NCBI RefSeq assembly: GCF_000092105.1
Contig: NC_014148.1
Location: 2,250,001 to 2,282,000 of the forward strand
Length of the DNA: 32,000 bases
Origin: Planctopirus limnophila DSM 3776
Lineage (GTDB): Bacteria; Planctomycetota; Planctomycetia; Planctomycetales; Planctomycetaceae
Direction of reading: 5' to 3'
Shown here: positions 1 to 32,000 of the stretch, piece by piece
Position numbering within the stretch: the first letter of the stretch is position 1
Layout: the number at the start of each line of letters is the position of its first letter
The notes under the pieces: model-generated
What the model saw: the letters and a program-made list of their open reading frames with translations, nothing else
What the model was told of the DNA's origin: nothing
Databases searched by the model: none
Translations under genes and position numbers: made by a program

Positions 1-19
1 CACACGGAGTGCGGTCTCT

Positions 20-979
20 ATGGCGGATGACCAGAGGATCATCGTGGTCGGAAATTCGGCTGGGCAACTGGTCGAGTTCGATTTTTCCTCCAAGAGTTCA
101 ACATCTGAGAAAACAAGATCACGCCCATTTGAATCGGGCCATTCGAGTTATGTCACCGGTGTCGTATGGACAAAGGGTGGGATTGTTTCTGTTGGTTACG
201 ACCGCAAGATGATCTGGTGGGATCCCCTTGAGCGAACCGTTTTGCGTGAGATCGTCGCTCACGAAAAATGGATACGACGAATTGCTGTCAGCCCGGATAG
301 TACAACGATTGCCACCGTCGCCGATGACATGCATTGCAAGCTCTGGAATGCTATCACCGGCGAGTTGAAGTTCGTGCTGGATGATCACCAACCTGTCACG
401 CCACATCATTACCCTTCGATGCTCTATGCCGTCGCGTTTTCTGCCAGTGGTGAACAACTCGCCACGGGAGACAAGGTTGGCCACATCGCCATCTGGGAGA
501 CGCAGACGGGTCGAAAGCTTGGTGAATTGGAATCCCCCGGGATGTACACGTGGGATCCCAAAGCGAGGCGACATTCGATTGGTGGAATTCGCAGCCTCGC
601 GTTTTCTCAGAACGGCAGCACATTAGCTGTGGGTGGGATTGGGGCAATCGGCAATGTTGATCATCTGGACGGCCCGGCACGAGTTGAAATTTTCGACTGG
701 CAGCAGGCCAAATCCCTCGTGCAGTTATCTGATACGGCCATGAAAGGTCTGGTCGAGCAGCTGCATTTTTCGAATGATGACAGCCAGTTGATCACAGCCG
801 GTGGCGATAACAATGGCTTTATCACTGTCTACGATCTGGCCACAAACAAGATTGATGTCCAGGTGAAAGCCCATCAGCACCTGCATGGAATGATTGTCGA
901 TGAAGCCTCGCAAAGGCTCTATGCAGCCCACCATGGCAAAGTGTCGATGTGGGAATTGCAGGACCAACCTGTTGCGTGA
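20..979 (+). CDS. WD40 (beta-propeller) repeat protein, about 7 blades
   Basis: 319-aa ORF with repeated WD-like units ending in W-D/W-N/W-E (IVSVGYDRKMIWWD, IATVADDMHCKLWN, LATGDKVGHIAIWE, KVSMWE). The frame is open upstream to the window edge, so the true start could lie before position 1. Confidence 0.8.
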   Translation: MADDQRIIVVGNSAGQLVEFDFSSKSSTSEKTRSRPFESGHSSYVTGVVWTKGGIVSVGYDRKMIWWDPLERTVLREIVAHEKWIRRIAVSPDSTTIATVADDMHCKLWNAITGELKFVLDDHQPVTPHHYPSMLYAVAFSASGEQLATGDKVGHIAIWETQTGRKLGELESPGMYTWDPKARRHSIGGIRSLAFSQNGSTLAVGGIGAIGNVDHLDGPARVEIFDWQQAKSLVQLSDTAMKGLVEQLHFSNDDSQLITAGGDNNGFITVYDLATNKIDVQVKAHQHLHGMIVDEASQRLYAAHHGKVSMWELQDQPVA

Positions 980-1385
980 ACCAATCCGGCGGAAGCTCTG
1001 GCAGTATCTAGCAATCCTAATAAGATGGCCCCGCCAATCTGGCGAATCATCTGAACCAGATATCCAACGCCAATGACCTCGCGGCTCCGCAAGAATTGCA
1101 AGAGATGCCGTCGAACGCCTGTCAGAAATCATCTCGTTCTGGCTGATGATCCATGCCGTAAGGCTGAAACGTACTTCAACGTCTACCATTCTCCGTGGGT
1201 ACTAAGAGACGTTAGTGGCACCGAGAGCAGCTTTTCGCTCTCGAACTTGACCAGCCAGTGGGAATTCACTCAATTCTCAGTGAATTTTGTCGGTTAAGTA
1301 ACTCTTGCCGATTCACGAGAATTTCCAGCTCGACCACCGGGTTATCGATCCCTCAAACACGAGTGGTTTCAACTGATAACTCCAG

Positions 1386-3125
1386 GTGCTCGACTTCTTC
1401 AGGACGAAAAACTTGAGTAATTCGCAAATTGCTGCTGCACTGACGGAACTTGCCGACCTGCTTGAGCTTCTGGGAGAGAATGCTTTCCGAGTGCGGGCTT
1501 ATCGAAATGCAGCCCGTACGATTGAGAGCTTGCCGGATGAAGTCACGTTGCTGCTGGACCAGTCTCCCCATGCACTACTGGAACTGGAAGGGATTGGAAA
1601 AGATCTCGCACAGAAGATTTCCAGCCTCGCAACAACTGGGCAACTTGACCAACTCGATGAGGTCAGGTCGCAGGTTCCTCCAGGTGTTGTGCAGATGCTC
1701 AAAATTCCTGGGCTGGGCCCGAAGAAAGTGGCCACTCTCTGGAAAGAACTCCAGGTGAACACCTTGGACGATCTGCAGGCGGCAGCCACTGCCGGTCGAG
1801 TTGCCGAGTTAAAGGGCTTTGGCAAAAAGACAGAGCAATCGATATTGGAGGGCATTTCGCTGGCTGCAGAAGCGGGTCGGCGTGTATTGATTTCCATCGC
1901 GCGAGAAGCTGCTGAACAGATCGCACAATCGTTACGAAAAGTCGCTGGCGTTGAGCGAGTCGAAATTGCAGGGAGTGCACGACGCTGGAAAGAAACGTGC
2001 GGTGACCTCGACTTGCTGGCGATTGCCGCCGATTCAACGACAGCTATGGATGAATTGTCCCAACATCCACTCGTTTCCCAGGTGGTCGCCAGAGGCGAAA
2101 CGAAACAGCATGTTCGTTTGAAAAGTGGCATCGACCTCGACTTGCGAGTTGTTCCACCGGAGTCTTTTGGAGCCGCATGGCAATACTTCACCGGATCAAA
2201 AGAACATAACGTTGTCATGCGGCGGCTGGCCCAGGAGAAGGGCCTGAAGCTGAACGAATACGGCCTTTTCCGTGGTGAAGAGATGGTCGCTGGTACCGAC
2301 GAAGAGAGCATCTACAAGACTCTTGAACTTCCGTGGATTCCCCCGGAGCTGCGGGAAAACCGGGGTGAATTTCACTTGCAGGCCCCGATTGATCTGATTC
2401 AGCCTGGCGATCTGCAGGGAGACCTGCACATGCACACTACAGCCACCGATGGTGCAGGCTCGATCGAGGAAATGATCGAAGGAGCCCGGGCAGCAGGCCT
2501 TAAGTACATCGCGATCACCGATCACTCCAAGCGGGTGGCGATGGCCAATGGACTGGATTCTGTCCGCTTGCGGGAACATTGGCGAAAGATTGATTCGATC
2601 CGCCAGAAAACCAGAGGAATCGAAGTTCTTTGTGGTATCGAATGTGACATCCTTGAAGATGCCACACTCGATTTACCTGATGACGTTCTGGCGGAAGCCG
2701 ACTGGGTGATTGCGGTCTTGCACTACGGCTTACGACAACCGGCAGAAATGATCGAAAAGCGACTGCTCGCAGCGATTCAGAATCCTCATGTCGATTGTAT
2801 TGGGCATCCTTCAGGACGGCTGATCGGATCACGGGCACCGGCAGAGATCAATTACCATACCTTTTTGAAGGCTGCACAAGATTACGGTGTCATGCTGGAG
2901 ATCAACGCCAATCCGGCCCGGCTCGATCTGAATGACATCCAGTCAGCCCGCGCCAAGGAATTGAGAATCCCGATCGTCATCAATTCGGATTCGCACCACA
3001 TCCATGGATTTCAGGTACTCGAGTACGGTGTGCATCAGGCCCGCAGGGCAGGGCTGACGAAGGCCGATGTCGCCAACACACTCGACTTTGCCAGCTTTCG
3101 TAATCTCATTCGCCGCAATCGCTGA
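1386..3125 (+). CDS. polX: Family X DNA polymerase (PolX) with C-terminal PHP phosphoesterase domain
   Basis: 579-aa ORF with GTG start. The N-terminus has helix-hairpin-helix segments (GIGKDLAQKI, PGLGPKKVATL, KGFGKKTEQSI). The Pol-beta nucleotidyltransferase motif GSARRWKETCGDLDLL is present. The C-terminal PHP motifs are DLHMHTTATDG, ITDHS and NSDSHH. Confidence 0.9.
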   Translation: MLDFFRTKNLSNSQIAAALTELADLLELLGENAFRVRAYRNAARTIESLPDEVTLLLDQSPHALLELEGIGKDLAQKISSLATTGQLDQLDEVRSQVPPGVVQMLKIPGLGPKKVATLWKELQVNTLDDLQAAATAGRVAELKGFGKKTEQSILEGISLAAEAGRRVLISIAREAAEQIAQSLRKVAGVERVEIAGSARRWKETCGDLDLLAIAADSTTAMDELSQHPLVSQVVARGETKQHVRLKSGIDLDLRVVPPESFGAAWQYFTGSKEHNVVMRRLAQEKGLKLNEYGLFRGEEMVAGTDEESIYKTLELPWIPPELRENRGEFHLQAPIDLIQPGDLQGDLHMHTTATDGAGSIEEMIEGARAAGLKYIAITDHSKRVAMANGLDSVRLREHWRKIDSIRQKTRGIEVLCGIECDILEDATLDLPDDVLAEADWVIAVLHYGLRQPAEMIEKRLLAAIQNPHVDCIGHPSGRLIGSRAPAEINYHTFLKAAQDYGVMLEINANPARLDLNDIQSARAKELRIPIVINSDSHHIHGFQVLEYGVHQARRAGLTKADVANTLDFASFRNLIRRNR

Positions 3126-3506
3126 TCATCAAGCACTCGTCAAAACAGATTTCAGGTGGCATCAAACCATTGGTGAACAAATCGCAGGACGGCGCTGAAG
3201 ATCGACGGGTTGCGGAATTTGAATTCGAGACTTCCGCCGCACCTCTCGATGCAAAATGTTGTTGTAAAACTGACAAATCAAAGTTTGCACCAATCAGAGC
3301 TCCATTCGAAGCTTGAGCCCACTTTTCGACGGCAAATCGGCAGTTCCTGCCGCTTGCATTGCGAGATGCCATGTGACACCTCTTTCCAAGGGTGTGGCAT
3401 GGAACCTGCTGAGAAAACTGACATAGTCCGCTTGCCGCTCACAAAGCCAAAGCGGATAATGAGATTTGCAACCTGGGAGAGTCAAGAAATGCACGGGATG
3501 ATGTGA

Positions 3507-3884
3507 TTGATGCTGGCAGCAATTCCCAAAACGTGGGCTGATTTTACAAACAGGCTTCCCGACTTCTGGGAATTGCTGGGGATAACATTCATAGTGTTCG
3601 TGCTGATTTGGGGGATTTTTCGGCTCAAGGCATGGTTTCGCGACGATGACGATCCTGCGGACGCTGAACGGCAATTGCTTTTACAACTTCACGAAATGAC
3701 CCGCGAGGGTGAGTTATCCGAGGATGAATACCGATTGTTGAAGCGGAAGCTTGGCGTATCAGTTGCAGAATCGATCGGTGGCCCTTTTCAAAAGCGACCG
3801 GCCATTCCTGCAGATGATTCGCAAGGCCAGGCAACCGATGATTCTGTTGATCAGCCACCTGCGGCAGAGCAACAGAATACCTAG
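3507..3884 (+). CDS. Small single-pass membrane protein with SHOCT-like motif and acidic/Pro-rich tail
   Basis: 125-aa ORF with one hydrophobic helix (LLGITFIVFVLIWGIF) followed by GELSEDEYRLLKRKL, which resembles the SHOCT short C-terminal motif. No family assignment is possible by eye. Confidence 0.5.
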   Translation: MMLAAIPKTWADFTNRLPDFWELLGITFIVFVLIWGIFRLKAWFRDDDDPADAERQLLLQLHEMTREGELSEDEYRLLKRKLGVSVAESIGGPFQKRPAIPADDSQGQATDDSVDQPPAAEQQNT

Positions 3885-4224
3885 CCGAAAAGATGTCACC
3901 TCAGCTCAGAGATCGTTGATCGAGTACAGGCAAGTGCGTTCCTCTTGTTCGGTACTCAATTGACGGCTCGATGAAGGACATCTGCAATGACAGACAAGAT
4001 GACGGGTTGGTGAGAGACTTTGGCGAGCGACTGCTCTTTCGGGGCAGTGACCGCCAGAATAATTCTCAAGGAGGAAACAGCCATTTGAGTCTTACGGCTC
4101 ATTTGGCATTGGAGTTCATGGTGGAACTCTGCAATATCAATCTGTTCGACGGCGCAAGGATCGCCCCGTTGCGGCATGGCTTATCGAACAACGGATAAAC
4201 ACCGGCAGAGTTGAAGGAAAACGG

Positions 4225-5508
4225 ATGCCCTCAGGTCGCGATTTCATGTCCGCAGGTAAACGTGGTGCCACTGGCAAAAAGAACGCCAATTGTTCCTTCT
4301 GCCGCAATAGTTACCGCGAAGTTGGCCCCCTGGTTGAAGGACCGGACGAGGTCTATATCTGTGGGCAATGTATTGAACTTTGCCAATCGATTCTCGACCA
4401 GGAGAAGAAGCGGCGTGGAGGGCCTACCAAGCTCTTCAACCGTATCCCGACACCTCGGGAAATCACGACTCATCTCGATGAATATGTCATCGGGCAGGAT
4501 CGTACGAAACGACTGCTTTCAGTGGCTGTCTACAATCATTACAAGCGGCTGACTGCTGCCGCTGATGCTGACAACGATATTGAAATTGAGAAGTCGAACA
4601 TCCTTCTCATTGGTCCGACAGGTTCGGGAAAAACGCTGCTTGCCAAAACCCTGGCCCGCCTGTTGCAAGTCCCATTCGCGATTGGCGACGCTACCACGTT
4701 AACAGAAGCTGGATATGTCGGTGAAGACGTCGAAAACCTGCTGTTGAAACTCCTGCATGCCGCCGATTTTGATATCGAAGCGGCTCAGCGAGGCATTGTT
4801 TTCATCGACGAAATCGACAAGATCGGCAAGACAAGTCAGAATGTTTCCATCACTCGTGATGTCTCTGGCGAAGGTGTGCAGCAGGCCCTGTTGAAGATGC
4901 TGGAAGGAACAGTGGCCAACGTTCCACCTCAAGGCGGCCGCAAGCATCCCGAGCAGCAGTACATCCAGATTGATACTTCGAACATTCTGTTCATCTGCGG
5001 CGGAACATTCGTGGGTCTGGAAGATATCATTGCCAAGCGTCTGGGTAAGAAAACCATTGGCTTTGGTGGCAGCAGCGTGGATGATCAAAAGACCCGCTCT
5101 GGAAAGTTGCTTGCCCACGCCTGTACTGATGATGTCATCGAGTTCGGCATGATCCCTGAACTCGTGGGGCGACTTCCCGTCGTGAGTGCTTTGTCGCCAC
5201 TGGACGAGCAGGATCTGGTCAGAATTCTTTCGGAGCCGAAAAACTCTCTCGTCAAGCAATATCAGAAGTTCTTCCAGATGGAAAACGCCGAGCTGGAAGT
5301 GACCTCAGAGGCTTTACTGGAGATTGCTCGTATCGCCAAAGCCAAAGATACAGGAGCCCGCGGCCTTCGTTCGGTTGTCGAAGAATCCATGTTCGAAGTC
5401 ATGTACGAGTTGCCTGACATGGAAGCAGGCAAGAAGTATGTGCTGACTCCAGAAGTTGTGCGTGGCGAACATCGTTTGCGACCGCTCGATGAGCCGGCCG
5501 CCGCCTGA
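4225..5508 (+). CDS. clpX: ATP-dependent Clp protease ATP-binding subunit ClpX
   Basis: 427-aa ORF. It has the N-terminal zinc-binding CSFC...CGQC motif, Walker A GPTGSGKT, Walker [10 protein letters not shown], and the pore/IGF region typical of ClpX. The start could be the internal Met at 4246. Confidence 0.95.
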
Positions 5509-5574
5509 TTGAAATTGTTTGACTAGCGGATTTTCAGTTGCGTCTGCTTCTGAAAAATCAAACCAAAAATTTTA

Positions 5575-5620
5575 GAACAGCCTCGCTCTGGTCTTTTGAC
5601 CTCGCGAGGCTGTTCCATTT
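5575..5620 (+). terminator. Candidate terminator hairpin downstream of clpX
   Basis: 12-bp perfect stem (gaacagcctcgc 5575-5586 pairing with gcgaggctgttc 5604-5615) with a 17-nt loop, followed by cattt. The U-tract is weak, so the intrinsic-terminator call is tentative. Confidence 0.4.
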
Positions 5621-5810
5621 GGGGCGAGATGCAATTGACACATCCCGTGGCTTATGACCCACAAAAGTTACTGGCTGCGGATCCCGGGAATTCGCAATTG
5701 AATTGATCCAATGGGTAGACACTTTCGCTCTGTAGTGATTCATCAGTATACTTGAGTGATTGTTGAGTCGGCATGGATGCCAGTTTCACCGCGGGTGTAT
5801 TCGGGTTGTC

Positions 5811-6620
5811 ATGCAGGCATCGCTACAGTTACTTCACCGAACTGCTAATATTCAGCAGATCCGCCTGCGCCCGGAAACAAGCATTGGCCGGGCACCTGAG
5901 TGCGAGTTGCGCATTGCTTCCTCACAAATCAGTCGTCGCCATTGCCGGGTTCTGATTGAGAACGACCGCGTTTATATCGAAGATCTAGGAAGCTCCAACG
6001 GCACCATTGTGAATGGTGTACTGATTGCTCCTCACGAGCGGGTGGAACTCTCTGCTGGTGACGAAATCACGATTGGCCCTGCTCAGTTTCAACTGAAGAT
6101 GAATAGTGCCAACACAACTCCAAGAATTCCTCCTCTGGGAAGCCTGCTGGCAGGTGCATTGAATTCATTGAGTTCGACGATTCTGGGCGGACGCAAAGAG
6201 GCCTCTGGCGAATCAGAGACGCAGGCCATTCCTGTCCAAGCGGTATCCGCTCAGCCCAATTCCATACACATCCCGGTGGTTGCTGATCAGGAATCGAGCG
6301 TCACACTCGAACCGTCTTCACTCACCACCACTGATGATCTTTCTGCTCAAGTATCAGGTGTTGACGAATCACAACCTGCTCTCCCTGTGATTCCTGCTGC
6401 ATTCCCTTTGGTTCCTTCGATTGATGAGCCACCTGCCATTGAGACGGTCTCGCCAACGACCGATTCCGAAGGAAATCTCTCACGTCTCAAGCTGGAAGCA
6501 GTGGAAGATCCCCCCTTACCAGTCTCCGGGATCGATAGCGAACAGGCTCCTCCCCAGTCGGATCCTGCGACACAGGAGGAGGACAATGACCTCTCCCGAT
6601 TTTTGCAGGGCTTAGGGTAG
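5811..6620 (+). CDS. FHA domain protein with long disordered Ser/Pro/Glu-rich C-terminus
   Basis: The FHA core reads IGRAPECELRIASSQISRRHCRVLIENDRVYIEDLGSSNGTIVNG. The track ORF starts at a TTG at 5760. The ATG at 5811 (MQASLQLL) is the more plausible start. Confidence 0.8.
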   Translation: MQASLQLLHRTANIQQIRLRPETSIGRAPECELRIASSQISRRHCRVLIENDRVYIEDLGSSNGTIVNGVLIAPHERVELSAGDEITIGPAQFQLKMNSANTTPRIPPLGSLLAGALNSLSSTILGGRKEASGESETQAIPVQAVSAQPNSIHIPVVADQESSVTLEPSSLTTTDDLSAQVSGVDESQPALPVIPAAFPLVPSIDEPPAIETVSPTTDSEGNLSRLKLEAVEDPPLPVSGIDSEQAPPQSDPATQEEDNDLSRFLQGLG

Positions 6621-6816
6621 CGAAATCGATTGGACTTTCGACAATATCAAAACTCCTGAGGAGTGTGGATCACTCAGAAATCACGAATCAACTCTGTCTT
6701 CTGGTGACCATTGCCTGGAGTTGAAACAACTGGTGCCGCACTTCGAAGGTTTATGGTCTGAACTAGTCCGACTGAATGCTGTTTGCCAACAAAATCTTTT
6801 CTTGAAATGACATTGC

Positions 6817-7212
6817 ATGACCACTGATTCAGCATCTGCCGAAATCCTTGCCTTAAGTCAGCAACTTCTGGCCACCATTGATCGCGGTGACTGGGAAGCT
6901 TACGCCAAACTTTGCGACCCTTCGATCACCTGTTTTGAGCCTGAAGCATTGGGGCATCTCGTCGAGGGTTTGCCATTCCATCACTTCTACTTCCAGCTTC
7001 CTGGCTCACCAACCAAACCGGCAAAGCAATCGACGATTGCTTCGCCTCATGTCCGCGTGATGGGAGAGAGTGCTGTCGTCTGTTACACGCGACTCGTGCA
7101 GAAGCTCGACGGTGCTGGTAGCCCAATCACCGTCGGAGCAATGGAAACACGCGTCTGGCAAAAGCTGAATGGTGCGTGGAAGCATGTCCATTTTCACCGC
7201 ACACCGCTTTAA
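6817..7212 (+). CDS. NTF2-like protein, CaMKII association (hub) domain family
   Basis: 131-aa ORF. The strings CDPSITCFEPEALGHLVEGLPFHHFYF and ETRVWQKLNGAWKHVHFHR align almost residue for residue with the metazoan CaMKII association domain ([27 protein letters not shown] and ETRVWHRRDGKWQIVHFHR). Confidence 0.85.
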   Translation: MTTDSASAEILALSQQLLATIDRGDWEAYAKLCDPSITCFEPEALGHLVEGLPFHHFYFQLPGSPTKPAKQSTIASPHVRVMGESAVVCYTRLVQKLDGAGSPITVGAMETRVWQKLNGAWKHVHFHRTPL

Positions 7213-7270
7213 ACAACGAGTTCTTAATTGAACGATCGCCGGTTTCTATCTGGAACTCATTGGTCAGACC

Positions 7271-7744
7271 ATGCCTGCCGATTCCCCGCAATCTCCTGCA
7301 GAAAAATCGCCAGGCATTCTGTTGATCTGCAAGGATCTGATGCTGGCATCGGGCATTCATGCGGCAGCCCGGCAGGCGGGATTGGTGGTCAAACAGGTTT
7401 CGCGATTCCATACCGATCTACTTGCCGGAAATGCTCCAGCTACTGGAAGTTCCGGGGCGACCACTGGTAACTCCGGGTCAAATAGTACAACGACAAGCCC
7501 CGGCGAGACGATGCGTTTCGGCATCTGCATAGTTGATCTCGCGATGATGCCGTTACCGCTTAGCGAGATTGCCGCCTGGTGCCAGATGCGATCCATTTCG
7601 GCAGTCGCTTTTGGCTCACATGTCGCAGTGGACCTGCTCAATGCCGCACGTGAGGCAGGGTTCGCACAGGTCGTTCCCAACAGCCAGTTGAGCCGGAAGA
7701 TTCCCGAATGGCTGTTGATGGCACAACAGAGCAAGTCAGATTGA
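7271..7744 (+). CDS. Hypothetical protein (weak receiver-like alternation, Gly/Ser/Thr low-complexity insert)
   Basis: 157-aa ORF with beta/alpha-like alternation (ILLICKD..., ICIVDLAM..., AVAFGSHV...) interrupted by GSSGATTGNSGSNSTTTSPG. No diagnostic motif was seen. Confidence 0.45.
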   Translation: MPADSPQSPAEKSPGILLICKDLMLASGIHAAARQAGLVVKQVSRFHTDLLAGNAPATGSSGATTGNSGSNSTTTSPGETMRFGICIVDLAMMPLPLSEIAAWCQMRSISAVAFGSHVAVDLLNAAREAGFAQVVPNSQLSRKIPEWLLMAQQSKSD

Positions 7745-7783
7745 GACGGATAACACGCAAGCTCTTCGCCAGTTCTCGGACGA

Positions 7784-9229
7784 TCACAACATCACTTCCC
7801 GAATGATACGACCGTGAACATCAGTGATCTTGCGGTCGAAACCATTGTGGTACCAGCTCAGCCGCTGGTAATCGAAACCCATTAAGTGCAGAACGGTTGC
7901 ATAGAACTCCCAGACATTGGTCGGGTTTGTCACAGAGCGGCGACCGAAATCATCTGTCGCACCGTAGACAGTTCCTCCTTTGACACCGGCCCCCATCATC
8001 CAGACCGTAAAAGCATCCGGGTTGTGATCGCGACCCGTCGTATTGGCCTGATGCGTCGGCATGCGGCCAAATTCGGTGGTCCAGAGAACGAGTGTGTCTT
8101 CGAGGAGCCCTCGCTGCTTCAAATCTGTCAGTAAAGCTGCTGTGGGTTGATCAAAAATCGGAGCGTGGCGTTCATAATCAGCTTTGAGTGTCTTGTGAGC
8201 ATCCCAGTTGAGCAGTCCATCCACACCACTCGCACGCGATGCGCAGTAAAGATTGACAAACCTGACGCCACGTTCGAGGAGGCGGCGGGAGAGCAGGCAG
8301 TTCTTGGCGTAGGCAGCCAGGAGCTTGTTTTCACTCGTCGTGCCATATGCCTCATGTGTCTGCAGCGACTCAGAGGCCAAATCGGAGACTTCGGGAGCCG
8401 AAATCTGCATCCGCGCGGCCAGTTCATACGCTGCAATTCGTGCAGCGAGCACTGTTTCAGAGGAGTTTCTTTCCAGATGTTGTTCATTCAGTTGTTTGAG
8501 ATACTCTCGCGTGGCGGCCTCTTCATCGGCGCTCATTGAAGCAGGTCTCTTCAAATTGCGAATATCGAGATGAGCCGCTATCACCACGGCCTGGTGCTTT
8601 GCCGGTAGAAATCCATTGCTCCAGTTGGCCTTTCCATTGGGTGGTTCTCCGCGCAGATCAGGAAGCGCGACAAATGTCGGCAGGTTGTCATTCTCACTTC
8701 CCAGTGCATAACTGAGCCAGGCACCGGCACTCGGAAAACCTTCCTGAACATGGCCGGTATTCATGAGTACGCAGCCGGGGCCATGCGTATTCGTCTTGGC
8801 TTTCATGGAGTGAATGAAAGCGATGTCGTCCACGTGGCTGGCCATGTGGGGCAACAGCGACGAGATCCGTTTTCCCGTTTGACCACAAGGCACAAACTCC
8901 CACGGTGGAGCCATGAGATTTCCATTCTTTCCCTGAAAGGAAACCAGATTCTCTTCACCGGGAAGTGCCTGACCGGACCTCGCAAAAAGTTCGGGCTTGT
9001 AATCCCAGAGATCGACGTGAGAGGCTGCTCCAGGGCAATAGATTTGCAGCACACGTTTGGCTTTGGCAGGGAAATGAGTCTGCCCAATGCCGGGAACCCA
9101 AGGTGAACCTGAGGTCTCGGAGGCTTCTGAGGCATTCGCCAGAAGACCATCCCGCATCAACAGATGTGATAATCCCAAGCCACTGAGTGAACCACAGATC
9201 GTTTCGAGAAAACCTCTTCGAGTCGTCAT
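7784..9229 (-). CDS. DUF1501 family protein (sulfatase/alkaline-phosphatase-like fold), Tat signal
   Basis: The start is placed at MTTRRGFLETICGSLSGLGL (twin-arginine signal). The track ORF extends to 9337 and would then overlap the upstream gene. The body is typical of planctomycete DUF1501 (GHVDLWDYKP-like AASHVDLWDYKP, TEFGRMP, GRDHNP). It lies directly downstream of a DUF1553 gene, which is the canonical pairing. Confidence 0.85.
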   Translation of the reverse strand: MTTRRGFLETICGSLSGLGLSHLLMRDGLLANASEASETSGSPWVPGIGQTHFPAKAKRVLQIYCPGAASHVDLWDYKPELFARSGQALPGEENLVSFQGKNGNLMAPPWEFVPCGQTGKRISSLLPHMASHVDDIAFIHSMKAKTNTHGPGCVLMNTGHVQEGFPSAGAWLSYALGSENDNLPTFVALPDLRGEPPNGKANWSNGFLPAKHQAVVIAAHLDIRNLKRPASMSADEEAATREYLKQLNEQHLERNSSETVLAARIAAYELAARMQISAPEVSDLASESLQTHEAYGTTSENKLLAAYAKNCLLSRRLLERGVRFVNLYCASRASGVDGLLNWDAHKTLKADYERHAPIFDQPTAALLTDLKQRGLLEDTLVLWTTEFGRMPTHQANTTGRDHNPDAFTVWMMGAGVKGGTVYGATDDFGRRSVTNPTNVWEFYATVLHLMGFDYQRLSWYHNGFDRKITDVHGRIIREVML

Positions 9230-9296
9230 GCTGGATTTCTCTCGCATAAGTTGCTGTGCGGGGACTTGATCAAACGGGAAAACCAACAATTCAGAT

Positions 9297-11714
9297 TCAG
9301 CGGATGAAGATGAACTCATTGGAATTGAGCAGGGCATGGCAAAACGCCTTCAGACCTACCTGCTGAATCACCTTCGCCGCTTGAGAGATCTCCCGATCGG
9401 TGGGTGGACGACCATACGCGAGGAGAAATGCCAATTGTATGCGGGCTTGGGAATCTGAGTTGATCTGCTCCACTCTGTCGGCGAACTTTGTGGCTATATC
9501 GATGGAGAACTGATGGTTCATCATCGTCAAAGCCTGGAGCGGAGTGGTGGTCGAAGCCCTCCGAGGCTCGGCGAGGGCCGGATCGGGGCAATCAAAATCA
9601 GTCAACACATCGACACGAGAGGCACGCGCTGTGTGGTGATAAACAGTTCTACGGTAAGTCTCCGGGCCATGGATATCTTTAGGAACATAAGTCGCCACGT
9701 TATCCTGCTGATACTCATACAGGCGAAAACCAGGCCCACCCATCGACAGGTTAAGCACTCCAGCGGCATTGAGCATGGAATCGCGGATTTCCTCAGCACT
9801 CAAACGCCTGGGAGGAAATCGCCACAAGAGACGACTGGCGGCGTCACGCTTTCCTTGATCCTCCCGCCAGTCCGACGATTGCCTGTAAGCCTGGGAAGTC
9901 AGAATCAGCTTGTGAATCGGCTTAAGCTTCCAGCCACTTTTGACCAGTTCTTTCGCAAGCCAATCCAGCAGAGCAGGGTGCGTCGGCCGGCCTCCGAGAT
10001 ATCCGAAGTCGCTGGGCGTGTCGACCATCCCGGAACCAAAGTGATACTGCCAGATGCGATTTGCCAGTACGCGTGGCACAAGTGGCTGGTCGGGTGCCGT
10101 CAGCCACTTGGCCAAAGCGACTCGACGTGTGGCTTCATGGGCCAGATCTGCCACTTCGTATTTCGACGGAAGTGCGTTGAAGACATCGAGCCCGGAGGGC
10201 AACACGATCTCACTGCGCTGCTGGGGGTTACCTCCCACAAAAACATGAAACGGGCCGGGTGCCGATCGATGGTTTCCCACCCACCAGACAGGGAGTGCGG
10301 GAATTTTCGAGATCTGACCATCGAGTTCCGCAATCTCAGCTTTCAATACGCTTAGCCGATCCTGCAGTTTCGCGATGGAATCGTCCTCGGAGTTTTCGGA
10401 AGAGGATTCGGTCTGTGTTTTCTTGAGTTCCGCCAGTCGCTTCTCGATCTCGGCCTTCTCATTGTGTTTGGGCTGCCTGAGCTTCTGCAGAGGCTCAAGC
10501 GCCGTAGCGCGAGCCTGGCGAGCCTCGGATGTAGCAACTTCCCGCGGCCCATGGACTGTCCCCGCAAAGGTGGCGTAGAAGGCGTAGTAGTCGCGGGCGA
10601 GAATCGGGTCAAACTTGTGGTCATGGCAACGGGCACAGCCTATTGATAACCCTAAAAATGCTTCACCCGTCGCGCGGATCATCTCATCCATCTGGTCAGC
10701 TCGAATCTGGGCCGCTGCGACAGCATCCTGATTTCCCACATCATCGTAAGGCCCCGCCACCAGAAAGGCCGAGCCAACTTCGATTTCCGGCTGATCTTTG
10801 CCAATGACATCACCCGCCAGATGCTCGTGAATCAGGCGGTCGAACGGCTTGTCCTCATTGAAACTGCGGATGATGTAATCGCGGAACGGCCAGAGGTTGG
10901 TGATGATCTCATTGCGTTCGTAGCCACGACTCTCACCGAAGCGGATCACATCGAGCCAGTGTCGCCCCCATTGTTCACCGTACCGTGGGCTGGCGAGAAG
11001 ACGGTCAATCAACTGTTCGATAGCAGCATCATGCTGGCCATGGGGACAGGCCTGGACAAACTGCTCAATTTCCTCAGGTGTCGGTGGCAAGCCGGTTAAA
11101 TCGAACGTGATCCGGCGAATGAATTCGTTGGGAGTGGCGGGAGGATTGGGTGATAACCCTTTCGCCTGCATTTCCTGCAGTAGAAAACGGTCAATCGGAT
11201 GCGTTCGCCACGATTCAGGCCCTGATGTGACATCAGGGGGGACAACCTCGGCCAAAGGTTGAAACGACCAGAAGCTGGCATCGGCCTTGGATTTTTCCTT
11301 GAGCACAAATCCCTCTGGCCACGGAGCGCCCAGACTGATCCATTGCTTGAGTGACTCAGCTTCCCGTTCGGTAAGAGCCTCTCCCTTTTCGGGCATCTCG
11401 GGCTTTTCACCCTCGTGCGGGATGGTTCTGAGATAGAGCGAGCTTGCAAGAGGCTGGCCGGGAACGAGTGCCACACCACTCTCTCCCCCTTTGAGGAGAT
11501 TCTGGGCTGTCGTGATGTCGAACTGCCCCTTGAGATTATCCGCCCGATGACAGCTCACACACTTGGCTGCGAGCGCCGGTGCGACTGTCTCGCGAAAGAG
11601 TTTGACTGCCTGCTCTTTCGCATCTTCTCCCAGGCTGTGCTGCGAGAGGAATACACAGACCATAGTAACCAGAAACGTCGAGTTAAGCAGTCGCCATGAG
11701 AGAGCAAATCGCAT
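9297..11714 (-). CDS. PSCyt1 / DUF1549 / DUF1553 multidomain protein (planctomycete cytochrome-c-domain protein)
   Basis: 805-aa ORF with a signal peptide. An N-terminal CxxCH (CVSCHRADNLKGQFD) marks the PSCyt domain. The DUF1549 region contains HPIDRFL and FDLTGLPPTPEEI. A conserved CARCHDHKFDP follows, then a coiled-coil spacer and a C-terminal DUF1553 region (LANRIWQYHFG). Confidence 0.85.
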   Translation of the reverse strand: MRFALSWRLLNSTFLVTMVCVFLSQHSLGEDAKEQAVKLFRETVAPALAAKCVSCHRADNLKGQFDITTAQNLLKGGESGVALVPGQPLASSLYLRTIPHEGEKPEMPEKGEALTEREAESLKQWISLGAPWPEGFVLKEKSKADASFWSFQPLAEVVPPDVTSGPESWRTHPIDRFLLQEMQAKGLSPNPPATPNEFIRRITFDLTGLPPTPEEIEQFVQACPHGQHDAAIEQLIDRLLASPRYGEQWGRHWLDVIRFGESRGYERNEIITNLWPFRDYIIRSFNEDKPFDRLIHEHLAGDVIGKDQPEIEVGSAFLVAGPYDDVGNQDAVAAAQIRADQMDEMIRATGEAFLGLSIGCARCHDHKFDPILARDYYAFYATFAGTVHGPREVATSEARQARATALEPLQKLRQPKHNEKAEIEKRLAELKKTQTESSSENSEDDSIAKLQDRLSVLKAEIAELDGQISKIPALPVWWVGNHRSAPGPFHVFVGGNPQQRSEIVLPSGLDVFNALPSKYEVADLAHEATRRVALAKWLTAPDQPLVPRVLANRIWQYHFGSGMVDTPSDFGYLGGRPTHPALLDWLAKELVKSGWKLKPIHKLILTSQAYRQSSDWREDQGKRDAASRLLWRFPPRRLSAEEIRDSMLNAAGVLNLSMGGPGFRLYEYQQDNVATYVPKDIHGPETYRRTVYHHTARASRVDVLTDFDCPDPALAEPRRASTTTPLQALTMMNHQFSIDIATKFADRVEQINSDSQARIQLAFLLAYGRPPTDREISQAAKVIQQVGLKAFCHALLNSNEFIFIR

Positions 11715-11942
11715 GCGACAACTCCAGATAGGCCCATCAAGGCAGGGAACTCCACCGGTGTTGAGTCACCAGCAAAGCCAATGCAGAAATCCGGCAGGAT
11801 CAACAGAGAGCAATGAGCCAGGCCCACCCTGACTCACTCAGTCCTCACCGGTTCTACCCCTCCCCACGCCTGCACGCAACAACATTCTGGCAATGCTTGA
11901 TGCGTATGGATGCAACGGCTGCCTGATCATGGCCGCAAGTTA

Positions 11943-12455
11943 TCAGCGCGGAATTGATCGCTTATCGAGTCGCTGCGGCTCTTCTTCGGAAATTGGGATA
12001 GGCACGACTCTATCTATGGAATCTGTATCGTCGGCGATTTTCAAAACATCACGACAGTACTGATGACAACTGATGCACATCGTCAGCGATTGCATATAGG
12101 TAAATGCAGCACCGTCCAAGTTGCGATCATCGGCCAGCTTGATGAGTTTCTGGGATTGTCTTTTCAGCTCTGTTCGATGATGTGAATAAATCTGGTCGCT
12201 GTGACCGGCCCATTCCGTCGCTTCGCAGATGCGATTCAACTCTTCCGCTCCACGACGGATCTCGGCAAAATCTTCCGAGACCAGCCCGCTAACCACTCTT
12301 TGCGAACTGGCCAGCTTTGCGAGCATCAGCGCCGACAGTTTATCATCGCGGCGCGAATCTGGAACTGCCCGCTGTTGGGCACCCGCTGTCAGCCACGCCC
12401 CCGCGACCAACAAAACGGCAACAGCCCCAATTCCCCATCTTTTTGACGCTGACAT
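11943..12455 (-). CDS. Putative class II (four-helix-bundle, cytochrome c'-like) c-type cytochrome
   Basis: 170-aa ORF with a signal peptide (GAVAVLLVAGAWLTAGAQ), a predicted all-helical body, and a single CxxCH (CISCH) near the C-terminus, as in class II cytochromes c. The assignment rests on architecture only. Confidence 0.5.
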   Translation of the reverse strand: MSASKRWGIGAVAVLLVAGAWLTAGAQQRAVPDSRRDDKLSALMLAKLASSQRVVSGLVSEDFAEIRRGAEELNRICEATEWAGHSDQIYSHHRTELKRQSQKLIKLADDRNLDGAAFTYMQSLTMCISCHQYCRDVLKIADDTDSIDRVVPIPISEEEPQRLDKRSIPR

Positions 12456-12794
12456 TGTAAATTCTCCAATTCTGCAGGCGTTCCCTCACACTTCTGTTAT
12501 CGGCACAGCCATCGAAGCTTCCGAAGTGATTGTGCCGACAGAATCGATCGCTCAAAAAACATTCAAGAAAGACAGGATCGGCCTCTGCGGAGATCGACAA
12601 CGTTGTTCTGCCACTGAAACATAGAGCTTGCAGCGCACGTTGGTAGGCAGCATACCCCGTAGTAAATTCGGACTTCTACCGGGGTGGCAACGCTGCAAGA
12701 GGTTGCCAGAGCGAAGCGGTTCAAGGAATCCAGAACCTCTTGTGCCCTTTGGCACACAGGTAGCCCGAAGACGGGCAACCTGTACTACTCGACT

Positions 12795-13100
12795 TCATCT
12801 GAAAAAAAAGGCCATGCGATTCCACAGTGCCCTTGCCGCGGTTTCTGAGAGCTCAGGAAATCGCTCACGAATTTGATGATAAAACTTTTCATCAACCTCG
12901 ATGAACTCTGAAATGTCATGATCTTTTTTAGGGTAAAAGTTAAGATATCTTTTGATTCGTCCTTTCAGTCTCCGCCATTTTTCTCCATAGGCCTGAGCTA
13001 GTCGCTCGTCTTCTCCTCCGACAGCATAACCTACTGAATCACCGCCATTGATATAGATCAACAACAGAGTATTCACGTCTGTTGATTGTTTCTTTTTCAT
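12795..13100 (-). CDS. Hypothetical protein, A/T-rich orphan ORF
   Basis: 101-aa ORF (MKKKQSTDV...) that is Lys/Glu/Tyr-rich and visibly more A/T-rich than its flanks. It is followed 11 nt after the stop by a strong stem-loop. No recognisable family. Confidence 0.4.
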   Translation of the reverse strand: MKKKQSTDVNTLLLIYINGGDSVGYAVGGEDERLAQAYGEKWRRLKGRIKRYLNFYPKKDHDISEFIEVDEKFYHQIRERFPELSETAARALWNRMAFFFR

Positions 13101-13321
13101 CGTTGCTTGCCATTGCTTCGTATAAGCAGTCTGCTCAGCCTCGGATCATGATTTCGATCGAGTTGGAAACCTCATGGGAGATTGAAATTAAGTAGTGTCC
13201 AAAAGGCGACAACGCATTTTCGTGCGCGCCGAAGTAGTTGCCGTCTACAAAAGTCCAACCTTCTTTACTGGCGGTACAGCAGCTGGATGCCAGGCAATCA
13301 AAGCCAACTATTTAATGCCAA

Positions 13322-15175
13322 TCACGTTGCCGAACTCAGTCGTTCGACCTGGATTTGCTTAGCACTTTCTGCATCGACCACGTCGCTGTGGCAGGCCGCT
13401 TTGGCGTCTTTATTGGCACCAACGACCTTTTTGGTCTTGCTGGCGAGTTGATGGATCTCCTGCGGGGAGAGGTGACCGCGCTTTTCGAGGATTTCCTGCT
13501 GCTCGGGCGTGAGAGCAGCAGAAACCTTGGCGCGGTTCCACTGGTAGTTCTCGTCCTTACCTGAAGCAAATTCGACGATCTCCTTCGAGATGCGGACGCT
13601 GCACCAGTCGTGGCCACACATGGCGCAGAAGTCGGTGTCGACGTCGAGGTCCTCGTCGTGATAGGCACGGGCCGTATCGGGGTCGAAGCTCAGCTCGAAG
13701 TGCTTCTCCCAGTTGAGGGCAGCGCGAGCCTTGGTCAGTTCGTCGTCGCGGTCGCGAGTGCCGGGAATGCCGAGGGCCACATCGGCCGCATGAGCCGCAA
13801 TCTTATAGGCAATGCAGCCCTGCTTGACGTCGTCTTTCTTGGGCAGGCCCAGGTGCTCCTTGGGGGTCACATAGCAGAGCATGCTCGCGCCGTGATAGGC
13901 AGCGGCAGTCGCACCAATACAACTGGTGATATGGTCATAGCCGGGGAAGATATCTGTCACCAGCGGCCCAAGGACATAGAACGGGGCACCGTGGCAGAGC
14001 GTCCGCTGGAGCTTCATGTTGTATTCGATCTGGTCGAAAGGGACGTGGCCTGGCCCTTCGATCATGACTTGCACGCCCTTCCGCCAGGCGCGCTCGGTCA
14101 ATTCACCCAATGTCGCCAGTTCGGCGAGTTGAGCGCGGTCGGTGGCATCGGCCAATCCGCCGGGACGCAGGCCGTCGCCGATCGAGAAGGTGACATCGTG
14201 CTTGCGCATGATGTCGCAGATGTCTTCCCAGCGATCGTACATCGGATTCTGGCCGCTGTTGCGGATCATCCACTGGGCGAGGAGCGAACCACCCCGGCTG
14301 ACAATCCCGATGAGCCGCTTGACCACAAATGGAAGATGTTCCCGCAAGACACCGGCATGGATCGTGAAGTAATCGACCCCTTGTTGGGCCTGTTGTTCGA
14401 GACTTTCAAGGATGATCTCGTGCGAGAGCTCTTCAATCTTTCGCCCAATAATCATTGAATAGATGGGAACCGTCCCGATGGGGACCGTGCTGTTCTGCAC
14501 GATCGCCACGCGGCAGGCGTTGAGGTCGCCACCGGTGGAAAGATCCATCACCGTATCCGCACCCCAGCGTTCGGCCCACTTCAGCTTTTCGACTTCCTCG
14601 TCGGTGCTGGAGGAGACGGGGGAGGCCCCCATGTTGGCATTGATCTTGGTCTTCGTCGCCCGGCCAATGGCCATGGGATCGAGCTGGTATTTGAGGTGGT
14701 GCTTGTTGGCGGGAATCACCAACCGGCCAGCGGCGATCTCGTCACGAACCTGGGCAGGCATGAGATGATCTTCACGTTCAGCAACTCGCACCATCTGCGG
14801 GGTGATCACACCCACACGAGCCCATTCAAGCTGTGTCGAGGGTTCGAAGCCGGCGGGCAAACAGACTTTACGCTGGCTGTCGTCACTTTGCAGAAAGACA
14901 ACCCGCGTGGCACCCGATGTGTAATCGAAGAGTTCGGCTGCCTCTTCGAGTTCCACCGTTGACCAACCCTCCGGGAGGAAATCCCAAGCCGTCTTTTCAG
15001 AAGGCTGCGGCATGTTCGGTGTGTCGGGCGAGGAAAAAGTCCAACGACCTTCGACACCTGGTGCGACTCGTGGGGGGTTGGCGAAGCTGCCTGGCGTTGT
15101 ACCGGCATGATGAGTGGAAGGGTTATTGCCCAGTGGAGGAAGTTCCATCGAGTTCGAATGCGCGATGTTGATCAT
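13322..15175 (-). CDS. thiC: Phosphomethylpyrimidine synthase ThiC (radical SAM, thiamine biosynthesis)
   Basis: 617-aa ORF with conserved ThiC blocks ([42 protein letters not shown]) and the C-terminal cluster motif CAMCGHDWC. Confidence 0.95.
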
Positions 15176-15468
15176 TCCGTGAAATACCTTCCATTATCGA
15201 GACTGGGAAATCGGCCTGAGGAAGGCGAAGTCCAGCGTTGTTGACTCAGAACCATCAGATGGTGGAACGAAAGACGACTGCACCAAACCATAACGCCGGT
15301 GTCGCTGCCCGTTGCAAATCCTCCACTATCCTAGTGGCCCGCGCTGCATTTGCAAACTGCCTAACGGGACGAGATAAGCGACACAGCCTGCATCGCTGAT
15401 TGAAATACTTGAAGCATTACGGAGTCAATGGCCGGTCATACTTGCATCCGTCGATACCAAGACCAGTT

Positions 15469-16425
15469 TCAGGCGACTGAGGGAAGGAGCATCGGCATGA
15501 CGCTTTGAACAAATGCCGAAAGCCTTTCCGATGATTGGAGGGCGGACTCACGGAGATTCCAGAGATCGTTGATACTCCCCGGCCGATTCAAAATCGCGCC
15601 CACGAGAGCGCCGGCTCGAACACTGCCTGTGGGCCCGGAAACTGTCATGATTTCTGGAGGGAGGTTTGTTTTCGCATCATCACTGATGACGCGAATTGAA
15701 ATCATCCGGCAATGGCGAGTTCGGCAGGCATCAGCAACACCCCAGGTTTCCATTTCGGCCGCCAAGGCTCCAGTGTTCTCAAAAACAACTTGCTTTTCTT
15801 TGACAGTACGTATGATTTGGGGAACTGTGACGATGGAACCCGTGAAGATTTTATTCGCTGGCTCAGAAGCCATCGAGAGCCCCAGTTGAATGGCTGGTTG
15901 AGCTGTCCCATAGAGCTGGACGTTTTCCGCCAGAATCAGACTCCCTTTCGACAACGACGGGTCAAGCCCACCGGCAAATCCTGCGGAGATGATCCACTGC
16001 GGATTGAAGGCATCGATCGCTGCATGTGCGGCACGGCGAGCACGATCCAGCCCGATCCCCGATTCCACAATGGCCACAGGATGCCCCTTCCAGAAACCAC
16101 CATGGAAGACAAAATCCCCACCTTGAACGTGATGAGGATGTTTGAGCGAGGCCAGAAGAGGAGCGATTTCAATTCGAAGAGCTGCGATGATCACGATTGC
16201 CGGGCGGGGAGTTTCCTCTTCATCGGCAGTTGTCTGGGCTTTCCCTGATGCTGCTGAATCTGACGCTTTGCCGGAATCTTGTGCTGCTCCCCGGACAGCA
16301 TCCATTGCTGCCTGAGATGCCGACTGCATTACCCAACCTCGAAGAAGCCACATCAGCCAGTTCACAATGGCCTCATTCGTTGTTGGAGTTGACCAGTCGT
16401 ATGAAAAACATTCCGGTACGATCAA
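15469..16425 (-). CDS. PNP/UDP-family nucleoside phosphorylase/nucleosidase (MTA/SAH-nucleosidase-like; specific function unresolved)
   Basis: The core reads IVIIAALRIEIAPL..., VAIVESGIGLDRA..., IISAGFAGGL, AAEMETWGVA, IRVISD, which is typical of the PNP_UDP_1 fold. It could be HpnG-, MqnB- or Mtn-like. The start abuts the serC stop (16426); an internal Met (MQSASQ, 16329) is an alternative start. Confidence 0.7.
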   Translation of the reverse strand: MIVPECFSYDWSTPTTNEAIVNWLMWLLRGWVMQSASQAAMDAVRGAAQDSGKASDSAASGKAQTTADEEETPRPAIVIIAALRIEIAPLLASLKHPHHVQGGDFVFHGGFWKGHPVAIVESGIGLDRARRAAHAAIDAFNPQWIISAGFAGGLDPSLSKGSLILAENVQLYGTAQPAIQLGLSMASEPANKIFTGSIVTVPQIIRTVKEKQVVFENTGALAAEMETWGVADACRTRHCRMISIRVISDDAKTNLPPEIMTVSGPTGSVRAGALVGAILNRPGSINDLWNLRESALQSSERLSAFVQSVMPMLLPSVA

Positions 16426-17508
16426 TTACGCCTGGCGGGCCTCGAAATCTCTCATGAATTTGACAAGTTCGACCACACCTTCATGTGGGAAAGCGTTGTA
16501 AATGCTGGCACGCATTCCGCCGACACTCCGGTGCCCTTTGAGCCCGTCGAAACCGGCTTTTGTGGCCTCAGAAACAAACTGCTGGTCGATGGCCTCGTTC
16601 CCCGTGACAAACGTCACGTTCATCAGCGACCGGCTGTCAGCCTGAGCTGTTCCTTTGAATAAACGGCTCTGGTCCAGGTAATCATAGAGCACCTTGGCTT
16701 TGGCTTCGTTTTTGGCCGCCATGGACGCGAGGCCACCCTGCTTAATGATCCATCCAAAGACGAGATTCATCATGAAAATGCCGAAGGTGGGCGGTGTATT
16801 GTACATCGACTCATTTTTGGCATGAGTTCGGTACTGAAGCATGGTGGGAAGCTCTTTTTGTCCCCGCTCAATGAGATCTTTCCTGATGATGACCAGCGTG
16901 ACACCGGATGGCCCGAGGTTTTTCTGTGCCCCACCATAGATGATGCCGTATTTGGAAACATCGATGGGCCGGGAGAAAATATCGCTGGAGGCATCGCAGA
17001 CGAGGAACGAGCCGGCTGCGGGCGTTGGCTCAGTCCTAAACTGAGTACCAAAAATCGTATTGTTCGATGTGAAGTGAGTGTAGACAGGGGATGAACCTGG
17101 CTTCAGTTCCTGGGGAATGTAAGTGAAGTTTTTGTCTTTGCTGGAGCAGGCTTCGTGAACGGAGCCGACCCGCTGTGCTTCTTCCCGAGCTTTTTCGGAC
17201 CAGACACCGGTGATCAGGTAATCGGCAGTCTGGCCGGATGTGAGAAAATTCATCGGCACCATGCTGAACTGAAGAGAGGCCCCCCCTTGCAAAAAAAGAA
17301 CTTCGTAATCATTGGAAATCCCGGCAAGCTCCCGGCAACGAGCGACAGCCTGTTCGTAAACCGCCAGAAACGCCTTACCACGGTGCGAATGCTCCATAAT
17401 CCCAATGCCCGTCGAACCCAGAGACAGGAGGTTTTCTTTGGCTTCTTCGAGGACGGATTCTGGAATAATGGCAGGGCCGGCAGAAAAGTTAAAAATTCGG
17501 GCAGTCAT
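16426..17508 (-). CDS. serC: Phosphoserine aminotransferase SerC
   Basis: 360-aa ORF. The N-terminus is [18 protein letters not shown]. The PLP-lysine region is [15 protein letters not shown]. The C-terminus has [15 protein letters not shown]. Confidence 0.93.
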
Positions 17509-18005
17509 GGGAGGTTTCCGAAAATTTGGAGTGCACGAAGCTCAATCTCCACAGGGAGCCTGCGAGCAGGCGATCCGGGGCTCTGATTGATCTTTCGCTA
17601 CAAGGTAAATGACGTTTTTCACTGATTAGATTGTCCAGCAAGTATCAACAGATGGTTCCATTCTTGCAAAGCATCAGGCGAATTCGATTGGAATTTTTCC
17701 TCGTAAGCTGGTGAGTGACACGTCAGATCCATGAAGAATTCGAGTGTCGGTTTACGGAAGTGAGGGGTACTTTTCCGGTCGGTAGATCGATGTGGCCAGC
17801 GTCACAAATTACCGGAACCCCGCAAGTGGAAATTCTTGTCAGTCGAAATGCGTTGATCCATGATCGGCTTAGCCCATTTGGGAGACTTAACCGACGACCC
17901 TCTGCAGACCTCATGAGCCGTCAGAGGGTTCGCCGATACCTCGGGGGCGGAGAGATGTGCCGGAAAAAACAGGTGAGCTGAATTTCCGGCAAAACAAGGT
18001 GATCA

Positions 18006-18839
18006 ATGCCCGAAAGAAGGAATGGCATGTCAGATTCGCAGAATACGCGACTGGCGGAGCTTGAGGCCGAAATTCTGGCACTCAAGAGCGAGTTGCTGCA
18101 TGCCCAGAAGGTGGCTTCTGTCGGGATGCTGGCGACTTCAATCACCCATGAGTTCAACAATATCCTCATGACAGTGATCAATTACGCGAAGATGGGGATC
18201 CGTCATAAAGACCCTGCCACCCGCGAAAAAGCCTTCGACAAGATCCTGGCTGCGGGTCAGAGAGCTTCGAAGATCACGACCGGAATGCTTTCCTACGCCA
18301 GGCGACAGGCAGATCGTCGCGAGCCGACGGATCTGGTGAATCTGCTCGAAGATGTCCTCGTGCTGGTTGAAAAAGATCTGCAGATGCATCGCGTGCGGGT
18401 CGAGACCCGCTATGAGCAGAAACCACAGGCCAATATCAATGCCAGCCAGATTCAGCAGGTGGTGTTGAATCTGATTGTCAATGCCCGTCAGGCCATGGCC
18501 AATGGCGGGTCACTGATAGTGACCGTTCGCAGCAATCTGGCTGAAGGATTTGGCGAAATTTCCATTCGGGATACCGGTTGTGGTATCCCCGCAGAACAGC
18601 TGAAAGAAATCTTCAAGCCATACTACAGCACCAAAACGAGAGACAGTCAGGGGCAGGGCGGAACCGGCCTCGGATTAGCTCTGGCCCGGGAAGTCATGGA
18701 GTCTCACGGTGGGCGAATACGGGTCGAAAGCGCTCCTGGGAAAGGGACCGCCTTCACTCTGAAACTGCCTTTAGCGGGAATTTCTCCGGCAGTGATCCCT
18801 GTCGCTCCTGGGCCGCCGATTACCATACCCGTGGCCTAA
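18006..18839 (+). CDS. Cytoplasmic sensor histidine kinase (HisKA + HATPase_c) with no TM or sensor domain
   Basis: 277-aa ORF with an N-terminal coiled coil (RLAELEAEILALKSELLHAQK). The H-box is SITHEFNNIL, the N-box is NLIVNARQA, G1 is IRDTGCGI and G2 is GGTGLGLALA. No adjacent response regulator. Confidence 0.85.
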   Translation: MPERRNGMSDSQNTRLAELEAEILALKSELLHAQKVASVGMLATSITHEFNNILMTVINYAKMGIRHKDPATREKAFDKILAAGQRASKITTGMLSYARRQADRREPTDLVNLLEDVLVLVEKDLQMHRVRVETRYEQKPQANINASQIQQVVLNLIVNARQAMANGGSLIVTVRSNLAEGFGEISIRDTGCGIPAEQLKEIFKPYYSTKTRDSQGQGGTGLGLALAREVMESHGGRIRVESAPGKGTAFTLKLPLAGISPAVIPVAPGPPITIPVA

Positions 18840-19025
18840 TCAACCCTCGCCCGTGTCGGTCGAGAGAGTGCAGGGTGACGGTCTTCCCTTGCGATGTGCA
18901 GCAATCATCAAGGCTTCTCGCGGGAGCGCCATTTGTCTGCGATTAGCTTACAGGGCAAGAGCATCGCGCGATGAAGCTGCTGGTGGATTGCTCGTCCAAT
19001 GCGTTCGCGCTCGCCCTCATCCCAA

Positions 19026-19051
19026 CCTTCTCCCATCGAAACGGGAGAAGG
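19026..19051. terminator. Stem-loop between convergent genes (possible bidirectional terminator)
   Basis: 9-bp stem ccttctccc (19026-19034) pairing with gggagaagg (19043-19051), with an 8-nt loop. It lies 63 nt beyond the stop of the last BMC-operon gene and 187 nt beyond the kinase stop. No clear U-tract on either strand. Confidence 0.3.
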
Positions 19052-19113
19052 AGCTTAGAATCCTCGCCCAGTACTCCGAGAGCGTGAGAACCAAAACCGA
19101 GGATCTAAGGGAA

Positions 19114-20037
19114 CTAGAGCACCTTTTCGATGGTCTCTCGCAGAACGCGGCCGCTCGATTGCAGAGCAATCTTTTCCTTAGGCCAGAGATCCACTTCAAC
19201 GACCCCCAGAACACCTTTGCGTCCCACAATCGTTGGAACGGAAATCGCCACATCACGCAGACCGTAAGCCCCGTTTTGTAACGACGACACGGGCATCACA
19301 CGACGCTGATCAAGTGCAATACTGTGAATCACATCGGCAATCGATACACCGACTGCAAAGCCGGCGCCGCCTTTTTTCTTCAGCATTTCCGCACCGCTGT
19401 TGCGTGCCCGCTTCTCAATCTCGGTGATGAGTTGCGGCGTAACGCCTGGGTACTTGTCGACGGGCAGGCCGCCAATCTGGCCCAGTGACCAGATCGGCAC
19501 CATGCTATCGCCATGCTCACCATAAATGGTGACATCGACTTGAGTTGGCGGGACGGAAAGCTGCTGTGCCAGCAAGCTGCGCAGGCGTGTCGTATCGAGT
19601 ACGGTTCCTAATCCGATGACTTGCTTCGGTGGCAAACCCAGTTCTCGAATGGCCAGGTAAGTCAGTACGTCGACGGGGTTGGAGACCACAAACAGAATGG
19701 CGTCTGACTTCGGGCCCGCTTTCTTGATATCTCCCAGAATTCCGCGGAAAAGTGCCACGTTCCGGTTGATCAGATCCAGGCGGCTCTCATCGGGCTTACG
19801 CCGCAGGCCGGCGGTGACGACGATGACATCGCTATTGGCACAATCAGCCATTGTACCCGCATGAATCGACTGATCAGCCACCAGGCTGGCACCATGCAGA
19901 ATATCCAGTGCATGACCATCGGCGGCTTCAGGGTTCACGTCGATCATGACGATCTCGCGAACGATCTTTCCGAGTTGCAGTGCAAACCCGGCACATGACC
20001 CGACCAGCCCGCCGCCACCGATGATGCTGACTTTCAT
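19114..20037 (-). CDS. LDH/MDH-family NAD-dependent 2-hydroxyacid dehydrogenase (Arg at the LDH/MDH discriminator position)
   Basis: The start is placed at MKVSIIGGGGLVGS (Rossmann GxGxxG); the track ORF extends to 20115. The substrate loop is TAGLRRKPDESRLDL and the catalytic His is in YGEHGDS. It lies 93 nt downstream of the aldolase on the same strand. Confidence 0.85.
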   Translation of the reverse strand: MKVSIIGGGGLVGSCAGFALQLGKIVREIVMIDVNPEAADGHALDILHGASLVADQSIHAGTMADCANSDVIVVTAGLRRKPDESRLDLINRNVALFRGILGDIKKAGPKSDAILFVVSNPVDVLTYLAIRELGLPPKQVIGLGTVLDTTRLRSLLAQQLSVPPTQVDVTIYGEHGDSMVPIWSLGQIGGLPVDKYPGVTPQLITEIEKRARNSGAEMLKKKGGAGFAVGVSIADVIHSIALDQRRVMPVSSLQNGAYGLRDVAISVPTIVGRKGVLGVVEVDLWPKEKIALQSSGRVLRETIEKVL

Positions 20038-20130
20038 GGAACTGACTTTCGCTGAGAAACGATGCATTGAAGACCACGCCCTTCGGAAGACCTCAGGGAC
20101 GTGCCACGCGATCAAACGGTAACAAAAAGA

Positions 20131-21051
20131 CTACTTTTTGAGGGCGGCCATGACCTGCTCGGTGATCATCTTCACCAGCATTTCGGTATCGACGGGTGCT
20201 GCTGCAGCTGATGGAGCTGCGGCTGGTGCAGGAGTTGACTTCTGTCGTTCGAGATAGCCTGGATAATACGGGGCTGGCTCGAAAGCGGCGGGTTGTGGCT
20301 GAGCGTCTTTGTAGCCTTCGCGGAACGCACTGTTGCCGCAAAGATCGCAATTCTCGACATGGAAGCGGGGATCATCAAAGCCGAGCTTCTTCTTGAGATC
20401 GAGAAGCTCAACCGACTCTCGCTCGTTGAGATACTCGACACGGCCCAATTGCTTGGAAAGCAGCAGAATCCGGCAGTAAGCATCGAGGATCTCGGTCTTC
20501 CAGTAAGCTTCTTCGAGGTTCGCACCGAAGCTGACTGTGCCGTGATTGGTCAGAATGATTGTGTTGGTACCCTTGAGGAAGGGCACCACTGTGTTGGCAA
20601 AGGCATGCCCACCGGGAGTTTCATAAGGGGCGATGGGGACTTCACCCATGAAGACTTCGATTTCTGGCAGAATGCACTGCGGGATGGGTTCGCGAGCTAC
20701 TGCAAAGGCTGTGGCATGTGGTGGATGGCAGTGCACAACAGCCTTCACATCGGGACGATGCTTCATGATGGCCAGGTGGAGCAGAATCTCGCTGGTGCGT
20801 TTTCGCTTACCGGCAATCTGGCCGCCTTCAAGGTCAACCGCGCAGATATCATCGGGAGTCATGAACCCCTTACAGATCATCGTGGGGGAACATAGCACTT
20901 CGTTTTCGCCGACTCGGATCGAAATGTTCCCATCGTTGGCGGCGGCAAAGCCTTTGTTGTACACCCGGCGACCAATTTCGCAGATGAGCTCTTTGAGCTT
21001 GCGGTCGTTGATGCCCGAATTCCATTTGTTGGCAGTGGTCATGAGAAACAT
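20131..21051 (-). CDS. Class II (fuculose/rhamnulose-1-phosphate-type) aldolase with about 90-aa C-terminal extension ending in an encapsulation-peptide-like helix
   Basis: The aldolase core has GNISIRV and the zinc-ligand block VVHCHPPHATAF, plus TNHGTVSFG. It is followed by a Pro/Ala linker (STPAPAAAPSAAAAPV) and a terminal amphipathic helix DTEMLVKMITEQVMAALKK. Confidence 0.9.
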   Translation of the reverse strand: MFLMTTANKWNSGINDRKLKELICEIGRRVYNKGFAAANDGNISIRVGENEVLCSPTMICKGFMTPDDICAVDLEGGQIAGKRKRTSEILLHLAIMKHRPDVKAVVHCHPPHATAFAVAREPIPQCILPEIEVFMGEVPIAPYETPGGHAFANTVVPFLKGTNTIILTNHGTVSFGANLEEAYWKTEILDAYCRILLLSKQLGRVEYLNERESVELLDLKKKLGFDDPRFHVENCDLCGNSAFREGYKDAQPQPAAFEPAPYYPGYLERQKSTPAPAAAPSAAAAPVDTEMLVKMITEQVMAALKK

Positions 21052-21066
21052 CCGTTGAAAATGATC

Positions 21067-21094
21067 GTTGTGGGTTGTGAGTTGTAAGTTGTGA
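21067..21094 (-). repeat. 4 x 7-nt tandem repeat (plus strand GTTGTRR; mRNA sense YYACAAC) in the aldolase leader
   Basis: Plus strand reads gttgtgg gttgtga gttgtaa gttgtga with exact 7-nt periodicity. It sits in the 49-nt spacer between the BMC-P stop (21101) and the aldolase start (21051). Confidence 0.8.
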
Positions 21095-21100
21095 AGAAAA

Positions 21101-21412
21101 CTATGTTTGTGTCAGCTCAATCTTGTCGAGGAGGCAGGCGTTGTAAGCATCGAGTGGTTTGGAATCGGGATGAAAGGGAGCTGAAGCTTCTGCTCCTTCA
21201 CTGATGGCAATGATGTCCCCCGGGCTTGCTCCCAGTTCGTCGTAAACAATGATGGCCTCTTCTCGTCCGCGAACAGTCATCGTCGTGTCGCGATGAATCA
21301 CAGCAGCAAGGCCCTCAGCCAATAGTGGAACTGCCACAATCCAGGTGCCACCCAGCACTGTGGGATCGCATTTTGACAAAGTGACCCGGCCAATCACTTC
21401 GGCTAATCTCAT
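21101..21412 (-). CDS. BMC-P (EutN/CcmL family) pentameric vertex protein, paralogue 3
   Basis: 103-aa ORF MRLAEVIGRVTLSKCDPTVLGGTWIVAVPL..., with a typical EutN/CcmL N-terminus and length. Its start overlaps the upstream ORF stop as ATGA (21409-21412). Confidence 0.85.
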   Translation of the reverse strand: MRLAEVIGRVTLSKCDPTVLGGTWIVAVPLLAEGLAAVIHRDTTMTVRGREEAIIVYDELGASPGDIIAISEGAEASAPFHPDSKPLDAYNACLLDKIELTQT

Positions 21413-22269
21413 GGTGCCACTCCTGTTCCTGAGGGGATCCCAGTACGGACAATGGCTTGCACCAGATTTCGCAGCTCAATGAATGTTTTGAGTGTCGGGT
21501 CAATGACATAAACATTGGGGCTGAAGTCGCTGCTCGTGAGCAACACCTCGGCGAGGGATGATACGACAGCAGCACGTATCGCTGGCGACCGGTTCAGATC
21601 GCAGGCCCGCTTGGCTGCTGAGCGTTCAATCAGAATGGCCCCATGAGCTTCGGCTTTATGGATCGCTCCGGAGACGAACTCCTGGGTTTCAGTTCCTGTG
21701 CCAAGAATCTTGACTTGCGATACTGTCGCGGCTGTCTGGGTACTATTCAAAAAGGTCTTCACATTCGCTGTGGCAGAGACCACACCGAGGACCCACTTCG
21801 CAGCCATTGAGGATGGATTTGAAGCTTTGTTAGAGGAGGCATTGCCTGCGGCTTTCGGCAGCAATGTGGAATTGGCAGGGGAAAGACCACGTTCAAGAAC
21901 CACATGATGATCGCGGAGCCAATCCTTTGCGGCTGGCGTCACGATCGACTTTGCGGAGGCAAAAACTCTAGCAGCACCACAAGCGAGCCTGGAGAGTAGC
22001 TCGGCTGTAATCACCGCTTCCGTGAGTGTCACACTGGAGCCAAGTGAGCTGGCAACGGCTGGAGCCGTCACTAATGGTTTCGAGACGGAAGTTGCTGGGA
22101 AGGCGTGATTGAGGCTGGCCACCGTTTCTGGCGGCAAATGAATCCTGCTGACGGAAGCCACAGGCTGATCGATCGAAGCTGTTGATTCAGGACGTACGGC
22201 GCTAACAGCTCGGCTGTGAAGCTGAGCCAGCACGTTCCGGACGATCTGATCGACAAGTTCGGTGGACAT
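21409..22269 (-). CDS. Unknown-function protein with encapsulation-peptide-like N-terminus (candidate BMC cargo/assembly factor)
   Basis: 286-aa ORF. The N-terminus MSTELVDQIVRNVLAQLHS matches the amphipathic motif on the aldehyde dehydrogenase and PduL. It is followed by a Ser/Ala/Pro/Val-rich region and a roughly 140-aa alpha/beta-looking C-terminal domain. It is translationally coupled to the downstream BMC-P. Confidence 0.65.
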   Translation of the reverse strand: MSTELVDQIVRNVLAQLHSRAVSAVRPESTASIDQPVASVSRIHLPPETVASLNHAFPATSVSKPLVTAPAVASSLGSSVTLTEAVITAELLSRLACGAARVFASAKSIVTPAAKDWLRDHHVVLERGLSPANSTLLPKAAGNASSNKASNPSSMAAKWVLGVVSATANVKTFLNSTQTAATVSQVKILGTGTETQEFVSGAIHKAEAHGAILIERSAAKRACDLNRSPAIRAAVVSSLAEVLLTSSDFSPNVYVIDPTLKTFIELRNLVQAIVRTGIPSGTGVAP

Positions 22270-22313
22270 GGGGACTTTGCTGGTCGTTTATAAAAAAGTT
22301 GATTGTCAGCTGA

Positions 22314-22338
22314 ATTGGCAGGCAGGAGCCTGCCCTAC
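22314..22338 (-). repeat. 25-nt hairpin element, copy 1 (attggcaggcaggagcctgccctac)
   Basis: 7-bp GC-rich stem ggcaggc/gcctgcc with a 4-nt loop. On the mRNA strand it lies 15 nt downstream of the BMC-P stop codon (22354). It matches 22651-22675 at 24 of 25 positions. Confidence 0.85.
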
Positions 22339-22353
22339 AAATCCGTTTTGAAC

Positions 22354-22611
22354 TCAAGGATCGACGAGGCCGAGTGACATAAAGCGAATCGGGCTGTCCT
22401 CCGCCTTCACAGTCTCTCGAACAGTCTTTCCATCGGAAGTGATGACCACCAGATCGCCCTGGGCAGCTCCCAGACCATCAATGATCAGTTGGGGGGCACC
22501 ATCGGGTTTGTCGTTGACACCCAAAGGCTGGGCAATCAGCAGTTTCCATCCCTGAAGACTGGGATGCTTGACCGTGGAAGTTGCTCGTCCAATGATTTTT
22601 GCCACTTGCAT
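22354..22611 (-). CDS. BMC-P (EutN/CcmL family) pentameric vertex protein, paralogue 2
   Basis: 85-aa ORF MQVAKIIGRATSTVKHPSLQGWKLLIAQPL...GDLVVITSDG, the canonical EutN/CcmL pattern. Confidence 0.85.
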   Translation of the reverse strand: MQVAKIIGRATSTVKHPSLQGWKLLIAQPLGVNDKPDGAPQLIIDGLGAAQGDLVVITSDGKTVRETVKAEDSPIRFMSLGLVDP

Positions 22612-22650
22612 CCCCGTCTCCTTTCTATGTGTTTCTAAGTGATCGAGCTT

Positions 22651-22675
22651 GATTGGCAGGCGGGAGCCTGCCCTA
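22651..22675 (-). repeat. 25-nt hairpin element, copy 2 (attggcaggcgggagcctgccctac)
   Basis: Same stem as copy 1, with one substitution in the loop. On the mRNA strand it lies 17 nt downstream of the aldehyde dehydrogenase stop codon (22693). Confidence 0.85.
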
Positions 22676-22692
22676 CGGTAAAACCTTACGAA

Positions 22693-24114
22693 TCAGATGA
22701 CGCGGAGACTGTCGACCAGCACACAGCGGCGGCTGCGTGTGAAAGTGAGTGGGTTGGTCACCCCTTCACCTGTCGGCGTCGCAATGCTGAAGCTGAGATA
22801 GCCTTCGCCACCTAGCCCAAGACCAGCCATCGAGGGGCCATTCTTGATGAAGAGCGTCGTATCGACAGCTTTTCCCATTTTGGTCATCGTCTGCACATTG
22901 CGCGAGTGAATCAGACTGGTGTGCCGGAAACCATGTTCGTATTCGAGAGCCAGTTCAATCGCCTGATTGACATTCTTGGCCCGGACAAAGGGGACGAAGG
23001 GCATCATCTGTTCTTCGGGGACGAACGGGTTGTTGACGTCGGTTTCGCCAAAGAGAAGCTGTGTTCCTGCGGGAACTCTCACACCGATGAGTTCCGCGAG
23101 CTTCGTAGCATCAGAACCAACGAGGTCGCGATTGAGGTGCCAGTGGTCGCCCGGCTTTGTAGGAGGTGTGAAGGCAAGTTTGGTGAGAGCATCGACTTCA
23201 CGGGCCGAGAGTTGATAACCACCTTGCTGCCCCATCCGCACCATGAGCGTGTCAAAGATCGACTCGACTGCGAAGACTTCCTTCTCGCCAATGCAGAGGA
23301 GGTTGTTGTCGTAAGCAGCTCCCTTGACGATCGACTTCGCGGCATTTTCGAGGCAGGCCGTCTCATCAACGACAACAGGCGGATTGCCGGGACCCGCGAC
23401 GACTGCCTTCTTGCGGCTTTCGAGAGCAGCACGAGCCACTGCAGGGCCACCCGTAACGCACAACAGCTTGACACCACGATGTGCAAAGATGGCGGCGGCG
23501 GTTTCCAGCGTGGGTTGTTCGATGATGGTGATCAGATTCTCAAGACCTGTGGCTTTATGAATCGCCTTGTTAAAGCGACGAACACCTTCGCAAGCAATCC
23601 GAGCACCACTGGGGTGTGGGTTGACAATCAGCGTATTGCCGCTGGCCACCATGTTGATGACATTGCCAGCCAATGTCGGTAGAGAGTGCGTGACCGGGGT
23701 GATGGCACCAATGACACCAAAGGGAGCGTATTCCACAATGGTCAGGCCATGATCGCCGCTGAAGGCATCGGTTCGCATGAACTCGGTGCCAGGCACCAGC
23801 TTGATGATCTTCAGCTTTTCGATCTTGTGATCGAGGCGGCCAATTTTCGTCTCGTTGAATTCCAGTGTGCCAAGTTCTTCGGCCTGGGAATCGCAGATCT
23901 GGCGAACACATTCAATCGCTTTGCGGCGGGCGTCCATCCCGGCATCCGAAAGCTTTTCAAACGCTTCGTTAGCGGCAGCAACGGCCTGATCGACATCTTT
24001 GAAGACACCCCAGTCTCCATCACGAGTGGCTGCTGATTTCTCGGCGCCACCCTTGTTGAGCTGAGCGAGAACTTCCTGCACCACCTGACGGATGGCTTGT
24101 TCTGTCGCTTGCAT
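22693..24114 (-). CDS. CoA-acylating aldehyde dehydrogenase (PduP/EutE-like) with N-terminal encapsulation peptide
   Basis: 473-aa ORF. The catalytic Cys context [15 protein letters not shown] is as in PduP/EutE. The N-terminal amphipathic helix [21 protein letters not shown] is followed by a linker. Confidence 0.9.
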
Positions 24115-24249
24115 CGATTCGGTCTTTCCTATCTGGCTTGGATCTTCTCAGCGAATGAGAGCAAAAGTCTTATCGCTGCGGATGATTCATGGATTTGTGT
24201 TTGAAACCTGGTGAACCATGAGGAGGTTCCATTCTGGAGTTGTTATGGC

Positions 24250-24765
24250 TTACTCAGTGGAAATCCCTCGATAGGCCATCGACTCCTGACAGATTTTTCG
24301 AAACTGCTGGACTTTGGATTGTGTGGGAAAATGAATCATCATCGTGAAGACAGTGAGTGCGGCTACGATGGGACTGATGATCGAGCCTGCCATCAGCCAG
24401 GCCACAAGATTCAACATGCCTGCACCTTCAACGACGGCAAGACGAACAATGCCTGAGGTGAGGAAATTCTGAGCCATCCAGGGCTCATCGATCGTTTCCG
24501 CCTTGTTCAAAGCCCCTTTAAGAATCTGCGCCGGGAGCACAAACGAAAGCACAATCGCACTACAACCCATGATGGCTGCAATCAGAGTCAATGGATTGCC
24601 GAACAGGTCTCCATCAAACTTCAACTCACGAATGATGGTAATTACTACGGCAAAGACCACCGGCCCCATGATGAGTGCCAGCGTAATGATCTGCAGATTT
24701 CTCAAGGCTGCGTCGAGTGTCGTTACCTGTGTCGCCTCAGATTTTGCGGACAAAGATTTGTTCAT
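24250..24765 (-). CDS. Integral membrane protein, 4 predicted TM helices, unknown function
   Basis: 171-aa ORF with four hydrophobic stretches (IITLALIMGPVVFAVVITII; LTLIAAIMGCSAIVLSFVL; IVRLAVVEGAGMLNLVAWLMAG; IISPIVAALTVFTMMIHF). Its start overlaps the stop of the upstream BMC-P as ATGA (24762-24765). Confidence 0.6.
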   Translation of the reverse strand: MNKSLSAKSEATQVTTLDAALRNLQIITLALIMGPVVFAVVITIIRELKFDGDLFGNPLTLIAAIMGCSAIVLSFVLPAQILKGALNKAETIDEPWMAQNFLTSGIVRLAVVEGAGMLNLVAWLMAGSIISPIVAALTVFTMMIHFPTQSKVQQFRKICQESMAYRGISTE

Positions 24766-25124
24766 GACCTGGACTCCTCAGTGGCTGAGGATTGATCGGC
24801 AAGTCTGGTGCTAAAAACGATCTTCCCTTGAATCTGGACGACATCGATCAAACCGATGATCGCGCAGTCAATGGGAAGAGGTTTGGTTGAAGGAGTGAAG
24901 CGTGCTGATGAACCCTGTACGATCAACACGACCTGACCTTCGCCAGCACCGACGGTATCGACCGAGATGAACGTGCGACCTGTGGAGACAAGTTGGGATT
25001 CAGCCCTGCCATCGACCATCTGTTCCTGGATGCGCAGCGGCTCGACCACCAGCAGCTTCTGGCCGACCATGGAGTCGACCTTCTGCGTGGAGACCAGACT
25101 TCCGGTGACGCGTGCGAGGAACAT
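24762..25124 (-). CDS. BMC-P (EutN/CcmL family) pentameric vertex protein, paralogue 1, with C-terminal tail
   Basis: 120-aa ORF MFLARVTGSLVSTQKVDSMVGQKLLVVEPL...GEGQVVLIVQGSSAR. It carries an extra polar tail, STRLADQSSATEESRS. Confidence 0.85.
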   Translation of the reverse strand: MFLARVTGSLVSTQKVDSMVGQKLLVVEPLRIQEQMVDGRAESQLVSTGRTFISVDTVGAGEGQVVLIVQGSSARFTPSTKPLPIDCAIIGLIDVVQIQGKIVFSTRLADQSSATEESRS

Positions 25125-25176
25125 GGTGGATTCAACTTAAAGAGAACGAGGAGCGACTGCCCATGGAGTACATGGA

Positions 25177-26364
25177 CTAGGACTTTGAAAGAAGTTCGGC
25201 TGTCTGTCGGGCGACGACCAATTCTTCATTGGTCGGGATGACCCAGAGTTCAATCTTGCTTGTCGGAGTCGAGAACTTGCCTTCAGTGCGAAGCTTCTCG
25301 TTGATCGCCAAATCGATTTCGATCCCTGCGAAATCCATCTGAGAACAGACGTCTTTGCGAATTCGGCTACTGTTCTCGCCAATTCCACCGGTGAAAACGA
25401 TGGCATCAGCACCATTCAGGACAGTCAGATAAGCCCCGATGTACTGACGGATCGACTGGGTGAAAACTTTGAGTGCCAGTTCAGCTCTTTCGTGGCCATT
25501 AGCGGCGGCCTGTTCAAGGTCGCGCACATCGCCCGAGAGACCACTGAGTCCTAACAGTCCACTTTTATTCGCAAGAATGTCGAGGATTTCAGGCAACGTC
25601 TTGCCGGTTTCTTGAATCAGCACAGGGAGGGCAAAGGGATCAAAATCGCCCACCCGGTTGTTGTGAGGCAATCCGGTCTGCGGGCTCATTCCCAATGTAT
25701 TGCCTTGCGACTTCCCATCACGAATGGCACACAGCGAATTGCTTCCGCCCAAATGGCAGGAGATGACCTTCAAATCCGATCGGCCTTTGAGTTCAGCAAT
25801 TCGCTGACTGATAAACCGATGGCTGGCACCGTGAAACCCCCAACGCTGAATACCATATTGCGTCTGCCATTCATGAGGCACCGCATAGGCCCGTAATTCG
25901 GGTGGAGCGGTCTCATGGAAAGCCGTTTCGAGAGCAGCAACCTGAGGCAAATTGGGGAACGCCCCCTGCAGCTGTCGCATGGCTTTGGCATAGGGAGGGT
26001 TATGAGCCGGTGCAATCGCTGCATACCGCTCTAACCCGGCGAGCAAAGCATCATCGACGTGTCGAACACCAGAAAGTGCGCCCGCCATCACTGCTTTGAA
26101 GCCGATACCATCCAGTTCAGATGCATCCTTGAGGCAACCTGTTTCAGGAGCTGTGAGTTGCTCGAGACAGAATTTGACTGCCACCGCATGATCCGGAACG
26201 TGTGCTGTCACTTCGTCTTTGAATGAGCCAATTTCAACAGTACACCGACTTTCCGGCCCGCCAATACGATCAATGCCACCACGCGCCAACTGCCGTTCGG
26301 TGGTGAGATCGAATAAACGGTATTTGAAGCTCGTGGAGCCGAGATTGGCGACCAAAATCTTCAT
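25177..26364 (-). CDS. ackA: Acetate/propionate-family kinase (acyl-phosphate to acid + ATP)
   Basis: The start is placed at [18 protein letters not shown] (ASKHA N-terminal motif); the track ORF extends to 26412. Other motifs are [18 protein letters not shown] and [11 protein letters not shown]. No encapsulation-peptide-like extension at either end. Confidence 0.93.
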
Positions 26365-26445
26365 CGGGAAATCCTCGTGTTGAAATCCGCGGCTGCCTTC
26401 AATCTGTGGCAATTTTCGGGTGTGTGGAGGTCATTCGTTCGGAAT

Positions 26446-26468
26446 CACTGCTGGACAAGCCAGCAGTG
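26446..26468 (-). promoter_or_regulatory. Intercistronic stem-loop 3' of the shell-gene pair
   Basis: 9-bp perfect stem cactgctgg/ccagcagtg with a 5-nt loop. On the mRNA strand it lies 36 nt downstream of the second BMC-H stop (26504) and 82 nt upstream of the acetate kinase start. No U-tract follows it. Confidence 0.6.
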
Positions 26469-26503
26469 GCACCCAGAGGGAGACGATCCCACCCAAGACA
26501 ACC

Positions 26504-26944
26504 CTAGATGAACTGTTCGAGGAGCGACTTTTCCGGGCGGGCAATGACATGCGCGCTCACCACTTCACCGATTGCGGCAGCGGCTTGTTGACCGGCATCG
26601 ACCGCAGCTCGAACGGAGCCCACATCGCCACGAACAATCGTGGTGATATAAGCGTTGCCGATCTGAATCTGCTTGACGAGTGTGACGTTGGCGGCCTTCA
26701 GCATGGCATCGGCTGCTTCGATCTGGGCGACAAGCCCTTTGGTCTCAACGAGACCGATTGCTTCACCATTCATGAGAGAAGTTCCAGAGACAGGAGACGG
26801 AAGTTGTTCAACAGAATTCGCAACAGGAGTGATCACTGAACTAGCAGCAGCTTTCTCCCGAGGACGCTTCTCCGCAGACGAGCGTGATTTTTCAACCGGT
26901 CGTTTGCTGGACGTCTTGGGCATGACCACCTCATTCACTGACAC
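26504..26944 (-). CDS. BMC-H (Pfam00936) hexameric shell protein, possibly with a 57-aa basic N-terminal extension
   Basis: The C-terminal 89 aa ([30 protein letters not shown]...[13 protein letters not shown]) form a canonical BMC domain. The ORF stays open for a further 57 codons upstream ([36 protein letters not shown]...). The alternative start is the ATG at 26773. Confidence 0.85.
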
Positions 26945-26962
26945 GCAGGCATGTGCCGGGTA

Positions 26963-27253
26963 TTACTTGCTGATGGGCTTTGGCAGAATGGCAGCCAGTT
27001 CTTCGTGTGGGCGTGGAATCACTTGAACACTGAGAACTTCGCCAATTTTGCTCGATGCGGCAGCGCCGGCATCGACAGCAGCTTTCACAGCAGCGACATC
27101 GCCGACCACGAAAGCCGTAACAATACCACTGCCGACCTTTTCCCATCCGACAAGCCGGACGTTGGCCGACTTGAGCATGGCGTCGATCCCTTCGATCATC
27201 GTAACGAGACCCTTGGTTTCGAGCATGCCGAGCGCTTCGATCGATCCAGCCAT
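26963..27253 (-). CDS. BMC-H (Pfam00936) hexameric shell protein
   Basis: 96-aa [66 protein letters not shown], a textbook PduA/EutM-like BMC domain. Confidence 0.9.
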
Positions 27254-27300
27254 GAAAACTTCCTCTCAAGAAATGGAACTGCGAGAACCTATGAAACCTG

Positions 27301-27325
27301 CCAGCCGGAAAACACTCCCGGCTGG
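27301..27325 (-). promoter_or_regulatory. Intercistronic stem-loop 5' of the shell-gene pair
   Basis: 8-bp stem ccagccgg/ccggctgg with a 9-nt loop, located in the 87-nt spacer between the pduL stop (27341) and the first BMC-H start (27253). Confidence 0.55.
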
Positions 27326-27340
27326 ATGTATTCCTTCACA

Positions 27341-28093
27341 TTATTTTGAATGGCAACCACAACCGACTGGCTTAACTAGCTCCACCTTCGTGGCATGCGA
27401 GAGATCAACTGCGTTGCCTTCATCCGTATCAATATGAACTTCCAGTTTGACGTCTTTATCTTCACGAACCGTGACATGTTCGAGAGTGGTGGTGCAGGGG
27501 CCGGAATGGATTTTGAGATCCATTTCATCGCCATTTTTCACGCCGTAGTAAGCACAGTCAGCCGGGCTCATGTGGACATGGCGCATAGCGCGAATGACAC
27601 CCGACTTGAGTTCCACCACGCCTGCGGGGCCAACCAGAACGCAACCGACCGTGTCATGGTGATCCCCACTGATCCGCACCGGGAGATCAATCCCGAGCGA
27701 AATACCATCGGTGAAAGCCAGTTCGACCTGCGAAGCATTGCGACACGGGCCTAGCACACGAACATCAGGAATCATCCGGCGACGAGGGCCAAAGATGGTG
27801 ACGGTCTGCTTGGCGGCGTAGTAGCCATCCTGATAAAGCCACTTCATAGGCTCGAGTTTGACACCTTTGCCAAACAGAACTTCAACATGTTCTTCTGTGA
27901 GATGCACATGCCGGGCAGAGATATTGACGACGAGGGGGTTAGGAGGCCCGCCAGCCGAAGAGACGGAACCCGAGGAGGTGGTCGCTCCCGCCAATTGCCT
28001 AGTGAGTACGGCTCGAACCACTCGCTCGACGTCAGCACGAGAGATATTGCCTGCAACCACAGAATCAGACGACATACGCGAACTCTTTCTCAC
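27341..28093 (-). CDS. pduL: PduL-type phosphotransacylase with N-terminal encapsulation peptide
   Basis: 250-aa ORF with the duplicated PduL motifs [19 protein letters not shown] and [23 protein letters not shown]. The N-terminal helix [18 protein letters not shown] is followed by a Ser/Gly linker. Confidence 0.9.
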
Positions 28094-28121
28094 TCCAGCG
28101 TTTGATTATCACGGGTTTGAA

Positions 28122-28871
28122 TCACGCAATTCGCAGTTCAATTCCCAAGTCTTCAATCCGCTTTCGCCAATCTTCGGGAATCCCTTCGTCTGTCACAATT
28201 TCATGAACACGGTCGAGTGGACAAAGTGGGGAGAGGGCTGCTTTTCCAAACTTCCGACTATCAACCGCCAGCACCACTCGTTCAGCGGCATCAATCATCC
28301 GCCGCTCGGCCTCAACGAGGAGGGTGTTGCTGTTGAACAAGCCTTTCTCCGTCACGCCACCGACACTGAAAACCATGCGAGGGACCTGCAATTGCGATAA
28401 CGCCAAATTCAGGAGCGGGCCTAAAGTCACACCTGTTTTGGGATGCAGATACCCTCCTAAAAAAATCAATTCCACACCCGGGCTGTTCACCAGCAAATTG
28501 GCAATCGCCAGGGAATTGGTCACAACTTGCAGTTCTTTGCCAATCAAGGCACGAGCCACCTCAAGCGTTGTCGTTCCCCCATCGAGCAGGACTGTTTCAC
28601 CACTTCCTATCGTTTCCGAGATCGAACGAGCAATTCTCTGCTTCTCGACCAGAGAGGTCACACTTCGCTCTTCCAGAGAAACAACCGATTCACCGACATA
28701 GGCAGCCCCGCCTCGTGTGCGGCGAACCTGCCGAATTCCGTCAAGATATTCCAAATCCCGCCTCAGTGTTGACTCGCTGACCCCGGTTTTGGTCGCAAGC
28801 TCATGAAGCGATATAAAGCCTTTTTCTTCAATGAGTTCGAGCACATGTCGACGGCGTTGATCCAAAAGCAT
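28122..28871 (-). CDS. DeoR-family transcriptional regulator (HTH + sugar-phosphate-binding DeoRC domain)
   Basis: 249-aa ORF. The N-terminal HTH is RRRHVLELIEEKGFISLHELATKTGVSESTLRRDLEYL. The C-terminal DeoRC region has LDGGTTTLEVA and VVTNSL. It lies 28 nt upstream of pduL on the same strand. Confidence 0.9.
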   Translation of the reverse strand: MLLDQRRRHVLELIEEKGFISLHELATKTGVSESTLRRDLEYLDGIRQVRRTRGGAAYVGESVVSLEERSVTSLVEKQRIARSISETIGSGETVLLDGGTTTLEVARALIGKELQVVTNSLAIANLLVNSPGVELIFLGGYLHPKTGVTLGPLLNLALSQLQVPRMVFSVGGVTEKGLFNSNTLLVEAERRMIDAAERVVLAVDSRKFGKAALSPLCPLDRVHEIVTDEGIPEDWRKRIEDLGIELRIA

Positions 28872-28990
28872 GGTTCAAATCATCCCTCGCCACACCTACC
28901 CAGACATCCTGACCGTTAAACTGCTCGGTCTAGGATGTCATAAGAATAGGTCGAACTTCTATCGCACTCAAGCAGGAACATATCACAAAG

Positions 28991-29015
28991 TGCAATTATT
29001 TTCCAAATTATTGCA
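28991..29015. promoter_or_regulatory. A/T-rich imperfect palindrome upstream of deoR (candidate operator/promoter element)
   Basis: TGCAATTATTT-TCC-AAATTATTGCA, with 10 of 11 arm positions complementary. It sits about 120 nt upstream of the deoR start, in the most A/T-rich part of the 518-nt intergenic region. Confidence 0.35.
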
Positions 29016-29389
29016 AAACATGCCATCCTGTTGAAAACACCAACTCACACATTCACTGGCATCGACAAGTTGCTCCAGCAGAATGAAAAGAACTTGCGGA
29101 AGGTCTGTTCAGGCAAGGAGTGCCGATATTCCCGGAGCGACTAGGCGCTGCCAGCCAGATCATTGTTCAGAGAGTTTGGCTGACAGCAGATATGACTCAC
29201 CAACGCGAAGAGACTGACCTGAGACTCAAAGATTTCATTAGAAGAGCGGCGACTGGGAGGTAAGTCTCAGATAATACGCCTTTTTTTTGCAGCGTTGCAG
29301 CGTCTTGATGTCAGGGCCTTCAGGAAGGTGCGACCCACTTTGACAAAACGTACTAAACGGTGGAGAAAGCGATTCTGATTGGCTAACCG

Positions 29390-30034
29390 CTAAGGCAAAA
29401 TTATCGTCCGGCGGCCAACAATCTGCACGCGATGGTTTGCCACCAACTCAATAGCTTCGGGATAGGCTTCGCACTCGGCCTCAAAGACACGCTGAGCTAA
29501 GGCATCGGGCGTATCATCTGGCAGGACGGCTACAACCCGCTGGAGAATGATCGGGCCATGATCATACTCATTATCGACAAAGTGGACTGTACATCCCGAG
29601 AACTGCACGCCCCGCTGAATCGCAGCTTCGTGAACATGATGCCCATAAAACCCTTTGCCGCAAAACGCAGGGATCAAAGAGGGGTGAATGTTCAGCACTC
29701 GATTGCGGAAATCTTCTGGAACTTCAAGAAGCGAGAGAAATCCGCCACATATGACAAGATCGGCTTGACGCGACCGGCATAGCTGAAAAATTGCTTCGCT
29801 GTGGCTGCTCGTGGAAGGGAACTCTTTGCGATGGCAGACCGCGACTTCCAGTCCATGCTGTCGGGCTCTTTCGATACCACCCGCGTCAGGACGACTGCTG
29901 ATGACCAGTGGAATCTGGGCATTGAGGGAACCCACTGCGATTCGATGGCAGAGGTTTACAAGCGTTGTGCCTCCCCCGGAGATCAAGACAACCAGACGAA
30001 CAGCCTGATGACCGGCGGAATCTCCCTGTGGCAT
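29390..30034 (-). CDS. purN: Phosphoribosylglycinamide formyltransferase PurN
   Basis: 214-aa ORF with VVLISGGGTTL, NIHPSLIPAFCG and GCTVHFVDNEYDHGPII, which are formyltransferase catalytic motifs. Confidence 0.9.
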   Translation of the reverse strand: MPQGDSAGHQAVRLVVLISGGGTTLVNLCHRIAVGSLNAQIPLVISSRPDAGGIERARQHGLEVAVCHRKEFPSTSSHSEAIFQLCRSRQADLVICGGFLSLLEVPEDFRNRVLNIHPSLIPAFCGKGFYGHHVHEAAIQRGVQFSGCTVHFVDNEYDHGPIILQRVVAVLPDDTPDALAQRVFEAECEAYPEAIELVANHRVQIVGRRTIILP

Positions 30035-30148
30035 GGATCACTCAATAAGTTCAGAAATCGGGAGCAATGGGACGGATCTTCCCAACAAAGCATCCGTCAT
30101 GAAAAGGCGAGGCAATAGAAATTGCCTTTCAGATGCAAGATAACGTCC

Positions 30149-31516
30149 TCAGGATGGATCGTCGTCCTCTGGAAGCCGAGGATTTTCGGGAAAACCTAAA
30201 GCCGTATCTTGTCGACGATGCGGCATGGCCTCCTTCGATGACTCAGTAACTTCCCCTTTGCCAGCCAGACCGGATGTTGGCAAGCTCGATGGACTCGTGG
30301 TAATCGACTGCGTCATTGGGGCATGACCGTTCTTAAGCTCCAGTGAGGAAGTACTGGGGGGAATGGCAATGTTTAATAGCTGTTCGTGCGGAGTGAGTGT
30401 CTGATCGATATTCCCGGGGACTCGCAACTTCTCTGGCAAGCGGCGTTTTTCGCTTCGAAAAGTCCACAGACCTAACATGATCCAGACGGCAACCAGGCCA
30501 GCAATCCCATAGGCCCAGACAGGAATGATCAGGGCTGTTTTCTGAATTGGTGGAATCCATTCTATCTCTCCAGCCAGCAGCATCGGAGCTTTCCGCGGTT
30601 GGTCTTGGGCTTCATAGCCATACATTTTGAAAAAGTATCCAGCAACGACAACCTCTTCGACAAGATCCCCTCCCAGAGGCATGCCTTCTGGCTTTTGTGT
30701 GAAGACGACGACGGTGGGATTGTTTTGCGAGTCCGCAGAGTAAAGCCAGCCTTCATAAACAGTTGTTAACCCCTCGTCATTCGGACCTGGATCGTATTTG
30801 ACAAGTTTTCGCAGAGTTCCCCGCAAGACAACCGGCTTTCCCCGATAGACTTCCGGGTGAAGGAACAGATCAACGAATGGCGAAAACTTCTTTTCTGTGG
30901 CCGCTTTGGAATCATGAGCAGCAATGCGGGCCTTGCGATACTCAATTGCCAGTTCCTGCAGTTGGGGAAAAGACATGAGGCTGGCAAGCTTGAGAATTCG
31001 AAAATAAGCCTCGCGATCTTCGACTTTTAACCCGAGAGTGCTGTCACGGACATCTTTCAACACTGCAGGATTAATCGAAGCGCCGCCATCCAGTGTGATA
31101 TCGAACTGACCAGCTTTTTTAGCGGGAAGATCACGAATACTTTCGACCGGGCGACCGAGACTGGGAACCGGATCTTCAAATTGGATACCGGAGGGAAGCT
31201 TGTTTTCGGGCCCTCGACGTTCAAGGGTAGGGAAATCTCGCCCCTCCATGGGCGGAAGCGGAGTGGGCAACTCCTGAGATCCGCTACGAGGTGGAGTGAC
31301 GTTTTTTCTCTGATCGGTTTGTGACGCCGCTGGACTCGAAGGAGAGGTTGAGTTCGTTGAAGCTCCACCTGAAGGTGGTAAAGAGGGAAGAGTGCGAACC
31401 GGTGGCTTCACTGGTGGGAGATCGTCAAATTCATCTGAGAACTGAGCCCATGCCAGACTGGCAGAGCAGACCCAGACTCCGATGGAAAAAATTGTCCGTC
31501 GAATTAGCCATGACAT
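30149..31516 (-). CDS. Hypothetical secreted/membrane-anchored protein (signal peptide, Pro/Ser-rich region, one distal TM helix)
   Basis: The start is placed at MSWLIRRTIFSIGVWVCSASLAWAQ (signal peptide); the track ORF extends to 31594. The N-terminal third is Pro-rich. A TM helix ALIIPVWAYGIAGLVAVWIMLGLW lies near residue 360. No recognisable family. Confidence 0.55.
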   Translation of the reverse strand: MSWLIRRTIFSIGVWVCSASLAWAQFSDEFDDLPPVKPPVRTLPSLPPSGGASTNSTSPSSPAASQTDQRKNVTPPRSGSQELPTPLPPMEGRDFPTLERRGPENKLPSGIQFEDPVPSLGRPVESIRDLPAKKAGQFDITLDGGASINPAVLKDVRDSTLGLKVEDREAYFRILKLASLMSFPQLQELAIEYRKARIAAHDSKAATEKKFSPFVDLFLHPEVYRGKPVVLRGTLRKLVKYDPGPNDEGLTTVYEGWLYSADSQNNPTVVVFTQKPEGMPLGGDLVEEVVVAGYFFKMYGYEAQDQPRKAPMLLAGEIEWIPPIQKTALIIPVWAYGIAGLVAVWIMLGLWTFRSEKRRLPEKLRVPGNIDQTLTPHEQLLNIAIPPSTSSLELKNGHAPMTQSITTSPSSLPTSGLAGKGEVTESSKEAMPHRRQDTALGFPENPRLPEDDDPS

Positions 31517-31777
31517 GATTGACCATCCTCTTTGCGGGCAGGCACTCCAGCTTGATCTGCACACCCTCCAGCAATGACTTATACCGTGTTGCACCAGTCT
31601 CTACAGTTTTACAAAAGCACGCAAACCTCCTGCTTGTTCGCAGATTGTGCCGTGGTGGAAGTGGAGTGTCGAGTCGTCTCTGGCTGAATCTCCGAAACCG
31701 AAGCCATCGATAGCAGAGAATCGAGCTGTACGAATAAAAGACTGCGGGTTGTTTCAACACCACCTCGAAAGAGAATC

Positions 31778-32000
31778 TCAAAGTGATGGACTCGCCTCAC
31801 ACCGGCAGCGTCCGGTTCCGAAGTCCGATCCACTGCGAATGCGAAAGCTCATGAATTGTTCATCGCGCCTTAGAATAGTGACATGCAAAGGCTCACCCGG
31901 CGGGTGCTTGGAAATAGCCGCGACCATTTGTCGCAATGTGGGATTTTCCACGTCATCGATCGAAAGGATGCGATCTCCGGGACGTAAGCCGACTCGCGCT
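31778..32000 (-). CDS. Partial ORF (C-terminal end) of a PDZ-domain protein, truncated by the window edge
   Basis: My own translation of the minus strand from 31999 gives ARVGLRPGDRILSIDDVENPTLRQMVAAISKHPPGEPLHVTILRRDEQF..., ending at a TGA (31778-31780). GLRPGDRILSID...V is a typical PDZ carboxylate-binding/beta strand pattern. It is absent from the supplied track because it has no in-window start. Confidence 0.5.
   Translation of the reverse strand, partial: ARVGLRPGDRILSIDDVENPTLRQMVAAISKHPPGEPLHVTILRRDEQFMSFRIRSGSDFGTGRCRCEASPSL

Follow-up and report, generated by a model that had tools for sequence, protein, structure and literature searches.

The PVM locus of Planctopirus limnophila DSM 3776 raises a question: what is the role of a protein that begins like an encapsulated enzyme, is encoded between two genes for shell vertices, and carries no catalytic motif? 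This is the best-studied microcompartment locus of planctomycetes, and two of its proteins, both encoded in the window analysed here (a stretch of 32,000 nucleotides), match no protein family: a membrane protein (24250–24765) and the 286-residue product of the open reading frame (ORF) at 21409–22269. The latter is 100% identical to Plim_1749 of this strain. Judged by gene order, the ORF is pvmL of the characterised PVM microcompartment (BMC) locus, and its slot between PvmK and PvmM agrees with the gene names in the BMC catalogue. The gene and its neighbours are arranged as follows.

22354–22611, minus strand: pvmK, the upstream BMC-P gene (PF03319 EutN/CcmL, E = 2.5e-23)
21409–22269, minus strand: pvmL (Plim_1749), with an ATG start, encoding 286 aa plus a stop codon (from the ORF listing)
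21409–21412, minus strand: ATGA overlap of the pvmL stop and the pvmM start (the plus strand reads TCAT)
21101–21412, minus strand: pvmM, the downstream BMC-P gene (PF03319 EutN/CcmL, E = 6.5e-14)
20131–21051, minus strand: pvmN, the class II aldolase and signature enzyme (PF00596, E = 5.3e-49)
20134–20193, minus strand: C-terminal encapsulation peptide of PvmN, residues 287–306, with the C-terminal sequence VDTEMLVKMITEQVMAALKK

The original prediction, which was made from the DNA letters, had placed the ORF between two vertex genes and had described its stop codon as overlapping the next BMC-P start as ATGA. Both statements hold: each neighbour is a BMC-P gene of PF03319, and the overlap can be read directly from the sequence. 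The locus, of the PVM type, encodes a class II aldolase (PF00596) and has no PF01791 gene. Of the 25 PVM-type loci that a gene-order script listed, 23 show the order BMC-P / PvmL / BMC-P / aldolase; one of the two exceptions is a contig ending just past the downstream BMC-P gene, and the other is an ordering artefact of the script. Wherever a PVM locus offers sufficient context, BMC-P, PvmL and BMC-P follow one another in this order. We conclude that pvmL belongs to the conserved gene core of the fucose/rhamnose microcompartment of the Planctomycetes type (PVM). Its product may have a low, vertex-like stoichiometry, as suggested by the placement of the gene between two pentamer genes and by its translational coupling. 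The intergenic hairpin upstream of pvmL was not significant (z = −1.58).

Matches to known families were obtained with family profiles and not with the single sequence. Searches with the PvmL ORF alone returned nothing from Pfam (E ≤ 1) or from the PDB sequences, and almost nothing from NCBIfam. The family comprises 2881 representatives at E ≤ 1e-3, of which 663 are retained at E ≤ 1e-30. With taxonomy read from cluster names and genome titles, and with a genome scan that used a narrower alignment than the 57-sequence one, all full-length relatives were from Planctomycetota, the one exception being a truncated locus from a bin that carries the label Terriglobia. The protein divides into the following segments.

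22207–22263, minus strand: encapsulation peptide (EP), residues 3–21 (TELVDQIVRNVLAQLHSRA), a predicted amphipathic helix (AlphaFold2 pLDDT ~88)
22036–22206, minus strand: linker 1, residues 22–78, disordered (pLDDT ~50) and rich in S, A, V and P
21889–22035, minus strand: middle domain, residues 79–127 (VITAELL...IVTPAAKDWLR), β-α-β-α-β, ~45 aa
21796–21888, minus strand: linker 2, residues 128–158, disordered (pLDDT ~50) and rich in S, A and N
21445–21795, minus strand: degenerate RpiB/LacAB-fold domain, residues 159–275, from Foldseek, profiles and the AlphaFold2 model

We begin with the N-terminus, MSTELVDQIVRNVLAQLHS, which had been predicted to share an EP-like motif with the aldehyde dehydrogenase (AldDH) and PduL. 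It does resemble the N-termini of both of these proteins from the same locus; counted from the translations, QIVRNVLAQLHS is identical to the AldDH N-terminus at 7 of 12 positions. The hydrophobic face of the helix (I9, V10, V13, L14 and L17) is conserved in ~190 of the 200 family representatives. Both the pvmL gene and its EP were already present in the BMC catalogue, the latter as model HMM02441_01.PVM (Sutter 2021), a fact that the original prediction overlooked. The consensus of that published profile, ..sELIerIVrEVLrRLra, agrees with the PvmL N-terminus. The hydrophobic moment of the helix was 0.34, compared with a shuffled mean of 0.26, and 26% of the shuffles were as high; since shuffled sequences so often reach this value, the statistic adds nothing on the EP. 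The low-complexity linker described after the EP is found as linker 1, which varies in length and sequence between homologues. Thus, by sequence and by model, the N-terminus fits the definition of an EP, i.e. a terminal helix of ~18 residues followed by a poorly conserved linker.

The middle domain is the most conserved part of PvmL, and it too had been overlooked. Its pLDDT was 94–97 in the full PvmL model and 93.6 when it was modelled alone, and the Thr-Pro pair T111 and P112 is present in all 200 representatives. The NCBIfam model TIGR02536 matches this domain in 53 of the 57 relatives, with the domain at profile positions 163–206 of 207; PduM models match it in 10 of the 57 (best E = 3.8e-5); and residues 5–46 of E. 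coli EutT align with it at an hhalign probability of 81% (E = 1.3e-5). All matches from a search with an HMM of the middle domain were proteins carrying that domain. Class II aldolases of five Acidobacteria loci carry it as a fusion, together with a C-terminal EP, and in Acidobacteria loci the domain-bearing aldolase directly follows BMC-P genes. Further carriers are a DHDPS-type aldolase, a Cys-rich EP protein and one AldDH. The domain is usually paired with an EP in one protein, and it spans at least five locus types (PVM, PDU, EUT, Acidobacteria aldolase loci and MUF2-like) as well as an RPI (RpiB-family protein) of the sugar-phosphate-utilising (SPU) type, these types having been classed partly from the literature and partly by us. 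Against the PDB sequences, the domain gave chance-level matches alone (NDUCA, PDCD5). Foldseek with the isolated model yielded heterogeneous matches with a best E of 0.054, and no solved structure matched. A homologue search with a mixed middle-domain alignment returned short EutT and EutQ fragments and nothing more.

The middle domain is a putative docking module that is common to the C-terminus of PduM, the C-terminus of TIGR02536 and the N-terminus of EutT. A broader proposal may be made, namely that the Thr-Pro domain is a general, EP-independent docking module of BMCs, by which PvmL would anchor the aldolase core on the shell, possibly at the pentamer vertices. We regard this proposal as speculative and rather doubtful. 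If it is true, BMCs would possess a second, transferable targeting or linking device besides EPs.

For the C-terminal part of the protein, the original prediction had noted a loose resemblance to RpiB/LacAB-type isomerases and had called it far too weak to rely on. The resemblance has stood, and it is much stronger than that wording allowed. Profile comparison and structure prediction with Foldseek, both of which had been proposed as checks, confirmed the RpiB/LacAB fold. When the PvmL model was compared to the PDB with Foldseek, the best 45 matches were all RpiB/LacAB (E values down to 1.6e-6, probability 1.00), with target-normalised TM scores of 0.44–0.77. The AlphaFold2 pLDDT mostly exceeded 90 across this domain. 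The family profile searched against the PDB had a best E of 4.8e-5, and its top 18 matches were all RpiB/LacAB. PF02502 matched 44 of the 57 relatives at E ≤ 1 (best E = 5.1e-6); the PvmL protein itself lies below the PF02502 gathering score, with no Pfam match at E ≤ 1. On the strength of these profiles and the model, we conclude that the C-terminal domain has the RpiB/LacAB fold.

Does this fold retain an active site? In E. coli RpiB, Cys66 acts as the catalytic base and His99 serves in ring opening; the enzyme also has an Asp9/His10 loop and a C-terminal phosphate site made of Arg133, His134 and Arg137. We mapped the residues of PvmL onto E. coli RpiB by alignment and took family frequencies from 200 representatives. 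The PvmL equivalents are E215 for Cys66, S217 for Thr68, D248 for His99 and F249 for Asn100. At the position of Cys66, the family has T in 81 representatives, S in 51, A in 44, V in 9, E in 6 and C in 6. The His99 position varies among Q, S, E, D and T; at the Asn100 position the family has hydrophobic residues (L, M or F). Opposite the GSDH motif of a genuine RpiB (the L032 protein described below), PvmL has A and N, which are not conserved. Its alignment to E. coli RpiB stops at residue 120 of 149, with ~8 further domain residues in PvmL; aligned in this way, PvmL has no counterpart to the C-terminal phosphate-binding tail. The statement that no catalytic motif is seen in PvmL holds; the equivalents of the RpiB catalytic residues are not conserved.

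Given the loss of the catalytic residues, PvmL is most probably an adaptor with a structural role and not a missing enzyme. Specifically, we favor, with somewhat better than even confidence, the view that the product of this PVM core gene is a non-catalytic core-shell adaptor of three modules, possibly partnering the aldolase. The EP would insert PvmL into the cargo core, and the middle domain would dock on a shell protein or another partner. The dead isomerase fold would serve in oligomerisation, in binding of the PvmN aldolase, or in both. In this way PvmL would link both the aldolase and the core to the shell. PvmN is the candidate binding partner, which we infer by analogy, from fusions of the middle domain to aldolases in other locus types and, indirectly, from the conserved proximity of PvmL to PvmN. 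The original prediction had offered a lumen-targeted cargo, a scaffold or a cofactor-recycling component; the scaffold fits best among these options, whereas cofactor recycling, or any hidden enzymatic activity, is unlikely because the RpiB catalytic positions are not conserved.

A different use of the same domain deserves consideration. Despite the drift at the catalytic positions, N226 (200 of 200 representatives), R227 (199 of 200), N252 (197 of 200), C223 (193 of 200) and R232 (183 of 200) are near-invariant in the RpiB-like domain, and they could represent a ligand site that was retained, beyond what upkeep of the fold demands. Members of the RpiB family bind sugar phosphates. PvmL might, on this basis, be a ligand-binding pseudoenzyme that acts as a sensor, buffer or channelling partner for DHAP, fuculose-1-P, rhamnulose-1-P or a cofactor. 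However, the conserved residues fall in the RpiB motifs ANK, IRAA and NVL, which we read as structural motifs of the core, not as contacts to the substrate. In addition, the counterparts of Asp9/His10 or of the C-terminal Arg133/His134/Arg137 segment, or of both, are missing or not conserved. We thus consider a ligand-binding role unlikely.

The location of the gene invites another explanation, in which PvmL is a vertex-specific assembly factor whose middle domain would bind BMC-P pentamers specifically and help to insert or cap the three distinct pentamers of the PVM shell. The pvmL gene always lies between two BMC-P genes and has a 4-bp start/stop overlap, and the Acidobacteria aldolases that carry the middle domain directly follow BMC-P genes. 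In the established order of the pdu operon, pduM comes before pduN. The evidence for this explanation consists of adjacency only, however, and the N-terminus of EutQ, whose homology to the middle domain is weak, interacts with the hexamer and trimer tiles EutM and EutL (PMC12487888). A role confined to the vertices strikes us as quite improbable.

We also weighed the idea that PvmL works as a sugar-phosphate isomerase through a non-canonical active site and performs an unrecognised step of fucose/rhamnose catabolism. The RpiB of M. tuberculosis uses Glu in place of Cys, and RpiB enzymes are promiscuous; Planctopirus has Glu215 at the Cys66 position, where the SPU RPIs have Asp. Yet just 6 of the 200 representatives have Glu there, most having T, S or A. 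The equivalents of His99 and Asn100 are lost, and the phosphate-binding tail is missing. To our knowledge, the accepted PVM pathway requires no isomerase inside the shell. The SPU homologue retains more of the site, yet its isomerase activity is negligible (PMC11585597). An active isomerase is accordingly very unlikely in our estimation.

Finally, Sutter et al. 2021 (Supplementary Data 6) place PvmL, as its PVM homologue, in the PF02441 “Flavoprotein” HMM group. PF02441 is absent from the 25 Pfam families listed with the highest numbers of matching relatives (E ≤ 1), and we give hardly any credence to a flavoprotein that functions in redox or cofactor recycling. The label itself was rejected: none of the 22 PDB profile matches is so named, nor is any of the best 45 Foldseek matches.

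Returning to the adaptor that we prefer, an EP-tagged and catalytically dead RpiB fold means that the “missing enzyme” can be dropped from the PVM pathway model, and the “flavoprotein” label of the BMC catalogue is corrected for PvmL. The RPI has been called unique to SPU BMCs (PMC11585597); PvmL contradicts the statement that RPI-like proteins are found in those compartments only. The authors who described PduM report no homologues known outside Pdu; the middle domain connects PduM with TIGR02536, EutT, PvmL, and several aldolases and dehydrogenases. The domain is a testable candidate for the tie between core and shell, and it may furnish a new tag for engineered cargo loading.

How does PvmL compare with known systems? 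The original prediction had treated it as a protein of unknown function, but a family with a documented BMC role does exist: the RPI of SPU BMCs carries an EP, shows no isomerase activity and associates with the signature aldolase DERA in an approximately 1:1 complex (PMC11585597). In the SPU RPIs, Cys66 is replaced by Asp and His99 is kept (PMC11585597). The same signature occurs in the protein encoded at 4787–5602 of locus L032, which has a full PF02502 domain (E = 6.8e-48), Asp in place of Cys66, and His99. No BMC genes were found within ~5 kb of it. Aligned to the PvmL family, this protein matches from end to end, i.e. through EP, middle domain and RpiB domain (hhalign probability 97.8%, E = 7.9e-13). 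A confident match to a well-characterised family with a known BMC role would, by the prediction's own terms, count against it; through the SPU RPI and the L032 alignment, such a match has emerged in part.

PvmL and the SPU RPI are alike in having an N-terminal EP, a long linker, an RpiB fold and a replaced catalytic Cys. They differ in that PvmL has also lost the equivalents of His99 and Asn100 and the C-terminal tail, and in that its PF02502 score is below the Pfam threshold. The SPU signature of Asp66 plus His99 is not seen in PvmL: the His is lost family-wide, and an acidic residue at the Cys66 position, E215, is confined to Planctopirus. The SPU RPI is encoded beside its signature aldolase, with which it forms a complex, whereas one BMC-P gene separates pvmL from pvmN; the aldolase in the PvmL operon is of class II, while that at the SPU RPI locus is DERA (PF01791). 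The RpiB-like domain is as close to E. coli RpiB (E = 1.1e-5) as to the BMC-type RPI (E = 8.3e-6), and so the argument for common descent with the SPU RPIs is one of shared architecture only. Housekeeping RpiB/LacAB proteins (PF02502) have the same α/β fold and the ANK, IRAA and NVL motifs; PvmL departs from them in that the catalytic and substrate residues are not conserved, an EP and a middle domain have been added, and the gene resides in a BMC operon.

EutQ provides a further comparison. Its N-terminal region, which is small and helical, links shell with cargo: H1/H2 bind the shell and H3/H4 bind the EP (PMC12487888), and the shell contacts are with the hexamer and trimer tiles EutM and EutL (PMC12487888). 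H1/H2 (residues 9–41) constitute the only experimentally defined shell-binding region. The segment IITPEAR of E. coli EutQ (within residues 3–44) aligns with ILTPSARD of PvmL, but residues 3–44 match the middle domain weakly (hhalign E = 0.0019, probability 14%; HMMER 6.3 bits, E ~2), and the NCBIfam EutQ model matches 5 of the 57 PvmL relatives with a best E of 0.0075. Unlike PvmL, EutQ has a catalytic cupin acetate kinase domain and no classical EP of its own. TIGR02536 (“eut_hyp”, from Firmicutes eut operons) and EutT share the ~40-residue middle domain with PvmL, although the accompanying domains differ.

PduM (PF15953 / TIGR04493), a structural protein of the Pdu microcompartment, carries an N-terminal signal sequence, and when PduM is lost, core and shell become partly separated (PMC12108088). 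It resembles PvmL in this N-terminal signal sequence or EP and in a gene that adjoins a pentamer gene, and its C-terminal ~40 residues correspond to the PvmL middle domain (profile positions 111–152 of 153 and 132–160 of 162). PvmL scores far below membership of the PduM family (PF15953 / TIGR04493 / NF011957), the best score seen being ~19 bits versus cut-offs of 179 and 50. An RpiB-like domain is lacking in PduM, where the shared domain is at the C-terminal end. By analogy, then, it is the inactive RPI of SPU microcompartments and PduM that PvmL would parallel.

The window holds a complete Planctomycetes/Verrucomicrobia-type (PVM) bacterial microcompartment (BMC) operon on the minus strand, which includes genes for hexamer (BMC-H) and pentamer (BMC-P) shell proteins. 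In operon order, the genes are:

minus strand, DeoR regulator
minus strand, PduL-type phosphotransacylase
minus strand, BMC-H
26504-26944, minus strand, second BMC-H
minus strand, acetate kinase
minus strand, BMC-P
24250-24765, minus strand, 171-aa membrane protein without a family match
minus strand, aldehyde dehydrogenase (AldDH)
minus strand, BMC-P
21409-22269, minus strand, the 286-aa ORF in question
minus strand, BMC-P
minus strand, class II aldolase
19114-20115, minus strand, lactate/malate-type dehydrogenase

The 286-aa product matches Plim_1749 of Planctopirus limnophila DSM 3776, a "hypothetical protein" by annotation, at 100% identity. Sutter et al. 2021, in their BMC catalogue, list PvmK and PvmM as two of the pentamers, PvmN as the aldolase and PvmO as the dehydrogenase; because the ORF lies between the PvmK and PvmM genes, we infer from gene order that it is pvmL. 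The original prediction had embedded it between two vertex genes, and both neighbors indeed match PF03319 as BMC-P; the reported ATGA overlap of its stop with the next start is also present.

The 171-aa ORF, between the BMC-P and AldDH genes, reads as a multi-pass membrane protein, has no Pfam or NCBIfam match and shares 4 bp with the upstream BMC-P gene. A phmmer-detectable homologue occupies the same position in five other PVM loci; it is therefore the operon's second uncharacterised conserved protein, probably PvmI. The second BMC-H ORF, as listed with a putative start, has a basic, S/P/K-rich N-terminal extension of ~55 aa before the BMC domain; BMC-H genes in other PVM loci encode 88 to 194 aa. 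The pvmO ORF, as listed, begins 26 residues before its Rossmann motif (MKVSIIGGGG). That extension does not resemble an encapsulation peptide (EP); the enzyme may be without a targeting peptide, or its true start may be the internal Met. In the 84-nt pvmK-pvmL spacer upstream of pvmL lies a GC-rich hairpin (GGCAGGC-UCCU-GCCUGCC, 22296-22318), with a U-run ~20 nt beyond; its fold energy was not significant relative to shuffled sequences (z = -1.58).

A direct search with PvmL returned only eight relatives and a profile search 60; when 1.84 billion cluster representatives were searched exhaustively with a profile, 2881 matched at E<=1e-3, of which 663 reached E<=1e-30. Among the 150 matches listed, most are 215-255 aa long and nearly all align over almost their whole length. 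Divergent relatives (20-33% identity) occupy the equivalent place in their loci. A gene-order script applied to all fetched loci found the order BMC-P / PvmL / BMC-P / aldolase in 23 of the 25 PVM-type loci in its list; of the other two, one contig stops just past the downstream BMC-P, and the departure in the other is an artefact of how the script orders genes. The named full-length relatives and genome hits belong to Planctomycetota, with the single exception of L025, a comparison locus from a bin labelled Terriglobia. This PVM-type locus was set aside from the gene-order count (truncated, frameshifted, at a contig end). In it, PduL, acetate kinase and AldDH are present as repeated pieces with frameshifts, and PvmL is cut short where the contig stops; it has the appearance of either a poor-quality assembly or planctomycete sequence placed in the wrong bin.

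An AlphaFold2 model of PvmL, calculated from 57 sequences (mean pLDDT 80.6), has three confident parts with two disordered linkers between them:

residues 3-21, helix (EP), pLDDT about 88
residues 79-127, β-α-β-α-β domain (middle domain), pLDDT 94-97
residues 159-275, five-stranded α/β domain (RpiB-like domain), pLDDT 87-97

As had been predicted, the N-terminus resembles those of AldDH and PduL, and the low-complexity linker that follows is disordered in the model. The hydrophobic positions of the helix (I9, V10, V13, L14 and L17) are kept in ~190 of 200 family representatives, and the catalogue's EP profile set includes "HMM02441_01.PVM" (36 positions, 59 sequences), whose consensus (..sELIerIVrEVLrRLra) agrees with ELVDQIVRNVLAQLHS at each hydrophobic position. 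By the standards normally applied, this sequence evidence establishes the EP, which the catalogue already contains; comparing its hydrophobic moment with that of shuffled sequences was uninformative.

Four lines of evidence, drawn from sequence profiles and predicted structure, identify the C-terminal domain as an RpiB/LacAB fold. Searched with a profile of this domain, PDB sequences gave 22 matches, the first 18 of which are all RpiB or LacA/LacB (best E 4.8e-5). PF02502 matches 44 of 57 relatives at E<=1 (best 5.1e-6), with no match to the window's own PvmL, and 18-25 relatives are recognised by the NCBIfam models for RpiB and LacB. When the PvmL model was compared to the PDB using Foldseek, the best 45 matches all came from the RpiB/LacAB family (E down to 1.6e-6, probability 1.00, target-normalised TM 0.44-0.77). 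The catalogue places PvmL under "PF02441 Flavoprotein", an assignment that found no support in Pfam, PDB sequences or Foldseek.

Mapping of the PvmL family alignment onto E. coli RpiB (hhalign E 1.1e-5) gave these equivalences:

E. coli RpiB Cys66, PvmL E215
E. coli RpiB Thr68, PvmL S217
E. coli RpiB His99, PvmL D248
E. coli RpiB Asn100, PvmL F249

Over the 200 representatives, the Cys66-equivalent position is mainly T (81), S (51) or A (44), then V (9), E (6) and C (6); the His99 equivalent varies among Q, S, E, D and T, and that of Asn100 is hydrophobic. The GSDH loop of RpiB is not conserved in PvmL, which terminates at the onset of the RpiB C-terminal segment in the E. coli RpiB alignment. 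Cys66 and His99 are the key catalytic residues of E. coli RpiB (PMC11585597). Judged by these alignments, PvmL has an isomerase fold without the canonical catalytic residues. The ANK-motif equivalent is kept (N226 in 200/200 and R227 in 199/200 representatives), as are R232 (IRAA motif), N252 (NVL motif) and C223. We read these motifs and C223 as fold-maintaining; alternatively, the retained residues may form a new binding site.

The most conserved part of PvmL is the middle domain, which the original prediction overlooked; T111 and P112 occur in 200/200 representatives. Modelled in isolation, it is confident (pLDDT 93.6), and its best match among PDB structures was no better than E 0.054; thus, no solved structure there resembles it. 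The extreme C-terminus of NCBIfam TIGR02536 "eut_hyp" (163-206 of 207) matches it in 53 of 57 relatives (best E 3e-5), and the C-termini of the NCBIfam PduM models (positions 132-160 of 162 and 111-152 of 153) do so in 10 and 5 relatives, respectively (best 3.8e-5). Of 35 isolated middle domains, 8 match Pfam PDU_like (PF15953), the catalogue's counterpart of PduM. E. coli EutT 5-46 aligned with the domain (hhalign probability 81%, E 1.3e-5); E. coli EutQ 3-44, the H1/H2 region needed for shell association (PMC12487888), aligned via its IITPEAR motif, not significantly.

An HMM built from PvmL middle domains only was searched against 4868 stop-to-stop ORFs of all fetched loci, which had been pre-selected by a scan using a motif of the middle domain itself. 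Within this preselected set, all matches up to E=10 carry the domain. They include PvmL orthologues and other proteins:

L027 (Gemmatimonadetes) 3682-4206, 174-aa Cys-rich protein with C-terminal EP, E 5.9e-16
L027 6001-7227, DHDPS-family (PF00701) aldolase, E 2.1e-12
L032 4787-5602, 271-aa protein with EP-like helix, middle domain and full RpiB domain (PF02502), E 2.7e-11
L028 5938-7053, L030 6013-7122, L031 1781-2890, L033 6010-7116 and L034 5866-7047 (Acidobacteria), five class II aldolases with N-terminal middle domain and C-terminal EP, E 5.6e-11 to 2.2e-8
L029 4303-6108 (Bryobacteraceae genome), 601-aa acylating AldDH with C-terminal extension, E 1.9e-8
E. coli, EutT, E 2.7e-4

Both L027 proteins begin with the middle domain, and their locus adjoins a four-domain BMC shell gene. 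The pair agrees with the catalogue's description of MUF2 loci, which notes a shared N-terminal domain and leaves it unnamed; for the ACI aldolase, the catalogue text examined mentions only the C-terminal EP. In L028 and L031, the aldolase gene directly follows BMC-P genes. The L029 extension has two EP-like helices (VDRFLAARGV and VVDRFLAARR) and, beyond them, ends with the middle domain.

All three modules are covered when the L032 protein is aligned with the PvmL family (hhalign 97.8%, E 7.9e-13, 227 columns); by this measure, it is the closest full-length analogue of PvmL. The L032 protein carries a bona fide RpiB domain (PF02502 E 6.8e-48): GSDH is present, Asp stands at the Cys66 position and HNN, with His99, is kept. 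The Asp-at-Cys66/retained-His99 signature is reported for all RPIs of sugar-phosphate-utilising (SPU) BMCs (PMC11585597). There are no BMC genes within ~5 kb of the L032 gene, whose neighbors encode topoisomerase I, PGK and GAPDH. Possibly, this is a satellite gene of an SPU-type compartment. The RpiB-like domain of PvmL is no closer to the L032 domain than to E. coli RpiB.

PvmL is a conserved component of the PVM operon with three modules. By analogy, the EP would put it into the cargo core; residues 1-23 of PduM behave as a core-placing segment (PMC12108088). The middle domain would dock onto the shell or a partner, and the RpiB-like domain would oligomerise, bind PvmN, or both. We propose this mechanism because of the SPU RPI-DERA precedent; because EP and middle domain are repeatedly paired in one polypeptide; because the middle domain is fused directly to aldolases in other locus types (the fused Acidobacteria aldolase, right after BMC-P genes, has a position comparable to PvmL plus PvmN in PVM); and because ΔpduM (PMC12108088) and ΔeutQ (PMC12487888) show core-shell separation. 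Adjacency to the pentamer genes suggests that stoichiometry is low and that PvmL may act at vertices.

The literature already contains pvmL, under that name and with its EP, so this is no new system. Relative to the papers examined, three points appear new: assignment of PvmL to the RpiB fold in place of the "flavoprotein" label; recognition that PduM, TIGR02536, EutT and several aldolases and dehydrogenases have the middle domain in common; and an architectural kinship with SPU RPIs. The main upside lies in the middle domain, which may be a docking device of general use. RPI has been called unique to SPU BMCs, where it comprises an EP and a ~75-residue linker, lacks ribose-5-phosphate isomerase activity and binds DERA, the signature aldolase, at a ratio of roughly 1:1 (PMC11585597); it is in architecture that PvmL is like this protein.

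Follow-up and report, generated by a model that had tools for sequence, protein, structure and literature searches.

The PVM microcompartment operon of Planctopirus limnophila DSM 3776 contains, between the genes for a vertex protein of the shell and for an acylating aldehyde dehydrogenase, a short gene that we assign to the slot named pvmI and whose product is predicted to be a four-helix protein of the inner membrane. The protein is a divergent representative of a component that is already known, though uncharacterised, and, because the slot already carries a name, does not represent a new kind of system; what changes is that a mid-operon gene known by name only is now placed in a large family of small membrane proteins that lacks annotation. 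This family is not specific to bacterial microcompartments (BMCs). We tentatively read PvmI as an accessory protein of the cell membrane, probably an oligomeric conduit that handles a small solute in a proton- or ion-linked manner, a reading that we consider quite possible, if somewhat short of probable.

The pvmI slot of the PVM operon

The window, that is, the whole stretch of 32,000 nt that was analysed, contains a run of 13 co-directional genes on the minus strand (19114..28871), delineated by Pfam matches and the list of open reading frames (ORFs). Under the gene names that we assigned by inference, these are, in order of transcription, pvmA, encoding a DeoR regulator (28122-28871); pvmB, a PduL-type phosphotransacylase (27341-28093); pvmD and pvmE, both BMC-H (26963-27253 and 26504-26944); pvmG, the acetate kinase AckA (25177-26412); pvmH, a 120-aa BMC-P, or vertex pentamer, protein (24762..25124; EutN_CcmL, E 3.3e-27); the 171-aa, ATG-initiated ORF under study (24250..24765); pvmJ, the acylating aldehyde dehydrogenase (AldDH; 22693..24114; Pfam Aldedh), 135 nt downstream of that ORF; pvmK, BMC-P (22354-22611); pvmL, a 286-aa protein without a Pfam match (21409-22269); pvmM, BMC-P (21101-21412); pvmN, a class II aldolase (20131-21051); and pvmO, an LDH/MDH-like dehydrogenase (19114-20115). 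The placement of the 171-aa ORF between the 120-aa BMC-P gene and the aldehyde dehydrogenase gene, as given in the initial annotation, is thus borne out by the ORF list and by the EutN_CcmL and Aldedh matches. A search for terminator-like sites on the minus strand between 21000 and 29200 found none, i.e., none inside the PVM operon, and a histidine kinase gene lies just past the operon. The window AldDH is 83-84% identical to the enzymes of Schlesneria metagenome-assembled genomes.

The corresponding cluster of P. limnophila has been named pvmABDEGHIJKLMNO, and genetic tools exist for this organism, as stated in the same source (PMC11958385). Because the order of the 13 genes in the window equals that of the named cluster (PMC11958385), the ORF at 24250-24765 fills the pvmI slot, and we infer from gene order and naming that it is pvmI. 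PVM microcompartments have been described as serving the turnover of fucose and rhamnose by Planctomycetota and Verrucomicrobiota in the degradation of algal polysaccharides (PMC8217296; PMC11685898), with lactaldehyde as the sequestered aldehyde of the pathway (PMC4207490). In those portions of the literature on PVM loci that were available to us, we found no description of a function for pvmI.

The pvmH and pvmI genes are joined by an ATGA on the minus strand (24762..24765) that contains both the start of pvmI (ATG, 24765-24763) and the stop of pvmH (TGA, 24764-24762), a 4-nt overlap noted in the initial annotation, verified in the junction sequence (GAGGAGtccaggtcATGAac) and indicative of translational coupling. 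A Shine-Dalgarno-like hexamer for pvmI, GAGGAG (24774..24779, minus strand), is located within the last pvmH codons, 8 nt before the pvmI ATG, and encodes the two glutamates of the PvmH tail TEESRS. M1 is the sole in-frame start before the first transmembrane helix (TM1), the stop-to-stop frame opening at 24777.

The junction is overlapping or short in 49 of 50 related loci: stop and start codons overlap by 4 nt in 12 of them and by 1 nt in 4, and of the remaining 34, 32 have a gap of 3-89 nt. The exceptions among these 34 are L054, with an 8-nt overlap, and L061, where a second family-like ORF occupies a 695-nt gap. Inspection of the 14 nt upstream of the start codons revealed GGAGG-like motifs at the same place in the relatives, again inside the last pvmH codons, and the PvmH tails accordingly end in Gly/Glu-rich stretches such as GGK, EGGKK and SGGGK, with TEESRS in the window. 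Thus, much of what had been described as an unusual polar tail of PvmH can be explained as the translated Shine-Dalgarno sequence of pvmI.

A gene under purifying selection in a large family

Short ORFs call for caution in this window, which at about 53% G+C contains many shadow ORFs of 100-280 aa, and the product of the present one has no Pfam match, so that it might be taken for a spurious ORF in an intergenic spacer. The conservation data already refute this reading, leaving it a negligible chance. Two close metagenome relatives, 95% and 89% identical to the window protein, share the same gene order, and the dN/dS values obtained against them are 0.20, 0.12 and 0.11. In addition, the Shine-Dalgarno sequence is conserved, the AlphaFold2 (AF2) model is confident, and the family recurs in 52 PVM loci and at least 682 sequence clusters, as detailed below. 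Sequence comparison thereby confirms the 171-aa ORF as a real gene under purifying selection.

The size of the family emerges only from sensitive searches. A word-indexed search with the single sequence yielded two near-identical matches only, suggesting an orphan protein, and a word-indexed profile search with the family alignment found 21 proteins only. The orphan status was overturned by an exhaustive phmmer search, which recovered at least 682 representative clusters at E<=1e-3. The best 150 of these 682 clusters comprise proteins of 113-195 aa, nearly all matching over most of their length, and among the family members listed, the only name, where any is given, is 'hypothetical protein'. 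A family hidden Markov model (HMM) built from 151 members matches the window protein with E 5e-52.

Architecture and membrane topology

Four hydrophobic helices had been noted initially, and both Kyte-Doolittle hydropathy and the AF2 model uphold them. The 19-residue hydropathy peaks are 2.73 for TM1, 2.47 for TM2, 1.61 for TM3 and 1.98 for TM4; TM1, TM2 and TM4 are strong segments, whereas TM3 is a weaker one that contains R108 and E113. From hydropathy and alignment, TM1 spans residues 24-46 (24628..24696, minus strand, as for all following coordinates) and carries the motif R..QII..AL..G...F; TM2 spans residues 58-80 (24526..24594), with the conserved P78 at its end; TM3 spans residues 102-124 (24394..24462) and reads AVVEGAGMLN here versus A-L-L-E-G-A-A-F-F-N in the family; and TM4 spans residues 129-146 (24328..24381; approximately 126-147 by hydropathy alone), followed by F-P-T with the invariant P147. 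The AF2 model, built from 21 sequences (pLDDT 85.9, pTM 0.78), places helices at residues 17-46, 58-88, 94-126, 130-144 and 149-166, and so confidently predicts a four-helix bundle followed directly after TM4 by a C-terminal helix (residues 149-166; 24268..24321) that would lie in the cytoplasm.

The distribution of positive charge is the same throughout the family. The N-tail, loop 2 and C-tail hold on average 8.9 lysine and arginine residues, as opposed to 1.0 in loops 1 and 3, the bias runs in the same direction in 101 of 101 sequences, and the C-tail is K/R-rich family-wide. This distribution points to an N-in/C-in topology with both termini in the cytoplasm, such that hydropathy, modelling and charge agree on the four-helix arrangement for which the initial annotation had advised a topology prediction.

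In TM1, the conserved positions are R22, Q25, I26, I27, A30, L31, G34 and F38; in TM3, they are A110, L112, E113, G114, A115, F117 and N119, and after TM4, F146, P147 and T148. E113 (codon at 24427..24429), which lies roughly 8 residues deep in the membrane as counted from the cytoplasmic face, is Glu in all 101 aligned members, P147 is likewise present in 101 of 101, and G34, A110 and G114 vary little or not at all. The parts that are least conserved and most variable in length are the N-tail (9-78 residues) and loop 2 (15-46 residues). Position 126 is acidic (E/D) in 78% of the sequences and Ala in the window protein, which carries E113, G34, F38, A110, G114 and P147. Position in the operon, full-length homology and these motifs together place the window ORF, at the level of sequence, in the family that occupies the pvmI slot. 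A heme or metal site is unlikely given the absence of conserved His or Cys.

The membrane protein in this BMC locus, which the initial annotation had singled out as odd, is genuine, but its presence is not odd, since cell-membrane transporters are listed among the regular ancillary genes of BMC loci in the BMC catalog (PMC8217296).

Retention, loss and rapid divergence in PVM loci

We scanned genomes with AldDH as the seed and collected 80 Planctomycetota loci (L001-L080), in which AldDH is 62-84% identical to that of the window; the set does not contain the P. limnophila locus. The family HMM matches in 52 of them, to a single ORF in 51 and to two adjacent ORFs in L061, and the matching ORF is always located directly upstream of the AldDH gene and co-directional with it. 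Full-length copies score between E 1e-29 and 1e-53, two copies that end at contig edges scoring less. The initial annotation had staked its case on conservation of the ORF at the same position in related PVM loci, and a pvmI homolog does sit in the slot in 49 of the 69 loci (71%) with enough upstream sequence. The slot is occupied from Schlesneria to Thalassoglobus and Planctomicrobium, including the isolates Thalassoglobus neptunius KOR42 (L068) and Planctomicrobium sp. SH527 (L075).

The gene is missing from Planctomicrobium sp. SH668, from Pirellulales and Gemmataceae loci, and from several loci with near relatives that carry it, namely L001 (compared with L002-L005), L013 (compared with L011 and L014), and L055 and L057 (compared with L051 and L053). 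In the loci without pvmI that were checked, pvmH and pvmJ are separated by at most about 215 nt, mostly by at most about 115 nt. Given its absence from several close relatives of carriers, pvmI must have been lost, or gained, repeatedly, and its absence from 20 of the 69 loci implies that the organelle functions without PvmI. The presence of pvmL, the other gene of the operon without a Pfam match, did not correlate with that of pvmI.

Where it is retained, the protein changes rapidly. All but two of its relatives are 25-39% identical to the window protein; in the PVM loci the figure is 25-35%, compared with 62-84% for the adjoining AldDH, and the mean pairwise distance is 1.9 for PvmI versus 0.38 for PvmH and PvmJ, a roughly fivefold faster rate that fits a loosely constrained role. 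In one further PVM-like locus (L086), the gene is found on the other side of the AldDH gene, after it, and next to a BMC-P gene, so that it is kept inside the PVM locus despite a changed gene order.

Family members outside microcompartment loci

To survey the family beyond PVM loci, we used 49 metagenome members found with eight seeds sharing LLEGAAFF, a sample that is therefore biased towards members with the canonical motif. In this sample, 19 of 49 members are flanked by pvmH and/or pvmJ, and none of the other 30 has a BMC gene within the flanks that could be read; for nine of the 30, these flanks reach 700 nt or more upstream and 500 nt or more downstream. A homolog from Chryseobacterium soli and two others likewise sit in contexts unrelated to BMCs, further family members come from Mucilaginibacter and Flavobacteriales, and the non-BMC members overall are found in Planctomycetota and Bacteroidota contexts. 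In a neighbour-joining tree of 101 members, PVM and non-PVM sequences are interleaved, although at a mean distance of 1.9 this tree is unreliable. Gene context shows that the family is not BMC-specific.

The conserved positions are the same in PVM-linked and non-BMC members, and comparison of the two groups, cytoplasmic parts included, revealed no PVM-specific motif, which argues for a generic membrane activity rather than for binding to the shell. Among thirty neighbouring proteins of non-BMC members, no recurrent theme, metabolic or other, was detected. The neighbours include planctomycete PSCyt2/PSD1 and DUF1501 proteins, the tail of a cation-chloride cotransporter, thymidine kinase and MutS; the only repeated ones are a beta-carbonic anhydrase, seen twice, and a PALP-CBS enzyme, seen once in L111 and once in L118, of which L117 is a near-duplicate. 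These recurrences are too sparse to rest a conclusion on.

These observations give some weight to an alternative in which PvmI is a general membrane-housekeeping or stress protein that acts independently of BMCs, for instance in membrane or ion homeostasis, and whose copy in the operon is kept for conditions of high aldehyde or acid flux, or is merely tolerated. Such a protein could be expected to occur in many places besides BMC loci, among diverse neighbours and with unchanged motifs, and also to evolve fast and be lost repeatedly, all of which we observe. However, the same slot is retained in loci whose AldDH is only 62-84% identical, the gene is under purifying selection, and it stays in the locus after the rearrangement in L086; together, slot retention, selection and L086 suggest a PVM-linked benefit rather than neutral hitch-hiking. 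We consider the housekeeping alternative somewhat unlikely.

Does PvmI contact the shell?

The initial annotation had offered, as one of two ideas, that the protein is a membrane tether positioning the organelle, with the polar C-terminal tail of PvmH as the candidate partner. More generally, PvmI would bind the shell via PvmH or another shell protein and thereby dock the BMC on the membrane, a scenario that we judge improbable. It draws on the fact that pvmI always adjoins a BMC-P gene, with overlapping stop and start codons at 16 of 50 junctions and 3-89 nt between the genes at 32 of the remaining 34, and that the L086 copy is again beside such a gene; yet 3 of the 13 genes of the locus encode BMC-P proteins, so that adjacency arises easily by chance. 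Translational coupling favours co-production of the two proteins, and both termini, the long loop and the C-terminal helix are expected to face the cytoplasm, but the cytoplasmic N-tail and loop 2 are precisely the least conserved and most length-variable parts of the protein, and they hold no motif that sets PVM-linked members apart from non-BMC members. Further evidence against a tether comes from the 30 of 49 sampled members that have no BMC neighbour at all, and from the repeated loss of the gene between close relatives.

The PvmH tail itself offers no sign of a partnership. The tails are short and vary from locus to locus, and those of loci that carry pvmI cannot be told apart from those of loci that lack it: the tail in L001, which lacks the gene, resembles that in L008, and the tails in L055 and L057, which also lack it, resemble those in L051 and L053. 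The long tail of the 120-aa version is common only to the window and its two near-identical relatives. In a mirror-tree analysis of 39 loci, controlled for PvmJ, the partial distance correlation was 0.00 for PvmI-PvmH, the lowest of all pairs, compared with 0.12 for PvmI-PvmK and 0.07 for PvmI-PvmG, values that amount to weak negative evidence because PvmI distances are near saturation. The co-evolution with the 120-aa BMC-P that the initial annotation had put forward as a check therefore gave no signal by this measure, and with a tail that is variable, independent of pvmI and encoded in its last codons by the pvmI Shine-Dalgarno sequence, the tether via the PvmH tail is unsupported. These indirect tests argue against an interaction with the PvmH tail; a shell contact, if there is one, may instead involve the conserved body of PvmH, PvmK, PvmM or the BMC-H proteins.

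A combined arrangement can also be conceived, in which PvmI docks the microcompartment on the membrane via a shell protein and forms a conduit at that point. We deem this very improbable; if true, it would mean direct passage of products or substrates between organelle and periplasm, that is, a membrane-coupled metabolosome.

A putative accessory conduit

Our preferred reading, that of a proton- or ion-linked conduit in the cell membrane, builds on the other idea of the initial annotation, a small solute channel. This idea is plausible in that it is compatible with the invariant intramembrane Glu and with the occurrence of the family outside BMC loci, both read from the alignment and gene neighbourhoods. 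Buried carboxylates are the hallmark of proton or ion handling in small membrane proteins, as in E14 of EmrE, the ATPase c-subunit, MotB and ExbD. In the proposed scheme, PvmI would be co-transcribed and, here, translationally coupled with the microcompartment genes, and would act in the cytoplasmic membrane rather than in the shell. There, a homo-oligomer would most likely offer a proton- or ion-linked route to a small solute, presumably one that the active organelle produces or uses up. The end products of the PVM pathway are lactate and 1,2-propanediol, and the candidate solutes, which are guesses, would be lactate with H+, 1,2-propanediol or escaped lactaldehyde. If PvmI were helpful to this metabolism but not essential, its repeated loss would be explained.

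Several observations count against the conduit. Four helices alone cannot make a pathway, so that the scheme depends on an oligomer that is itself putative; no sequence or fold similarity to a transporter or channel was found in the searches described below; the neighbours of non-BMC members are heterogeneous, with no metabolic theme; and the rapid divergence of the protein and its absence from 20 of 69 loci likewise weigh against it. Alternatively, PvmI could be a small accessory subunit of some larger complex in the membrane, for example a transporter, respiratory complex or sensor whose genes lie elsewhere, and its Glu would then pair with a basic residue of a partner. Points in favour are its small size, the buried Glu that never varies, and packing motifs of the small-xxx-small type in TM1 and TM3; moreover, an activity independent of a partner is not evident, and a histidine kinase gene is found just past the operon. 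Nevertheless, no recurrent neighbouring partner gene is seen in either PVM or non-PVM contexts, and we regard this possibility as rather improbable. Should the role of PvmI prove to be accessory transport only, the result would be a useful annotation rather than a conceptual advance; any function established for PvmI would nonetheless be the first for its family, which comprises at least 682 clusters.

Comparison with known families and systems

The remote homology check advised by the initial annotation, carried out against Pfam, NCBIfam and the PDB and with Foldseek, returned no named relative. The window protein matched no Pfam family at E<=0.01, and among 72 members examined at E<=1, only noise was obtained, most commonly DUF2975, which came up in 10 of the 72 with a best E of 0.01, and DUF4271, which came up in 7. 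NCBIfam gave no significant match, the best hit of the PDB sequence profile search was not significant (E 0.31), and Foldseek against the PDB produced no match at E<=0.001, the best having E 1.0 and a TM-score below 0.4. Holin-like LrgA/CidA and MAPEG proteins were absent from the Pfam matches and had no fold match in the PDB. PvmI is also distinct from BMC shell proteins and encapsulated cargo, as it has no BMC or EutN domain and is an integral membrane protein, and non-BMC members have the same terminal helices, which speaks against an encapsulation peptide specific to BMC-associated members.

Among small membrane proteins with a buried carboxylate, the small multidrug resistance (SMR) proteins are the obvious counterpart. 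SMR proteins such as EmrE have about 110 residues, four TM helices and one essential buried Glu in TM1, and are active only as oligomers. PvmI is similarly small, with four TM helices and a buried Glu, but it exceeds them by some 60 residues in length and possesses a long cytoplasmic loop. Membership in the SMR family was rejected, as there is no match to Multi_Drug_Res or any other Pfam family, the Glu is in TM3 rather than TM1, and the protein has 171 residues. TM2-TM3 shows weak profile similarity to the c-subunit of F-type ATPases (E 0.39-1.2 and E 0.059). The buried carboxylate of the c-subunit hairpin is alike, whereas topology and length differ, and with scores at noise level, far below the cut-offs, we attribute the similarity to composition and not to kinship.

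For a tether, the nearest comparison is McdAB, which represents, to our knowledge, the only type of system for positioning BMCs within the cell. The McdAB proteins of carboxysomes are soluble, nucleoid-based and of the ParA type, whereas PvmI is an integral membrane protein, and our literature search found no membrane-anchored BMC tether.

The closest parallel in role, although not in ancestry, may be provided by PduF, the MIP-family propanediol facilitator, and EutH, the ethanolamine permease, which are accessory cell-membrane proteins encoded in the PDU and EUT metabolosome loci, respectively. Both have more than four TM helices, and MIP/PduF and EutH were rejected as relatives because PvmI has four TM helices only and no Pfam match; the likeness thus lies in the putative role, without kinship of sequence or fold. 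In contrast to PduF and EutH, PvmI is encoded amid the genes for shell proteins and core enzymes and is translationally coupled to a vertex gene.

Putative cargo and shell components of the PVM operon

The slot designated pvmL in the PVM microcompartment operon (21409-22269, minus strand) encodes a 286-aa protein for which Pfam gives no match and whose single match in NCBIfam is weak (TIGR02536, eut_hyp, E 0.022). Its N-terminal start, MSTELVDQIVRNVLAQL, is similar both to the start of the aldehyde dehydrogenase AldDH (14 residues; 22693-24114, minus strand) and to a 13-residue segment near the N-terminus of PduL (27341-28093, minus strand). Judging from these sequence similarities, an encapsulation-peptide-like helix may be common to PvmL, AldDH and PduL, and such a helix would suggest that PvmL is cargo.

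The second BMC-H ORF (26504-26944, minus strand) is called from a GTG start as a 146-aa protein, with the BMC domain at residues 62-137 preceded by approximately 60 residues rich in Ser, Pro and Lys. This N-terminal extension may be an artefact of ORF calling, given that initiation at a Met near residue 58 of the called protein would yield an ordinary BMC-H of ~89 aa. Near the start of the operon, the sole promoter-like match on the operon strand lies 5' of the DeoR gene (29007-29034, minus strand), and the count of promoter-like sites did not exceed that of shuffled sequence.

Variation among related loci and relatives of pvmI

Among the related Planctomycetota loci, the slot between pvmH (BMC-P) and pvmJ (AldDH), which holds the membrane protein gene pvmI, shows several variations. 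In one clade (L022:5000-6005 and L034:810-1415), pvmI is followed by two additional paralogous ORFs of ~150 aa and 134 aa, with C-terminal ends DRR.ELLLKYHD and DDRLQRLLLKYYE, and then by AldDH; a hydropathy scan identified two TM segments in the 134-aa product. In L018, the position immediately 5' of AldDH is taken by another, unlike ORF for a small membrane protein. Small membrane proteins seem to accumulate in the pvmH-pvmJ slot. At L061:2609-3217, a second ORF with weak similarity to the pvmI family (E 2.4e-06) is located directly 5' of the regular pvmI homolog and may be its tandem duplicate.

Two pvmI-family members lacking a BMC gene in the available flanks directly adjoin beta-carbonic anhydrase genes (L136:288-950 and L090:717-1454), one pair being on the same strand and overlapping, and the other divergent. 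This adjacency exceeds our chance expectation, but amounts to only two cases.

In the PVM locus L082, the AldDH match (8602-10030) is split into two pieces in different frames, the gene calls are fragmentary, and the call for the LDH-like gene runs to 728 aa. Frameshifting or decay of the locus could account for this, as could an error in the assembly.

Finally, a small gene is inserted at varying points within three PVM loci (L052:1049-1432, L070:5545-5919 and L084:10238-10603). The translated ORFs from L052 and L070 have the motif '...GPGLLES.YE...' in common, and the L084 product matches PF05635 (23S_rRNA_IVP); from sequence, we infer that the former two genes are of the same kind as the latter. 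The inserted gene has the appearance of a mobile or selfish element.
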